A stretch of DNA of 64,000 nt from positions 13,005 to 77,004 of the forward strand of contig JAHPZI010000019.1 of NCBI GenBank assembly GCA_019058295.1, given 5' to 3'. Below are positions 1 through 64,000 of the stretch, in pieces (the stretch's first letter is position 1; every line of letters begins with the position of its first letter). A program made the position numbers and the translations under genes. A model generated the notes under the pieces. That model was not told the origin of the DNA. It saw only the letters and a list, made by a program, of their open reading frames with translations, and did no database searches. Origin of the DNA: Promethearchaeota archaeon. Its GTDB lineage: Archaea > Asgardarchaeota > Lokiarchaeia > Sigyniarchaeales > SOKP01.

Positions 1-625
1 AACATTAGCTAAAATCGCAAGAGAGATCCGTGTATTACAAAGAAATGAAATAGCAGAAATATTTGAACCATTTAAGAAAGGACAAGTAGGAAGTTCGACA
101 ATGCCTCATAAAAGAAACCCTCACAAATCGGAACGAATTTGTAGTTTAGCAAGAGTGGTAAAATCTAACATAATTCCCGCGTTAGATAATATGGTTTTAG
201 AGGATGAACGTGATTTAACAAATTCAGCCTCAGAGAGAGTCATATTTGCCGAAAATTTCGTATTTTTAGATTTTATGATAAACGAATTAACGAAAATTCT
301 TCAAGGTCTCGAATTTGACGAAGAAAAAATAGAGGAAAACCTCAATCTTACAAAAGGCGCTTGCTTGGCTGAAAAAATTATGGTGGAATTAGTTAATAAA
401 GGACTTGGGAGACAAGAAGGGCATGAAATTTTAAGGCAAGCGGCAATAAAGGCCCGAAATGAGAACTTATATATGAAAGATATTTTAATAGAAGATAAAA
501 AAATTAAGAATTTATTTTCAAAAGAAGAATTAGATGAAATATTAGACCCTCATAAATATATTGGGAAAGCAATTGAACAAACAGAAAATTTAATAAAATT
601 TCTGAAAAATAAATATAAAGATTAA
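1..625 (+). CDS. purB: Adenylosuccinate lyase, 5'-truncated by the window edge
   Basis: Frame is open from position 2 (TLAKIAREIRVLQRNEIAE...GSSTMPHKRNP), containing the fumarase-family signature GSSxMPHKxNP; followed by purM. Confidence 0.95.
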   Translation, partial: TLAKIAREIRVLQRNEIAEIFEPFKKGQVGSSTMPHKRNPHKSERICSLARVVKSNIIPALDNMVLEDERDLTNSASERVIFAENFVFLDFMINELTKILQGLEFDEEKIEENLNLTKGACLAEKIMVELVNKGLGRQEGHEILRQAAIKARNENLYMKDILIEDKKIKNLFSKEELDEILDPHKYIGKAIEQTENLIKFLKNKYKD

Positions 626-626
626 G

Positions 627-1811
627 ATGCCTGATAATAATAATCTTTATTCTAAATTAGGCGTGTCATCTAAAAAAGAGGATGTTCATAAAGCAATTGA
701 AAAGTTAGATAAAGGGCTATTCCCTGGTGCTTTTTGTAAAATAATGCCTTTTGATATTTCTGGAAGACCAGAATTTTGTTCAATATTTCATGCAGATGGA
801 GCCGGAACAAAATCCAGTTTAGCATACATGTATTACAAAGAAACAGGAGATATATCTGTGTTTAAAGGTATCGTCAGAGATGCTATGGTAATGAATATTG
901 ACGATTTATTATGTGTAGGTGCTACAGGAAATATTTACTTCTCAAATAACCTTGGAAGAAATAGGAACTTTATAAAAGGAGATATAGTTGCAACAATTAT
1001 ACAAGAGTACTATGCGTATAGTGAAAAATTAACCTCGCTTGGATTACCAGTAACGATTTGCGGAGGGGAAACTGCTGATATTGGAGATTTAGTTAAAACC
1101 CTTGTTGTTGACGCATCAGCATTCACATTTATGAAAAAAGAAAATGTAATTGACGCAAGTAATATTAGGGCTGACGATGTTGTTGTGGGTTTAGCTAGTT
1201 TTGGAAAAGCTTCATATGAAGAAGAATACAATAGCGGGATTGGAAGTAATGGATTGACATTAGCGCGACACGGCACACTCTCTCATGAGTATAATGAAAA
1301 GTATCCAGAATGTTATGATCAGAATCTTGACGAGAAATATGTTTTTTATGGCAAACATAAGTTAACAGATATGATTGATGAGATTAATTTAAGCATAGGA
1401 AAAGCTTTATTATCGCCGACAAGAACATATACTCCAGTGATCATAGATATTTTAAAGAATTACAGAAAAGAAATTCACGGAATAATTCATAACACTGGTG
1501 GAGGCCAAACTAAAATATTAAACTTTGGACATGGTATAAAATATATCAAAAATAATCTTTTTATGATTCCGAAAATATTTGAAATTATTCAGAAATCGTC
1601 TGAAATCAATTGGAAAGAGATGTATAGCGTATTTAATATGGGTCATAGAATGGAACTCTTATGCAACGAATCAATAGCACAAGAGATTATTCAAATTGCG
1701 AAAAAATTTAATATTGACTCTAAAATTATAGGACATTGTGAAAAATCCCCTACAAAAGGTAAAAATGTTTTAGAAATAAAGTCTGAATTTGGTACTTATA
1801 ATTATGATTAG
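627..1811 (+). CDS. purM: Phosphoribosylformylglycinamidine cyclo-ligase (AIR synthase)
   Basis: HADGAGTKS, MNIDDLLCVGA, GGETAD, GIGSNGLT and VFNMG motifs. Confidence 0.9.
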   Translation: MPDNNNLYSKLGVSSKKEDVHKAIEKLDKGLFPGAFCKIMPFDISGRPEFCSIFHADGAGTKSSLAYMYYKETGDISVFKGIVRDAMVMNIDDLLCVGATGNIYFSNNLGRNRNFIKGDIVATIIQEYYAYSEKLTSLGLPVTICGGETADIGDLVKTLVVDASAFTFMKKENVIDASNIRADDVVVGLASFGKASYEEEYNSGIGSNGLTLARHGTLSHEYNEKYPECYDQNLDEKYVFYGKHKLTDMIDEINLSIGKALLSPTRTYTPVIIDILKNYRKEIHGIIHNTGGGQTKILNFGHGIKYIKNNLFMIPKIFEIIQKSSEINWKEMYSVFNMGHRMELLCNESIAQEIIQIAKKFNIDSKIIGHCEKSPTKGKNVLEIKSEFGTYNYD

Positions 1812-1825
1812 GGGATTAAAAAGTT

Positions 1826-2779
1826 ATGAAAGATTTAGATGTTATTTGTATAGGTGCGGCTCTCGTTGACATGGTCGCCAAAGTAGAGAGGCATCCTCTA
1901 AATGATGATGAAGTTTTTGTATCAGATTTAAAGTTATTATCAGGAGGAGCCGCTGCTAATACTGCCTATGCCTGTGCTAAATTAGGATTAAAAACCGCAT
2001 TCATCGGAAAATTAGGACCTCATGATGGATTTAGCGATAAAATCATCAACGATTTTAAAGATGTGTCTTTAGATACTTCGTTAATAAAATATTCCAGTGA
2101 ACAGGGGACAGGTTCAGCATATGTAGCTTTAAATCCTCAGGGTGATCGGAGAATTTATGCTCATAGTGGTGCGGCAAATTTCCTTTCTAAGGAAGATATT
2201 GTATTAAAAGAGATAACAAGAGCTAAGATAATTTATTTAAGTAGTTTAAAAAATTTGGAACCCTTAATTAAAGCTGCTGAAATTGCTAGAAAAAGCGATA
2301 TTACTGTTATTTTAAATCCAGGTATGTTGATAATTGACCAAGAACTCGATAATATAAAACCATTACTCGAAAAAATTGATATACTCATATTGTCCCAAAC
2401 AGAGTATATATCGCTATTGAACATTCAAGAACCAGAATTGAATGAGAAAATCATTTTAGAATCCTCAAATACTCTTTCAAAGTTAGGCATCAAAGTAATT
2501 ATTATTACAATGGGTAGTAAAGGAGCCTTCCTAATGAATAGAAAAGAATCAACAATAATTTCAGCAAGTAAAATTGGAGATGTAGTTGATACTACCGGGG
2601 CAGGCGATGCTTTTTCAGCAGGTTTTATTTACAAATTCGTTCAAGATTTAAGTTATGACTTTGAGCAACTTAAATTCAATGTGGAATTTGGCAATCTTAT
2701 TGCTGGAAAGTGTATCCAAAAGTTAGGTGCCAGAAACGGAATTCCTACAAATAAAGAACTAATAGGTTTTCTTGATTAA
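1826..2779 (+). CDS. PfkB/ribokinase-family carbohydrate or nucleoside kinase
   Basis: GGAAANTA and DTTGAGDAF signatures. Confidence 0.9.
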   Translation: MKDLDVICIGAALVDMVAKVERHPLNDDEVFVSDLKLLSGGAAANTAYACAKLGLKTAFIGKLGPHDGFSDKIINDFKDVSLDTSLIKYSSEQGTGSAYVALNPQGDRRIYAHSGAANFLSKEDIVLKEITRAKIIYLSSLKNLEPLIKAAEIARKSDITVILNPGMLIIDQELDNIKPLLEKIDILILSQTEYISLLNIQEPELNEKIILESSNTLSKLGIKVIIITMGSKGAFLMNRKESTIISASKIGDVVDTTGAGDAFSAGFIYKFVQDLSYDFEQLKFNVEFGNLIAGKCIQKLGARNGIPTNKELIGFLD

Positions 2780-2856
2780 AATCAAATAAAAAAGTTTATA
2801 ATTTCTTAAATTAATAATTCTTTATTTAGAATAATTGCGTTTGAATTAAAGCTACA

Positions 2857-3921
2857 ATGGAGACAAGTAATAATACAAAGAAAAAAATTGTGGTTGATAG
2901 GGGGAGATTCGTTCTTGAAGTCATGATAGTTTTTTTCGGAATCTGTCTGTTTATGATTATTCCTTTCTTTATCTTACCCTCGCTTATTGATAAAAAATCT
3001 ATTTTATATGGTCCGTTATATTATTTATTAAGAGCACTGGGGATTTTAATTGCGATTCCTATATTGTTGTTTCTTCTAAATAAAATTATAGATTCACAGA
3101 AAAATAACGTTATTGTGGAGGATGACTCGAGCCCTGTTTCAAGGTTTTTAAACCTTTACTCTGTTACTGGAGGAGACTTTAAAGAACAATTGTTATATGG
3201 GATTTTAATTTTATTTATAGTTTTCATACCATTAGATTTTCTTACTTATTTTTTAATTCCTGAAATGCTTGAATTCACAGGCAACGTCTTATCAACACAA
3301 GCAACAGATGCTTACTTATTACGGGGGTATTTTGTTTTTCTCTTTTCAGTTATAATAATTCAAATTAGTGTTGCGATATACGAAGAATCTCTCACAAGAG
3401 GATTTTTAACAATGAGAGGTGGTGAATATTTTCATAAAATATCCGCTGTAATTATATCCTCTTTATACTTTGGTCTAATGCACTTCCTCTATTTCTTTCA
3501 TCCCATCAGTAGAAATTATCCTGTTTGGTTCCCGCTTATATGGTTTCTACAGACTTTTATTGTTGGAATAATGTTATCTATTTTAATTGTAAAAAAGAAA
3601 AGAATTTGGCCGGTAATTCTTGCTCATGCATTAAACAATATAATATCTGCACACGCCGTATGGAATTATCTTCAAGGTAACGATTTTAGTTTAGTAGCAA
3701 TTTACCTCTATCTTCCATTATTAATAATCAGTGCGGTTTTGTTTATAATTTATCTTCCAAGGATTAAGCAAGGAATATCAACGGGATTTAAAGAGTTTAA
3801 AACATACTTCAAAAAAGACGGACTCATTGGAGAGTCAAAAAGCGATTTTTATTTTCGCGTTTTTTTTGATTTTTTAATAGGGTTATTGATTTTAATTATA
3901 GGGCTTTTTTTTCTGATATAA
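2857..3921 (+). CDS. CPBP (Abi/CAAX Rce1-like) intramembrane metalloprotease
   Basis: Multi-TM protein with EExxxR (YEESLTRG), FGLMH and HALNN motifs. Confidence 0.85.
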   Translation: METSNNTKKKIVVDRGRFVLEVMIVFFGICLFMIIPFFILPSLIDKKSILYGPLYYLLRALGILIAIPILLFLLNKIIDSQKNNVIVEDDSSPVSRFLNLYSVTGGDFKEQLLYGILILFIVFIPLDFLTYFLIPEMLEFTGNVLSTQATDAYLLRGYFVFLFSVIIIQISVAIYEESLTRGFLTMRGGEYFHKISAVIISSLYFGLMHFLYFFHPISRNYPVWFPLIWFLQTFIVGIMLSILIVKKKRIWPVILAHALNNIISAHAVWNYLQGNDFSLVAIYLYLPLLIISAVLFIIYLPRIKQGISTGFKEFKTYFKKDGLIGESKSDFYFRVFFDFLIGLLILIIGLFFLI

Positions 3922-3935
3922 AGGAGGTATAATTA

Positions 3936-4463
3936 ATGGTTAAATTTGGCATCATTTCTGACACACACATTAAAAAAAACGATGAACCTGAAAAAATTTT
4001 GGCTTTATTAGAACAATTACGACTAGCTTTTAAAGATGTTGACGAAATAATTCACGCAGGTGATGTATGCGACGAAATTTTTTTAGAAAAATTAAATGAA
4101 ATAGCTCCTACAAAATGCGTAAAAGGAAACATGGATAAAATTAAACATCTAGAAGATTTCATTAGATTTTCCGTTGGTAGATATAACATTGGTGTTATTC
4201 ATGAATTGCCTGAAAATGTTGAAAATTTTTGTAAAGAAAATAATATTAACATACTGATTCATGCACATACCCATATCTGTAAGATAGAAGGGACTAAATT
4301 TAATACTTTAATTTTAAATCCCGGTTCTCCAACAAAACCAAAACCTCCCCCTCAGAAAAGAGGATTTGAAAAGCCCCTAGCAAGACCTAGCGTAATTCTC
4401 TTAGAGATTGATGAAAATGACATTCTAAAAACATTTGTAGTTAACCTTAATTTAAAGATTTAA
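3936..4463 (+). CDS. YfcE/Vps29-like metallophosphoesterase
   Basis: ISDTH, HAGD, GNMD, HAHTH and NPGS motifs; GGAGGT SD upstream. Confidence 0.85.
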   Translation: MVKFGIISDTHIKKNDEPEKILALLEQLRLAFKDVDEIIHAGDVCDEIFLEKLNEIAPTKCVKGNMDKIKHLEDFIRFSVGRYNIGVIHELPENVENFCKENNINILIHAHTHICKIEGTKFNTLILNPGSPTKPKPPPQKRGFEKPLARPSVILLEIDENDILKTFVVNLNLKI

Positions 4464-4669
4464 TCTATAAATCCGGCAGCCATTTCTGGACATTATTATA
4501 TCCTTGTTCAATCTTTTGGTAAATTAAAAGCGATGGAATAACCGGAGATTATGGTACTTTCGAAATGCTTTGTAAAATTTAATAATTAAATATATAGAAA
4601 AAATAAGTTAATATTAAATATAGTTAATTTCTTATTATACTAAGAAAATAAAAGCGAGGTATTCAAAAT

Positions 4670-5065
4670 ATGGTTTCAAGATTAGAAATGGTTCTCAAAG
4701 AATTAAACGAAAATGGAAATTTTCGAGCATCCCTCTTTTCTACCTCGACAGGACTTGTCTTAGCATCACAGAAAGATGAAGATGTTGACGAAAGAGTAGT
4801 CGCAGCAATGGGATCACTGTTAAGTGATGCTGCTATAAAGGCCGCAGAAGAAATGGATTTGAGTGAGCCCACAGTTATGAAAATCTTCTATAAGAAGGAT
4901 TTTATTATATGTAAAAATATTGCAATTAATAGTGATACATCATTTTTATTGGCAGTTCTTTCAAAATTACCTGATTCCGATGAAGTGGAAAAATATATAG
5001 ACCAATTGCTTCAATGGGCCATGGATAACAGTCTAGATGATTTAAAAAAACTTTCAAGTATCTAA
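4670..5065 (+). CDS. Roadblock/LC7 domain protein
   Basis: 131 aa with the pattern TSTGLVLAS...DVDERVVAAMGSLL typical of Roadblock/MglB. Confidence 0.8.
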   Translation: MVSRLEMVLKELNENGNFRASLFSTSTGLVLASQKDEDVDERVVAAMGSLLSDAAIKAAEEMDLSEPTVMKIFYKKDFIICKNIAINSDTSFLLAVLSKLPDSDEVEKYIDQLLQWAMDNSLDDLKKLSSI

Positions 5066-5180
5066 TATCTTAATAATTTTTACGTGTCTATTTATTCCTA
5101 ATAATTATTTTTCCATATTCTAATTCCTTTTATATTTCATAACTATAACTTATAAAAGTAATAGTTTCGTTTGAAGAATT

Positions 5181-6218
5181 ATGAAGGCTGCTTTTATAAA
5201 TAACCATGGAGATTTGGAACAAATTCAATTTGGAGAACTTGATATTCCTAAGATAGGTCCAAATGAAGTTCTAATTGAGAGTAAATTTAGTGCATTAAAC
5301 CACTTAGATATATTTGTTGTAAGGGGATGGCCGGGATTAAAGCTGACTATGCCTCATGTAATCGGAGCTGATGGGTGTGGAGTCATAAAGGAAGTCGGAT
5401 CCGCAGTTACAGATGTATCTGAAGGTGATAGAATTACAATTAATCCTGGTATCAGCTGTGGAAAATGTGAAATGTGTCTTTCCGGACAACAAGTGTTTTG
5501 TAGATCATTTTCTATTAAAGGAGAGCATCAATGGGGTACTTTCGCAGAATATTTTAAAATGCCTGAAATTAATGTTTTAAAAATACCCGACGCATATCCT
5601 TTCGATAAAGCAGCTGCTGCACCATTAACTTTTTTGACTGCATGGAGAATGCTTAGAACACAAGCGAACGTGAAACCTGATGAATTTGTATTTATCCATG
5701 GAGCGGGAGGAGGTGTAGCCACAGCAGCTATACAAATTGCTAAATATTTAGGAGCAAAAGTGATCACAACAACAAGTACATCTGAAAAGATCGAGAAAGC
5801 AAAAGAATTGGGAGCAGATCATGTTATCAATTATAAAGAAATGAAAGATTATAGTAAATATGTTTTTATTGATTTAACAAAAAGACGAGGAATTGATGTT
5901 GTTATAGATAATGTTGGACAAACTACTTTTCCAACAAGTGTACGCTTATTAAGACCTGGTGGTCGTTTGGTTACATGCGGAGCAACAACAGGACCTAAAG
6001 CAGAAATTATGATCAATCAAATATTTTGGAAACAACTCGAAATAAAAGGGTCAACTATGGCAAATCAAGGTGAATTCCGTGAAGTAATGAAGCTGGTTTT
6101 AGATGGAAAGATAACTCCTATTATTGATAAAATTTTTCCATTAGAACAAGCGAGAGATGCTGAAAAGTATTTAAATGACGCAAACAAGTTTGGAAAGGTA
6201 TTATTAAAAATTGATTAA
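5181..6218 (+). CDS. Zinc-binding MDR alcohol dehydrogenase / quinone oxidoreductase
   Basis: CGKCEMC...C structural Zn site; GAGGGVA nucleotide-binding loop. Confidence 0.9.
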   Translation: MKAAFINNHGDLEQIQFGELDIPKIGPNEVLIESKFSALNHLDIFVVRGWPGLKLTMPHVIGADGCGVIKEVGSAVTDVSEGDRITINPGISCGKCEMCLSGQQVFCRSFSIKGEHQWGTFAEYFKMPEINVLKIPDAYPFDKAAAAPLTFLTAWRMLRTQANVKPDEFVFIHGAGGGVATAAIQIAKYLGAKVITTTSTSEKIEKAKELGADHVINYKEMKDYSKYVFIDLTKRRGIDVVIDNVGQTTFPTSVRLLRPGGRLVTCGATTGPKAEIMINQIFWKQLEIKGSTMANQGEFREVMKLVLDGKITPIIDKIFPLEQARDAEKYLNDANKFGKVLLKID

Positions 6219-6224
6219 AATCTT

Positions 6225-6860
6225 TTATAATATTGATTTGAAAAAGTTAAATACTTCAAATGCCACCTCGTCTTCATGTCCCCAATAAAAATGATCCGCT
6301 CCATTAATAATTCTATATTCCTTAGGATCCTGATATGTATCATAGTGAGTTTTAAATTTATCATATCGAGCAATGTCGTCCCTATCACCTTGTAAAAATA
6401 ACTTAGGTTTATCAGATTGGGATAGTTTCTTATATTTATGACCCATGAAATCCCATGGAAACGAGATTGCAGCAAATCCAACAATTTTTTCAGAATAATT
6501 TACAGCTGAACAACCCATTGCTGCTCCATATGAATATCCGCAGATAAAGATTTTCTCAATCTTTTTTTCATTAATTAAAAAATCGACACAAGCTTTTACA
6601 TCGCTTATTTCCCCTCTTCCACTTGAGTGTTCTCCGCTTGATTCTCCAACAGCCCTAAAGTTAAATCTTAAACTTGAAATATTATTTTTAATAAAAATAT
6701 TAAAGACTCCTGTAACTACGTTGTTCCACATATTTCCTCCAAACTGCGGATGTGGATGACAGATAATTATTGCTGAATCTTCTACTGTTTTTGATGGGTA
6801 ATATTCTGCCTCAAGTTTAATATTTTCATTAATTATAAATATTTTTTCTGTTCCTACCAT
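6225..6860 (-). CDS. Alpha/beta hydrolase
   Basis: CHPHPQFGG, FNFRAVG, GYSYG nucleophile elbow, QGDRDD and ADHF motifs. Confidence 0.9.
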   Translation of the reverse strand: MVGTEKIFIINENIKLEAEYYPSKTVEDSAIIICHPHPQFGGNMWNNVVTGVFNIFIKNNISSLRFNFRAVGESSGEHSSGRGEISDVKACVDFLINEKKIEKIFICGYSYGAAMGCSAVNYSEKIVGFAAISFPWDFMGHKYKKLSQSDKPKLFLQGDRDDIARYDKFKTHYDTYQDPKEYRIINGADHFYWGHEDEVAFEVFNFFKSIL

Positions 6861-6917
6861 AATTTTATTTATTTGTTGATCTTATTAAAATTAAGGCATA
6901 AAAGAGTGTTGGGAAGA

Positions 6918-7772
6918 ATGAGCTATAATAGATTCATATTAGAGAAGAAATTAAAGGAATATTTAGAAGAAGATTGTCAATTTCAAGACGTAAGTTCAAG
7001 TTTTATACCGGAAGATGCTGAAAGTTCGGCGAAAATTAAAGCAAAAAGTAATGGATATATTTCCGGACTGGAGGAATTAGAAATTTTATTCGAACTATTG
7101 GAAATTACCATAGATCTCAAGAAAAAAGATGGAGACGAAATTAAAAAAGGCGATATAATAGCAGAATTAAAAGGAAATGCAAAAAAAATATTAATCGGAG
7201 AGAGAGTTGGGCTTAACCTCCTAACACATATGAGCGCAATTACGACAACTACACGAAAATTTGTAAATATTATTGAAGAGACGGGAAAAAACGTGAGGAT
7301 AGCAGCAACAAGAAAAACTATTCCAGGTCTTCGAATTTTTGAAAAGCGAGCTGTTGATTTAGGTGGCGGAGATACACACCGTTTCTCTCTAGATGATATG
7401 ATACTTTTAAAAGACACTCATTTAAGATATTATACAGGAGATGTCGCAGATCTTTTAAAGGATGTAAAAAAGAAGGCAAGCTTTTCTAAAAAAATAGAAA
7501 TTGAAATTGAAAAAGTAGAAGATGCTATAGTTGCGGCAAAAAATGGCGCAGACATTATAATGCTAGATAATATGAGTCCTATTAAGGTAGAAGACGCAAT
7601 AAATTCACTAAAAAATAACAAATTAAGGGATAAAGTAATTATTGAAGTTTCAGGAAGTATAAAATCAGAAAATCTCATCGACTATCTACATTCAGAGCCA
7701 GACGTAATAAGTACTAGTGAATTGACATTATTCCCCTCTGAACACGTAGATTTTTCGCTTCGGTTTGATTAA
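6918..7772 (+). CDS. nadC: Nicotinate-nucleotide pyrophosphorylase (quinolinate phosphoribosyltransferase)
   Basis: TRKT, HR...LKDTH, EIE and IMLDN motifs; ATG at 6918 preferred over TTG at 6873. Confidence 0.95.
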   Translation: MSYNRFILEKKLKEYLEEDCQFQDVSSSFIPEDAESSAKIKAKSNGYISGLEELEILFELLEITIDLKKKDGDEIKKGDIIAELKGNAKKILIGERVGLNLLTHMSAITTTTRKFVNIIEETGKNVRIAATRKTIPGLRIFEKRAVDLGGGDTHRFSLDDMILLKDTHLRYYTGDVADLLKDVKKKASFSKKIEIEIEKVEDAIVAAKNGADIIMLDNMSPIKVEDAINSLKNNKLRDKVIIEVSGSIKSENLIDYLHSEPDVISTSELTLFPSEHVDFSLRFD

Positions 7773-7783
7773 ATTTATTAAAT

Positions 7784-8176
7784 TCATTCAATGACTAATT
7801 CGTGAATAGAACAAATAACATCTTTTATTTTAGCTAGTGAATTCTTTAAATCCTTTATAAGACCAAATTCTCCCACAGCTAAGATGACTTCAATTTTCTT
7901 CTCAGCGATGCGCCAATCTGTCGCTGTTTTTATTATTTGGCGAAATTTAGAATAAATTTCAGATATTTGATCAATAATCACTTCTTTGAACGGATAGACT
8001 AAACTAATAGTCGTTATTTTATATCCTTCTTTCTTATCGAATTTTTCTTGGTTTTCAATGAAATTAACGATAGCACCTCTTAGAGCTTCACTTTTAGAGT
8101 TAAAACCACTTAAAGTGCGAATTTTTTCGAATCTTTCTAATAACTCGTCACTCACTTGCAATGATATTATCGGCAT
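7784..8176 (-). CDS. NikR-like RHH/ACT transcriptional regulator lacking nickel ligands
   Basis: N-terminal RHH (IISLQVSDELLERF...SKSEALR) plus an ACT-like domain. Confidence 0.75.
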   Translation of the reverse strand: MPIISLQVSDELLERFEKIRTLSGFNSKSEALRGAIVNFIENQEKFDKKEGYKITTISLVYPFKEVIIDQISEIYSKFRQIIKTATDWRIAEKKIEVILAVGEFGLIKDLKNSLAKIKDVICSIHELVIE

Positions 8177-8239
8177 TATAAACTCATTAAGGAAATGCTT
8201 GTAAATAAGTTTTATTCTGAATTTATTATAAAAAAAATT

Positions 8240-9310
8240 TTATTTTGGTTCTTTTCTTGGTATTCTTTCATCAATAGGCAACAGAGGAGTAAATTTTTTA
8301 TGTGGTTCTAATTGATACCAATATGCTGTTGATGAATAGTCATCCGAACGCTGATTAGCATGGCCATGTTCGATTTTAACTTTAATATTTTTATGGAAGT
8401 AGATGGGATCTTCTATATGATATCTGTAATAAGACATGTACCTCCATTGTTTTTTACCGGATAATATGATACCAAAATATGGAGAACAATAATACTGTGT
8501 GGGACACCATGCTGTACAGAAATAATCTTCTGTACCAGTGCCATAAATCTTTATTTCTCCATCATCTATCTCTATGTAATCATCGCCCTCTCCAGGCCAA
8601 TTGATCCTAGCCACCAGTTTCTTCTTATCATGTTTCTTCGTATCAAATAAATTATGTATGTCTAAATGACATCCTACATAATGACCTTCTCCCTCAGCCT
8701 CTAATATTAAATAATCATTCTCATGTGTCGGATTCTTTTTATGATGTTTCTGGATTCTACGAGCCGTTTCGTAATTATCTCCTGGACATTCTTTTACTCT
8801 GTTCCAAAATACATGAAACCTTCCATAATTATCATCTAATTCAGGATATTCTTCATAATCAATATAAAAATAGCAGATTAGATGCGCATCTGTTTCATTG
8901 TCAACTTCAATTCTTGCATTGTCTGAAAATGGCATTGGAAAAAAACAATTGAAACTTTTACCATCTTGAGGTGCCATAGCAAGTGGTAAACTCCAAAAAT
9001 TTTTAGTTTTACCATGCCCCATTCCAAAAAAATCTCCAATGGGGCACTCCACAGAGGGGTTCTCTTCGTTATCCCACCACATCCGAATTACAATTTTTCT
9101 TAAGTAATCGCGATCTCTCGAGGCGAGTGTCATCCATATATGCTTTATGCATCCAGCTCCACTAATATTACATATTTCATGTTTTTGCATTGCTTCTATC
9201 AAGTGAAAATCTACATTTGCTCCAGTTTTATCATAACTCGAAATTCGCTTTCTTTTAAAATTTTTTCTTATTCTTGCTAAATTTGCCAATGAATTTGGAC
9301 CAATATTCAT
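8240..9310 (-). CDS. DUF2961 / GH172-family glycoside hydrolase
   Basis: SSYDxTGxNxD, PIGDFFG, PMPF, GEGD, GTGTEDYF and EHGHAN motifs. Confidence 0.85.
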   Translation of the reverse strand: MNIGPNSLANLARIRKNFKRKRISSYDKTGANVDFHLIEAMQKHEICNISGAGCIKHIWMTLASRDRDYLRKIVIRMWWDNEENPSVECPIGDFFGMGHGKTKNFWSLPLAMAPQDGKSFNCFFPMPFSDNARIEVDNETDAHLICYFYIDYEEYPELDDNYGRFHVFWNRVKECPGDNYETARRIQKHHKKNPTHENDYLILEAEGEGHYVGCHLDIHNLFDTKKHDKKKLVARINWPGEGDDYIEIDDGEIKIYGTGTEDYFCTAWCPTQYYCSPYFGIILSGKKQWRYMSYYRYHIEDPIYFHKNIKVKIEHGHANQRSDDYSSTAYWYQLEPHKKFTPLLPIDERIPRKEPK

Positions 9311-9359
9311 GTTAATCAAATTATTTATTTTGTTGTAGAATGATTATAATTTATCTGTA

Positions 9360-9395
9360 ATAATACTATCCATTCCATCAAGTGGATAATATTAT
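9360..9395. promoter_or_regulatory. Inverted repeat (13-bp arms, 1 mismatch, 10-nt spacer); possible operator or hairpin
   Basis: ATAATACTATCCA-N10-TGGATAATATTAT upstream of the GH172 gene. Confidence 0.35.
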
Positions 9396-9414
9396 GAAAA
9401 AAATAAAAAGGAAT

Positions 9415-9460
9415 TATTTTTTTCTCATTCCTCTATTAACATTAGCCTTTCAAATTGTTC
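9415..9460. repeat. Direct repeat copy A: remnant of the sulfatase 3' end
   Basis: 44/46 nt identical to 10366-10411; encodes EQFERLMLIEE* on the minus strand. Confidence 0.9.
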
Positions 9461-9540
9461 GGCATCATCTTAAAAAGACTAAATTCAAATGATTTCTATT
9501 GAATAAAAACTTAAATATCAGATAAATTTAATAAATATTC

Positions 9541-10290
9541 ATGGATCTAAATTTTTTTCAAACTGTTCAAGGAATATGTGCTTTAATCTTTGTTATTTTC
9601 ACTTTTATTTTAGCATTAATAATTATTATAAAATATTTTGAATTTAAAGATTTTAAACTTCTTCTCGTAGGAACCGCGATTATTGGGTTATCGATGCCCT
9701 ATGTTCCGGATTCAATAATGTTTTTCATTATAGTTTCCACACAAGGTAATCTTTCTGATGCTTACTATCTTGAAACCCTTATTATTTTAGTTGCTGTAAC
9801 TACATTTATCTCCTCGATAAGTGTCTTCTGTTGGGTATACGCCATCGCAGAATTTATTGGATTAGACAAAACAAAACAGAAAAAAGTTCTTTTACTATAC
9901 ACTGTGGCGATGATCGTTTTCTTTGTCCTCTATTTTACATTTTTAATAATTGATATCAGAGTCGTTACTTATTTCCACGGACCCTTTGATTATCAATGGG
10001 GGTTGTTAGCGATAATTTATTTTATTACAGTATTATTTATATTACTCATAGGGGCTTTAATCTTTGTAGGAATAGCAATTAAGACGCAAAATCCCGAAGC
10101 AAAATTAAAAGCAAAATTTTTACTAATTGGATCTGTATCCTATATCATTGCGACCATTCTCCCATTTTTCGTATATACCATAGAAATGTTAATTATATCA
10201 AGAATAATTCTAATTATTTGCTCAATTTTAATTTATATAGGATTTATCCTTCCAGATTCATTGAAAAAGAGATGGCTTAAACAAACTTAA
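9541..10290 (+). CDS. Hypothetical 7-TM membrane protein
   Basis: 249 aa with about seven hydrophobic segments. Confidence 0.8.
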   Translation: MDLNFFQTVQGICALIFVIFTFILALIIIIKYFEFKDFKLLLVGTAIIGLSMPYVPDSIMFFIIVSTQGNLSDAYYLETLIILVAVTTFISSISVFCWVYAIAEFIGLDKTKQKKVLLLYTVAMIVFFVLYFTFLIIDIRVVTYFHGPFDYQWGLLAIIYFITVLFILLIGALIFVGIAIKTQNPEAKLKAKFLLIGSVSYIIATILPFFVYTIEMLIISRIILIICSILIYIGFILPDSLKKRWLKQT

Positions 10291-10365
10291 TTGTTTTTCT
10301 AATTATAATCTTGTTACATCATAGATCAATTAGTTCATCATAAATAAATAAATAAATAAAAGATC

Positions 10366-10411
10366 TATTTTTTTCTCATTTCTCTATTAACATTAACCTT
10401 TCAAATTGTTC
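10366..10411. repeat. Direct repeat copy B: intact sulfatase 3' end and downstream T-tract
   Basis: Matches 9415-9460. Confidence 0.9.
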
Positions 10412-11995
10412 AGGGGGACAGCCTTCCTTCTTTAATATATCTCTCATTTTTTGAATCATATTCTGTTCCAGTTCTTTATAATCTTCGTTATCTGCAAGAT
10501 TATTCTGGAAATTAGGATCTTCTTTGCGATTGAATAAGTAATTTTGTTTTTGCCCCTTACTATCTACCATTGAAGATAAAAAAACTGATGGGATAGGGAT
10601 CTTCCATTGGGGGAAAACCACACCTGGAATGAAAAATCCAGTATCAACTTGTTTTGCTAATTGGGCAACCATATTTTCTGCCACTTCATATTTGATCTTA
10701 ACTCCAAGAACTTCACCTAAATTACTTATAACGCTAGGAGACATGAACATAGAAAAGCTTGAAGAATACCAATGAAGAGGTTTTTTAGCATTAAAACCAC
10801 GGATATAAGTTGTATCCCATGTAGTTAGATGACAGCCAGTTCCGAATATTCCATATAATATATAATCTCTAATTGATTTCTCATCTCCACTCAAAACAGG
10901 TAATAAAGATTTTCCATCAACCATAGCAGAATCGTCTTTTTCCGCACCTAAGGCATGTAAAATAGTAGCTCGAAGGTCCACAATTGTAGAAAAAGTTGAT
11001 GATATTCTTTTCTTTCCATCCATTTCAGGATGATAAATAATTAAAGGAATATTACCTACATCTTCAAAAATGGGATGACCTTTTGCAAATTGTTTGATCT
11101 TTTTCTCTGGCTCAGCAAGTGCATGTCCATGATCAGCTGTAAGTATTACCATTGTATTTTCCCAGAGATTATATTGATCCATTTTATCCCATAAGTTACC
11201 TAACCATCTATCTACCATGGTAACTTTTCCTTTATATTGGTTCCTTATAAAATCTAATTCTTCGTTTGAAGTATTCTTCATAAATTTAGTTAAAGTTTTT
11301 CTGTCTTGGTAAGGAGGCCAGCAAGTGAAATCTTCATTATATGGACCATACATAGATCGATATGGCTCAGGAACATAGAAAGGCTCGTGAGGATCAAAAC
11401 TTTCGATATGAAGAAAGAATTTTTCATGAGAATGATTTTTATCCAACCAATCACAAGCAGATTGCATTATTTTCGGTCCATGAAAGTCTTCTTCCCCCTT
11501 ATAATGTTTTACATTTCTATAATACTGGAGAGCTCCTGTTTTTGAAGACCTCCATTTTAATATAGATTTTACCCAACCGGGGTAATTTACTTCATCTTCT
11601 AAAGGTTCAGTACTTGCTGTGTCCATCTCATGTCCTCTAATGAGATCAGTATACATATAATTCTCATGATATCCATGAACTAAGCCTGCTTGTTCCCAAT
11701 AATGGTAGTGATCAGTAATTAAAGCCGTTACAGCTCCTAGCTTTCTTGCTTCTAAGGGTAATGGGCGATCAAAGGGCTCCATACTTCCCCAAAACCTCCA
11801 GAGAAATTCATTTTTCCTTCCAGAAAAAAGCTCTCTACGGGCAGGCATGCAGGGTGCGGAGCATAGAAAATGATTCTCAAATACCACCCCTTTATCAGCA
11901 AGTTTTTGCATATTTTTAGTATCCACTTGCTGATTGCCATAAGGCTCAATATAAGACTTGTTTAAACTATCAAAAAGAATAAAAATAACATTCAT
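10376..11995 (-). CDS. Cys-type sulfatase
   Basis: CxPxR (CMPARR), FDPHEPF and TADHG motifs. Confidence 0.9.
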   Translation of the reverse strand: MNVIFILFDSLNKSYIEPYGNQQVDTKNMQKLADKGVVFENHFLCSAPCMPARRELFSGRKNEFLWRFWGSMEPFDRPLPLEARKLGAVTALITDHYHYWEQAGLVHGYHENYMYTDLIRGHEMDTASTEPLEDEVNYPGWVKSILKWRSSKTGALQYYRNVKHYKGEEDFHGPKIMQSACDWLDKNHSHEKFFLHIESFDPHEPFYVPEPYRSMYGPYNEDFTCWPPYQDRKTLTKFMKNTSNEELDFIRNQYKGKVTMVDRWLGNLWDKMDQYNLWENTMVILTADHGHALAEPEKKIKQFAKGHPIFEDVGNIPLIIYHPEMDGKKRISSTFSTIVDLRATILHALGAEKDDSAMVDGKSLLPVLSGDEKSIRDYILYGIFGTGCHLTTWDTTYIRGFNAKKPLHWYSSSFSMFMSPSVISNLGEVLGVKIKYEVAENMVAQLAKQVDTGFFIPGVVFPQWKIPIPSVFLSSMVDSKGQKQNYLFNRKEDPNFQNNLADNEDYKELEQNMIQKMRDILKKEGCPPEQFERLMLIEK

Positions 11996-12098
11996 AGTTA
12001 TATCTGATATTTTGAATTATTTAAGTCTTTAAAATTACTTAGAAAATATATTTATTACATTTATTTAAATTAAGAAGAACTCCTTTTTTTTCATTTAT

Positions 12099-12932
12099 TT
12101 ATAAGAATTTTTGGATAAATTCTATACTTTGTGTCAAATCTTCAGCAGAAGATAGTTCCACGATTAATGGGCCTTTATAGTTGTACTCCTTTACTATCTT
12201 AAATATTTCGTCAAAATTAATTTCTCCTGAGCCTAAAGCAGGATGACTATCCTTTTCTTTATCATTATTATCGACTAAATGAATATTTTTGATGATTTTA
12301 CTGAGTTTCTCCCATAGATAACTAACATCCAAATCGTTTGTCCATCCGTGTGAAGTGTCATAACATAAGAAAAGATCGTTTCTATTTACAGCAGAAAAGA
12401 ATTTTTCAATTTCTTTTTCTTTTAATAACATTAAGACATTTTTAGGCATATTTTCCATACAAACCATAACATCTAAATCAGTTACAGCATCTAGAAGTTT
12501 ATTTACTGCTTTTATTAATTGGTTTGTATTGGAATTCTTAATAGAATTTATTAGGAAGTTGGCGACTCCTGGATGAATAACCATGATTTGAGCATCAATT
12601 TCTTGGCATATTTCTGCGGTTTCTATATAAAATTCTACGGACGCTTGAGAGATTTTATTGTTGTGAGAACACATACCCATATCTATAAAAGGTCCGTGCA
12701 CTTGTTTTTTAATATTTGAAAATGAATTACACATGTCGATAAACTTTTGTCTTTTTTCACTCGTTAAAATTTCTGGAGGATCTAAGACAATTTCACATAT
12801 CTTATTATCGTTTTCTTCAGCAAATTTAAAACAGGATTCAGTAGCATCAAACAGTAAATTATATAAATTTTTAAATTTTCCTGACAACCCCAGATCTACA
12901 AGAAAACCAAGAGAACTGATACCTAATTCCAT
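12099..12932 (-). CDS. Sugar phosphate isomerase/epimerase (AP endonuclease 2 TIM barrel)
   Basis: HGPF, HPG, ENMP, DTSH, HLVDN and H..LGSG..F motifs. Confidence 0.85.
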   Translation of the reverse strand: MELGISSLGFLVDLGLSGKFKNLYNLLFDATESCFKFAEENDNKICEIVLDPPEILTSEKRQKFIDMCNSFSNIKKQVHGPFIDMGMCSHNNKISQASVEFYIETAEICQEIDAQIMVIHPGVANFLINSIKNSNTNQLIKAVNKLLDAVTDLDVMVCMENMPKNVLMLLKEKEIEKFFSAVNRNDLFLCYDTSHGWTNDLDVSYLWEKLSKIIKNIHLVDNNDKEKDSHPALGSGEINFDEIFKIVKEYNYKGPLIVELSSAEDLTQSIEFIQKFL

Positions 12933-12952
12933 TAATATCAACACGTATTTTT

Positions 12953-13624
12953 TTATTTCAGCATTTTCCGTGGATAATTCGCAAAAAGGCTATTAAATAA
13001 TTTCTTAAATCTATCACATTGATCTTCTGGAATAATTTTTGGGTCCCCAACTTGTAAAGCTCCCCAATACACTTTTGCAAGTTTTTCAATTAATTCCGCA
13101 AATTTGACAGCATGTTCCACTGACTTTCCGCAAACAATTACTCCATGATTCGCTATAAGAGCGCCATTTTTTATTCCCAATGCTTTAAGTGCTGATTGAC
13201 CAATCTTTTCTGTATGCGCTTCCCCTGGAGGAGATATATCAACGGCCCCACCTAGGAATGCCACTTGTTCTTCCATTATTATAGGAATACTCATTTGATT
13301 AACTGAAAGCATTGTAGCATAGGTTGAATGAGTATGTATGACTGAGTGAACCTTTGGACGCGATTCGTAAATCATTGTATGCATTATTGCCTCTGTAGAT
13401 GGCAACTTACCTTTACTTAAAGGAGTTCCATCAAATTTCATGTGGACAACTTGATCTTCTGTTAAAATTTCGTAATTATTAAACGAAGGAGTTATAAAGA
13501 ACTCTTCTTTTTTTCCGTTTCTTACACTTACATTCCCTTCTCCAAAATCAACTAATCCTTTATTAAAGATGGCTTTAGCTCCTTTAACAACTTCAGCCCG
13601 ATATAGTACTTCTTTTTCTGCCAT
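12953..13624 (-). CDS. Class II aldolase (L-fuculose-phosphate aldolase-like)
   Basis: GNVS, TPS, PSTE..H, HTHS and NHG motifs. Confidence 0.9.
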   Translation of the reverse strand: MAEKEVLYRAEVVKGAKAIFNKGLVDFGEGNVSVRNGKKEEFFITPSFNNYEILTEDQVVHMKFDGTPLSKGKLPSTEAIMHTMIYESRPKVHSVIHTHSTYATMLSVNQMSIPIIMEEQVAFLGGAVDISPPGEAHTEKIGQSALKALGIKNGALIANHGVIVCGKSVEHAVKFAELIEKLAKVYWGALQVGDPKIIPEDQCDRFKKLFNSLFANYPRKMLK

Positions 13625-13715
13625 AAGATAATAAATTAAGAATTCGTTAAAAAGATAAGTAGGCTCGTTTAAATTTTAATGGTACATAAAAAATTTAATA
13701 TTTACTATATAGAAA

Positions 13716-14642
13716 TTATATTGAAAAGAAATTAATTCTGATAAAATCTGCTACTTCATCGTGGAGTAGCCCATTTGTACCAATGATGCCAGGGGATCTT
13801 AAAATACATTTGTTATCTTTAAATGTTAAGCGTTCCTCGTCAAGATCCGTCACTATTCCACCAGCTTCTCGTACTAATAAATCTCCTGGGGAATAATCCC
13901 ATGAAGATGCCTCATATCCCATAATTGGTTTAACATATATATCACAGCTTCCATCTGCTACCATACAAAATTTTGCCATGCTATCTAACTGAATCCGGTC
14001 TTTTATACCTATTTTTTCTGCAAATTGCACAACCCAAGGCATATCATAATGCAATGAATGACACATACGTGCTTTTTTAATATCTTTTTGAGTACTTACA
14101 TGAATAGGCTTAAAATCAGCTCCTCCATAGGAAGCCTTTGCTCCGTGAAGTAATTCAGCACTAAAGATTGCTAAACCTCTGTCATCATAATCAGGAACAG
14201 CTATGGCACAGATTTTTGGTATTGATTTTTCCATTAAACAAATCCCCAAAGCATATGATAGACCTTCTTGAAAACCTCGGGTTCCATCGATTGGATCAAT
14301 AGTCCAAATGCGATTACTACTTTTTCCCCGATAATTTAAAATTTCTTTCACTTCTGCTACATTATGAATATTTAAATCACGAAAACAATCTCTAATAACT
14401 TTTATTCCTTTATCATCAATTAAAGAGATAGCGTCTTCTTCTGCAATAATTTGATCCTTTGGGTATAATTCTTTTAATTTTGTTATTATATAGATTTGTG
14501 AGGCAAAATCGGCAATGGTTACAGGACTTGAGTCGTTTTTCTCAAAGATTTCAAACCCAGTTTTTCTAAACCATTCTGTGATTTCAGATGCTTTTTTTAT
14601 TATCTCTGTTCCTAATTCTAAATCCTTTTTATAATCTGACAT
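13716..14642 (-). CDS. Inositol monophosphatase family, 3'(2'),5'-bisphosphate nucleotidase-like (HAL2/CysQ)
   Basis: SPVTIAD, AEE, IDPIDGT and WD motifs. Confidence 0.85.
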   Translation of the reverse strand: MSDYKKDLELGTEIIKKASEITEWFRKTGFEIFEKNDSSPVTIADFASQIYIITKLKELYPKDQIIAEEDAISLIDDKGIKVIRDCFRDLNIHNVAEVKEILNYRGKSSNRIWTIDPIDGTRGFQEGLSYALGICLMEKSIPKICAIAVPDYDDRGLAIFSAELLHGAKASYGGADFKPIHVSTQKDIKKARMCHSLHYDMPWVVQFAEKIGIKDRIQLDSMAKFCMVADGSCDIYVKPIMGYEASSWDYSPGDLLVREAGGIVTDLDEERLTFKDNKCILRSPGIIGTNGLLHDEVADFIRINFFSI

Positions 14643-14705
14643 TCACAAATATTCCTAATATTTTCAATATAAAATATAAATCATTAAAAGAATTTAATTA
14701 TAATT

Positions 14706-15281
14706 ATGATTTCAAGAATTGATCATATATCCTTAGCAGTTAGAGATTTTGATAAAGCCTATAAATTTTTTACCAAGATTTTAGGCGCCACTAAAGCGTC
14801 GCATGCACGTGATAAGTATTTAAAATATTACTGGGAGATTTTAAGATTGGGAGATCTTTCAAGAATTGAACTATTAAAACCTCTTGGTGAAGGTAGCTTT
14901 CTAAGTAATTTTTTAAAGAAAAGAGAGGGAGTACATCATATAAACCTAGAGACTCCCGATATCGAGAGGACAAGAAAAATGCTAGAGGATAATAAAGTTC
15001 CATATTTTGGTTTTAAAAATTATGGTGAAGCTTGGAAAGAGCTTTTTATCCATCCCAGAGACGCATTTGGTGTATTAATCCAAATCGCAGAATTTAGGCC
15101 TGATGATTGGCTTGCTCCTGCAGACATAATGGAGAAAGGGAGAAAATGGATGGTATCTAAAAAAGATAATAAATATGAACTTTCTTTTAAACATCCAGGA
15201 GGAGGAAAGGTAAATTTTGATATGGATAAAGAAGAGATTAACAAGTTAATTAATGATCTTAAAAATTTAATTGATGTCTAA
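14706..15281 (+). CDS. VOC family protein, methylmalonyl-CoA epimerase-like, with C-terminal extension
   Basis: IDHISLAV, IELL, EGVHHI and FIHP...GVLIQ motifs. Confidence 0.8.
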   Translation: MISRIDHISLAVRDFDKAYKFFTKILGATKASHARDKYLKYYWEILRLGDLSRIELLKPLGEGSFLSNFLKKREGVHHINLETPDIERTRKMLEDNKVPYFGFKNYGEAWKELFIHPRDAFGVLIQIAEFRPDDWLAPADIMEKGRKWMVSKKDNKYELSFKHPGGGKVNFDMDKEEINKLINDLKNLIDV

Positions 15282-17270
15282 AATTTTTTTTATTTCAAAC
15301 AAATAAGGTTTAAATTTGGTATCCTCAGAGTTGTAAACCTTTAAAAGCCATAAAAGGGTATAAATTTCAATTTTTTTCTCAAATTTTTTATCTATTGTAT
15401 GGTTCCAATATCGAGCATAGCTATCGAAAAATGCTTCCTTTAACTTTATTTCTCCCAATGGCTTTAAAGTTTGAAGATTAAATTTTACAAAATCCAGAGC
15501 ACGTACCCCAATCCGCCAATCATCGAAATCTATTAATCCATTTATTCGAATAATTCCTGCTTCATCTTTTACGATTATGTTTTGGGATTGATAATCGTTA
15601 TGTACTACCACAGCTTCGGTTTCCTCTTCAATTAGCGCCATATTATCCATAAAATAATCGTCAATTTCTTTAATATTTTCCAATTTACTCTTTTTCGCCT
15701 CTTGAATCTCATATTCTAATTCTGCGTTAATTATCTCAAACCAAGTTTTTTTTCTTTTAGATCCTATATCAATAATTTTTTCATAGAACGAATCGAATTT
15801 AATTTCGTGTAATTTAGCTAAAATTTCGCCTAAATTACTAAATAAATTTAAAAATTTTGTGGTTGTTAAGCTGTGATTTTCTTCTAAATATTGCTTTATT
15901 ATCTGATTCATTGGTTTTCCATGTATATAATCAATTATCGTGAATATATAAGGGATATTTTGTTTAGTTTCATCATAGTAAATCAAATTGCCTATAGGAA
16001 CTTTAGGTGGTTTTTGTTTATTAAAAATATAACTTCCTTTTCGTGATTTTATAATTTCATCAATTTTTTTGAAAAAGCTAGGATTAAGATCTCCTAAAAA
16101 GGGAAATAATAGTTTTTCCTTTACTATATTCTCATACGGGAATGATTCTGAAGTACGAAATCTGAAAATAAATTGTGAATCTTCGAAATTTACTCTATAA
16201 TTTGTATTAAAAGTACCATGAAGTGGACCTGTAATCTTTTTAATTTTACCCTGTTCATTTAAAATTGGAATATCTGAAAATAGTTTAATAACTTCGTCTA
16301 ATCTATAGATTTCTTCTTTATTTATAGAAATTAATTGATATATATACTTTTGATTTATCAAATAATTGACAGTTGCTTCAATTACATCTTTACTTGTTTT
16401 ATCAAGGTCAATTTGGAAATTGGTTAAATTAATGGATAGTAAATCCCTATATAAATAAAGAAAAGCGTATTTTAATCCAAGAAATCTTTGTCCTTTTTCA
16501 AATTTAAAATAAATTTTATCTCTAATATCATCTAATATCTCTTGTATTTGAATTATTTCTAAAACATTATCCTCGAGTGCCGCTTTAAATAATTTTGAAC
16601 ATAAATTTACTAAATTGCTTACACTAGATACAATCCCAGAATATTTTCGCTTACCTTTTGGAATTAATTGAAGAAATGTAGAAAATTTAGTAGGATTACT
16701 GCATAAAACTGAAAAATTATCATTTAAAAGATTAATATTAGCTTTATAAAAATTAATTTTATCAGACGCATCAATTATGCCTTTAAGATTTGGAAATTTT
16801 ACTAAATCACTCAATACCTCGGGTTCAATTTCGTTGCCAGCAAACTGAACGGGATTATTATATAAAAAAATAGGATTATCAAGTGTTAAAGAACTTAAAA
16901 TATTTTCAAAATATGATTTTAACTCACTGGATAATTTTTTTTCTGAGAATTGTGGTGCTATGATAAAATTAAGGTTATTGAATTTCCCTCCTAAATCTTC
17001 AATTTGATCAATAATATCTTCTAATTTACTTCCGCTAACAGCAAATATGACCGGAATTTTTTCATCTGTAATTTTATATGCTTTCTTAATGAGGTTTTTT
17101 TGTTTATCAATATTATCTACAAAATTCTCCTCCATATTAAAAATTAAGATAGCATTGGCTCCATTTAAGAACTGGTGCTGAAATAAAAATGATGTTAGTT
17201 GAATATCTATTTGTGAGTTTTCATCAAAGAATATGATTGAAGGGACAATAACACCATTTATCTGTGACAT
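15267..17270 (-). CDS. Fusion of a DHDPS/NAL-like barrel (degenerate) and an APH/choline-kinase-like phosphotransferase
   Basis: N-terminal LYNNP..AG, PNLKGIIDAS and SNLV; C-terminal HNDYQSQN and IDFDD. Confidence 0.8.
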   Translation of the reverse strand: MSQINGVIVPSIIFFDENSQIDIQLTSFLFQHQFLNGANAILIFNMEENFVDNIDKQKNLIKKAYKITDEKIPVIFAVSGSKLEDIIDQIEDLGGKFNNLNFIIAPQFSEKKLSSELKSYFENILSSLTLDNPIFLYNNPVQFAGNEIEPEVLSDLVKFPNLKGIIDASDKINFYKANINLLNDNFSVLCSNPTKFSTFLQLIPKGKRKYSGIVSSVSNLVNLCSKLFKAALEDNVLEIIQIQEILDDIRDKIYFKFEKGQRFLGLKYAFLYLYRDLLSINLTNFQIDLDKTSKDVIEATVNYLINQKYIYQLISINKEEIYRLDEVIKLFSDIPILNEQGKIKKITGPLHGTFNTNYRVNFEDSQFIFRFRTSESFPYENIVKEKLLFPFLGDLNPSFFKKIDEIIKSRKGSYIFNKQKPPKVPIGNLIYYDETKQNIPYIFTIIDYIHGKPMNQIIKQYLEENHSLTTTKFLNLFSNLGEILAKLHEIKFDSFYEKIIDIGSKRKKTWFEIINAELEYEIQEAKKSKLENIKEIDDYFMDNMALIEEETEAVVVHNDYQSQNIIVKDEAGIIRINGLIDFDDWRIGVRALDFVKFNLQTLKPLGEIKLKEAFFDSYARYWNHTIDKKFEKKIEIYTLLWLLKVYNSEDTKFKPYLFEIKKILDIN

Positions 17271-17485
17271 ATTAGTTTACTTCGTTATTTATAATAATAA
17301 AAAGTTAAATTAGATTTCTAATAAAATAGTAAGAATGAGATTTTATTTTCTGTGTAGTATTTTAGAATATTTTTAAATATTAATATTTTATTTTAAGACA
17401 ATTAACTATATAAACAAAATATTTGAATGTTTTATTAATAGAAATTAATTTAGATTGGATTAAATTTATATGAGGTGTATATTGA

Positions 17486-18202
17486 ATTTTTTGTAAAATT
17501 GAAGGAGTTGATATTCCTCTTGTTTCTACAGGAACTTCTCCTTTTCTGGGGGCTGGTCAGTTTGGAACTAATGCGCGCATTTACCGTAAGAAATTTATGA
17601 ACCATGTGGATGCTGTGTTAGAAATTTTAGAAGCGAGCTACAAAGCAGGAGGGCGAGGAATCGAAATTATAACTGCAGGTAAAATAAGTGAAGCTGCCAA
17701 AATAATGAAAGAAACGCATACTGATTTTGTAATTACAGGATCTACATTTCCTGGACCTGATCCAATGATAGAAAAACTAATTGAACTTGACACAAAAATA
17801 ATTTTTATCCATGGTATGGTGTCAGATAAAAAAGATACTAAACTTATGAAACTTGTTGAAGATGTTTCATCTCGAGGAGTCATACCGGGTATTGCTGCTC
17901 ATAATCCTGTTTCTACTTTAGAATATGCTCTTGAGAATTTACCAGATGTAAAGGTTTTTCTAATTCCATTTAATAAAAGAGGAATGTTAATGGGCAATAA
18001 AAGGAAATTAGAAGAGATTGTTGACAATGCTAAAAATTGCTCGTTTGTAGGTATGAAAACTCTCGCTGCAGGGAAATTGGATCCAAAAAAAGCATACGAA
18101 TACATCTCAAAACATAATATTTGTGCTGTTGCTATCGGAATGGTTGCAACAGAAGAAGCCGAGATATCAACAAAAGTAGCTTTGGAAGCATTAAGTAAAT
18201 AA
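17486..18202 (+). CDS. Conserved hypothetical protein, probable aldo/keto-reductase-like TIM barrel; start uncertain
   Basis: Frame is open upstream of ATG 17597 (IFCKIEGVDIPLVSTGTSPFLGAGQFG); GMKTLAAG motif. Confidence 0.7.
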   Translation: MFCKIEGVDIPLVSTGTSPFLGAGQFGTNARIYRKKFMNHVDAVLEILEASYKAGGRGIEIITAGKISEAAKIMKETHTDFVITGSTFPGPDPMIEKLIELDTKIIFIHGMVSDKKDTKLMKLVEDVSSRGVIPGIAAHNPVSTLEYALENLPDVKVFLIPFNKRGMLMGNKRKLEEIVDNAKNCSFVGMKTLAAGKLDPKKAYEYISKHNICAVAIGMVATEEAEISTKVALEALSK

Positions 18203-18305
18203 CCAAATTTATCTTAATAAAAATAAAAACATAAAATAGTGATTTTATAGAAAAGAAGAAAATTAGGAGTTCCCCCTTACCTGATACTGGTGCCTAATGT
18301 TATAG
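18110..18305. repeat. Direct repeat copy A (about 195 bp): intact upstream gene end plus decayed flavin reductase 5' end
   Basis: Collinear with 19957-20151 at an offset of 1847. Confidence 0.9.
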
Positions 18306-18344
18306 ATTTCGAAAATCCAAAGTCAGTTTCAATTGGAGTTAAGA

Positions 18345-19817
18345 TTAAGGATTACAGTGAATCGAAGGTTTTCGATCAATCCAGGGTCTTTCTTGCTCTA
18401 ATTGAGCTGCTAAACGGAAAAGAGTGGCTTCATTACCAAAACGAGCTGCGAATTGAAGGCCTATTGGTAAATTATCAGCATTCCAATATAATGGAACGGA
18501 CATGGCTGGTTGACCTGTTACATTAAAGATACTAGTAAAAGCACTCATTTGACTCATTAATTGGAAAGATTTACCTACATTCTCTGCTGTAAAAGATCCA
18601 ATCTTTACTGGAGGAATGGACATTGTCGGAGTAAGTAGTAAATCATATCCACCTTTATGAAACCATTGTGCTATTTGCCGTGAAAAGAGTTGGCATTCTT
18701 CTAATGCAAGTATATAATCAGAAGCAGTTCGTCTTACCGCATTTTTATAAAATAACCAAGTCAAAGGTTCCATTTGGTCTTCTGTAATCTTGGTCCCTAA
18801 TTCTTTTTCTATATATGTTAAACTCGAACCAGTAATGGAAATATACATAACACTAAAAGCCGTGAAAAGATTTGCATAACTTAATTCCTCTGGATTTACA
18901 TCTACAACATTATGTCCTAAACTTTCACATAGTTGAGCAACATCTTTTACTGCTTTCTCGCAATCTGGATGAACTTTAGTATTAGAACTCCACCCCTTAG
19001 GAACGGAAGTTAAATATCCAATTTTTAAACGCCCCACTTCATGATGAATTTCTTCTAAATAAGGGCGTTTTTTTGGTGGAGCATAATAAGGATCTCCTAT
19101 GTCTGGTCCTGATGTTGCATCCAATAATGCTGCTGAATCTCTTACTGTGCGAGTAAGTGCGTGTTCTGAAACTATTCCGCTACCAATATCACCATAACGT
19201 GGGCCGAGAGGATTTCGAGCGCGAGTAGGTTTCAGACCAAAAACTCCACAACAAGAAGCGGGGATACGAATTGAGCCCCCTCCATCGTTTCCATGAGCAA
19301 TTGGGACGATTCCAGCGGCTACAGCTGCAGCTGAACCACCACTCGAGCCTCCTGGTGTTATATTTAGATCCCAAGGGTTTCTTGTAGGTCCAAATAAGAC
19401 AGGTTCTGTAGTGGGAAGAATACCAAATTCAGGAGTATTAGTTTTACCAACAACAATTAATCCAGCAGCTTTATGACGTTTCACTAGCTCTGTATCCCAT
19501 TTTGAAACATTTCCTTTGAGGAGTTTAGCGCCTGAATAGTAAGGTGTTCCTTCATATTCCGCACAAATATCTTTTAAAAGGAATGGTATACCACTAAAAA
19601 GAGCATCAATTTTTTTACCTGTACTAATTTCCTTATCCCAATTTTCTGCATTTTTACGTGCCTCATCATACATTTTATAAATCACAGTATTGATTTTAGG
19701 ATTAACTCGCTCAATTCGCTCGATAGTCATCTCTACTAATTCGGATGGCTTAATTTCTCGTTCTCGGACCATTTCTCCTAAACGAATAGCGTCATATTCA
19801 ATTAATTCAGCTTTCAA
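18345..19817 (-). CDS. Amidase (amidase-signature family)
   Basis: [19 protein letters not shown] and [10 protein letters not shown] motifs. Confidence 0.95.
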
Positions 19818-19956
19818 ATTTTTTCACTTCTTTATTTTTAATTTTTAGTTGGATTAAATTTTTAATTGAATATTTAGAAAATAAGATATTAATACATATA
19901 TAAGCTTCTAATGAGAATAGTTCTATAGGTTTCTAATCAGAATATTATGTTTTGAT

Positions 19957-20151
19957 AAATATAATATTTTTGCTGTAATTATAGGAATAGTTGTAACAGA
20001 AGAAGCAGAAATATCAATAAAAATAGCTTTAAAAGCAATAAGTAAATAACTAATTTTATCTTAATAAAAATAAAAACAAAAAATAGTGATATTATGGAAA
20101 AAAAAAAAATTAAGGCTACCTGCTACCTGTTTCCGATGCCTACTGTTATAG
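19957..20151. repeat. Direct repeat copy B: decayed upstream gene end plus intact flavin reductase 5' end
   Basis: Matches 18110-18305. Confidence 0.9.
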
Positions 20152-20663
20152 CAGGTGCGAATGTGAATGGTAAACCAAATTTTGTAACAATTGCATTTTG
20201 TGGTAGTCTTCAATATAAACCCCCAATGTTAGTAATTTCTTCTGGTAAAAACCATTATACAAATATAGGCATAAGAGAAAATAATACTTTCAGTGTAAAT
20301 ATACCTTCTATAGAGATGGTTAAAGTTACTGATTATATAGGGACAATCTCTGGTAAACAAATAGACAAGTCAGTTTTATTTGATATTTTTTATGGAGAAT
20401 TAGAGAGCGCACCTATGATAAGCGAAGCACCAGTCAATTATGAGTGTAAGGTGGCAAAAATTATTAATCTTAATGGTACTAATGATATTATTATTGGAGA
20501 AATTGTACAAACCTACGTTAATGAAGATTGTACTACTAAAGGAAAACCAGATATTCAAAAAATACAACCAATTGTATTTTCTGGTTTTGATTCTAATTAT
20601 ATGAAGGTTGGAGATGTTCTAGCTCAAGCATATAAAATTGGTCGAGACTATAAAAAAGAGTAA
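20094..20663 (+). CDS. Flavin reductase-like (flavoredoxin) protein
   Basis: FPMP, GKPN, HYT..I, FSVNIP, AP.I.E and EC motifs. Confidence 0.9.
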   Translation: MEKKKIKATCYLFPMPTVIAGANVNGKPNFVTIAFCGSLQYKPPMLVISSGKNHYTNIGIRENNTFSVNIPSIEMVKVTDYIGTISGKQIDKSVLFDIFYGELESAPMISEAPVNYECKVAKIINLNGTNDIIIGEIVQTYVNEDCTTKGKPDIQKIQPIVFSGFDSNYMKVGDVLAQAYKIGRDYKKE

Positions 20664-20677
20664 TTCAATTAATTTTT

Positions 20678-21307
20678 TTATATATATTTTCTTACAACTT
20701 CGCCTCTTGGGGTTTTTTCTTCAAATAAAATAGCTTGAAATGAATAAATTTTAGTACTTAGATCTTTCCAAGCATCTGTGGGAAGCCATGCTTTTTGACA
20801 AGTATGGGAGAGAAAGGTTTCCACATCCCAGTTCCGATCATGATCCACCGGAACTTGAGGGAGTAATAATCCTCTTCGCGCCCCTAATTCTGCGATTAAT
20901 CCATCCCTTCCAATAACGATTTTTTCGAGATACTCTTTAGGATCGTTTACTTCAATTTGTTTAGGTGGAGTTAATATAGATATTTCGATTACGATATCGT
21001 CCATTTCTTCTAATCTAACTGAACGGAAACGAGGATCTTCTATAGCTGAACTAATTGAAACTCTATGAACCACCTCATATAAAGGATAAGTAGGTTCTAT
21101 ATAACCTATGCACCCTCTCAAAGGATTGCCTCCTACATTGAATTTATTTAAAGTAACGAATGCTCCATAATTGTTTGCGAACTTTTGTTTAATTTCTTCG
21201 GGAACACCTATTCTTTTATTATTTTTTAGATAATGCTCGATGTTTTCCCTTGCAAAATTGATAAGCATCTTTCCCTCTTCTACACTAAATTTCTCCTCGT
21301 TTGACAT
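20678..21307 (-). CDS. AMMECR1 domain protein
   Basis: GAFVTL, LRGCIG, DPRF and GLLLPQV motifs. Confidence 0.95.
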   Translation of the reverse strand: MSNEEKFSVEEGKMLINFARENIEHYLKNNKRIGVPEEIKQKFANNYGAFVTLNKFNVGGNPLRGCIGYIEPTYPLYEVVHRVSISSAIEDPRFRSVRLEEMDDIVIEISILTPPKQIEVNDPKEYLEKIVIGRDGLIAELGARRGLLLPQVPVDHDRNWDVETFLSHTCQKAWLPTDAWKDLSTKIYSFQAILFEEKTPRGEVVRKYI

Positions 21308-21370
21308 AATATTAACCTAAAAATTTTCTTATATGTATAAATAAAATTAAGTTACTTGATATTTTATATT

Positions 21371-22762
21371 TTATAGGAATTTTATTATCGAGCCCATTGG
21401 TGTAGAATTTTCAATATTAATTTCTACTCCTCTTAAAAAGACTTTCCAAATTTGGATGTTTGTTTCAAAGTTTTCGAATGGTGAAAATTTTGCCTTTGTT
21501 TTAAAATTTTGAGAATTAATTTTATATTGTGGAATTTTATCAATAATCATTAAATCAGCAACATAGCCTACTTTTATAAATCCTTTATTTTTTAATTTAA
21601 ATTGTTTTGCTGGTTGTTCTGACGCTGCCTTTACAAAATTTTCTAATGATAATTCATAATGGCATACTTTATTAAGTAATAAAAGTGGATAGGTTTCAAA
21701 TCCTGGAAATCCTGAAGGTGCATCAGAATATTCTCCTGATTTTTCTTTTAGTGTATGTGGGGCGTGATCAGTTCCGATTAATTGTATTTTTCCATCTAAT
21801 AATTCATTTAATAAGAACTGTGAATGATTCTCATCTCTTAAAGGAGGCAAAACTTTACCATAATTATCATTACTTAGTATAACCTTATTTGACAAAATTA
21901 GGTGATGAGGTGTAATTTCAAATGTTATTTTTAAATTTTTATAAGTATTTATTGCTTTTTTTATTAAAGAATAACTGTCTATACAACTTATATGACAGAA
22001 ATGAATAATCGGATAATTTTTGGACTCTAAATCATTATCAGTAATAATTTTATAATAATTTTCAAGAATAAAATTCACATATTTCGCTTCCATTTGACAC
22101 GGATAAAGCATATTATGTAATTCTAGCGCATTATAATTTTCTAATGTGTTTTCTTGAAGAATATCCTCTTTTTTATCCTCAGTTATCGCCCAATCGGGGT
22201 GAATAAAAATAGGAATTTGGTATTTTGATGAGATAAGAAGAATCTTTTGAATATTTAACCAGTCAGTCCAATCAACTTCATTCAAAGAACTAAGTGGGTA
22301 TATTTTAAACCCAATTACACCTAAATCTATAATTTTAATAATTTCTTCAAAATTGATTCCTTTAGGGACTCCTGCAATAAATCCGACATCTACATGAATA
22401 TTTTTTTGAGCCTTATCCATCCATTTCTTAACTTGTTTGGCGGAAATTGCGGGAGGTTTTGTATTAGGCATATTAAAAACAGTTGTTATTCCGGAAAACG
22501 CAGCTGCTTTCGTTCCTGTTAGAAATGTTTCTTTTTCGGATTGATCCATATCACGTAAATGAGAATGAATATCGATAATTCCCGGGATAATTAATTTATT
22601 TTCGCAATTAATTTCTTTTCCATCATCATTATTTTGAGTGATAAAATTATAATCTTCTACAGAAGGATCAAAACAAATTGATTGAATAATTCCCTTGTTG
22701 ATAAGAAGTGCGCCTTTACGTACTATGCCTTCTGAATAAATCTTAGCATTCTGTAAAATCAT
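21371..22762 (-). CDS. pyrC: Dihydroorotase
   Basis: DIHSHLR, MPNT.P, HIS, EITPHHL, PPLR and TDHAPH motifs. Confidence 0.85.
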   Translation of the reverse strand: MILQNAKIYSEGIVRKGALLINKGIIQSICFDPSVEDYNFITQNNDDGKEINCENKLIIPGIIDIHSHLRDMDQSEKETFLTGTKAAAFSGITTVFNMPNTKPPAISAKQVKKWMDKAQKNIHVDVGFIAGVPKGINFEEIIKIIDLGVIGFKIYPLSSLNEVDWTDWLNIQKILLISSKYQIPIFIHPDWAITEDKKEDILQENTLENYNALELHNMLYPCQMEAKYVNFILENYYKIITDNDLESKNYPIIHFCHISCIDSYSLIKKAINTYKNLKITFEITPHHLILSNKVILSNDNYGKVLPPLRDENHSQFLLNELLDGKIQLIGTDHAPHTLKEKSGEYSDAPSGFPGFETYPLLLLNKVCHYELSLENFVKAASEQPAKQFKLKNKGFIKVGYVADLMIIDKIPQYKINSQNFKTKAKFSPFENFETNIQIWKVFLRGVEINIENSTPMGSIIKFL

Positions 22763-23423
22763 ATTTATCTTGTTTTTTCAATAAATCTACTCGAAAATTA
22801 ACATACAAAAATTTATCTTCTATACTATTAATTTTTGAAAGCGTTAAAAATTTTATATCTTTCAAATCTTTAAACAGTTGAAAAAAGTTGGAATCTTCAA
22901 TTATTGTATTGTATGCGGGAATAATGTAGAAAAAGTCAGATATAGGATTTAAAGTTTCAAATTCATTAACTGTAAGATATGAGTTTACTTTTCCTACATC
23001 GTCATCATTAATTATAAAAATGGGTTTGAAAGATGGAAAAGATTTAAAATACTTAATAAACGATTCGTTATTGGAAAATTTCCTTATATGAATACCGGGG
23101 GTTGATCTTCTCCAATCTTCAATATCTGAAGAATTAAATAGGTTTATTTTGTCTATGGCTTTTTTTAATAACAAAGCTTGCGAACGCTCGTCCGGACCTA
23201 AATATTTTAATCTATTCCCTTCAAATTTAATTAATACCCCTTCATTTTGAAAATATAATAACAAATTATTCTCTTTTCTGATTGCATAGGAAAGACAGAA
23301 AGTCTCACGAATACAAGAACAAATTATGTAAATTTCAAAAGGAGTTTTTCCTACATCAATATCCTTTTTATTATAGTTAGTGAGATTTTTAACTAATAAT
23401 AAGAAATTTACCAATCTAATCAA
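22743..23423 (-). CDS. TrmY-like SPOUT tRNA pseudouridine(54)-N1-methyltransferase, divergent
   Basis: LS..IR, PDERS and STPGI motifs; next to srp54. Confidence 0.6.
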   Translation of the reverse strand: MIRLVNFLLLVKNLTNYNKKDIDVGKTPFEIYIICSCIRETFCLSYAIRKENNLLLYFQNEGVLIKFEGNRLKYLGPDERSQALLLKKAIDKINLFNSSDIEDWRRSTPGIHIRKFSNNESFIKYFKSFPSFKPIFIINDDDVGKVNSYLTVNEFETLNPISDFFYIIPAYNTIIEDSNFFQLFKDLKDIKFLTLSKINSIEDKFLYVNFRVDLLKKQDKYDFTEC

Positions 23424-23438
23424 GAAAAGTAAGAATAT

Positions 23439-24815
23439 CTAAAATTTAAAATTTTTACTTAATTTATCCATAAATGCTGCAGCACCTTTTCCCATTCCCG
23501 GCATTCCCGGCATTCCTTTTCCCTTTTTGCGAGCTTGTAAAAATCGTTTCATCATTTTCTTCATTTGGTTATATTGATCTAACATTTTATTAATTACAGC
23601 ATATTCTGTACCCGAACCGATTGCAATTCGTCTTTTCCTTGTCTTTTTAATAATTTTTGGAGTTTCTTTCTCTTCCTGCGTCATAGAATCTAAAACTACT
23701 CTCCATTTCTCAATATTTCTTTCTGCATCATCTTTTAGGGCGTCGGGAATGTTCCCTCCCCCCATCATTGCAAGAATTTCCCGCATTTTACCGACTTTTT
23801 TTATATTTTTAATCTGCATATAGAGATCTTCTAATGTGAATCTCCCTTTCATCATACGTTTGACCGCCTCAGGATCGGGCATAACTTCTGCTTCTTGAAC
23901 TCTTTGTACAAGGGCTTCGAGATTTGGAATACCTAAAAGGGTACCTACAAAACTAGTCGCTTCGAATTCTTCAAAGGCATCTATTTTTTCACCAATCCCA
24001 ATAAATCGAATGGGAACATTGGTAGCAGCACAAGCAGATAAGGCACCTCCTCCTTTTGCTGTACCGTCTAATTTAGTAACTATAATGCTTCCAAGATTTG
24101 TTGCTTTGCCAAATTCTTCAGCTTGAGGGTAAGCTTGTTGCCCAAGTGTTCCGTCAATCACCAGTATAGTTTCGTTTGGCTTTAAAACACTTTCAATCTT
24201 CTGCATTTCTGTCATTAATTCTTTTTCCTCTTTGTGTCTTCCTGCTGTATCGACAATAATTATGTCATGTCCATCTGCCAATGCCCTTTTAGTTTCTTTA
24301 ACGGCGATTTTTAAAGCATTCTTTTCGTTCGGATTCCCATAACATTTTACAGGAATTTGTTTAGTTAATTGAACAAGTTGTTCGTAAGCTCCAGGCCGAT
24401 AAGTGTCCGTCGTAATTGTAGCAACTTTATAGCCCTTGCTATTGTAAAATTTAGCCAATTTTCCAATCGTTGTGGTTTTACCTGAACCTTGGATTCCTAC
24501 AAGTAGAATAACATTTTTTTTCCCCGGTTTTATCCTTATGGGGGCTTGTTTTCCTCCTAAAACATGCACTAATTCATCGTGGATTAATGAAATAACGAAA
24601 TCTTTTCTTTTTGCTTTCTGAAGTTTAGTATTCATTGCCTCTTTTTTAATATTTTCTGTCATTTCAAACACTAATTCGACTTTTACATCTGCACTTAGAA
24701 GTGCTCGTTGTAAATCTTGAATTAGAGCATTAATGGCATCTTTATCTACTCTGGGAAGACGACGTAATTTTCTAATAGCGTTATCCAAATTGCGACCGAG
24801 ATTTTCTAAAACCAT
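23439..24815 (-). CDS. srp54: Signal recognition particle protein SRP54
   Basis: [19 protein letters not shown] and a Met-rich M domain. Confidence 0.97.
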
Positions 24816-24948
24816 AAGTCAAGTAATCTCTAATTTTATTACCTATTTGATTTAATATTCAAAACCTAATATTTTTTTTTAATAAAAATATTAATAAATT
24901 AAAAAGAATGAAATGTCAAAAATAAAAATATTCATAAATTAATTAAGA

Positions 24949-25389
24949 TTGGTGTTTACAATTAGCATACGTCGAACTGAAATCCAGAAGCTTAAGACTG
25001 GAAATTTTATCATGGTTGATGATGAACCTTGCGTTATAAAAAGTACTGAACGTTCGAAGAGCGGCAAACATGGCCATGCGAAGGTCCGGGTGTCTTGTAT
25101 TGGAATGTTTGATAATAACAAGAGATCTTTAACTTTTCCGAGTGGTCAAATGGTGGAGGTTCCAGAAATTATAAAAGGCAATGCCCAGATTAACTATATT
25201 GAGGATACACTCATTAATGTCATGGATTTAGAAAGTTACGAGTCCGTGGATATAGATTGGCCCAGAGATGAAGATTTAATAAAAAAATTAAAAGAACTAC
25301 AAGCCGATCCTAGTAAAATGTCGTCCTCACAAGTAGATTATTGGCAATTAGCTGGAAAAATGCTTATCAATAGAGTGTTTACCACATAA
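24949..25389 (+). CDS. eif5a: Translation factor aIF-5A
   Basis: Hypusination motif SKSGKHGHAK; start may be ATT 24961. Confidence 0.95.
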   Translation: MVFTISIRRTEIQKLKTGNFIMVDDEPCVIKSTERSKSGKHGHAKVRVSCIGMFDNNKRSLTFPSGQMVEVPEIIKGNAQINYIEDTLINVMDLESYESVDIDWPRDEDLIKKLKELQADPSKMSSSQVDYWQLAGKMLINRVFTT

Positions 25390-25488
25390 CTTCTTTCACA
25401 TAAATTAATTCAATCTTTCTTAATTAATTGTTTTCTTAAAATCAGCTTTAAAAACTTATTAATTCCAATTAAGAGATTTTGTGTTATT

Positions 25489-26397
25489 ATGGAGAAAAAA
25501 GCGATTGCAATAGCTTGCCGAATGGATTCGGAAAGAGCAATTAAGTTAGCTAAAAGGATTTTTGAATTTTTAATCAAGAAGGGTGAAGTTGTTTACCCAG
25601 AAACTAGAATAGCGCCAAAAATTCTTCCCCATAGTGGTAAAGATTTAAATGAAATGAATTCTAACGATATAAAGTTTTTAATTTCGATTGGTGGTGATGG
25701 AACCCTTCTCAGAGTAGCAAATTGTTTACCACAAAATGATGCCCCTCCAATATTCGGCGTAAACATTGGATCTATAGGATTTTTAGACGAATCTAATGAA
25801 AGAATTGTATTTAACGATTTAAACCCTTTATTAAATGGAGAATTTATAATCGAAAAATGTTCTAAAATTACTCCCTACATAGTTAAAGATAATGAAGAAA
25901 TTAAACTCAACAATGCGTTAAACGAGATACTAATTGTTTCCTCCAAACATTCAAAAGTCTTACAAGTGTCATTAAGAATTAATGGGATTTTCCTCAATCG
26001 AAGCTATTTAGACGGAGTAATTATCTCGACTTCAACTGGGTCCACGGCTTATAACCTAAGTGCTGGGGGGTCAATAATTACACCAAACACAGAAATTATG
26101 CAAATAACTCCCCTAAATAGTTTTGCTCGTTCTGGATTAAGACCTATGGTTCTTCCTATTGAATCAGAAATAGAGATTGAGCTTTTAAGACCTCGATTGA
26201 ATGCTAAGATTGTGGTAGATGGTCAACAAGTAATAAAAGATATTCAGCCGAATACATTAATAAGAGTTCGGAAAGCAAATTCTGAAATTTATCTTATCCG
26301 TTTATCTAAAAATCTTTACGAGAATTATTTTAAAAGATTAAGAAAAAAAATTATTGGTACAGTAAGGGTTCCATTAGATGACTCTCCAGAAGAGTAA
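25489..26397 (+). CDS. nadK: NAD kinase
   Basis: GGDGT, G.IGFL, LNE, DG and GSTAYNLSAGG motifs. Confidence 0.95.
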   Translation: MEKKAIAIACRMDSERAIKLAKRIFEFLIKKGEVVYPETRIAPKILPHSGKDLNEMNSNDIKFLISIGGDGTLLRVANCLPQNDAPPIFGVNIGSIGFLDESNERIVFNDLNPLLNGEFIIEKCSKITPYIVKDNEEIKLNNALNEILIVSSKHSKVLQVSLRINGIFLNRSYLDGVIISTSTGSTAYNLSAGGSIITPNTEIMQITPLNSFARSGLRPMVLPIESEIEIELLRPRLNAKIVVDGQQVIKDIQPNTLIRVRKANSEIYLIRLSKNLYENYFKRLRKKIIGTVRVPLDDSPEE

Positions 26398-26932
26398 TAA
26401 GAAGAATAATGAAATTTTAATTTTTGATACCAATATTTTCCTAATGGGTGTTGATTTCAATTTATTAGAGGGAATTATTTACACTACCGATAATATCATT
26501 GAAGAGGTTAAAGTAGAAAGATATCTTAATAAAAATAGAAACATAATCAATAGAATTCAGGCAGCAATAGATAGTGGTAAGTTAAAAGTAAGAACACCCT
26601 TAAAAACATATGTTTCTAAGATTGATAAATCATCCAAAATAACTGGTGATTATAATGCTCTTTCTAATCCTGATAAAGAATTAATAGATTTAGCTTTAGA
26701 GTTAAAATTTACACGCAATAAGAACATACTTGTATATACTAATGATTATTCTATGCAAAATGTATGCTCTGAGATGCAGATTCCATTTTCACCATTAATT
26801 AGAAAAGGAATTAAATCAAAAATACTCTGGGAAGTATACTGTCCTCATTGTGAGGATATTCACAATGTAGAAGAATTAAATAAACCTTGTGAAAAATGTG
26901 GATTAAAATTAAAGCGACGACCAAAAAAATAA
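26378..26932 (+). CDS. nob1: Nob1 PIN endoribonuclease with Zn ribbon
   Basis: FDTN, LS.PD, TNDY..QN and CxxC...CxxCG motifs. Confidence 0.85.
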   Translation: MTLQKSNKKNNEILIFDTNIFLMGVDFNLLEGIIYTTDNIIEEVKVERYLNKNRNIINRIQAAIDSGKLKVRTPLKTYVSKIDKSSKITGDYNALSNPDKELIDLALELKFTRNKNILVYTNDYSMQNVCSEMQIPFSPLIRKGIKSKILWEVYCPHCEDIHNVEELNKPCEKCGLKLKRRPKK

Positions 26933-27010
26933 AATAAGGATATAGTGGAAATTATATATAAGAATATCCAATTATAATTAGATAAAGACAAAGTGCGAAG
27001 AGAAATTATA

Positions 27011-28051
27011 ATGGGAATAAAAATAAATGAATTAGTGGGAGAAGTAAAGAGATCAATCACATTCGAGAACTTATTCTCAAAAAAAATTGCTATTGATGCG
27101 TTCAATACTATTTATCAATTCTTAGCAATCATTCGTCAGAGAGATGGAACGCCACTGAAAGATTACGAGGGTAACGTTACCTCGCATCTTTCAGGATTAT
27201 TTTATAGAACAATAAATTTCATAGAACATAATATTAAACCTATTTATGTTTTTGATGGAAAACCATCTGAATTAAAGTTAAAGACAATTTCAGAAAGAAG
27301 GAAGATAAAAGAAGAAGCTAAAGTCAAAATGGTTGAGGCGCAAGAAAAAGAGGATTTTAAAGAAGCGAAAAAATTTGCTCAAATGACATCCAAACTCGAT
27401 TCTGATATGATTGAAGAGAGCAAAAAATTAATTTCATTTATGGGCATTCCACTCGTTGAGGCTAGCTCAGAAGGGGAATCTCAATCTGCATATATGGTAG
27501 AAAATGGGGATGCTTGGGCTTGTGCTTCTCAGGATTATGATACTTTATTGTTTGGAGGAGAAAGATTAATAAGAAATTTTGCGGTGAGTCGAAGTAAAAA
27601 GGTTAAGGACACCGCAATCACACTAGATATTGAGTATGTTTCACTATCAAAATTCCTAGACAATTTTGGGATAACCAGAGAACAACTAATAGATATGGGA
27701 ATCTTAATCGGAACTGATTTTTTTCCAGGTATAAAAGGAATTGGACAACATAAAGCATTGGAATTAATAAAAGAACATAAATCAATAGAAAATATTATAA
27801 AAAATAAGATAAAAGAAATTGAACTAGATTTAGATGTGGTTAATCAAATAAAAGATATTTTTTTAAATCCTGATATTAAAAAAGAATACCCAAAATTAAT
27901 CTGGAACAAAATAGATTACGAAAAAATCGAAGAGCTGATGATTGAGCAACATAATTTTTCAGATTCTAGAATTAAAAACGCTTTAGAACGTTTAAGGAAA
28001 AATGATTCTTCTAAAACTCAAGTTTCGCTTGATAGATATTTTAAAAAATAA
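27011..28051 (+). CDS. fen: Flap endonuclease 1
   Basis: IDAFN, VFDG, EGE, SQDYD and GTD motifs; C-terminal PIP box QVSLDRYF. Confidence 0.97.
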   Translation: MGIKINELVGEVKRSITFENLFSKKIAIDAFNTIYQFLAIIRQRDGTPLKDYEGNVTSHLSGLFYRTINFIEHNIKPIYVFDGKPSELKLKTISERRKIKEEAKVKMVEAQEKEDFKEAKKFAQMTSKLDSDMIEESKKLISFMGIPLVEASSEGESQSAYMVENGDAWACASQDYDTLLFGGERLIRNFAVSRSKKVKDTAITLDIEYVSLSKFLDNFGITREQLIDMGILIGTDFFPGIKGIGQHKALELIKEHKSIENIIKNKIKEIELDLDVVNQIKDIFLNPDIKKEYPKLIWNKIDYEKIEELMIEQHNFSDSRIKNALERLRKNDSSKTQVSLDRYFKK

Positions 28052-28144
28052 TAATTTCATTTATATTTCAAAAAGCAAAAATTTTTACAGAATTTAATTA
28101 TTTAATATACATATCATACAAATTCTAATAATAATTGAATAATT

Positions 28145-30373
28145 ATGACCGAAGGAGATAAAGCCGATGATACCGATGTTTCGTCCCCAAGATTTACACT
28201 CAGAGTGCAAAAGGCCAAGAAACGTGATATTGGAAGGAATATTATTCGAATAGACCCTGAAACAATGGAAAAACTAGAGATTCAGACAGGGGATGTTATT
28301 GCGTTAAATGGCAAAAAAGAAAGTGCCGGTATTGCGTGGCCTAGTTATCCTCAAGATAATGGTTTGGGAATTGTTCGAATCGATTCTAGATTAAGGAAAA
28401 ATACCGGTACTAGTATTGATGATTCTATTGAGATTAGGAAAATAGATGCAAAAGTTGCACAAAATATCGTAATTGCTCCCGCCAGTGTTAAAATTAGAAC
28501 AAATCCTAGGTTTGAATCTTTTGTAAAAAGAAAATTAAATAATTATCCAGTTACGATTGATGATATTATTCTAATTTCAATAGGGATAAGTAGAGAAATA
28601 ACTTTTAAAGTTATTAGCTTGAGACCAAAGGGAATATGTGTTATAAAACCTGAGTCGTCTTTGCATATCAGCGAACATGTAACAGAAGACGAAGAAAGGG
28701 GTACTAATTATATCACGTATGAAGATGTTGGCGGTTTAGATAGAGAGATACAACGAGTGCGAGAAATGGTTGAATTGCCTTTACGTCATCCTTCTTTATT
28801 TAAGCGCTTAGGTATAGATCCTCCAAAAGGGGTATTATTAAGAGGACCACCAGGTTGTGGAAAAACTTTATTAGCTAGAGCAGTTGCTAATGAAAGTGAA
28901 GCTCATTTTATATCTATAAATGGACCAGAGATTATGAGTAAATTTTATGGAGAATCTGAAAAAAAACTGCGAAAACTTTTTATCGAAGCGGAAGAAAAAA
29001 GTCCTTCAATAATTTTTATTGACGAAATTGATGCTATTGCTCCTAAAAGAGAGACTGTTACAGGAGAAGTTGAGCGAAGAGTAGTAGCACAATTATTAGC
29101 TTTAATGGATGGATTACATAGTAGAGGAAAAACTATTGTTATAGGTGCTACGAATAGACCTAACAGCTTAGATGAAGCTTTACGCCGTCCTGGACGGTTC
29201 GATCGTGAAATTGAAATAAAAGTTCCTAACGAAAAAGGTCGTCGAGAAATCTTTCAGATACACACTAGAAATATGCCGCTGGATAAAAGATTTTCAATAA
29301 AAGATTACTCTCAAATAACCCATGGGTTTGTAGGGGCTGATATTTCAGCAGTATGCCGAGAGGCGGCTATGTCAGCTCTAAGAAGATATTTACCAAAAAT
29401 AGACTTAGAATCAGAATATATTGATCCCGAATTATTAGAGCAAATTCAAGTAACTAAAAACGATTTTAACCAAGCGTTAAAGGAAGTAATGCCTTCTGGA
29501 ATAAGAGAAGTATTTGTAGAGGTACCGAATGTAACTTGGGAACAAATAGGTGGATTAGATGATTTGAAGCAATTATTAGTAGAAGCGGTAGATTGGCCCT
29601 TATCTCATCCAAAAATATTTAAGAGGATGGGTATTACTCCTCCAAAAGGAATTTTACTTTATGGACCTCCCGGATGCGGAAAAACTTTATTAGCAAGAGC
29701 GGTCGCGACGGAAAGCAAAGCAAATTTTATCTCTATTAAAGGGCCAGAATTATTGTCAAAATGGGTTGGAGAAAGTGAAAAAGCAATAAGAGAAGTTTTT
29801 AGAAAAGCTAAAATGGCAGCACCCTGCATTATCTTTTTTGATGAATTTGATTCTATTGCTCCCTCTCGAGGTCGACACACATCAGATTCAGGTGTGTCTG
29901 AAAAAGTTTTATCTCAATTTCTTACTGAATTAGACGGATTGGAAGTAAATAAAGATATTGTAGTTATAGCAGCATCAAATCGTCCCGATATATTAGACCC
30001 TGCTCTGATTAGACCGGGAAGAATTGACCGAATTTTATTAGTTCCAGCCCCAAACGAGAAAGGAACGTTAGAAATCTTGAAAATTTATACTAAGGATATG
30101 CCCTTAGCAAGCAATTTAAAACTTACTAATCTAAATCAAATGGTTAAAGGTTTTTCTGGTGCCGATATAGAAACTTTTTGTCGTGAAGCTGCTATGATCG
30201 CTCTAAGGGAAAATATTCGAGCGCGAAAAATCTCTGAAGATCATTTTAGGGAGGCAAGAAAATTAGTTAATCCAAGCATTACTCAAGAGATAATTGATTG
30301 GTACACAAATTTCGGAGAACGATTAAAAAGACGGCAATTAGATCAATCAAAAGAAGATAGATTATTTGTATAA
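28145..30373 (+). CDS. cdc48: CDC48/VCP AAA+ ATPase
   Basis: N domain plus two AAA modules (GPPGCGKT, DEID / DEFD). Confidence 0.97.
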   Translation: MTEGDKADDTDVSSPRFTLRVQKAKKRDIGRNIIRIDPETMEKLEIQTGDVIALNGKKESAGIAWPSYPQDNGLGIVRIDSRLRKNTGTSIDDSIEIRKIDAKVAQNIVIAPASVKIRTNPRFESFVKRKLNNYPVTIDDIILISIGISREITFKVISLRPKGICVIKPESSLHISEHVTEDEERGTNYITYEDVGGLDREIQRVREMVELPLRHPSLFKRLGIDPPKGVLLRGPPGCGKTLLARAVANESEAHFISINGPEIMSKFYGESEKKLRKLFIEAEEKSPSIIFIDEIDAIAPKRETVTGEVERRVVAQLLALMDGLHSRGKTIVIGATNRPNSLDEALRRPGRFDREIEIKVPNEKGRREIFQIHTRNMPLDKRFSIKDYSQITHGFVGADISAVCREAAMSALRRYLPKIDLESEYIDPELLEQIQVTKNDFNQALKEVMPSGIREVFVEVPNVTWEQIGGLDDLKQLLVEAVDWPLSHPKIFKRMGITPPKGILLYGPPGCGKTLLARAVATESKANFISIKGPELLSKWVGESEKAIREVFRKAKMAAPCIIFFDEFDSIAPSRGRHTSDSGVSEKVLSQFLTELDGLEVNKDIVVIAASNRPDILDPALIRPGRIDRILLVPAPNEKGTLEILKIYTKDMPLASNLKLTNLNQMVKGFSGADIETFCREAAMIALRENIRARKISEDHFREARKLVNPSITQEIIDWYTNFGERLKRRQLDQSKEDRLFV

Positions 30374-30488
30374 AATTAAAAAATTTAATTAAAAAGCTAT
30401 TATTTTTAAATTTATTACTTAAATCTATTCCTAAATTTCTTATATTTTCTAAATAGATCTAAAAATTAAACACCTATGGTGAAATTTT

Positions 30489-30761
30489 ATCGAATCATAT
30501 CGTTGGAACCAAAAACCAATTTTGAATATAATTATTGAGTTGCTTCTAAAAAATAAAGGAGAGATGTTAGATAAAAGAATGGAAGAATTACTTAAAAAAG
30601 AATTCCCATTCATTAACACATTAGTCTTAGAAGAAATCTTCATGAAGCTGGAAACCATGAACATAATAAATGTTTTCCGAGTCTCAAAAACGAAAAAAAT
30701 GATTGTTCTCAATAAAAATAACGAAAAAATAAACGAGCCCTTGATGCGCGAACTGCTTTAA
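30489..30761 (+). CDS. Small hypothetical protein, possibly winged-helix; start uncertain (ATC 30489 or TTG 30522)
   Basis: Frame open from 30483; GGTGA SD at 30478-30482. Confidence 0.6.
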   Translation: MESYRWNQKPILNIIIELLLKNKGEMLDKRMEELLKKEFPFINTLVLEEIFMKLETMNIINVFRVSKTKKMIVLNKNNEKINEPLMRELL

Positions 30762-32288
30762 CTAATTGGCTTGTTTATTTTGCCAATTTAAACAGACTTG
30801 AGACAATGAAACATCCTCAATTTTCGATTTATATTCTCTTTCTCTTATATCAATAAAAATCGGATAATTAACAGCATTTCCCGTTAATAACATTTCCCCG
30901 ACTCCTAAACTAGAGATCATATCAGCATATCCTTTAGAAATTGCTTCTGAACTGTCCATAAGATGTTTTAAATCGTAAGGATTTTTTATATTTAATATCA
31001 TTTTTGAATTTAATTGAGAAAGGGCAGTAGAGCTCAATCTTTTAGGTCTCTGACTTATGAGGCATAAGCATGCCATAAACTTTCTACCTTCTCGCGCGAT
31101 GGTTTCTATTATTGATTTTGATATAGCTCTTGAATGTGCAGCCTCAGGACAAAATTGATGAGCTTCTTCTATAATTAATAAGAATGGAGGTATTTTATTG
31201 AGTCTTCTAAGATAAAATAATCTTTTGCATAAATAATCAACAATTATTTGTTTTTTTCTAATATTGGTTTCATTGGCTAAATTAAAAATGGATAATTCTC
31301 CTTGTTTTACAATGTTATTGATTATAGGATTCTCTTTAGGGCCGAATAAATTTAACCGATTTAATTCTGTTAACCATCCTATTAATGCTTGTTTTGTATT
31401 TTTACCTACTTGTGTATCACTATCAATAATATCAATTAAATCATGTAAAGTGAACCCTCCTTTTTTCTTATTATCACTTTTTAGTTTTTGAATATAATTA
31501 GAGAGTTCGCGAATTTGAACATTAGAAATTTGTTCTTGATATTTCTTAAATGACCAAGCGTTTAATTTTGGGACTCCAATCTGCATGTATGAAATATTTT
31601 GTATTTTAACTTTATCTTTTAATTCATTTATTTCATTCAGATATGTGTATTCTCCATGTACATCAATAAGAATTATTGCCGGTGTACCCATTTTTCCATT
31701 TCGATTTAATAATTCCTCAATTATTACTGATATTAAATAACTTTTTCCACCTCCAGAAATAGAAAGAACTGCAAAGTGTTTATTAAATAGACGATTCATA
31801 TTGATTTTAGCTTCGAAATTTGAAGTTTTAAATTTTCCTATATTCAATCCCCTATCAATATCAAATCCAACGAAAATATTTAAGATATCTTCCTCTACTC
31901 TATGTACTTCCGCTCCTGGACTTGCTGGAAAGGTCATTCTTTGAATCCTTTTAATCTTTTTCTGCTGCTCATTTTCGAATTCAATAATACCTAAACATTT
32001 AACAATAGCAATCGCAAACTCAAAATCTTCACTGGGAAAAAGTCCTTTCAAAATATTTGGATTATTATTGCTATTATAGGCTTTTATTGTTAACGCATCG
32101 GAAAAATATTCGTTCAGTAGTATAATTTTTTCAATTATGCCAACCAAAAAACCTTCAACTGAACGAGTGTAAACAAATAATCCTTTCTTTACAACCATTC
32201 CATCTCTTCTTTTATTTATGACAAAAGGGAATTTGGAAACATCTGGTAATTGGAGATAATTAAAAACAATTCCAACTTTGAATGACAT
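30762..32288 (-). CDS. HerA/DUF87-family helicase-like ATPase
   Basis: H.AVL..SGGGKS, IDVHGEY, IEEAH, REGRKF and SQRP motifs. Confidence 0.9.
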   Translation of the reverse strand: MSFKVGIVFNYLQLPDVSKFPFVINKRRDGMVVKKGLFVYTRSVEGFLVGIIEKIILLNEYFSDALTIKAYNSNNNPNILKGLFPSEDFEFAIAIVKCLGIIEFENEQQKKIKRIQRMTFPASPGAEVHRVEEDILNIFVGFDIDRGLNIGKFKTSNFEAKINMNRLFNKHFAVLSISGGGKSYLISVIIEELLNRNGKMGTPAIILIDVHGEYTYLNEINELKDKVKIQNISYMQIGVPKLNAWSFKKYQEQISNVQIRELSNYIQKLKSDNKKKGGFTLHDLIDIIDSDTQVGKNTKQALIGWLTELNRLNLFGPKENPIINNIVKQGELSIFNLANETNIRKKQIIVDYLCKRLFYLRRLNKIPPFLLIIEEAHQFCPEAAHSRAISKSIIETIAREGRKFMACLCLISQRPKRLSSTALSQLNSKMILNIKNPYDLKHLMDSSEAISKGYADMISSLGVGEMLLTGNAVNYPIFIDIREREYKSKIEDVSLSQVCLNWQNKQAN

Positions 32289-32505
32289 TATTTTTTTAGG
32301 AAAGAAATTTAAGTTATTTTATGTACTTGACTTTAATTATAAAGACGATTGAATTTAAAGAAAATAAGAGTAGTAATTTTCTGACTTTTACTTGAAATTA
32401 AAAAAGAGTAAAAAATTTATGATTCTAGTTTTCTTCTTCTTTTGGAGATTTTTCTAACGGGAAAAAAAAGGAAAAAATAAAATATTTCTTCTATTTTTGA
32501 ATGGC

Positions 32506-33102
32506 TTATATTGTTTTGAATGAATCTTCTTCTTCTTCATCTTCAAGCGTATATATCAGTCTAATGATGAGAGCGTAGCCATTGAACCAAAAATAGAAGA
32601 ATCCAACAACTAATCCAAAAACCATGAATATAAGAAGTGCTACAAATAACAGGATTTGCCCATCTGAAAAATCTTGTAAGAAAGTAAAAGAAACTTCGAT
32701 AAAGAGTTCATAAAAGAAGGCAACAACTATACCAATAATAATAGCAAATATACTTACCAACAATGAAATGGTAAAAATTTGTACACTACGGTTATTTTTA
32801 TATTTAGAGTGTAATTTACGCTCCCGAAAAAGTGTTCTTAAAAAAAATGATCTCCCTTTTGTACTCATTCCAATACCAAACACTATTAAAATAAATAACC
32901 CAGCAAATAATGCGCCAATTATTGCGATCTGAATTCCTAGATTTTGTTCTTGAAATAATTCCAACTTTCCTTCTGCCATAATTAGGTCTGCAATTGTATA
33001 AACCACTCCACCAATGGTTATAATGCTTATAATAACTATACATATATAAAATATAGTTGCGATGAGTTTCTGAGTTTTTGAATATGTAACTGTCTCATTC
33101 AT
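32506..33102 (-). CDS. Hypothetical 4-TM membrane protein (paralog of 33147..33749)
   Basis: Four hydrophobic segments; shared LGxQIAIIG and WFNGYxLIIRLxYTLE. Confidence 0.8.
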   Translation of the reverse strand: MNETVTYSKTQKLIATIFYICIVIISIITIGGVVYTIADLIMAEGKLELFQEQNLGIQIAIIGALFAGLFILIVFGIGMSTKGRSFFLRTLFRERKLHSKYKNNRSVQIFTISLLVSIFAIIIGIVVAFFYELFIEVSFTFLQDFSDGQILLFVALLIFMVFGLVVGFFYFWFNGYALIIRLIYTLEDEEEEDSFKTI

Positions 33103-33146
33103 TTAATTTACCCTTTATAATATCATTTATATTTAATATTATTCCT

Positions 33147-33749
33147 TTAATCTTCTTCTTCAAGCGTATATAACAATCTAATGATAAGACCATAGCCGTT
33201 GAACCACATATAGAGGAGTGCAAGTGCTAATATAGTAATTATCAAATATAAGATACTGATTATCAAAGCTATTTGTCCTCCGCTTAGATTTTCAGTAAGA
33301 CCTGCTATGGAAAATTCCTGACCACCGACAAGTGACCGAAATACCTCATAAATAATAGATATTACAATTCCTATTATTATAGCAAATAAACTTATCATTA
33401 AAGCTCCAGCTGCAATTTTTACAGTTTTTCTATTCTTAAATTTATCCTCTAGCTCTATTGGTCTAAAAATTATATTTAATATTACGGTAGTACCTTTTTT
33501 AAACAAACCATAAAATAAAATCAATAGGAAAAAGAGTGCTGCTAAAATTCCCCCAATAATCGCTATTTGCAACCCAAGACTAAGCCTTAGGAAAAGCTCC
33601 GTTTTACCCTGTGCCATAATAATATCTAGTAAAGTCCATATTGTTGATCCTATAATCATAATAAATGCTATTACAAAGCTTACATAGAAAATTGTTCCTA
33701 TTATTTTTTGTCTTCCCGTGTATTGTTTTATATCAGTCATAATTTTCAA
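33147..33749 (-). CDS. Hypothetical 4-TM membrane protein (paralog of 32506..33102)
   Basis: Same motifs as its neighbour. Confidence 0.8.
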   Translation of the reverse strand: MKIMTDIKQYTGRQKIIGTIFYVSFVIAFIMIIGSTIWTLLDIIMAQGKTELFLRLSLGLQIAIIGGILAALFFLLILFYGLFKKGTTVILNIIFRPIELEDKFKNRKTVKIAAGALMISLFAIIIGIVISIIYEVFRSLVGGQEFSIAGLTENLSGGQIALIISILYLIITILALALLYMWFNGYGLIIRLLYTLEEED

Positions 33750-33831
33750 ACTAAAATATTATTTTATTATTGAAAAATTACCTTTTAAGATATTTAAAAT
33801 TGTTGTATAATTTTGAAAAAAAATGAAGCTA

Positions 33832-35367
33832 TTAATCAGAATCTATAATCTTGGTTAAATCATCAAAACTTTTATACAAATTATGGCTTTTTAATAAGTC
33901 ATAAAAATCACACGAAAAATTATAAATCTTATTATAATAAGCGTGTCTATTTTCATTGGGAAGCCATTTTTTATCAACTTTACATAAACTTTCTGCTGCT
34001 TTTGATATATCAGGAAATAATCCTGCTCCAGAAGCCGCTAATATAGCAGCTCCCAAGGAAGTTGCTTCCTCAATTATATTTCTTACACAAGTAATTCCTA
34101 ATACATCAGCGTAAATCTGATTCCAGATATCTGAACGAGCTCCTCCACCAGTAAGCAGCAATTCCCTAGGTTCAATTCCTAATTCTTTAAAAACTTCAAC
34201 ATTTTTCTTTAATTCATATGCCACGCCTTCAAATACAGCCCTATAAAGATCCTTCCTTTCATGTCCTAACGATAACCCAAATAGAATTCCCTTAGCATAA
34301 GGATTCCAGTGCGGGGCCCCAGCACCAACTAAATGTGGAATAAATAGAAGACCATTTGCTCCCATTGGAGATTTTTGGACTTCAATATCTATTAACTCAT
34401 AAGGATCTTGTCCTTCTTCAGCGTTCATAATTTCTGCATGTCCAATTTTATCTCTAAACCACCGAAGGCTTGCCCCTGAGGTAAATATACTGGCTTCTTG
34501 AACCCAAGCACCAGGAATAGCATGGCAACTACATAGAACCCTTTTTTTAGGATCTAAATTAGGTTCCTTTAAATAAGCAAGAATAAAACTACCTGTGCCT
34601 GTTGTACATTTAATTTCACCAGGAGAAACTACACCTACACCTAAAGCAGCTGATTGTTGATCTCCTGCGCCTGTTATGACCAAGGTTTTTTTATCAAAAT
34701 CAGTTTCATCAGAGATAATTTCACCAATATCAACACCACTTTCAAATGCTTCTGGCATTTTATCAATATCTAACTCTAATTCAGAGGCTATGAATTCAGA
34801 ATATTTTAAGTTATTAATATCAAATAACATAGTCCTACTCGCATTTGAATGATCAGTGACGAATTTTCCTGTTAACTTATAAATAATATAATCAGCTACA
34901 AGAAGAAATTTATGAGCTTTATTATAGATCTCGGGCTTTTTTTCCTTAAACCACATGATTTTTGAAATACTGAAATATGGATCAATAGTAAGACCTGTAG
35001 TTTCATAGATTTTCTCAATCCCAATCTTTTCCTTGATTTGATTACATTGTTCTGTGGTACGTCGGTCTTGCCAAACTAAGGCATTATGAAGCGGAATACC
35101 CTCTTTATCAACCGGTACAATGGTCTCCCGTTGATTAGTTACTGAAACACTCACAATTTCGGTTTTATCGATTCCACTTTTCCGTATCGCAGCCTCAATC
35201 GTTTTTTTAATCGAATTCCACCATGCATTGGCATCCTGCTCCACATAAGAAGGTGTAGGATAAAAACTCTCCCATTCTTGATAATCACTTGCTATTATGG
35301 TTCCGGCAAGATCAAAAATATAAGTTCGACATCCAGTAGTTCCTAAATCTAAGCTCGCAACAAACAT
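33832..35367 (-). CDS. FGGY-family carbohydrate kinase (xylulokinase/glycerol kinase-like)
   Basis: DLGTT, TNQRET, WQD.R, GDQ and GGGARS motifs. Confidence 0.9.
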   Translation of the reverse strand: MFVASLDLGTTGCRTYIFDLAGTIIASDYQEWESFYPTPSYVEQDANAWWNSIKKTIEAAIRKSGIDKTEIVSVSVTNQRETIVPVDKEGIPLHNALVWQDRRTTEQCNQIKEKIGIEKIYETTGLTIDPYFSISKIMWFKEKKPEIYNKAHKFLLVADYIIYKLTGKFVTDHSNASRTMLFDINNLKYSEFIASELELDIDKMPEAFESGVDIGEIISDETDFDKKTLVITGAGDQQSAALGVGVVSPGEIKCTTGTGSFILAYLKEPNLDPKKRVLCSCHAIPGAWVQEASIFTSGASLRWFRDKIGHAEIMNAEEGQDPYELIDIEVQKSPMGANGLLFIPHLVGAGAPHWNPYAKGILFGLSLGHERKDLYRAVFEGVAYELKKNVEVFKELGIEPRELLLTGGGARSDIWNQIYADVLGITCVRNIIEEATSLGAAILAASGAGLFPDISKAAESLCKVDKKWLPNENRHAYYNKIYNFSCDFYDLLKSHNLYKSFDDLTKIIDSD

Positions 35368-35461
35368 AACACTAATCCTAATTATTTTTAAATTATAAAA
35401 TTAATAAAAAGCTATTGTTTTTAAATCTCTTTTATTGTTAAATAACATTTGGGTAGAATTC

Positions 35462-36847
35462 CTACTTTTCAGATCTTACATTTTCTAGTTTTTTTGGATG
35501 TAGCTCTTTAAGATCCCTTTTAATCTGTTGAACTCTCTCTTTGGTATATGGATAGAAATATAGACATATAAGCATCCCAATAAGTGCTAGAGCAGGGAAG
35601 AAGACCATTATTAATTTTATTCCAAAAATAACATCTGCGTCAGGATTAGGTGTATAAGTCCCCCAACCAGTTGTAGTGAAGACCATCGCCACGGTTACAA
35701 CAGCTAAGATCATTGCGAGTCTCATAAAAAAGGTTGTTATCCCAAAAAAAGTACCTTCACGTCTGACTCCTGTTTTGAGCTCGTCTTCATCAACCACATC
35801 CGCTATGATTAGATAAATGAAATAAAGGATACCCCCAAATGTAAAACCAATAAAGATGAAATTGATCAAAGCGGCCTCATAACTCGAAATTAAAAGGATT
35901 GGAATTGAAGCAAATAAGAAAGCTATCAATGAAACCGCAAAAGCTTTTCTACTTCCTAATTTTAAGTCTAATTTATACCAAAATGCTACACTTATGATTC
36001 CAACTAGAAAAAGCAAAGCCATTAGCATCGAAATTCGAAAAGCATCTCTTACTCCCAGTATATGGTAAGCATAAAGTGGTATAATCACTCCAAAAGTCAA
36101 AAGGATATACTCGAATAGAAAGTACATTATAGTATAAAGAACAAAACCCCTATTCTTTAAAGTATATCTCATCCCTTCAATGAAACCAAAACTATGTTGA
36201 TGATCTAGTCGAAATTCTTCCCTTTCTTTTACACCATAAATAAGAGAGAAAATAAAAGTTGCTCCGATAATTATTGAAGTTACAATACCATTAAGCAAAT
36301 ATCCCTCTCTCTCTGAAATATCTCCAATAAAAAGTCCAGGGATTATAAAAGCCATTATCAATCCAACTGTACTGAGTATCTGCTTAATTGTATTTACTTC
36401 TGCTCTATCTTCTTCGGTACTATATAATTCTGGGAATAAAGCATCATAGGGAAGCGCAACCATCGAGTAAAAAGTATCATACAAGATGAGAATTAAAAGT
36501 AAATAAAGAAAAGTACTAAAGTCATCACCCGCAGGTGGTATCCAAACAATGATTTCAATAATGATTACGGGTATAAATCCTATCATAATATATGGTTTTC
36601 TGCGCCCCCATCGAGTGTGAGTACGATCCGAGAGATATCCTACTAAAGGATCATTAAATGCGTTCCAAAAGCTCCATATAAACACTGCTAAAAAAATATA
36701 TGAGATTGGAAGCCTTACTACTACAAAATAATAAGTAAAAATCCATGTACTAAATGCACTGTTGATGAACCAAACCGCAAAACTACCCAATCCAAAACTC
36801 CATTTTTGAAGTTTTCCAAATTCCTGTATTTCTGTATGTTTTTCCAT
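35462..36847 (-). CDS. MFS/GPH-family sugar:cation symporter
   Basis: NDPLVGYLSDRT..RWGRRKP and ADVVDEDE..TGVRREG motifs. Confidence 0.9.
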   Translation of the reverse strand: MEKHTEIQEFGKLQKWSFGLGSFAVWFINSAFSTWIFTYYFVVVRLPISYIFLAVFIWSFWNAFNDPLVGYLSDRTHTRWGRRKPYIMIGFIPVIIIEIIVWIPPAGDDFSTFLYLLLILILYDTFYSMVALPYDALFPELYSTEEDRAEVNTIKQILSTVGLIMAFIIPGLFIGDISEREGYLLNGIVTSIIIGATFIFSLIYGVKEREEFRLDHQHSFGFIEGMRYTLKNRGFVLYTIMYFLFEYILLTFGVIIPLYAYHILGVRDAFRISMLMALLFLVGIISVAFWYKLDLKLGSRKAFAVSLIAFLFASIPILLISSYEAALINFIFIGFTFGGILYFIYLIIADVVDEDELKTGVRREGTFFGITTFFMRLAMILAVVTVAMVFTTTGWGTYTPNPDADVIFGIKLIMVFFPALALIGMLICLYFYPYTKERVQQIKRDLKELHPKKLENVRSEK

Positions 36848-36859
36848 GATGATAATCTC

Positions 36860-39421
36860 CTATAAGATTAATTGTTTAATTGGATAAATATCTGCCATAA
36901 GATAAGCGATAAATTGTTTATTTTTAAGTTTCTTAGATTTCGGGATTGAGAGTATAATACGTTTTTTACCCTCCCCAATTGTTTCTTTTTTTAATGCAGT
37001 TGTATAATTAATAGGAATTGGCAATCCTTTTGATTTCTCCACGATGAGAATGCTTATCGGTATTTCCCACTCATCAAATTTATTAGGGATATTAATTTCA
37101 GCTATAATTTGATTTTTTATAGGGTCTTTCTCAAATTTAACGATATGAACTTTCTCCTTTATGGATTCTTTTTCATTCTTAATTGGTTCTAATCTATAGG
37201 TTCCAACACCAGTTAATTTATTATTCTGGTTTAAAATGCCCCAAGACTGCCAGGTTCCTCTGAAAAGCTGTCTTAGAAGCGCTGGAAAGAAAGTTAATCC
37301 AGCTTTAAAAAATTGTTTAAGCCCTCCTGATTTTAAATGACTTAATAACATCGATATGCTCACAGGGCTATTTTTCCCTAAATCTCTCATAAGATTGAAT
37401 AAATTTCCATGCCAATCCTTTTCTATTAATAAATTACTACCCCTTGCAACAGTACCATCTTTCCGTAAAAATCCAGAGATACGAAAAATATCCAGAGGAA
37501 TTGTAAAGGATGTTATCTCAAATTCACAATTTCGGCAATCCATCTGAAAATAATCATCCTTAACTTTCCCTGAAAATGCATAAAGGCTTATTCGCTTTTG
37601 AGGGACACCCACTTCACCAAATTTCTGAACCGCAAACGCAGAAAATGTCTTATTTTCATAATCAGAGGTTACTACAGAGAAGGGTATTGTTAAGCTAGCA
37701 AGTCCAATTTGATCGAGACTTGGTACAATGCTCGGTTGCGGCACTGCCATATGAACAATCTTAAAAGTCTTATTTTCAGATGATAATATTGAAGCCATCT
37801 GAGGTGGATTACGAGTTTTAAATCTTAATTTGCTACTAATAGATTTTGTCTGGGAAAGTGGATCTACAAATTTACCTTTAATATTAAGTATATATTCTGT
37901 GTTTGTCTCCAAGATTCTTTTTGATATTATGTTCATTGTAACTAAATCACTCTGGATTTCAATTCTGTGCTTAAAATTAGGTTGAGCTTCAATCTTTATT
38001 GATTTTGATATTAAATTTACTGGAACAAGCCCCATCTTCTCATGTAAGATTAGTCTTAAAGTAATAATGTTGGTAGGATCAATATCTTGAACTCCATCTT
38101 TTAATGGTGTTTTTTGTAAGCTACCTCCAGGAGTAACATAATGCCAAAAAGTTCCCACTTCTTCAGTCTGTTTTTCAGTACTAACTTCAAAACCAGCAGC
38201 ACCTTCTTTTTGGTATGTATCATAAGGAATATACACTACGTCTCCCGTAGAACATGCAACACATAGGCCATAATGACCTAAGGCAACAGAAGCATTAATA
38301 TTAGGATAATCTGTATTACTTGCCAATAATAATGTATCATAAATCCATCTAGGATTCCCATTTGGCTCAAGAGCATAAACTTTACCATCCCCACCTCCAA
38401 AATAAATGAGGTATGGGACTTTTGCTTCAGGATCAGGTCCAATTGATGCAGATGCTCGAATAGGATCTCCAATATAATATGTCCATTTTATTTTACCAGT
38501 TTTGCCATTTAACGCATAAAAAATACCATTTGTGGAACCAAAATATACAGTATTATCTAAAGCAATTGCGGCTGAAGCATACACATGACTGCCAGTTTTA
38601 TATTCCCATATTTTCGCTCCATTTTGACAATTTAGGGCATAAATACTACCATTAAATGAGGTCTGATATAGTATCCCTGTTTCACTAATAGCTGGGGAAC
38701 CGACAAGTGCTCCATGTAAATCTTTCTTCCACTTTATTTTTCCTGAATTCATTTCGAGAGCATATAAAATATGATCAAATCCCGCTGAATAAACCGTTCC
38801 ATCTTTCCAAAATGAAGGTGCACTCCATACCATGAAACCCGTGCGATACCCCCATATGATTTTTCCATCTGTAGTCATTTTATATAGAAAAAAATCGTCG
38901 TTTGCTACATATATTGCCCCATCCCCTGGTCCAAGGACGATATTTGCTTCAAACCAAAAGTTGGAGCTAAATGTAAATTGTTCTTTCCTTCTATTAACTA
39001 AATTATCATAAGTCCATTTTTCTTTTCCTTCTGGCGTAAAAGCGTGAATCTTTGAGCACCCCGTAGCAATATAAACAGTATTATCTTTATCTATACAACC
39101 AGCGCAATCGATTATTTCTCCCGCATCATATTTCCATAATTCACGCCCTTTATGAGGATCAAATGCATAAAAATAGTGATCTGCACTTCCTACATAAATT
39201 CTCTCTTTCGCATCAATAATTGGAGTGGAAAAAATAGCATTTCCAGTATGAAAATGAATCACTTCTGAAGCTATATCAGACTTCCCCTTCCATTTTAAAT
39301 CAGCCAACCTTCCAGAATTTTTCATATCTCCTCTCATGGTTGGCCAAGGAGCATTAACCTGATAGGGATTTTTAAAACTACTATATTTGTATTCTCGAAT
39401 GTTTTTATTAATAAATGTCAT
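36860..39421 (-). CDS. PQQ/BamB-like beta-propeller repeat protein with unknown C-terminal domains
   Basis: Repeated YAL...G...W units in the N-terminal ~400 aa. Confidence 0.8.
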   Translation of the reverse strand: MTFINKNIREYKYSSFKNPYQVNAPWPTMRGDMKNSGRLADLKWKGKSDIASEVIHFHTGNAIFSTPIIDAKERIYVGSADHYFYAFDPHKGRELWKYDAGEIIDCAGCIDKDNTVYIATGCSKIHAFTPEGKEKWTYDNLVNRRKEQFTFSSNFWFEANIVLGPGDGAIYVANDDFFLYKMTTDGKIIWGYRTGFMVWSAPSFWKDGTVYSAGFDHILYALEMNSGKIKWKKDLHGALVGSPAISETGILYQTSFNGSIYALNCQNGAKIWEYKTGSHVYASAAIALDNTVYFGSTNGIFYALNGKTGKIKWTYYIGDPIRASASIGPDPEAKVPYLIYFGGGDGKVYALEPNGNPRWIYDTLLLASNTDYPNINASVALGHYGLCVACSTGDVVYIPYDTYQKEGAAGFEVSTEKQTEEVGTFWHYVTPGGSLQKTPLKDGVQDIDPTNIITLRLILHEKMGLVPVNLISKSIKIEAQPNFKHRIEIQSDLVTMNIISKRILETNTEYILNIKGKFVDPLSQTKSISSKLRFKTRNPPQMASILSSENKTFKIVHMAVPQPSIVPSLDQIGLASLTIPFSVVTSDYENKTFSAFAVQKFGEVGVPQKRISLYAFSGKVKDDYFQMDCRNCEFEITSFTIPLDIFRISGFLRKDGTVARGSNLLIEKDWHGNLFNLMRDLGKNSPVSISMLLSHLKSGGLKQFFKAGLTFFPALLRQLFRGTWQSWGILNQNNKLTGVGTYRLEPIKNEKESIKEKVHIVKFEKDPIKNQIIAEINIPNKFDEWEIPISILIVEKSKGLPIPINYTTALKKETIGEGKKRIILSIPKSKKLKNKQFIAYLMADIYPIKQLIL

Positions 39422-39528
39422 TTAATGATCTTATTACTTTTATATTCTCATAGTTAAATTATTTTATTAAATTATTAAATTATTATCTTTGTAAATATTT
39501 ATTAGAATATTTTATTCGTACCATATTC

Positions 39529-40434
39529 ATGCTTCCATTTATAGAACAAGTTTCAGACGAATTAAAAGAGTTTCTCTTCATCAGAGGAAAGGAAGAATCC
39601 GCTTATTATACATGCAACGCTCTTCTAATTAATGATATTCTTATAGATACAGGAGTCTCTACTACATATTTAAATAAACTTTTAGAAAATTATCAGATTA
39701 AAAGAGTAATTCTTACTCATTGGCACGAAGATCACATATCAGGAAGCAATTTATTACAAAACTGTAGCTTTATGTGCCATAGCAATGATAAATCCCCTAT
39801 TGAAGATAATAAAGTAATGTATAAACTATATGGCTATTCTCATCAGAATCCGCCAAACGAATTGATAAGATACTTAGAAAAGTATAATCTGAAAAATATT
39901 GTAATATCTCAAACTATCACAGACGGAGATATTATAACTGTTAATGATAACTATAATCTACGAGTGATTCACACACCAGGTCATACTTCTGGACATTGCT
40001 GTTTTTACGAAAAAGATTCAAAGTTTGCCTTTTTAAGTGATATAAACATGCCGGGAGTTGGTCCATGGTACGGAGGCATTGACAGTAGTCTTTTAGATTA
40101 TGAAGAATCATTAAAAAAAATAAAAAACCTCGATATAAGAATTGCGGTTTTTAGTCATTATGGATTGATTACAGATGCAAATGAAATAAGCGATATTTTA
40201 ATTGATGCTCTAACAATTATTCAAGGAAGAGATGAGGTTTTATTAAGCCTTTTATCTGAAAAGAAAGCCTTTACAGCTAAAGAATTATCTAATAAACAAC
40301 TTATGGTAAAAAACATTGAAGTGTATGAAGAAGCCCTACCTTTATCTGAGGAAATAATGATTGAAAAGCATTTTGAGAAATTTCTTAAACAACAATTAAT
40401 TGAACGCAAAGATGATGGTTATATTTTAAGTTAA
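39529..40434 (+). CDS. Metallo-beta-lactamase fold hydrolase
   Basis: THWHEDH, HTPGHT, SD and SH motifs. Confidence 0.9.
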   Translation: MLPFIEQVSDELKEFLFIRGKEESAYYTCNALLINDILIDTGVSTTYLNKLLENYQIKRVILTHWHEDHISGSNLLQNCSFMCHSNDKSPIEDNKVMYKLYGYSHQNPPNELIRYLEKYNLKNIVISQTITDGDIITVNDNYNLRVIHTPGHTSGHCCFYEKDSKFAFLSDINMPGVGPWYGGIDSSLLDYEESLKKIKNLDIRIAVFSHYGLITDANEISDILIDALTIIQGRDEVLLSLLSEKKAFTAKELSNKQLMVKNIEVYEEALPLSEEIMIEKHFEKFLKQQLIERKDDGYILS

Positions 40435-40468
40435 AAATTTTTAAATTAAATAAACGGTATCCATAAAT

Positions 40469-41929
40469 ATGAAGCTCAATCGTATAGAAGTCTTGAGTGA
40501 AGATGAAATTCAAACTATCCACGATGCCACTATGGATTTAATGTCATCAACAGGAGTTAGAATTGAATCTGAGAAAGCAAGAGCTCTTTTAAAGGAAAAT
40601 GGAGCTGAGATTGAGGAATCTTCACACTTTGTTAAATTTTCAGAATCACTTATAGATGAATTTATTAAAAAAGCGCCAGAATGCTTCTCAGTTTATGGTC
40701 CAGATGGAAATTTCAAGATTGACATCAGCACCAACTCAACTGTCTTTGCAACCGTAGGATCTCCAACTAAAATATATAATGAAAAGGATCCCGATCATTC
40801 GCGAGATGCGCTAATGGACGATACAATTAAACATTTTAAATTGGTTGATCAGCTACGATATATTAATAGCTCTCATCTTGATGTTTGGCCAACTGATGTG
40901 CCTTATATTTCTCTTCATTGCCATGTTCTCAGAGAATGGGCTAGAAATAGTAGAAAACCTTTTGGGAATGGATGTAGAGGGGAATTAATGTGTCAAGATA
41001 TGATGAATTTAATTTCTATTATTGTTGGAAGCGATAAAGAGCTAATTGAGAAACCAAGAATTATTGCATTCTTTAATCCAATTAGTCCCCTTCTCTTACC
41101 TGAGATTTTATTAGACGGACTTTTTGTTTTTGCCAAATATTTACAACCTGTAATAGTTGCTCCAGCAGCCATAGGAGGACTTACAGCACCCATTACGATT
41201 GGAGGATTATTGACACAAACTAATGCTGAGGTACTTGCAACTATCGTTTTGGCTGAAATGATCAATCCCGGAGTTCCAGTTTTTTATGGGGCTGTAAATA
41301 GTCCAATGGATCCCCTTACAGGAATTCCCGCATGGGGGGCTATTGAAATGGGGCTAATGACTACAGGTGCTGCACAGCTAGCGCGATTTTATAATATTCC
41401 TTCGAGAGCTTCTGGTAGTATGACTAATTCAATTCAATTTGATTTACAGTGTGGTGCTGAAAGAATGGCATCCCTATTAAATACCACTTATGCCGGAATA
41501 AATTATATAACCTGTGCGGGACTCTATGAGTATGGGCTTACGGAAAGTCTCGAATTATTAGTTATTGATGATGAATTGGCAGGAATCGTAAGTAGAGCTC
41601 AGGAAGGAGTCAATATCAATGAAAACACTATTGCTCTCAATGAAATAAAATCTGTTGTTGATGAAGGTATTGGATTTATGCGAATAAAACATACTTCAAA
41701 AAATATAAGAAAAGAATTATTTGTTCCAGAATTAGCCAAAAGACTTTCCAGAAGTACATGGCTTAAAGAAGGAAAACCAGACCTTATTTCAAGATCGCGA
41801 ATAAAAATTCAAGCACTTTTAGAGAAACATGAAGGCCCATATACAGCACCTAATATTGAAGAGCAATTAGAATCCTATCTCAAAGAAGTAGAAACCCGTA
41901 ATATTGATGAATATAAGATCTCTCATTAA
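40469..41929 (+). CDS. MttB-superfamily methyltransferase, no pyrrolysine
   Basis: IH.AT..L, ISPL, G.TAP.T and NAEVLA motifs; no in-frame TAG. Confidence 0.88.
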   Translation: MKLNRIEVLSEDEIQTIHDATMDLMSSTGVRIESEKARALLKENGAEIEESSHFVKFSESLIDEFIKKAPECFSVYGPDGNFKIDISTNSTVFATVGSPTKIYNEKDPDHSRDALMDDTIKHFKLVDQLRYINSSHLDVWPTDVPYISLHCHVLREWARNSRKPFGNGCRGELMCQDMMNLISIIVGSDKELIEKPRIIAFFNPISPLLLPEILLDGLFVFAKYLQPVIVAPAAIGGLTAPITIGGLLTQTNAEVLATIVLAEMINPGVPVFYGAVNSPMDPLTGIPAWGAIEMGLMTTGAAQLARFYNIPSRASGSMTNSIQFDLQCGAERMASLLNTTYAGINYITCAGLYEYGLTESLELLVIDDELAGIVSRAQEGVNINENTIALNEIKSVVDEGIGFMRIKHTSKNIRKELFVPELAKRLSRSTWLKEGKPDLISRSRIKIQALLEKHEGPYTAPNIEEQLESYLKEVETRNIDEYKISH

Positions 41930-41952
41930 TAAAATACTAAGGTTAAATTATT

Positions 41953-42606
41953 ATGTCTCATGAAGAATTTTTTGAAGAAATTAGTAAAGCAATTATAGAT
42001 CTAGAAGAAGAAAAAGCCATGGAGCTTGCCAAAAAAGCTATTGATAATAAGATGAATGTTCTCGAAGTTATCGAGAAAGGATTTGGAATTGCCATACGTC
42101 GACTGGGTGAATTATGGGATGCAGGAGAGTATTTCTTACCCGAATTAATGATGGGGGGGCTAATTGTTAAAAAGTCTATAGATCTACTATTACCTCATCT
42201 TGATAAAGAAAAAGATAAGTTTCAATTAGGAAAAGCAGTAGTAGCTACAATTGAAGGGGATGTTCATTCGATCGGAAAAACAATTGTAGCAACAATGTTA
42301 AGCGCCTTTGGTTTTCAAGTCTATGATTTAGGAGAGGACGTCCCTCCAGATAAGATAATTGAAGAAGCATTGGAAAAAGAAGTGGATATCATTGGAGTAT
42401 CTTCGTTATTAACAACCACAATGATGGGGCAGAAAAAGCTTATTGAACTTTTAAAGGAGAGAGGAATTCGAGATAAATTCAAAGTTATTCTTGGAGGCGC
42501 TCCCATTACAAAGAATTGGGCTGATGAATGTGGTGCAGATGGCTATGCTCCAACTGCTATGGAAGCAGTTGATTTAGCAAAATCATTGATCGGAAAAGGT
42601 GAATAA
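41953..42606 (+). CDS. Methyltransferase cognate corrinoid protein (MttC-like)
   Basis: FLPEL, EGDVHSIGK (DxHxxG), SSLLTTT and GGAP motifs. Confidence 0.93.
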   Translation: MSHEEFFEEISKAIIDLEEEKAMELAKKAIDNKMNVLEVIEKGFGIAIRRLGELWDAGEYFLPELMMGGLIVKKSIDLLLPHLDKEKDKFQLGKAVVATIEGDVHSIGKTIVATMLSAFGFQVYDLGEDVPPDKIIEEALEKEVDIIGVSSLLTTTMMGQKKLIELLKERGIRDKFKVILGGAPITKNWADECGADGYAPTAMEAVDLAKSLIGKGE

Positions 42607-42609
42607 TTG

Positions 42610-44064
42610 ATGGAAAATGAGTGTAAACCCTCTTATAGATTAATCTCTGATGATCAAATTCAGAGAATTCATAAAGCGACGCTAGAAATATTAGAAAACA
42701 TTGGAGTAAAGATATCCAATGATGAAGGACTAGAACTTTTTAGAGTTTATGGATGTAAAATTGAAAATGAAAATATAGTAAAAATACCTGCTTCATTAGT
42801 CGAGGATTCCATTGAGAAAGTACCCAAGAGTATTGATATCTTTAGTAGGAATGGAGATCTAGCTATGACTCTTGAGAATCGGAATAGTTACTATGGATTG
42901 GGGACGGACCTTGTCTACACATATGATTTAGAAACAGGAAAAACACGAGAGTCGGTTTTACAAGATGTTATAAATGCAACAATTATAGCAGATTATTGTG
43001 AAAACATAGACTTCTTAGCTTCTTACGCTTTACCACATGATGTTCCCACTAATACCATGTATATTGAATGCTTTAAAGCTGAGGTCGAAAATTCTCCCAA
43101 GCCGATCTTCTTTACAGCTGCAGGTAAAGAAGATTTATCCTATATTATCAAGATGGCGGAGACAGTTGTAGGAGATGAAGAGCAATTAAAGGAAAAACCT
43201 TTCCTTATTCATTATTCTGAACCTTTGGCACCATTAACTCATTCATATGGGGCTATAAATAAATTACTTCTCTGTGCAGAAAAACAAATTCCGATATGTT
43301 ATATTCCAACTGTACTATTAGGAGCAAGTGGACCTGTTACATTAGTAGGTGGGATTACACAAGCAAACGCAGAAGCACTCAGTGGTATTGTATTACATCA
43401 GTTGAAATCTAAAGGTGCTCCAATCATATCAGGTTGGGGTGTTGTTCCACTGGATATGAAAGCCACAACTTATTGTTATGGTTCACCCGAATTGCGTTTG
43501 ACAAATACAGCTTTTGCTGATATCTACCATTATTACAAGATACCAATTTGGTCGATTGTAGGAACTGATGCTCATGTTCTTGACCAGCAAGCAGCTATGG
43601 AACATGCATTTGGGACTTTATTAGCTGCCTTGGACGGTGCCAATTTAATTCATGATATTGGTTACTTAGGTCAAGGCTTATTAGGAAATCCAGCAGCAAT
43701 AGTTATGTGTGACGAAATCATCAGTTATGTTAAAAGAATTATGAGAGGGTTTGAAATTAATGAAGAAACACTTGGTTTAGACATAATTAAAAAAGTAGGT
43801 CCGGGAGGAAACTTTTTGGCAGAACCACACACATTAAAACACTTTAGAAAAGAATTATGGATGCCAAAATATGCAAATCGTGAAAATCCTGATTCATGGA
43901 AAGATAAAGGGAGTATAATATATGAAGAAAAAGTTATCAAAAAAGCAAAAGAGATCCTACAACAACATAAACCATTACCTTTATCAAAAGATATTATTAA
44001 TAAATTGCGTGATTTAGCACAAGAGGCTGAAAATAAGCTATTGAATTTTAAATTTTCTGCTTGA
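42610..44064 (+). CDS. MttB-superfamily methyltransferase, no pyrrolysine
   Basis: IHKATLEILE.IGV, GASGPVTL.G, NAEAL and VGPGGNFL motifs. Confidence 0.9.
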   Translation: MENECKPSYRLISDDQIQRIHKATLEILENIGVKISNDEGLELFRVYGCKIENENIVKIPASLVEDSIEKVPKSIDIFSRNGDLAMTLENRNSYYGLGTDLVYTYDLETGKTRESVLQDVINATIIADYCENIDFLASYALPHDVPTNTMYIECFKAEVENSPKPIFFTAAGKEDLSYIIKMAETVVGDEEQLKEKPFLIHYSEPLAPLTHSYGAINKLLLCAEKQIPICYIPTVLLGASGPVTLVGGITQANAEALSGIVLHQLKSKGAPIISGWGVVPLDMKATTYCYGSPELRLTNTAFADIYHYYKIPIWSIVGTDAHVLDQQAAMEHAFGTLLAALDGANLIHDIGYLGQGLLGNPAAIVMCDEIISYVKRIMRGFEINEETLGLDIIKKVGPGGNFLAEPHTLKHFRKELWMPKYANRENPDSWKDKGSIIYEEKVIKKAKEILQQHKPLPLSKDIINKLRDLAQEAENKLLNFKFSA

Positions 44065-44068
44065 AATA

Positions 44069-44518
44069 TTAAATTATATCTCTGAAAAAATCTGTTATTC
44101 TAATTAACTTATTCTCCTTTAAGTCCATAATTAAACGAACTATTACTCCCTTAACCAATAAAGTATCTTTTGATTTTGTGTTTTTGTAACAATCCATCGC
44201 AAGTGTCATAGATGTATTTCCAACATTAATCACGCGTGTATGAATTAAAATATTATCCCCAAATGTAGCAGAATTAATATATTCTACTTCTATTTTTCTT
44301 ACAGGAAATACGATTCCCTGTTTATAGAGAGCTCCACAATCTTTTCCCATCTTTGAGGTAAAACTTATAAATCCATCGTCAAAATAGTTTAGATATTTAT
44401 TTGCATGGACAATGCTCATTAAATCAGTATCATCAACTCGAACCGATAACTCGTGAAAATCTTCGATACCCATTAATTTTTCAATTATTAATTTTTCATT
44501 CTCTTCCTTGGATGTCAT
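44069..44518 (-). CDS. Acyl-CoA thioesterase (4HBT/YbgC hotdog fold)
   Basis: VR..DTD...IVH...YL.YF motif. Confidence 0.85.
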   Translation of the reverse strand: MTSKEENEKLIIEKLMGIEDFHELSVRVDDTDLMSIVHANKYLNYFDDGFISFTSKMGKDCGALYKQGIVFPVRKIEVEYINSATFGDNILIHTRVINVGNTSMTLAMDCYKNTKSKDTLLVKGVIVRLIMDLKENKLIRITDFFRDII

Positions 44519-44540
44519 GATATCTTCATAAATTATATAA

Positions 44541-45263
44541 TTAACATTCCTTTTTTTTGAAACCACATTTAGGACAGATTAATTTCCTAAGACCCACTTT
44601 ATATCCATTTAAATCCATCATATAAGTATTACACACTGGACAGCGTGGTTGATAACTGGGGTACCATTCTCCCTTGATATTGGGCATATTTTCTAATTTA
44701 TTCATAAATTTAAATTTTCCCATATTTTCTTTATAATACTGGATTGTTTGCTGCTCTTGAGCTAAGGATTTTCCCTTATGAATTAGAATCATTAAAAATT
44801 TAATTTTTGAAGGTTTATTTAAGAGAGAAAAAATACGGTGAATAACTTCTTCCTTATATTCAGAAAATAATTTTCCCAGTTCTGGGGGTGCTAGTGCAAC
44901 TAAAATTGATTGAAAATTATCCTTTTTCTTCATATTTTGAAATAAAAATTGATACATACGGGATTGCTCGTCTAATGACCAAATAAAGTTAAAACTTGAA
45001 ATATCGTAATCTTCATTATTTGGTCCAACAATCCTTCTAATAGATGGAGTAATTGTATAGTGAAAGTTATCATTAATTTTTGATTTTAAATCGTCGAAAA
45101 AATCTTTTTCTATTACCGGGAAACTTTTAAGAATACTTTTTAATGATAATAATCTAACTTGAGACAACTCGTTTGTTTTAAGGCCATCCCAAGGGGTATA
45201 TGTATATAGTGTAAAAAATTGACTCATTAATGTGATTAATGTTTTTAATAAAAATAAATCCAT
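44541..45263 (-). CDS. Hypothetical protein with C-terminal Zn ribbon
   Basis: CPVC...CPKCG. Confidence 0.7.
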   Translation of the reverse strand: MDLFLLKTLITLMSQFFTLYTYTPWDGLKTNELSQVRLLSLKSILKSFPVIEKDFFDDLKSKINDNFHYTITPSIRRIVGPNNEDYDISSFNFIWSLDEQSRMYQFLFQNMKKKDNFQSILVALAPPELGKLFSEYKEEVIHRIFSLLNKPSKIKFLMILIHKGKSLAQEQQTIQYYKENMGKFKFMNKLENMPNIKGEWYPSYQPRCPVCNTYMMDLNGYKVGLRKLICPKCGFKKKEC

Positions 45264-45335
45264 TGTATATCTTCGAAAATAAAGCTAATTTTAAAGAATA
45301 AATAATTTATTATTGGATTCTATTTTTAATACATC

Positions 45336-45962
45336 ATGGTTACATCAAATACAAAGCAAGCATTAGCAATTCTTAGAGATTTTTCTAATTTTCAATGGTA
45401 TATTATTGCAATTTTCCTAATTGTCTTCTATATTTATGCTACAGAATATAAAAAGCAGAATTGGGATGGAATCGCTGCTGGGTTAACTTATTTGATGTTA
45501 AATACATTTGCTGAAATTATTAATTCTATATTCTTTGTCGTAACACAGCATGCTCCTCTCTGGGCGGCACCTGGTGGAACAGCATATTTGTTCCTCATCG
45601 GGCTAAATATTGAGTTACTATTTATGTTTTGTCTAATTGGACTTGCGACATCGAAGTTTCTTCCCGAGGATAAAGAGAAAAAATATTTCGGTGTAAATAA
45701 TCGAATCCTTATGGCGGGAATCTTTGCAGTAGTAAGTTTGATTTTTGAAATTTGTCTAAATTTTATTGGAGCTTTAACATGGGACTATTGGTGGTGGAGT
45801 GCGAGTTGTCCATTAGTCATCTTTGGTTATTTTAGCTTTTTTCTAATAGCATTCTGGGTATATGATATTGAAGATATAAATAAAAAAAGGAAAGTTGTAT
45901 TGTTCCTTGCTATGATTACTCTAATACCTTTATTTCTACTTATTGGATTAGGAATTATCTAA
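45336..45962 (+). CDS. Hypothetical multi-pass membrane protein
   Basis: 208-aa hydrophobic ORF. Confidence 0.75.
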   Translation: MVTSNTKQALAILRDFSNFQWYIIAIFLIVFYIYATEYKKQNWDGIAAGLTYLMLNTFAEIINSIFFVVTQHAPLWAAPGGTAYLFLIGLNIELLFMFCLIGLATSKFLPEDKEKKYFGVNNRILMAGIFAVVSLIFEICLNFIGALTWDYWWWSASCPLVIFGYFSFFLIAFWVYDIEDINKKRKVVLFLAMITLIPLFLLIGLGII

Positions 45963-45978
45963 AGTATGGTTTTTTCTC

Positions 45979-46473
45979 ATGTTTGATAATAGTGTAAGTG
46001 ACGATACTAAAAAATTTTCAATGGACAATATTAATTTAAGGTATCAAACAATAGTTTCTGCTCCTATAGAGGAAGTATGGGAATGGATTACATCCTTAGA
46101 GGGAATACAAAAAGAAATGAAGCCCTATTTCAAAATGACTGCTCCTAAAGGTATTAAAAATATTAATGATATCAAAATTGAGTTAGGGAAACCTTTATTT
46201 CGTAGTCATATTTATTTATTTTGTTTTCTACCAATTGGCCATGATGACATGACACTGATTAAATATACAGAAGGTAAAGGCTTTATAGAACAATCCCCTA
46301 TGAGTTCAATGGAACTATGGCGACATGAGAGAGGCTTAGAAAAAGTTGAGCTAGGCACAATGATTACCGATCAATTAACATTCAAACCTCGACATGCTCC
46401 AAAGCTTATGAATAAGTTCTTACAGCGTGTATTTCGTCATCGTCATAAAGTTCTTAAACAAAGATTTGGTTAA
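45979..46473 (+). CDS. SRPBCC/START-like protein
   Basis: AP.EEVW, W.HER and F.HRH motifs. Confidence 0.7.
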   Translation: MFDNSVSDDTKKFSMDNINLRYQTIVSAPIEEVWEWITSLEGIQKEMKPYFKMTAPKGIKNINDIKIELGKPLFRSHIYLFCFLPIGHDDMTLIKYTEGKGFIEQSPMSSMELWRHERGLEKVELGTMITDQLTFKPRHAPKLMNKFLQRVFRHRHKVLKQRFG

Positions 46474-46640
46474 AAAGATGCATTGGACAGCTATGCTGAA
46501 GAAGAGAAACATTTTGGATAAATATATAATTTATCTTTAAGTTTTTTTGTAAGGTGCGTTAGACTTAAATATTTTTTTAATATAGTTCTATTATAATTAA
46601 AATTAAAAATAAAATTAATAGAAAGAAAAGAGGAGAAAAA

Positions 46641-46940
46641 TTGGCAAAATTTATTCAGGACCCTAATATAAGCCTTGATCGCAATTTTAGGAAGGATTAT
46701 GTTCTGGTACAAGGAATTGCTCCTATAAAATTTAAGGAAGATGAATTAGGATCCAAATGGGAATTTAGAGTTGACATTATGGATGATAACGTGCTCATAG
46801 CATCAGTAACGAAAGTTTTTAAACCTAAGAAACTAGAAGTGAACGAAAAATTTAAAGAGAAAGTAGATGGAGCAAAATTTAAGAAAAGATTTATGGACAT
46901 GAATCTTGAGTACAAGTATTTTATTAATCATCTTGATTAG
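46641..46940 (+). pseudogene. Hypothetical ORF, probably truncated or decayed
   Basis: Protein-like 99 aa; coding-like sequence continues in another frame to about 47058 with an internal stop. Confidence 0.45.
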
Positions 46941-47058
46941 CGGGGCGGCAAATATAAAGGCAAATATAGAAGATCCTGAGTTCTGGGAAAGATAAGCTAT
47001 AATTCGGGAAAGATTTAGGAATAAAATACTAAAAGAGAGAAAATATGGAATCAAAAAA

Positions 47059-48387
47059 ATGAATACCCGTAAGGAATTTAAAATGGACCTCACATTTGAA
47101 AGATCGTTCCTTCCAACGAGGTCTTCCAACATTAAGCTTATCGCTTATGTAAAAGGAGAAATAAATGAAGATTTATTTCGAGACGCAGTTAGTAAACTGG
47201 CAACTAAACACCCATATCTCAGATCCAAGGTTGTTATAAGAGGGGATGGTTCAGCATATCTTACTACTGAAGGAGGAAAAGAACCAAAAGTTATTATAAT
47301 CCAAGATAATGAGGATGTACTCGATGCGATTTATCAAGAAGATACACAACCTTCAAACTGGGAAACAGATCCCACAAGTCGGTTTATACTTATAAAAGAT
47401 GCAAATGGTTCTGATGTAATTGTTGCATATGTTCAGCATATAATCGCAGATGGACGCTCTGTTGTTTTTGTTATGAAACACCTTTTAGAAATAATTGCCG
47501 ATCCTACAAAAAAAATCGAGGAATTAACCCCAATTTCATTAGTAGAAAACGCTCCTGCAGATGTTATAATTCCAGATGTAAAGAAATCTTATGCGGAAAA
47601 CATCAATAAAGCCTGGGCTAAAGAAAAAATAACATTTAGTGTTGAAGACTTTATTAGGGTAGCAAAACGGAAATATGAATCCGGACCTGATGTATTTGTT
47701 GATCATGCTTTAACTCAAGATGAAACAACTGCGTTACGAGATAAATCAAGAGAACAAGAAGTTTCCTTAAATGCAGCCCTATTAGCAGCTATTCTTCTCG
47801 CAAAAAATTTAGAGGAAACGGAACCATCACCCAACAAATTAGGTCTTGCTGTTGATGTGAGGAAATTTTTAACCAAAGATGCTGGTGAGGCTTGCAATTT
47901 ACTAGCTTCTGGTACAATGGTAGATCCAGAATACAAAGAAGGTATGGAATTTTGGAACCTTGCAAAAGATATCCACGCAAAGACTCTAACAGCTTTAGGT
48001 TCAAACCAAAATCTCTTTGCGACACGAATGATGACTAAATATATGGACCCTACTTTCAATGATGCCATGTATATGTTCCAGCAAGGTGGTTGGGAAGGGA
48101 CACCTATGATAAAGAAGATGGGTGGTCAAAGAGCTCCTGTTGGAGCAGTTCTTACAAATTTAGGGGGATTGCAATTACCACCAGAATATAAGAGTAAGAA
48201 TCCAATTAATTTGACTGATGCTATTTTCTACCCTCCAATAGGTATTGAAACAGTAATTGAACTGGGAGTCAGTAGTTTATTAGGAAAACTTCATATAGTT
48301 ACTTTATCCCCACAAAATGCTGCCAATAGGGATTTAAAAGAAAGAGTAATTCCAAAAATCATAGAGATTTTGCGAAAAAATCTGTAA
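47059..48387 (+). CDS. Stand-alone condensation-domain acyltransferase (PapA5/Atf-like)
   Basis: HPYLR, QHIIADG (HxxxDG), VDVR and TNLG motifs. Confidence 0.8.
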   Translation: MNTRKEFKMDLTFERSFLPTRSSNIKLIAYVKGEINEDLFRDAVSKLATKHPYLRSKVVIRGDGSAYLTTEGGKEPKVIIIQDNEDVLDAIYQEDTQPSNWETDPTSRFILIKDANGSDVIVAYVQHIIADGRSVVFVMKHLLEIIADPTKKIEELTPISLVENAPADVIIPDVKKSYAENINKAWAKEKITFSVEDFIRVAKRKYESGPDVFVDHALTQDETTALRDKSREQEVSLNAALLAAILLAKNLEETEPSPNKLGLAVDVRKFLTKDAGEACNLLASGTMVDPEYKEGMEFWNLAKDIHAKTLTALGSNQNLFATRMMTKYMDPTFNDAMYMFQQGGWEGTPMIKKMGGQRAPVGAVLTNLGGLQLPPEYKSKNPINLTDAIFYPPIGIETVIELGVSSLLGKLHIVTLSPQNAANRDLKERVIPKIIEILRKNL

Positions 48388-48403
48388 ATTCATTTATTTC
48401 TTT

Positions 48404-48928
48404 TTAGTTTTGGTTCTTTATTATGAATCTTAAAATACATTCATTATCGCCATCGGGAAATCTTTTTACAGCAATTTCCTCCCCCTCAATACCCAAAGCG
48501 TCTAACCACCCAAGGTGTCGCTGCATACAGGCACAAATATATTCATTTTCCTTTTTAGATTTTTTAACTTCTTCCCAAATGAAGCACTTTTTAACAACAC
48601 CGTCCCCTTCTTTATCAGAATGAACCACGAACTTAAATTTCATGATTTTCGGGATGATGACATCCATAAAGGTATTTATTATTTTAAAAAGTTCAGGGAT
48701 TGTTTTTATTGTTCCTTTTTTAACGCCTAGAGCGTTCATGATATGTTTTGCTTCGATTTTTCCCATAGAAAAAATAACTTTTTGGTTTAATCCATTAGCT
48801 CTCTCAATCCCTAATTCTCGTTTCGACTTCAAGAACCATTGTCCATCGTGTTGAGCCCAGCACATCTGCAGGATGAACTTTTGGGTTGCTAAATTTATGT
48901 CATACTTATCTTTTATTATTTGCGTCAT
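48404..48928 (-). CDS. DUF6125/V4R-like hypothetical protein
   Basis: HDG.WF motif and conserved-looking Cys residues (C..W, C.C, ECILRF). Confidence 0.55.
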   Translation of the reverse strand: MTQIIKDKYDINLATQKFILQMCWAQHDGQWFLKSKRELGIERANGLNQKVIFSMGKIEAKHIMNALGVKKGTIKTIPELFKIINTFMDVIIPKIMKFKFVVHSDKEGDGVVKKCFIWEEVKKSKKENEYICACMQRHLGWLDALGIEGEEIAVKRFPDGDNECILRFIIKNQN

Positions 48929-49004
48929 TAAATTTCACTTAATTTTTAATCTGTGTTGTTACAAAAAACAATAACTAACCTCCAATGAGGATTTATGAAT
49001 ATAT

Positions 49005-49304
49005 TCAAAAACTCATTGTATCATAGGGAATATCATTTTTTTCTAACCATTCCTTAAACTCAACATCTGATTTAAACTGTTGTTTAATCAAATTTAATAA
49101 AATGATGGAGACATCTTCAGCTTTAATAGTTAACCAATATTCATTATCAAAATCTCCATATAGATCTTTAAGATATTCGCCGCAGTCATAACCGCTTAAA
49201 ACTAGGTCCCCCTTCTCATTTATTTCTGCGGTTAAAGTATGGTGTTCATCTTTTCCCCTTCTATAATCATAAATAGTTATCTTTTTCATAGCAAAAATTT
49301 TCAA
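49005..49304 (-). CDS. Hypothetical protein
   Basis: 99-aa ORF with globular composition. Confidence 0.65.
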   Translation of the reverse strand: MKIFAMKKITIYDYRRGKDEHHTLTAEINEKGDLVLSGYDCGEYLKDLYGDFDNEYWLTIKAEDVSIILLNLIKQQFKSDVEFKEWLEKNDIPYDTMSF

Positions 49305-49366
49305 TTATTAAAGTTTCTCTAAAGATTTTATGTTAATAAAAAATAAAAAAAAAAAAGATATTAATA

Positions 49367-49936
49367 TTAAGGTTTTTTTAACCAATATCTAAGATATATT
49401 AAAACAATCACTACCATTGGAATGCCCACTATTATCACCAACCACCCTAGCGTTAGGAGATATGCGTATACCCAGTAGCTGTAAGGTTTATTGCCAAAAG
49501 GAGTAAAATAATTTCCATCAATTGCTATATAAATGCAATAGGCGATAAACATAAATATTCCACAGCCACTACCTCCTATTGCTTTTTTCTTTTTTGAATT
49601 CTCGTCTTTGAACTTAGTTCGTTCATTAGTAGGTAATTTTTGCCACCAGAGATACCCTCCTAAGCCAAAAATTAATGCCGCGGGTATTCCAACAAATAAT
49701 AGTTCCCATAAAATCAGGATAATGATGAAACTTACTACCCAATTCAAACTCCATTCATCAAAAGTCGCTGTTCCGTAATTTCCAATGGGAGACGTTTGAA
49801 TATGCCAAATTAGGACGATCACTGCAATTATACAAAGAATTACAATTGCTATTACAAAAAAGAATAGAGCTTTCCAATGTTTTTTAATCATATCTTTCCA
49901 AAATTGTTCATCAGTCATTTTCTGCTCGTTTTCCAT
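49367..49936 (-). CDS. Hypothetical membrane protein
   Basis: Four TM segments, two-fold internal similarity. Confidence 0.75.
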   Translation of the reverse strand: MENEQKMTDEQFWKDMIKKHWKALFFFVIAIVILCIIAVIVLIWHIQTSPIGNYGTATFDEWSLNWVVSFIIILILWELLFVGIPAALIFGLGGYLWWQKLPTNERTKFKDENSKKKKAIGGSGCGIFMFIAYCIYIAIDGNYFTPFGNKPYSYWVYAYLLTLGWLVIIVGIPMVVIVLIYLRYWLKKP

Positions 49937-50071
49937 ATTAATCTTTTATTACTTTCTTATTTTTTTGGTATTTTTTTTTACTTTTATCCTTATTATTTAT
50001 ATTTTAAAAATAGTTTGACAGAAATTATACCATCGAATTACGATGCTTTTAAGGGAGAATACTAAGATTTA

Positions 50072-50827
50072 TTATATCAGATCTTTTAATGCAAGAATCA
50101 AAACCATCGTAAAAATACCAGCAACTATTAAAATCAATTGTCTGATACTATATTTTGCCCCCAATTTCCGATGTAGTTCAGGAGTTAAATCAGATAATGC
50201 TATATACAAAAAACTTGCTGCCGAAATTGCTAGTACATAAGGGATGACAAGAGATATCTCATCTAAAATAAAATAACTTATAATCGCAGCAGGAATCGTA
50301 GTTGATCCTGATAAACTATTGTAAATAAAGGCTTTTTTCTTTGAATAGTTTTTATCAATTAAGATTCCAAGATCTCCTACTTCTTGTGGAATTTCGTGTA
50401 CAATTACAGAAAGACTAACGGCGATTCCAATTGTAAAATCAATTAGAAATGCAGCGGCTATCACAATCCCATCAACAAGATTGTGAAACGCATCTCCAAA
50501 AATAATGATTGGTCCCGCTGCAGATTCTGTGACTTCACATTCAACTTGATGGCAATGACGCCAGATTATTAGTTTTTCTAAGATGAAAAAAAACATTAAT
50601 CCAATTAGGATCATCGGTAAAACTAAATTAAGGTTATATCCTGACCGTATAATCGCTGTGGGGATCATTCCTAAAAATGCTGCTGCTAATAACGTCCCTG
50701 TCGCATATGCTACTAAACATGGAATAAGTTTTTCCTGATGAGCTTTTCCTAACTGAATAAAACCCATTGCTATGATTATTGCTCCAATACTGCCTAAAAT
50801 GCTAAAAAATATTATCCAGAAGAGAAT
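50072..50827 (-). CDS. ZIP-family (ZupT) metal transporter; start uncertain
   Basis: HCH loop, GDAFHN..DG, HEIPQE.GD and DL.PELH motifs; TM1 is encoded upstream of ATG 50767. Confidence 0.9.
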   Translation of the reverse strand: MLFWIIFFSILGSIGAIIIAMGFIQLGKAHQEKLIPCLVAYATGTLLAAAFLGMIPTAIIRSGYNLNLVLPMILIGLMFFFILEKLIIWRHCHQVECEVTESAAGPIIIFGDAFHNLVDGIVIAAAFLIDFTIGIAVSLSVIVHEIPQEVGDLGILIDKNYSKKKAFIYNSLSGSTTIPAAIISYFILDEISLVIPYVLAISAASFLYIALSDLTPELHRKLGAKYSIRQLILIVAGIFTMVLILALKDLI

Positions 50828-50890
50828 ATTGAACCAACTCTTGGATTTTTATTAGATAGATTAATTTTATAACAACTAATTTATATTAAA

Positions 50891-50944
50891 ATATATTAAC
50901 TATAAAACATATATCAACTATAAAATATAAATTAACTAGTATAA
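50891..50944. promoter_or_regulatory. Three imperfect 18-bp tandem repeats in the ZIP/HxlR divergent promoter
   Basis: ATATATTAACTATAAAAC / ATATATCAACTATAAAAT / ATAAATTAACTAGTATAA. Confidence 0.45.
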
Positions 50945-50982
50945 AGAAGAGAAGTAACTATACAATTGGAAAGCTGATATAA

Positions 50983-51321
50983 ATGAATGAAGTCAATTGT
51001 GATTGTGGGATGAATGATTGTTTTCCTGGATGTGGGTGCGAGATATTAACCTTTTTAGGAAAGAAATGGAGCGTGTATATAATAATGCATTTAATGGAAA
51101 TTCAACAGCTCCGATTTAATAAGTTCCTCAATCACATGCCAAAATTAGGACCAAAAAGTCTCTCTGCCAGATTAAAAGAAGCCGAAAATCTAGAATTAAT
51201 AAATAGATCTGTTGAAACTAATAGTCCTGTAAAAGTATTGTATTCTTTAACTAAAAAAGGTATAGAACTTGGAAATTTATTAAAAAAAATGAAACATTTA
51301 GTCCATTCTTGGACAAATTAA
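50983..51321 (+). CDS. HxlR-family winged-helix regulator with Cys-rich N-terminus
   Basis: LGKKW, RFN, LS.RLKE and P.KV.YSLT.KG motifs. Confidence 0.9.
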   Translation: MNEVNCDCGMNDCFPGCGCEILTFLGKKWSVYIIMHLMEIQQLRFNKFLNHMPKLGPKSLSARLKEAENLELINRSVETNSPVKVLYSLTKKGIELGNLLKKMKHLVHSWTN

Positions 51322-51398
51322 TCATTCCTAATAATAAATTTAAGGAGGAATGAGAATTAGTTTAAAAAAATAAAATAAATAAGATTAGAAAAATCAAA

Positions 51399-52575
51399 TT
51401 ACTTTTTTGATAAATATCGAATTTTAACCATTAAATCCCGGAGTTCCATTTTATCATTATCAGCAGTTATATATTTCTTTTTAACACCTTCATCAAGTGC
51501 GAACGTTGTAATTTGATTTCCTTGGAGGGAAACCATTTTACCGAAGTCACCATTCAACACGAGTTTCATGGCAGCTAATCCAAATCGTAATCCTAGGATT
51601 CGGTCAAATGAGTTTGGGTGTCCTGCTCTCATTGTATGTCCTAAAACAACGCTTCGTACTTCAAAATCCACACTATTCTCTTGAAATTCCTCTTTTAAAT
51701 CATCTCTTAGCTTTAATTCATCGACAAGGACTTGAGACATATTTAAAGCAGGTAATACAGGATTTCCAAACGTATCTTTTGGTAATTTATCAATTGTCTC
51801 TTGTGTAATTGTCTTAAAGTCTCGTTTAAGCGAATCTTGATCCGGATAAGCACCTTCAGAGCACGCAATAATATGATATTTATATCCTGCTTTAACTCTC
51901 TTTTTAAGAACTTCGATAACATCTCTTTCTAAACTGAACGGGGTTTCTGGGATCAAAATGATATCTGCACCACTCGAAATTCCACTATACATCGTAAGAA
52001 ATCCAGCATCACGTCCCATAACTTCTACAATAAAAACTCTTTGATGTGATCGTGCGGTGGTTGTTAAATTATCCATTGCATCCGATGCTAATTGAACTGC
52101 GCTCCAAAATCCAAAAGTGTAATGGGTTCCTGCTAGATCATTATCAATCGTTTTTGGGCAGCCAACGACCTTCGCATTTGCATGTTTATACATCAAATCT
52201 GCCACTCCTAATGTATCATCACCCCCTATGCATATTAGAGCATCGATTCCTAACTCATCAAACTTAGCAGCCAATTCTTTTGCTCTTTTTTCTTTTGATT
52301 CAACACCTTTAAAAGGATTAGTTCTGCTTGTATAGAGAATAGTACCACCTATGGTATGAAGGTCATCATGGTCAGCAATGTTAAGTGGTATTGTCAGATT
52401 TTCTAAAAATCCTTTCCATCCTTTAAGAATTCCAACACATTCAACACCGGCATCAAATGCTTTAAGCATGATACCATATAATACAGAATTTAAACCGGGG
52501 CAGTATACGGCAGTCAAGGAAAATCTTGAGCATGGCTCCGCCGCCCGTCAAAATACCAACTTTTTTAATTGTCAT
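51399..52575 (-). CDS. pfp: Phosphofructokinase, PPi-dependent type, split by a 31-nt putative intron (exons 52575-52536 and 52504-51399; 381 aa if spliced)
   Basis: Joining the exons gives MTIKKVGILTGGGDCPGLN; GGDDT plus PKTIDND are the PPi-type residues; EVMGR and LGH..R motifs. Confidence 0.9.
52505..52535 (-). other. Putative bulge-helix-bulge (tRNA-type) intron
   Basis: CCATGCTCAAGATTTTCCTTGACTGCCGTAT interrupts the Asp codon G|AC; both junctions fall after the second nucleotide of a 3-nt bulge flanking a 4-bp helix. Confidence 0.75.
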
Positions 52576-52666
52576 TTAAATTTCACTTTTTAACAATTAT
52601 TCAATATAGATTGATTAACCATTTTCGATTAAAAATATTTTGAAAAAGTCTTATTTTATTGTTTAT

Positions 52667-53233
52667 CTATTTTAAATTTTCAATTTTTTCAAAAGTATAT
52701 TTTGAACTATCTTCGGGGATTATATAACTCCCTCCGCTAAGATCAGCAATTTTTAAAGTAAATTCAAGTTGTCCTTTCATGGCTTTTTGTAAATCTTTTA
52801 AAGTATCTTTTATTTCGCTTTTTTCTGGATTACCATCTTCAAGATTATTTAGATAGATTGAAATAGCTCGCTCAAATCTGAGTAATATTCCTTCTACATT
52901 AGTATAATAAAATTCAGCACTCGGTCCAGGTTCTACTTTTAAATCCAATTCAGATATTTCTAAATTTCCTGTCGGAGAACGATATATTTTAGATTTTAGA
53001 TCGTTTTCTTCAGTGATTTTTAAAGTTATAATACCAGCATCCATTCTAGTAGTTAAAGGTATAATATCATTATTTTCAAAATCACATCTATTACATTTAA
53101 ATTTTAAAAATAGCATTTTATCCTTATCTGGAAGGTCGTATATAATCTGATTAATTAAAATGTCGCCATCTTTACATGCTGGACATTTAAAATTCGTAAC
53201 TTTTTCCTCTGTATTTTTCTTCTTTTCTTGCAT
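52667..53233 (-). CDS. ZPR1 zinc finger protein
   Basis: CPAC...CNRC, EPGP and TNVEG.L motifs. Confidence 0.9.
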   Translation of the reverse strand: MQEKKKNTEEKVTNFKCPACKDGDILINQIIYDLPDKDKMLFLKFKCNRCDFENNDIIPLTTRMDAGIITLKITEENDLKSKIYRSPTGNLEISELDLKVEPGPSAEFYYTNVEGILLRFERAISIYLNNLEDGNPEKSEIKDTLKDLQKAMKGQLEFTLKIADLSGGSYIIPEDSSKYTFEKIENLK

Positions 53234-53457
53234 TGTGAAAAATTAAAGTCTTAGTTATGTAAACAAAGGATAATATGTTATTATTTTTTTTTTATAATCA
53301 AAAAAATTTATTCTTTTATAGTCAATTTAATATCTATAAGGTTTTTAAAGTATTAATTTAATAACTTTATCCGAAAATTTTTAATAGTATCCGCTTTTTA
53401 AAATAGATAATACTGCATTAATACTTTTCTAAAGGAATAATATAAAGTTGGGAAATT

Positions 53458-53556
53458 ATGCGAGATACGGAAAAAAAAAATTATTTATTAATTCCAAACT
53501 CTATATTATCGTTATTTATTGTACTATTAGTAGTATTAGTAATCTTAATTTTATAA
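53458..53556 (+). CDS. Putative 32-aa single-pass membrane microprotein
   Basis: MRDTEKKNYLLIPNSILSLFIVLLVVLVILIL*; below the ORF-track size cutoff. Confidence 0.35.
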   Translation: MRDTEKKNYLLIPNSILSLFIVLLVVLVILIL

Positions 53557-53646
53557 CGCAAACAATAAAAACTTTCTTCTCTGCGTTTTTGTTGGTTGCT
53601 TAGACATTAATTATATAATTATCAAGAAGAAAAAAGTTGGAAAAAA

Positions 53647-54222
53647 TTGACGGAAGGCACTATAATTGAAATAACATTTCATGGCCGTGGAGGTCAGACT
53701 GCAATTACTGCAAGTCAATTACTTGCTGAAATGGCTTATGAAAAGGGATTTAAAGATACAATCGCAATCCCCATTATTGGCGCTGAGCGAAGAGGGGCCC
53801 CGATCCAAGCATTTACTAAAATTTCGAAGGATAAACCAATTAGAACTTACGATAGTGTTAAAGAACCCGATTATATGTTTATATTTGACACGTCTTTATT
53901 GGATATTCCTAGAATAAGGGACTCTATTAAGGAAGGGGTTACGCTTATCGCAGATAGCGTAGATTCTATTGATAAGAGCAAATTGCCTAAAGATGTAAAA
54001 GTCTACATAGTAGATGCTACCGGGATTTGTATTAATAGAAGTTTTATGCATTCTAGTGGTCCAATTTTAAATATCCCGATGTTAGGAGCATTTGGAAAGG
54101 TTTCAGGATATTATGATTTAGAAGTAATGGAAAAAGTACTAAAAAAGAATTTTGGAGAAAGTAAATTAGAAAAAAATATGAATGTTGCACAGGATGCATA
54201 CGAAACGGTAAAGGAGGTATGA
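53647..54222 (+). CDS. porG: Pyruvate/2-oxoacid:ferredoxin oxidoreductase gamma subunit
   Basis: HGRGGQ, GAERRGAP and VDAT motifs. Confidence 0.92.
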   Translation: MTEGTIIEITFHGRGGQTAITASQLLAEMAYEKGFKDTIAIPIIGAERRGAPIQAFTKISKDKPIRTYDSVKEPDYMFIFDTSLLDIPRIRDSIKEGVTLIADSVDSIDKSKLPKDVKVYIVDATGICINRSFMHSSGPILNIPMLGAFGKVSGYYDLEVMEKVLKKNFGESKLEKNMNVAQDAYETVKEV

Positions 54223-54226
54223 AATA

Positions 54227-54574
54227 ATGTCTGATACAGAGAAATGGAAAAAAATAAATAAATCGAAGGAAGAACGTCCAAAAGTTCAAGAGTATAAGAA
54301 TTGGAAAGAGTTATCTCCAATCCCTATATCCTTACCAATTGATGGTTCTATAGGAAACACAGGTGATTGGAGAACTTTTAGACCTGTAATCAATCAAGAA
54401 GGATGTAATAAATGTGGAATTTGTTGGATGTATTGTCCCGAAGGAACGATAAGGAAACGTGAAGATGGTTCCTTTGAAGTTGATTTAATTTATTGTAAAG
54501 GTTGTGGGATCTGCGCAAAAGAATGTCCTACTAATAATATTGAAATGGTAAGGGAGAGTGATATTAAAAAATGA
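54227..54574 (+). CDS. porD: 2-oxoacid:ferredoxin oxidoreductase delta subunit
   Basis: TGDWR..RP motif and two CxxCxxCxxxCP clusters. Confidence 0.92.
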   Translation: MSDTEKWKKINKSKEERPKVQEYKNWKELSPIPISLPIDGSIGNTGDWRTFRPVINQEGCNKCGICWMYCPEGTIRKREDGSFEVDLIYCKGCGICAKECPTNNIEMVRESDIKK

Positions 54575-55830
54575 CTAAAGTTGAATTAACTGATTTTGTA
54601 CAGAATAAGGAAACACAGATTATTAAAGGAAATGTTGCGGCTGCAAATGCAGCAAAATCTGCAAGGGTACAAGTTATTTCTGCTTACCCGATTACGCCTC
54701 AAACAACAGTAGTAGAAAAGTTGTCTGAATTTGTTGATGGAGGATACATGCCAGGAACACAATTTATTAAAATGGAAAGTGAGCATTCTGTTATGGCGGC
54801 TACAGTTGGCGCTAGTATGGCAGGAACTCGGACTTTCACAGCCACATGTGGACAGGGACTTTTTTATATGTATGAAATGATTCATTGGGCAGCAGGAGTT
54901 AGGTTGCCAATAGTAACAGCAATTGTTTCGAGAGGAACAGCACCACCTTGGAATATCTGGGCAGATTTTTCAGATGTTATTAGTTGTCGAGATACTGGAT
55001 GGATGAGTTCTTTCTGTGCCACTCATCAAGAAATTTATGATGAGATCCTGATGTCCTACAAAGTATGTGAAGATTATGATGTCCTCTTACCCAAATTTGT
55101 AGCTTATGGAGGTTTCATATTATCTCATACATCTAAACCAGTTATAATTGAAGACCAAGATAAGGTTGATGGTTATTTACCTGCTCTTCCGGATGAGAAA
55201 GGTTGGCCTCACATCTGGATAGATCCTGAAAGACCTCTTATGCATGGAAATCTCATAATGCCTTCTGGTTTTTATTCTGAATTTCGGATGAAATTGCATA
55301 TTGCTCTATTGGAATCTAAAGAGAAAATTAAAAATGCTGCAAAGGAATTTGAAAAAGTGTTCGGGAGAAGCTATGGAAATGGGTTAATTCAAGAATATAA
55401 TATGGATAATGCTGAAGTAGCAATGCTGGCCTATGGAGATTTAGCTCTACAAATGGAAGAGGCTGTAGACCAAGTTAGAGAAGAAGGATATAAAGTTGGA
55501 ATGGTTAAATTGAGGCATTTTAGACCCTTTCCAACAGAAGAAATTATAAAGCTCGGTAAAAAGGTAAAAGTGCTCGGAGTGATTGATCGAGGTATAGCAT
55601 TTGGTTCTCAGACAGGAGGTCCAGTTTCTTGTGAAGTTAAAACTGCATTACATGAAACTGAGGGGACAGCAAAAGTGTTCCCCATGATGAATGGAATTGG
55701 AGGAAGAGAAGTATCACTTGAACAACAAAAGAATCAATTAAAGCTTTTGGTTAAATTTAACGAAACTGGAGAACTCCCAAAGGACATGATTTATGGAACT
55801 TATTGGGATGGTTTATTGGAGGTGGAATAA
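54571..55830 (+). CDS. porA: 2-oxoacid:ferredoxin oxidoreductase alpha subunit
   Basis: YPITPQT, ESEHS and FRPFP motifs. Confidence 0.93.
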   Translation: MTKVELTDFVQNKETQIIKGNVAAANAAKSARVQVISAYPITPQTTVVEKLSEFVDGGYMPGTQFIKMESEHSVMAATVGASMAGTRTFTATCGQGLFYMYEMIHWAAGVRLPIVTAIVSRGTAPPWNIWADFSDVISCRDTGWMSSFCATHQEIYDEILMSYKVCEDYDVLLPKFVAYGGFILSHTSKPVIIEDQDKVDGYLPALPDEKGWPHIWIDPERPLMHGNLIMPSGFYSEFRMKLHIALLESKEKIKNAAKEFEKVFGRSYGNGLIQEYNMDNAEVAMLAYGDLALQMEEAVDQVREEGYKVGMVKLRHFRPFPTEEIIKLGKKVKVLGVIDRGIAFGSQTGGPVSCEVKTALHETEGTAKVFPMMNGIGGREVSLEQQKNQLKLLVKFNETGELPKDMIYGTYWDGLLEVE

Positions 55831-55832
55831 AA

Positions 55833-56771
55833 ATGGTGTCATTGAAAAATGTAATTGATGAAGAGATAGCTTGTCAAGAATGGTTTTTACCAGGAAATTC
55901 TTGTTGCGCAGGATGTGGGCTTGAAATTGCACTTCGATGGGCGATGAAAGCTTTAGGACCGAAAACTGCTATGATAACCCCTGCAAGTTGCTTAAATGTA
56001 GTAATAGGATTATGGCCAAAAACAGCGCCTAATTTTTCTCAGTTTAATATGGCATTTGCAGCAGGAGCAGCAGCAGCTACGGGAGTTTCTGCTGCTTTTA
56101 AAGCAAAAAATTATAAGTTTCCGGGACAAGGATGGGATGAAATGGTTTCTATTTGTTTTGCAGGAGATGGAGGCACTACAGATATTGGGATTCAAGGATT
56201 AAGTGGAGCTGCCGAAAGAAATTCAAATATCATATATGTGTGTTATGATAATGAAGCTTATATGAATACGGGAATTCAAAGATCTTCTTCAACGCCCCAT
56301 GGTGCACTAACAACTACAACTCCATTTGGTAAAGAAAGATATAAAAAGAATGTACCTGCTATAATGGCAGCCCATGAAATTCCCTATGTGGCAACTTGCT
56401 CTATAAGTGAGCCTTTAGATATATATGAAAAGTTCAAAAAGGCAAAATCGATTGAAGGATGTAAATATATACAAATCTTTGCCCCTTGTCCACCTGGATG
56501 GGGATATTTAGCAGAGGAAAGCATTGAAATAGCGAGATTAGCAGTGAAAACAGGATTTTGGATTTTATATGAGATTGAAAATGGAGTATTAACGCTTTCA
56601 AAAAAGAGCAAATCTTTAGTAGATCCTAGCAAGAGAGTCCCAATCATTGAATATGTTTCAAAACAAAAGCGATTTGCAGGAATTTCCGAAAAAACCTTAA
56701 TAGAGATACAAGAGCGCGTAGACCATGATTGGGAAAAAATTGTAGATCAATTAGAATGTCAATCTAGATAA
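55833..56771 (+). CDS. porB: 2-oxoacid:ferredoxin oxidoreductase beta subunit
   Basis: CAGC, GDGG, DNEAYMNTG.Q and PCP.GW motifs; GGAGGTG SD. Confidence 0.93.
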   Translation: MVSLKNVIDEEIACQEWFLPGNSCCAGCGLEIALRWAMKALGPKTAMITPASCLNVVIGLWPKTAPNFSQFNMAFAAGAAAATGVSAAFKAKNYKFPGQGWDEMVSICFAGDGGTTDIGIQGLSGAAERNSNIIYVCYDNEAYMNTGIQRSSSTPHGALTTTTPFGKERYKKNVPAIMAAHEIPYVATCSISEPLDIYEKFKKAKSIEGCKYIQIFAPCPPGWGYLAEESIEIARLAVKTGFWILYEIENGVLTLSKKSKSLVDPSKRVPIIEYVSKQKRFAGISEKTLIEIQERVDHDWEKIVDQLECQSR

Positions 56772-56812
56772 TTTAAAATTTTTTTATTTTTAATGTACCT
56801 TAATTTAAATAT

Positions 56813-57475
56813 ATGGGATTTTTAGTAAAGGTTTCAGGTAAGAGATTAGAGGATATTCAGATATTTCTTGAAGAAGCTGCTGATATTATTATATCTGGAG
56901 GTCTTCTAGGATTCCCAACAAATAGTGTTTATGGTCTTGGTGGAGATCCTTTAAATTTAGATTTAATTGAAAGGTTAAATAATATAAAATTTCGGGATCG
57001 GAATAAAGGATTTTTATTATTAATTTCTGATATTGAAGAAGCGCATAAAATCGCTGAATTCAACGAAACTGCTAAAATCTTAGCTGAAAAATTTTGGCCA
57101 GGGCAATTAACATTAATCTTGAACAGAAAAGAGCCAAATATTATACCAATAGAAGTATCTGCAAATCGAAATACAATAGGACTACGTGTACCAGAGAATG
57201 AAATTCTCTTAAAAATTTTACAAATTTTAAAATCTAAGGGACACTTTGGAGGAATTATTGGAACTTCAGCAAATTACTCAGGAGAGCCCCCCTCTATAAG
57301 TGGTGAAGAAATAGCTAAAAAGTTTTTAATGTCTATTGACTTTATAATTGATGGAGGTAAGTCTGAATCTAAGGTTCCTAGTACAATAGTGGATTGTACA
57401 ACTGAAAAATTAAAATTTTTAAGAATTGGAAAATTATCAGAAGAGGAAATAAAAAATAAATTATCAAATGATTAA
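56813..57475 (+). CDS. L-threonylcarbamoyladenylate synthase (Sua5/TsaC YrdC domain)
   Basis: FPT..VYGLG, K.R, WPG.LT, R.P, TSAN.SG and PSTIVD motifs. Confidence 0.92.
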   Translation: MGFLVKVSGKRLEDIQIFLEEAADIIISGGLLGFPTNSVYGLGGDPLNLDLIERLNNIKFRDRNKGFLLLISDIEEAHKIAEFNETAKILAEKFWPGQLTLILNRKEPNIIPIEVSANRNTIGLRVPENEILLKILQILKSKGHFGGIIGTSANYSGEPPSISGEEIAKKFLMSIDFIIDGGKSESKVPSTIVDCTTEKLKFLRIGKLSEEEIKNKLSND

Positions 57476-57499
57476 AATCAGATATAAAGTTGAATTTAA

Positions 57500-58030
57500 G
57501 TGAAAAATTTTAATCTATTGGTGTCCTCTTCGAGATATAACGAAACAAATGCTAAGGCAGAGTTATGGTTTATATTATTGATTTGCGGAGACAAATATCC
57601 TATAATTTCAGATTTAGAATTTTCTGGATTAATCACAGCTTTAACAAGTCTAAATGCGAAAGAGGTAATTCAAAAAATAAAAAATATTTTGAATAATGAT
57701 CCAAACTTTTTTCAATATATTTTAAAAATAATTCCGATTGACTTTGTATGTCAGTCACAACCCTCTATTATAAAACAGATCGTTCAACAAAATTACAAAA
57801 GTTTTATTGATAAAAACGATACCTTCAGAATAACTTTAAAAAGAAGAAATCACGAATCTATTAATAGAAATAACTTAATTAATATTATCGCAGAAAAAAT
57901 TAATAATAAAGTTGACCTTGAGAATCCAAATAAAATAATAAGAATAGAAATTTTAGGAAATAGTTGCGGAATTACTTTTCTAAAACCTAGCGATATCTTA
58001 AAATTTAAATGTAAAACGTCTTTGGATTAG
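57500..58030 (+). CDS. THUMP domain RNA-binding protein
   Basis: IIPID, FRITL.RR and VDL.NP...I.IE motifs. Confidence 0.88.
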   Translation: MKNFNLLVSSSRYNETNAKAELWFILLICGDKYPIISDLEFSGLITALTSLNAKEVIQKIKNILNNDPNFFQYILKIIPIDFVCQSQPSIIKQIVQQNYKSFIDKNDTFRITLKRRNHESINRNNLINIIAEKINNKVDLENPNKIIRIEILGNSCGITFLKPSDILKFKCKTSLD

Positions 58031-58041
58031 AATAAGCAATC

Positions 58042-58659
58042 ATGGAAAAATTAAATAATTTTTTCGATAACCTTTTTGGGGTGGTGCCGGGGGGAGTATT
58101 TGGATTAATTTCTATCTCTATAGGACTTTCTATTGATATTATTGGTCTTGTCATCTCAGGGTATAGCATGTATACCCATTCAGTAAGCTCGTTAAGTATT
58201 GTTGGCTATCCAGTGGGATTGTTATTTAATATTGGATTGTTCTTTTCAGGTATATCTGCTGCTATATTTGATATCTATTTAGGCAAAATAATTAGTCGCG
58301 AAATTGTTAATGAAAAAGCAATAAAATTAACAGTCGCAATCTCGGTTGTTTCTAGCTTTTCTTTGTCACTTGTTGGTCTTTTTCCTTTAAGCCAAGAGAA
58401 TTATACGATATTGGTTTTACATTTAGTTTTTGCCTTTACAGCATTTATAGGCGGATTAATATTTATTTTCCTTTACAGTTTGTTTATGTTAAAAGATCCT
58501 AAATTTTTGAAAATATTAGCTTATAGTGGATTTGTAGTGTGTGGATTTTTTGCATTCTTCTTATTTACACAATTTCCAATAGCAGAATGGCTGGCTGTTT
58601 TTGCAATTATATTATGGACACTAATCAATGCATCATACATGATCTATAAAAAAATTTGA
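58042..58659 (+). CDS. DUF998-like membrane protein
   Basis: GYS...H.VS.L, FN, VG.FP, H and EW pattern. Confidence 0.7.
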   Translation: MEKLNNFFDNLFGVVPGGVFGLISISIGLSIDIIGLVISGYSMYTHSVSSLSIVGYPVGLLFNIGLFFSGISAAIFDIYLGKIISREIVNEKAIKLTVAISVVSSFSLSLVGLFPLSQENYTILVLHLVFAFTAFIGGLIFIFLYSLFMLKDPKFLKILAYSGFVVCGFFAFFLFTQFPIAEWLAVFAIILWTLINASYMIYKKI

Positions 58660-58700
58660 AAGACATGTAGAATTAAAATATTAAATAAAAATTCCTTGAA

Positions 58701-59345
58701 TTAATCTGCTTTAATTTTTTCTAAGCTTAAGAAGGCCATTTTTTCACAAATTAAATCGTATATCGCTAAAAATAAGTTATTAAGGTTATTAGCTATTAGA
58801 TCGGTATTAAATTCCTCTACTCCGTAAGAATTTAACACAGAATTAATTTGATTATCTGAAATTTCGAAATATGACTTGATTTGATTAAATTTTTTAAGGT
58901 TCTGGTGATTTATAGTTAGTTCGATCTCGTTTGCTCCCAATGATTCTAAAACTTCCTCATTAATTTTATTTAAATTGTTCTCGTTTGAAATAATGACATA
59001 ACTAATTATCTTATCTGACTTTAAATTAATTCCAAATGCTTCAAGTGCGTTTTTAATTTGCCTATTAGTTGCTAAATACAATAATAATTCAATATTTTTT
59101 CTTTTTGAAATATTAGTTTTATCAGTAAAGGCCTTTTGTGTGTAATAGCATGCTGTAAAAATATGATCCTGGTTTAAAATATACTTATCGGAAAAAAATT
59201 GTATAGTAGAATTTTTATGATTATTTTGAATTTTTTCAGTTAGGTTAAGTATAGAATCTAATGTGATATCGAAGATCCCTATTTGATTAATTCCTACTAA
59301 GTATTTTAAGTTCAAATCACTGATATAGAAATTTTTAACAATCAT
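58701..59345 (-). CDS. cgi121: KEOPS subunit Cgi121
   Basis: H...A, NIS, E.LLYLA..RQI..A...FG and EKMA motifs. Confidence 0.85.
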   Translation of the reverse strand: MIVKNFYISDLNLKYLVGINQIGIFDITLDSILNLTEKIQNNHKNSTIQFFSDKYILNQDHIFTACYYTQKAFTDKTNISKRKNIELLLYLATNRQIKNALEAFGINLKSDKIISYVIISNENNLNKINEEVLESLGANEIELTINHQNLKKFNQIKSYFEISDNQINSVLNSYGVEEFNTDLIANNLNNLFLAIYDLICEKMAFLSLEKIKAD

Positions 59346-59364
59346 AATATCTCAATTTTAAAAT

Positions 59365-60132
59365 CTAAACTGGTAAGGTAAAATGCAACCATTCTGGCAT
59401 TACTCCAAATTGAATTCGAACGAATATTACAAATATTAGAAGTAAAAATAAATAAATCGTAAATACCCAATCTTTTCTTGAATATTTTATAGTGTAATAA
59501 TATGAGCGATCTTCAGTACTTCCAAACGCTCTTGATTCTAGAGCTTCGGCCACATTAAAAGCCCTCTTTATTGAACAAATTATTAGTGGAACCAATAAAG
59601 GGAAAAGATTTTTTATTTGATTGATTAGACCTTTTTGTTGCATTTCATAACCTCTACTTTGTTGAGCATCTATAATATTTTGCGCTTCTATTGCAATGGT
59701 AGGGACAAATCTAAAAGCTAAAGAGAAAGAAAAAGCGTATGGATATGGTACTTTCATAGATATTAAAGAAAGTGCTAAATCATTAGGATGGGTCGTTAAA
59801 AAAAATATTGAAAAAGCTGTAATCATAATACATATTCTAAGTATCATTGCTATAGCGTAAGACAATGATAAAAAGTAAGTATTTAGAACAATGATTAAAA
59901 GTATCATAAATGAGAGCCCACGAATGCTTTTAATCCACTCTTTTACCATTCTGCCTAGAAAAATTAAAGGAATCAAACTTAAAAATATTAAAAACAATGG
60001 TACGATGTCTACAAATAGCAAACCACTAATAGAATACACAATAGCACACAATAATTTTACTCTAGGATCGAAATTATGGACTAATGTATTTTTTTTTTGA
60101 AATTTGAACGCTTGGAGAAATTCTAAGGACAT
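59365..60132 (-). CDS. ecfT: ECF transporter transmembrane component T
   Basis: DPRVK, RFVP, AQ.SRG and A.ESRAF motifs. Confidence 0.92.
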   Translation of the reverse strand: MSLEFLQAFKFQKKNTLVHNFDPRVKLLCAIVYSISGLLFVDIVPLFLIFLSLIPLIFLGRMVKEWIKSIRGLSFMILLIIVLNTYFLSLSYAIAMILRICIMITAFSIFFLTTHPNDLALSLISMKVPYPYAFSFSLAFRFVPTIAIEAQNIIDAQQSRGYEMQQKGLINQIKNLFPLLVPLIICSIKRAFNVAEALESRAFGSTEDRSYYYTIKYSRKDWVFTIYLFLLLIFVIFVRIQFGVMPEWLHFTLPV

Positions 60133-60147
60133 TTTGCTATTTTCACC

Positions 60148-61002
60148 CTAGACTTTTGTGGATTTGTTTTTTAAATAATTTGTAAGAAAATGGGTCATTT
60201 CACTTTTAGAATTTATGTCTTCTGGGCATTGAACTCCCATTTCGTTTAACGCTATATTAAGCTGTCTTATCTGCGGCAAAATTAGAGAGGATGTCTCCAC
60301 TAAGAATTCGTTGGTTAATACTTTGTCTGTTTGTCCATCTGCAATGATGCTCCCATTTACCATTAATATTGTCCGAGGGATATATTCTATTGCGAATTCT
60401 ATATTATGGGTGACTATTATAATAGTTTTTCCTCTATCTTTTTCTTTATTAATTAAATTAACAAAGAAGTCGATTTCGTTAGCGTCTTGGCCTAAAGTAG
60501 GTTCATCAAACACTAGTATCTCCGGATCCCTACAAAATATTGATGCTAGTGCTAATTTTTTTGTTTCTCCACCTGATAGATTTAGAGGTGATCTCTCCTT
60601 ATATTTATTTAAATTAAATCTGTTTAATACATCATTAGTTCTATTTTGGATTTCTTCTTTACTTAGATTAAGACTTTTTAAGGAAAATTTTATTTCTTCT
60701 TCAACAGTATTAGAGAATACTTGATGGTATGGATTTTGAAAAATTATTCCTACTTTTTTAGATGTTGTACCTATATTTTTAGACTTAATATTTTCGCCAT
60801 CGATATAAACATTGCCTTTTAATGGCCTAATAAGACCATTTAACGTCCTAATTAGTGTAGTTTTACCAGCTCCATTCATTCCCATAATTCCAACTAATTC
60901 TCCTTTGTAAATATTCAGGTTAATTTGTTTTAAAGCCATAGTTCTATTTGGGTAAGTGTAATCCACATCTTTTATTAAAATTATAGGTAATTCTTCAGAC
61001 AT
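60148..61002 (-). CDS. ecfA2: ECF transporter ATPase A'
   Basis: G.NGAGKTT, FQNP, LSGGE and DEPT motifs. Confidence 0.9.
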   Translation of the reverse strand: MSEELPIILIKDVDYTYPNRTMALKQINLNIYKGELVGIMGMNGAGKTTLIRTLNGLIRPLKGNVYIDGENIKSKNIGTTSKKVGIIFQNPYHQVFSNTVEEEIKFSLKSLNLSKEEIQNRTNDVLNRFNLNKYKERSPLNLSGGETKKLALASIFCRDPEILVFDEPTLGQDANEIDFFVNLINKEKDRGKTIIIVTHNIEFAIEYIPRTILMVNGSIIADGQTDKVLTNEFLVETSSLILPQIRQLNIALNEMGVQCPEDINSKSEMTHFLTNYLKNKSTKV

Positions 61003-61020
61003 TTAGACCATCGTTCATTT

Positions 61021-61860
61021 TTAATTCATATTTTTAAGATATTTTATTGTTTCGAGAATTGAAGTCGGAATCTTATCATTATAGAGTTTTTCTTTTTTCA
61101 ATTGGTTGAATATTGAATATATCACAGGTTTATTTATAATTAGATTTTGAAAGGTATCTTTATTGATTATATTATCTTTAGTATCATGCTCAAGGATTTT
61201 GCCTTCCGAAATTAAGATAATTTCATCAGCTACAGGTAGAACTAAATCCATGCGATGTTCACTAATTATTATCGTAGTTCCTTTCTCAGTTTGAATTTTT
61301 TTTAATAAATTAATTATTTTTTTAGCCATCATAGGATCTAGCAATGAAGAGGGCTCATCCAATATAAGAACCTTGGGGGCTAATACTAAGATTGATGCAA
61401 TGGCCACTCGTTGTTGTTCTCCACCGCTTAATTCAAAAGGAGCTCTATCTAATAGATGTTCAATTTCAGTTAATTGGATAACTTCTTTAATTTTTTTATT
61501 CATTTCTTCACGAGGCATTCCTAGATTCTCCATGCCAAAGGCAATTTCGTGTTCTACATTCATTGAAATTAATTGGTTCTCAGGATTTTGAAACACAATC
61601 CCTATTTCCGTAGATAAATCAGGAATGGGTGTTTCAACTGTATCTTTTCCATTTACTTCTACACTTCCTTTATAAAATCCAGCATAAAATTGTGGAATTA
61701 ATCCATTCATACTCCTAATTAAAGTGGTTTTACCTGAACCAGTAGCTCCTGCTAGTAGAATGAACTTATTCTTTTCAATCTTTAAATTAAGATTATTTAA
61801 CTGGTAAGTCTCGTTTTTCTTGTACCGAAATGAAAAATTATTATATTTTATTAAACTCAT
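61021..61860 (-). CDS. ecfA1: ECF transporter ATPase A
   Basis: GATGSGKTT, FQNPENQ, LSGGEQQR and DEP motifs. Confidence 0.9.
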   Translation of the reverse strand: MSLIKYNNFSFRYKKNETYQLNNLNLKIEKNKFILLAGATGSGKTTLIRSMNGLIPQFYAGFYKGSVEVNGKDTVETPIPDLSTEIGIVFQNPENQLISMNVEHEIAFGMENLGMPREEMNKKIKEVIQLTEIEHLLDRAPFELSGGEQQRVAIASILVLAPKVLILDEPSSLLDPMMAKKIINLLKKIQTEKGTTIIISEHRMDLVLPVADEIILISEGKILEHDTKDNIINKDTFQNLIINKPVIYSIFNQLKKEKLYNDKIPTSILETIKYLKNMN

Positions 61861-61898
61861 AGAGAATTGACGTTTTCTTGATGTGAATATAAATTATA

Positions 61899-62897
61899 TT
61901 ACTTACTTAAAGATTGCTTTACTTTTTCAATTAGTATAGCTAATAATTCTTCTAATCCTTCATTACCTTGTATTGCGGCTGCGCCATCATGACCACCTCC
62001 AGATATTTCATCATCAGACAATTCCTCTAAAATTTTACCTAAATGTAAGCCAGTTTTCAAACAAACATATTTTTTTGCTCTCGTACTGATTCTATACCCC
62101 GATTTTTTCTCTGAATATGCAACACCTACATCAAAACCTATTTTAATTAATGAAGAAGCTACGCTTGCTTCAAAACTTCCAACATTAGTTATTCCAATTA
62201 GCCAATTCCCTTCCTGAATTAACTGAACTCTTTGTAATGCTTTTATTTTTGCTATTTTTTCAGGAATGGTTTTATCATTCTTTAATGTTGATTGTATTTC
62301 TTGATAATCTAGTTGATTACTTAATAATTTTGAAATTCGCAATATTGTATCATTATTTCCATGCTTAAAAAACCCAGAATCAGTTAAAATTGCGGCAATG
62401 AGAAGATATTTGTAGGGTAACGTTAATTCTACATTATAATATTCACACAATTCGTATATAATTTCCGCAGTTGAACTATATTTATCGTCTATAATGTTCA
62501 AAGATATATTCCTTTTATCATTCTTTTTCAATTTTAAGTGATGGTCAATAAAGATAATTGGAATTACCGAATTATTAATATCTGGAATTGCCACTTGATC
62601 TAAATTATTAGTATCTAAAATTAAAAATATGTCAATCTTTAAAGTCTTAAACTCAATTTCTAAGGGGATTGTAATATTAGGAAATTTTTCTGTAAATTTT
62701 TGAATAAACCCTTTTGTAGATTTTGAGATTTCTGGTAAAAATAAATGAACATCGGCGGAACTAATAAATCGATTGAGAAAAAATTTTAAAACCAAGCAGG
62801 ATGCTAATCCATCAATGTCTACTAGCTCGTGAGTTGTTAATAAAATTTTTTTACCTTTCAAAAAAAGTTTTAAATCTTCAAATTTGGAATTTAACAT
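61899..62897 (-). CDS. DHH/DHHA1 phosphoesterase
   Basis: TH..D.DG, LDT, IDHH, TDSG and GGGH..AA motifs. Confidence 0.9.
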   Translation of the reverse strand: MLNSKFEDLKLFLKGKKILLTTHELVDIDGLASCLVLKFFLNRFISSADVHLFLPEISKSTKGFIQKFTEKFPNITIPLEIEFKTLKIDIFLILDTNNLDQVAIPDINNSVIPIIFIDHHLKLKKNDKRNISLNIIDDKYSSTAEIIYELCEYYNVELTLPYKYLLIAAILTDSGFFKHGNNDTILRISKLLSNQLDYQEIQSTLKNDKTIPEKIAKIKALQRVQLIQEGNWLIGITNVGSFEASVASSLIKIGFDVGVAYSEKKSGYRISTRAKKYVCLKTGLHLGKILEELSDDEISGGGHDGAAAIQGNEGLEELLAILIEKVKQSLSK

Positions 62898-62901
62898 ATA
62901 C

Positions 62902-63264
62902 TTAAGCGGCCTTATTTTGCAAATCTGACTGAATAGATTTACGGAGCGATTCAATTTGCCCTTTAGTCCTCTGGACTTTAGACTCTATAGTTTTGAGCCT
63001 CATTTCCAGGGTTGTCTTTAGCGACTTTTTTTCTTCAAGAAGCCTATTTTTTTCACTTTTTACTAAAATCCCACCTATTGATTTGTAAACGACCTCGTCA
63101 GGATTGATCTTTTCGAGTTCTTCGATAGCTACTTCTGCCTCTCTAGTAGCACTCTCGAGCTGTATTTTTTGATTTGTTAGAAATTCCATTGTCGTCGATA
63201 GATTTTGTAAATTCATGACTTTTTTTTTTAATTCTTCATCAAGGTCATCAAGATTTATGCTCAT
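62902..63264 (-). CDS. pfdB: Prefoldin subunit beta
   Basis: Coiled coils around VYKSIGGILV. Confidence 0.93.
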   Translation of the reverse strand: MSINLDDLDEELKKKVMNLQNLSTTMEFLTNQKIQLESATREAEVAIEELEKINPDEVVYKSIGGILVKSEKNRLLEEKKSLKTTLEMRLKTIESKVQRTKGQIESLRKSIQSDLQNKAA

Positions 63265-63321
63265 AATTTTTCAATATTTATATTTTTTATAATAAATTTA
63301 ACACGATAAGTTATATATTCT

Positions 63322-63585
63322 TTACTCGCAAAGCCCCAAAGAATTTTCTACGATCCTAGAAAAACCTATAATATCGCTTATTGAGGCTCGAAATGCAGTG
63401 ATATCACTGCTTTCTATATGAAATATTAATAGATTCTCTTCTTTTTCCATCTTTATTTTAGATCGTTTAGTGTTTAATTTATCTAATTCGGGCAAAAATG
63501 AGTTATAAGAAATGTCTCGAGTTTTAGAATCTATAAATTTTAGTTCAACAGTTGCTTTTATGGTAAATGGGTTGTTTTGATTCAT
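63322..63585 (-). CDS. pcc1: KEOPS subunit Pcc1
   Basis: PE...RS, I.S.D..A.RAS motifs; canonical position between eL43 and pfdB. Confidence 0.85.
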   Translation of the reverse strand: MNQNNPFTIKATVELKFIDSKTRDISYNSFLPELDKLNTKRSKIKMEKEENLLIFHIESSDITAFRASISDIIGFSRIVENSLGLCE

Positions 63586-63872
63586 TATTCTTCAATAACT
63601 TCTAATTCTCTTTGCTTTCTCTTTGCAATCCTGAATGACTCTACTCCTCGAGGAGTTTCTATGTAATATGCACCTCCGGTAAATTTGGCGTCGCATTTCT
63701 TACAATGCCAGATACCCGTAGAAATTCTATGGACAGAACCTTTTGTTTGACATCGAGGGCATTTAATTTTTTGTTTCATTTTTTCCATGATTTGGCGATA
63801 TCTCTTCCTGACCACCGAACCATAACGGGCTTGAAATTTTCCACTAATCCCGACTTTTTTAGTTTTCCCCAT
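63585..63872 (-). CDS. rpl37ae: 50S ribosomal protein L37Ae (eL43)
   Basis: KKVG..G.F.ARYG, CPRC, GIWHCKKC and GGAY motifs. Confidence 0.97.
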   Translation of the reverse strand: MGKTKKVGISGKFQARYGSVVRKRYRQIMEKMKQKIKCPRCQTKGSVHRISTGIWHCKKCDAKFTGGAYYIETPRGVESFRIAKRKQRELEVIEE

Positions 63873-64000
63873 TTATGCATCAAGTTTAAATTAAGACTGT
63901 TAATAATCTATTAAAAACACAATAAAATAAAAATTTTAAGGAAAATATTAGAAATATTAAAATCTAAATAAAAATAAAAAAAAATTATTCATTATTAGCT

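What the first reader, a model, noticed from the sequence alone, without database searches (positions are those of the whole stretch)
52490..52575. Candidate BHB (tRNA-endonuclease-type) mini-intron in the phosphofructokinase mRNA
Seen in sequence: on the minus strand, ATG 52575 reads MTIKKVGILTGGG-G, then 31 nt (CCATGCTCAAGATTTTCCTTGACTGCCGTAT, 52535-52505), then AC-TGC-CCC-GGT. Removing exactly these 31 nt rebuilds the conserved PFK motif GGGDCPGLN and a 381-aa ORF. Unspliced, the frame stops after 37 aa. The RNA folds with a central 4-bp helix GCGG/CCGU and two 3-nt bulges, AG^C and AU^A. Both required cuts lie after the second bulge nucleotide. There is an inner stem CA/UG plus UCAAG/CUUGA and an outer stem GGGCG/C(U)GCCC. 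The flanking codons (ACG GGC GGC GGA, TGC CCC GGT) are unusually GC-rich for this genome, as expected if pairing is selected. Established: archaeal EndA cuts BHB motifs at these positions and RtcB ligates. The well-known archaeal mRNA example is crenarchaeal cbf5, an RNA-modification gene. Inference: a glycolysis/gluconeogenesis enzyme of a probable Asgard archaeon needs tRNA-type splicing to be expressed, possibly as a regulatory switch reminiscent of non-spliceosomal HAC1/XBP1 splicing. Caveat: ACTGCC occurs both inside the insert and at the start of exon 2, so origin by local duplication is possible.
Basis: partly seen in the sequence, partly recalled or inferred. Interest (0 to 1): 0.92.

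Follow-up and report, generated by a model that had tools for sequence, protein, structure and literature searches.

The report
tRNA-type mini-intron in Asgard phosphofructokinase gene
A 31-base insert that breaks the phosphofructokinase gene of an Asgard archaeon has the shape that the tRNA-splicing enzyme cuts out, and related genomes keep it with compensating changes, so this metabolic gene very probably has to be spliced as RNA before it can be read.

Summary
On the minus strand, ATG 52575 opens 13 codons. Then 31 nt (52535-52505) interrupt the Asp codon of GGGDCPGLN, and removing them gives a 381-aa PFK. The insert and its exon flanks draw a bulge-helix-bulge: helix GCGG/CCGU, bulges AG^C and AU^A, cuts after the second bulge base.

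It is not a lesion. 30 of 161 genomes of the class, all in one family and five genera, carry a 30-32-nt insert at the same base. The central helix is paired in 99% of cells, helix and inner stems show compensatory changes, exon codons fit the pairing, and dN/dS is 0.05-0.10.

I also found:
- a second 30-nt, stop-bearing insert in GGDDT of the same gene (21 relatives);
- a 29-nt insert in the RNA ligase gene rtcB (5 relatives);
- a 29-nt insert in a MoxR-like ATPase gene of this genome (plus 2 relatives).

The genome encodes alpha-like and beta-like EndA subunits. Intron presence is very patchy, with recombination footprints beside it.

Limits: no RNA contig spans the junction, folding energy alone prefers a rival exon-exon helix, and a regulatory role is unsupported.

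The parts
52536..52575 (-). Exon 1 of the PFK gene: ATG plus 12 codons (MTIKKVGILTGGG) plus the first base (G) of the split Asp codon
   Evidence: The same coding exon (..GILTGGG) precedes the insert in all 30 insert-bearing loci.
52505..52535 (-). 31-nt mini-intron (phase 1, inside the Asp codon of GGGDCPGLN)
   Evidence: Same-site inserts of 30-32 nt occur in 29 other genomes. The intron was recovered by my BHB+ORF scan.
51399..52504 (-). Exon 2: AC of the Asp codon, then 367 codons (CPGLN...) and the stop
   Evidence: Pfam PFK 1.9e-83. NCBIfam PFK_mixed and NF002872. It is the only PFK match in the genome.
52538..52541 (-). Central BHB helix, 5' strand (GCGG, in exon 1)
   Evidence: Pairs with 52507-52510. 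Paired in 99.1% of cells across 28 distinct sequences, with CG->UA in 3 of them.
52507..52510 (-). Central BHB helix, 3' strand (CCGU, in the intron)
   Evidence: RNAalifold recovers 3 of its 4 pairs on its own.
52535..52537 (-). 5' bulge A G ^ C, with the 5' cut after the second base (between 52536 and 52535)
   Evidence: The rule that cuts fall between the 2nd and 3rd bulge residue comes from PMC2738675. The first bulge base is A in 29 of 29 aligned sequences (column 21).
52504..52506 (-). 3' bulge A U ^ A, with the 3' cut after the second base (between 52505 and 52504)
52511..52534 (-). Inner helix h' and hairpin of the intron: CA/UG, then UCAAG (52529-52525) / CUUGA (52518-52514) with a 6-nt loop
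   Evidence: Pairs 24-48 and 25-47 change on both sides (CG/UA, AU/UA), and pair 30-44 occurs as CG/UA/AU. In the second insert type the stem has a wholly different sequence.
52542..52546 (-). Outer helix h, 5' strand (GGGCG, exon 1)
   Evidence: 93.6% of cells paired. The Gly codons here are GGC in 21 of 30 and 27 of 30 intron-bearing loci, against 6 of 88 and 14 of 88 intron-less loci.
52498..52503 (-). Outer helix h, 3' strand (C-U-GCCC, exon 2, with U52502 bulged)
   Evidence: This strand can instead pair with GGCGG of exon 1, the rival fold.

Best explanation

Proposed mechanism:
1. The PFK pre-mRNA folds so that exon-1 bases GCGG pair with intron bases CCGU. Two 3-nt bulges sit on opposite strands, held by an exon-exon helix outside and an intron hairpin inside.
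2. [quoted passage not shown]
3. An RtcB-type ligase joins the exons. This recreates the GAC (Asp) codon and the motif GGGDCPGLN, and a 381-aa PFK is translated.
4. The unspliced RNA gives only a 37-aa peptide, or a product from a TTG inside the intron that lacks the glycine-rich loop.

Shown here: the anatomy, its conservation and covariation in 30 genomes, purifying selection on intron-bearing genes, and the presence of EndA subunits. Inferred: transcription through the insert, cleavage, ligation, and circularisation of the intron.

The intron is one of at least four such mini-introns (29-32 nt) in this archaeal family. All four follow an exon end reading GGAN. Their patchy distribution and the recombination footprints beside them suggest elements that are gained and lost by allelic exchange rather than a built-in regulator.
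For: 1. Same site, many genomes. 30 of the 141 PFK loci I read (the window's own plus 140 fetched) carry an insert exactly between GGAG and AYTG. An independent pattern search found it in 30 of 161 genomes of the class, with 0 hits for the reversed control. All lie in family f1, in 5 of 30 genera.

2. Insert lengths are 31 nt (23 loci), 32 nt (6) and 30 nt (1). The reading frame past the insert is therefore not constant, and only excision restores the conserved protein.

3. Structure. 91.3% of cells are paired, against 36-49% when the partners are slid. The central helix is 99.1% paired, with CG->UA in 3 sequences and GU<->GC changes. Inner pairs change on both sides. 0 of 500 shuffles reach the covariation score. 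RNAalifold finds 3 of the 4 central pairs unaided.

4. The cuts demanded by the reading frame fall after the 2nd bulge base on both sides. That is the known EndA rule (PMC2738675 passages).

5. Selection. dN/dS is 0.051-0.103 in the 8 computable of 10 pairs of intron-bearing genes. No lesion other than the introns appears in full-length matches.

6. The intron is far better kept than silent sites. Window versus L008 shows 4 differences in 31 nt, against pS 0.74.

7. Exon codons fit the pairing, intron-bearing versus intron-less loci:
- Gly3 GGA: 30/30 vs 44/88.
- Asp GAC: 28/30 vs 16/88.
- Gly2 GGC: 27/30 vs 14/88.

8. Machinery. There are two EndA paralogues, one with His and Lys and one without His. 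Asgard EndA is reported as (alpha-beta)2 with the broad-specificity L1 loop (PMC5829648 passages). RtcB is present in 143 of 154 genomes of the order.

9. Sister cases of the same build:
- PFK intron 2, 30 nt, in frame, with stop codons, inside GGDDT, in 21 loci.
- rtcB, 29 nt, in 5 genomes, BHB 98.6% paired.
- MoxR-like ATPase at G000:C30:2337-2365, plus 2 relatives with 3 doubly changed stem pairs.
Against: - No RNA evidence. The 7 contig pieces from 4 metatranscriptome runs lie between 51803 and 52486, and none reaches 52505-52535.
- Folding energy alone does not favour the BHB in the window's sequence. The BHB scores -13.0 kcal/mol against an MFE of -18.9, the central-helix pairs have about 2.5% ensemble probability, and z is only -1.05.
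- The rival exon1-exon2 helix GGCGG/CUGCC is pairable in 100% of cells in 28 sequences, though without any double change.
- The outer helix needs a bulged U.
- One locus (L121) has a G-A mismatch in the central helix, and L113 and L115 have an irregular inner junction.
- The compensatory changes come from a few insert lineages, so independent events are fewer than the cell counts suggest.
- RtcB was not found in this genome, which is 79% complete.
- 6 of 30 intron-bearing loci have ATA or ATT where the start codon should be.
- My genome-wide BHB+ORF scan showed no excess over a decoy geometry (312 vs 284). Such introns are therefore rare, and the descriptor alone is weak evidence.
Confidence: 0.85

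Rival explanations
1. The gene is a pseudogene, or the insert is a sequencing or assembly error. On this reading the 31 nt are a random frameshifting insertion and the BHB-like fold is a coincidence.
For: - The unspliced frame stops after 37 aa.
- The MFE fold is not the BHB, and z is -1.05.
- Raw BHB-descriptor hits are as common with a decoy geometry.
- 6 of 30 intron-bearing loci lack a canonical start codon.
Against: - 30 independent assemblies carry an insert at the same base.
- Exon 2 is intact over 366-367 residues everywhere, with dN/dS 0.05-0.10.
- The insert is kept far better than silent sites.
- It is the only PFK gene in the genome.
Confidence: 0.02
2. Translational recoding: the ribosome bypasses or frameshifts over the insert, as in phage T4 gene 60 hopping from a GGA take-off codon, and the RNA is never cut.
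For: - All four inserts follow a GGA codon.
- An intron hairpin follows directly, superficially like the gene 60 take-off site. The gene 60 features are recalled from memory and come from no call.
Against: - The conserved Asp codon does not exist in the DNA. It is made only by joining G (52536) to AC (52504-52503), and likewise in PFK intron 2.
- There is no matching landing GGA before the resume point.
- The gap varies between 30, 31 and 32 nt.
- Covariation supports a helix between exon 1 and the 3' end of the insert, which bypassing does not need.
Confidence: 0.03
3. The insert is removed from the RNA, but not through a BHB and EndA. The conserved exon1-exon2 helix (GGCGG/CUGCC) would present the insert as a looped-out hairpin to another nuclease-and-ligase pair, or to an unknown activity.
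For: - This fold is the MFE (-18.9 vs -13.0 kcal/mol).
- It is pairable in 100% of cells.
- In PFK intron 2 the central helix is only 68% paired, with a constant G-A.
Against: - The rival helix shows no change on both sides, and shuffles cannot tell it from chance.
- The G->A change at alignment column 51, seen exactly in the 3 sequences with C->U at column 18, is explained only by the BHB helix.
- The required cuts sit at the canonical bulge positions in all four introns.
- The rtcB and MoxR introns have perfect 4-bp central helices and 3-nt bulges.
- No other archaeal RNA-excision system for such inserts is known to me. This is recall, not a call.
Confidence: 0.07
4. No splicing is needed. 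The protein made from the TTG inside the insert (372 aa, MTAVYCPGLN...), as public annotation calls it, is the working enzyme.
For: - Gene callers produce such products: P0102 (373 aa, MTAEYCPGLN), and P0002 and P0003 (356 aa).
- An ORF of 372 aa exists.
Against: - It lacks the GGGD of the glycine-rich motif, which is intact in 105 motif-bearing loci and in 3 variant ones.
- Exon 1 is conserved as coding sequence upstream of every insert.
- The second insert type has stops in that frame (L056, L116, L119).
- PFK intron 2 puts stop codons inside GGDDT.
Confidence: 0.02

Closest known systems
BHB intron in the cbf5 (pseudouridine synthase) pre-mRNA of Crenarchaeota (Watanabe 2002; Yokobori 2009, PMC2738675, passages read)
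   Same: - An intron in an archaeal protein-coding gene.
- It is removed through a (relaxed) bulge-helix-bulge by a hetero-oligomeric EndA.
- Cuts fall between the 2nd and 3rd bulge residue.
- It shows gain and loss among related species.
- It is mistaken for frameshifts by annotation.
   Different: - A different gene (a metabolic enzyme, not an RNA-modification enzyme) and a different phylum (Asgard, class-level relatives of Lokiarchaeia by the names).
- Here there are at least four intron positions in three genes.
- Presence or absence is much patchier (at least 21 changes on a 126-row tree).
- Splicing of cbf5 was shown by cDNA. Here nothing is shown at RNA level.
BHB intron in the 5' UTR of HVO_1309 mRNA of Haloferax volcanii (PMC7714728, passages read)
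   Same: An mRNA substrate of the archaeal splicing endonuclease outside tRNA and rRNA.
   Different: That intron lies in the untranslated leader and does not interrupt a codon. Its cleavage was verified in vivo and in vitro. The paper states that cbf5 was until then the only other mRNA example.
tRNA introns of Asgard archaea (bioRxiv 10.64898/2026.10.13.758758, abstract and passages read)
   Same: - The same presumed enzyme and motif.
- Many independent gains.
- Relaxed motifs occur.
- In this genome ARAGORN lists 12 of 44 predicted tRNA genes with an intron, one of them a spurious tRNA-Stop call with a 2,114-nt intron.
   Different: Those introns are in tRNA genes. The text has 0 occurrences of 'mRNA' and of 'cbf5', so protein-coding genes are not treated. 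Its supplements could not be seen.
Unconventional HAC1/XBP1 mRNA splicing (IRE1 plus tRNA ligase/RtcB)
   Same: - Spliceosome-independent excision of a short in-ORF intron that changes the reading frame.
- RtcB-type ligation in animals (mentioned in the abstract of PMC8718801, in the listing).
   Different: - There the cuts are made by IRE1 in two hairpin loops, not by EndA in two bulges.
- The process is stress-regulated.
- No sign of regulation is seen here.
- The IRE1 details are recalled from memory and come from no call.

Membership tests
Archaeal BHB (EndA-dependent) intron | [quoted passage not shown] | tested here: met
   In the window: GCGG/CCGU with bulges AGC and AUA. The central helix is paired in 99.1% of cells in 28 distinct sequences, with one pair changed on both sides.
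Archaeal BHB (EndA-dependent) intron | Cuts between the 2nd and 3rd residue of each bulge, coinciding with the exon-intron borders | tested here: met
   The only excision that rebuilds GGGDCPGLN (52536|52535 and 52505|52504) falls exactly there. The rule was read in PMC2738675.
Archaeal BHB (EndA-dependent) intron | Flanking helices h (exon-exon) and h' (intron) | tested here: met
   h is 93.6% paired but has one bulged U. The 2-bp part of h' is 92.9% paired with both pairs covarying. The hairpin is 82.1% paired under the type-A register.
Archaeal BHB (EndA-dependent) intron | A splicing endonuclease of broad specificity is encoded by the organism | tested here: met
   There are two PF01974 hits above cut-off. 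The 201-aa ORF on C1 has the His/Lys-bearing C-terminal half, and the 201-aa ORF on C26 lacks the His. The (alpha-beta)2 type with L1 loop is reported for Asgard (PMC5829648). I did not test for the L1 loop in these ORFs.
Archaeal BHB (EndA-dependent) intron | An RNA ligase (RtcB) is available to join the exons | tested here: inconclusive
   No PF01139 match in this genome, which is 79% complete. RtcB is present in 4 of 5 close relatives and in 143 of 154 genomes of the order.
Archaeal BHB (EndA-dependent) intron | Spliced RNA (and circular intron) exists | not testable with these tools
   RNA contigs of 4 runs cover 51803-52486 only.
Archaeal BHB (EndA-dependent) intron | The BHB is the thermodynamically preferred fold (not a defining feature, but often assumed) | tested here: not met
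   The BHB scores -13.0 kcal/mol against an MFE of -18.9, and the central pairs have about 0.025 probability.
Programmed translational bypass (T4 gene 60 type) | Matched take-off and landing codons, with the full downstream codon series present in the DNA | tested here: not met
   There is no landing GGA, and the Asp codon is split by the insert. Gap lengths are 30, 31 and 32 nt.
IRE1-type (HAC1/XBP1) unconventional intron | Cut sites in the loops of two hairpins, cleaved by IRE1 | tested here: not met
   The cut sites lie in 3-nt bulges flanking one helix, not in hairpin loops. The definition of the IRE1 motif is recalled from memory. IRE1 was not searched for.

The most novel reading that the evidence does not exclude
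One family of Asgard archaea hosts a small population of EndA-dependent mini-introns in protein-coding genes. The known cases are PFK twice, the RNA ligase rtcB itself, and a MoxR-like ATPase.

These introns sit in the most conserved catalytic motifs, always after an exon end GGAN. They are gained, lost and exchanged between lineages by recombination of short tracts.

Because exon 1 of PFK is only 40 nt, an initiating ribosome would cover the exon strand of the BHB. Splicing and translation would then compete, and expression of a central carbon-flux enzyme (and, in some species, of the ligase needed for its own mRNA) would depend on splicing capacity.

That would make these organisms a living prokaryotic model of how protein-gene introns can spread and be tolerated in the lineage nearest to eukaryotes.
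Probability: 0.35. Interest if true: 0.9.

Novelty: new member of a known kind. Interest (0 to 1): 0.8.

Why it matters
According to the passages I read, archaeal pre-mRNA splicing had been confirmed for one gene only (cbf5, Crenarchaeota), plus one 5'-UTR case in Haloferax (PMC7714728, 2020).

Here a core sugar-metabolism enzyme, the tRNA ligase gene and an AAA+ ATPase gene carry BHB mini-introns. They do so in dozens of species of the archaeal group closest to eukaryotes, with strong comparative support.

If RNA work confirms splicing, four things follow:
1. The known reach of protein-mediated mRNA splicing in prokaryotes widens.
2. Intron gain, loss and spread in coding genes becomes directly testable in Asgard archaea.
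3. A systematic annotation error is exposed. Public databases hold N-terminally truncated PFK calls that start inside or after the intron (P0002, P0003, P0102; perhaps P0115, whose DNA I did not see). This would bias metabolic reconstructions of these organisms.
4. A natural minimal substrate set for Asgard EndA becomes available.

Tried and rejected
**RNA evidence.** The look-up of sequencing runs gave 4 RNA runs with small shares. Read laying placed 7 contig pieces on 51803-52486 at 90-99% likeness. None reaches the intron and there are no joints. This says nothing for or against splicing.

**Junction probe.** All are G+C-rich (median 63%), and the 106 that match P0001 at all are at most 53% identical to it. 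They are bacterial PFK genes that happen to use the same codons, so the result is uninformative.

**Genome-wide scan for more introns.**
- The strict BHB descriptor plus an ORF-restoration filter gave 385 hits against 338 decoy hits in the first version.
- The second version, which required at least 2 G-C pairs in the central helix, gave 312 against 284.
- There is no excess, and ranking by helix length did not single out real cases. The PFK intron itself scores low.
- Only C30:2337-2365 stood up to inspection.
- Candidates such as C19:55600-55656, C1:130847-130877 and C30:55901-55934 were dropped as adjacent genes or wrong frames, by eye.
- Relaxed motifs like that of PFK intron 2 would have been missed.

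**Mobile-repeat idea.** blastn-short of five intron sequences against the genome found no second copy; the best extra hit was 16 nt.

**Target-site-duplication idea for ACTGCC.** Rejected, because type-B inserts lack the repeat.

**Precise-loss alleles.** No intron-less locus has the full intron-type junction. The 9 near matches all read GAT, not GAC.

**Other checks.**
- Rfam: no family matches 52350-52700 at E <= 1.
- ARAGORN finds no tRNA in the window.
- Single-sequence folding and RNAalifold do not return the full BHB.
- Phosphoryl donor: NCBIfam places the protein in PFK_mixed (below its cut-off) and NF002872 (above its cut-off). Whether it uses ATP or PPi is open. The GGDDT / PKTIDND signature of PPi enzymes is recalled from memory, not tested.

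**Literature.** Five searches listed no paper whose title or abstract start reports BHB introns in Asgard protein-coding genes; of the papers listed I read passages of five. Supplements are closed, so the supplementary tables of the Oct 2026 tRNA-intron preprint could hold something I could not see.

Full report
**What is there.** Reading the minus strand, ATG 52575 opens MTIKKVGILTGGG and one more base, G52536. Then come 31 nt (52535-52505). Then comes AC TGC CCC GGT TTA AAT. The unspliced frame ends after 37 aa, and a 372-aa ORF begins at a TTG inside the insert. From the TGC codon on, the 367-aa product is Pfam PFK (E 1.9e-83), aligned from profile position 11. What is missing is just the glycine-rich head. 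Taking out exactly the 31 nt joins G to AC, giving GAC (Asp), the motif GGGDCPGLN and 381 aa. It is the only PFK match in the 3.2-Mb, 79%-complete genome. The nearest homologues carry source names such as Promethearchaeota, Lokiarchaeia, Hodarchaeota and Thorarchaeota, so this is an Asgard archaeon.

**The fold.**
- outer helix GGGCG with C(U)GCCC;
- central helix GCGG with CCGU;
- bulges A G ^ C and A U ^ A;
- inner CA/UG plus the hairpin UCAAG/CUUGA.

The strand order is outer helix, central helix, bulge on the 5' side, and inner helix, central helix, bulge, outer helix on the 3' side. That is the order of the archaeal tRNA motif, and both frame-restoring cuts fall after the second bulge base. 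This is the rule quoted for cbf5 in PMC2738675. Energy does not help. The MFE (-18.9 kcal/mol, z -1.05) pairs exon-1 GGCGG with exon-2 CUGCC instead, the BHB scores -13.0, and its central pairs have about 2.5% probability.

**Relatives decide the matter.**
- A protein search of the 154 genomes of the same order found PFK in 144.
- I fetched 140 loci. Counting the window's own locus, that makes 141.
- 30 carry an insert at exactly this base. 105 read an intact GGGD(C/A)PG motif, and 3 more read intact variants (L070, L127, L130) and L134 most probably does (its printed stretch starts inside the motif). One is masked with N (L053) and one is unresolved (L139).
- A separate pattern search (GGAG, 29-33 any bases, then the CPGLN codons) hit 30 of 161 genomes of the class, with no hit for the reversed control. 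All are in family f1 (29 of 134 plus the window's genome), in 5 of 30 genera, and 0 of 26 genomes of the other six families have it.
- Insert lengths are 31 nt (23 loci), 32 nt (6) and 30 nt (1).
- There are two sequence types. Type A resembles the window's insert. Type B has a quite different, longer inner stem (for instance UUCGUAGUA/UACUACGAA in L043) but the same central helix and bulges.

**Covariation.** The counts below are on the 29-sequence alignment A1 (28 distinct rows).
- The named structure is paired in 91.3% of cells, against 36-49% for slid partners. No shuffle of 500 reaches the observed covariation score.
- The central helix is paired in 99.1% of cells. C-G becomes U-A in three sequences, and G-U alternates with G-C.
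- The two inner pairs next to it switch C-G/U-A and A-U/U-A.
- These changes stem from a few insert lineages, so the number of independent events is small.
- RNAalifold on its own finds three of the four central pairs and an outer helix in a slightly shifted register.
- The rival exon-exon helix is also pairable in all 28 sequences but never changes on both sides, so it cannot be told from coding constraint.
- The G-to-A change at column 51, found only where column 18 is U, is explained by the BHB alone.

**Selection.**
- Pairs of intron-bearing genes give dN/dS of 0.051 to 0.103 (8 of 10 pairs; 2 were saturated at silent sites). That is no different from an intron-bearing versus intron-less pair (0.068).
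- Between the window and L008 silent sites differ at 74%, yet the intron differs at 4 of 31 bases.
- Exon codons that take part in the fold differ sharply between intron-bearing and intron-less loci of the family. The third Gly is GGA in 30/30 against 44/88. Asp is GAC in 28/30 against 16/88. The second Gly is GGC in 27/30 against 14/88.
- One oddity: 7 of 119 loci have no ATG, GTG or TTG in the open frame before GGG, and 6 of these are intron-bearing. They have ATA or ATT where ATG stands elsewhere, a few bases after GGTGA.

**More introns of the same build.**
1. In 21 of the fetched PFK loci a 30-nt, in-frame insert with one to three stop codons sits in IGGDDT, again between GGAG and AC of an Asp codon.
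   - Its outer helix AUCG/CGAU is 100% paired and its 10-bp inner stem 92% paired.
   - Its central helix is only 68% paired, with a constant G-A, so the motif is relaxed.
   - The window's gene lacks this insert.
2. A family search for RtcB showed the gene split at profile position 47 in 5 of 154 genomes.
   - All five have a 29-nt insert in GVGY/DINCG.
   - With the cut placed two bases to the left (the product is the same), it draws a perfect BHB: UUGG/CCAA, bulges AU^A and AN^A, and an 8-bp inner stem, 98.6% paired.
   - In G044 (98% complete) no other RtcB match was seen.
3. My scan of the window's own genome turned up C30:2337-2365, a 29-nt insert that splits a MoxR-like AAA+ gene.
   - Exon 1 matches Pfam AAA_5 positions 4-44 and exon 2 matches positions 53-138.
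   - 25 of the 30 fetched loci read ..DESI[KR]P..F.G[ST][FY]DPA.. in one frame, which is the predicted spliced product (3 loci lacked my search motif).
   - Two distant relatives (G022, G149) have a same-site 29-nt insert with three stem pairs changed on both sides.
   - The 96%-identical sister species lack it.

In all four introns the exon ends GGAN before the cut.

**Machinery.** Two tRNA_int_endo hits above cut-off lie on C1 and C26. One 201-aa ORF keeps the His and Lys region and the other lacks the His, as expected of catalytic alpha and structural beta subunits (the assignment is by eye). PMC5829648 reports that Asgard archaea have the (alpha-beta)2 enzyme with the L1 loop that goes with broad specificity. 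The 2026 preprint finds two paralogues in 44 of 60 Asgard genomes. RtcB was not found in this incomplete genome but is near-universal in the order. ARAGORN lists 12 of 44 predicted tRNA genes with an intron, one of them a spurious tRNA-Stop call with a 2,114-nt intron.

**Evolution.** On a FastTree of 126 exon-2 proteins (15 of the 141 PFK loci, L001-L141, gave under 300 aa or no motif and were left out), intron 1 needs at least 21 changes for 27 carriers and intron 2 at least 16 for 19 carriers. Near-identical genes differ in intron content.
- L092 and L096 are identical from about 30 nt past the site onward, but their whole 5' parts differ.
- L019 and L050 share the upstream part and differ only within about 25 nt after the site.

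These are recombination footprints. No intron-less locus keeps the full intron-type junction, and the introns have no second copy in the genome. I infer exchange of short allelic tracts, not transposition.

**RNA evidence and literature.** No RNA contig spans the site and the junction probe was uninformative. The passages I read state two things. Splicing of archaeal pre-mRNA was confirmed only for cbf5, with other genes merely predicted (PMC2738675, 2009). In 2020, cbf5 was the only example besides the newly found 5'-UTR intron of HVO_1309 (PMC7714728). The 2026 Asgard intron preprint treats tRNA genes only, and a 2026 review of non-canonical splicing mentions archaea only for tRNA. Five full-text searches listed no paper whose title or abstract start reports such introns in Asgard coding genes; of the papers listed I read passages of five. 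Subscription journals and supplements are outside what I could see.

[quoted passage not shown] It belongs to the kind first seen in cbf5, here in a new lineage, in new genes and in several copies. Cleavage, ligation and any regulatory use remain inferred.

Noticed in passing
Relatives' PFK loci, e.g. L063:898-967 (minus), L007:562-631; not in the window's gene: A second mini-intron of 30 nt, in frame and carrying 1-3 stop codons, sits inside the IGGDDT motif of PFK in 21 fetched loci. It again lies between GGAG and AC of an Asp codon. Its BHB is relaxed, with a constant G-A in the central helix.
   Followed up: yes
L144:331-409 (G044), L148, L149, L150, L151: A 29-nt BHB mini-intron splits the RNA ligase gene rtcB at GVGY/DINCG in 5 of 154 genomes of the order. 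In G044 it appears to be the only rtcB copy, so the ligase mRNA would need ligation to be read.
   Followed up: partly
G000:C30:2337-2365 (same genome, outside the window); L157:1455-1512, L178, L185: A 29-nt BHB mini-intron (UCGG/CCGA, bulges AA^U and AA^G) splits a MoxR-like AAA+ ATPase gene. It is absent from the 96%-identical sister species and present, with a covarying stem, in two other genera.
   Followed up: yes
L008, L064, L083, L090, L092, L093 (PFK start regions); also L004: 7 of 119 PFK loci have no ATG, GTG or TTG before the GGG motif. ATA or ATT stands at the start-codon position, a few bases after GGTGA. 6 of the 7 are intron-bearing. This may be non-canonical initiation.
   Followed up: partly
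G000:C22:30303-33335: An array of 27 intron-less tRNA genes is packed into 3 kb, while 12 of the other 17 ARAGORN tRNA calls in this genome, scattered over other places, are listed with introns. It could be a mobile element, a viral tRNA island or a binning contaminant.
   Followed up: no
Proteins P0002, P0003, P0102, P0115: Public protein collections hold N-terminally truncated PFK calls that start at an internal Met or at a TTG inside the intron (MTAEYCPGLN...). The intron is thus being annotated away systematically.
   Followed up: partly
L053 (G059:C1:1697199-1698700): The 5' end of this relative's PFK gene reads as a run of N (withheld), so its intron status could not be scored.
   Followed up: no
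G000:C16:12782-14988: ARAGORN calls a 'tRNA-Stop (tta)' with a 2,114-nt intron. It is most likely a false call.
   Followed up: no
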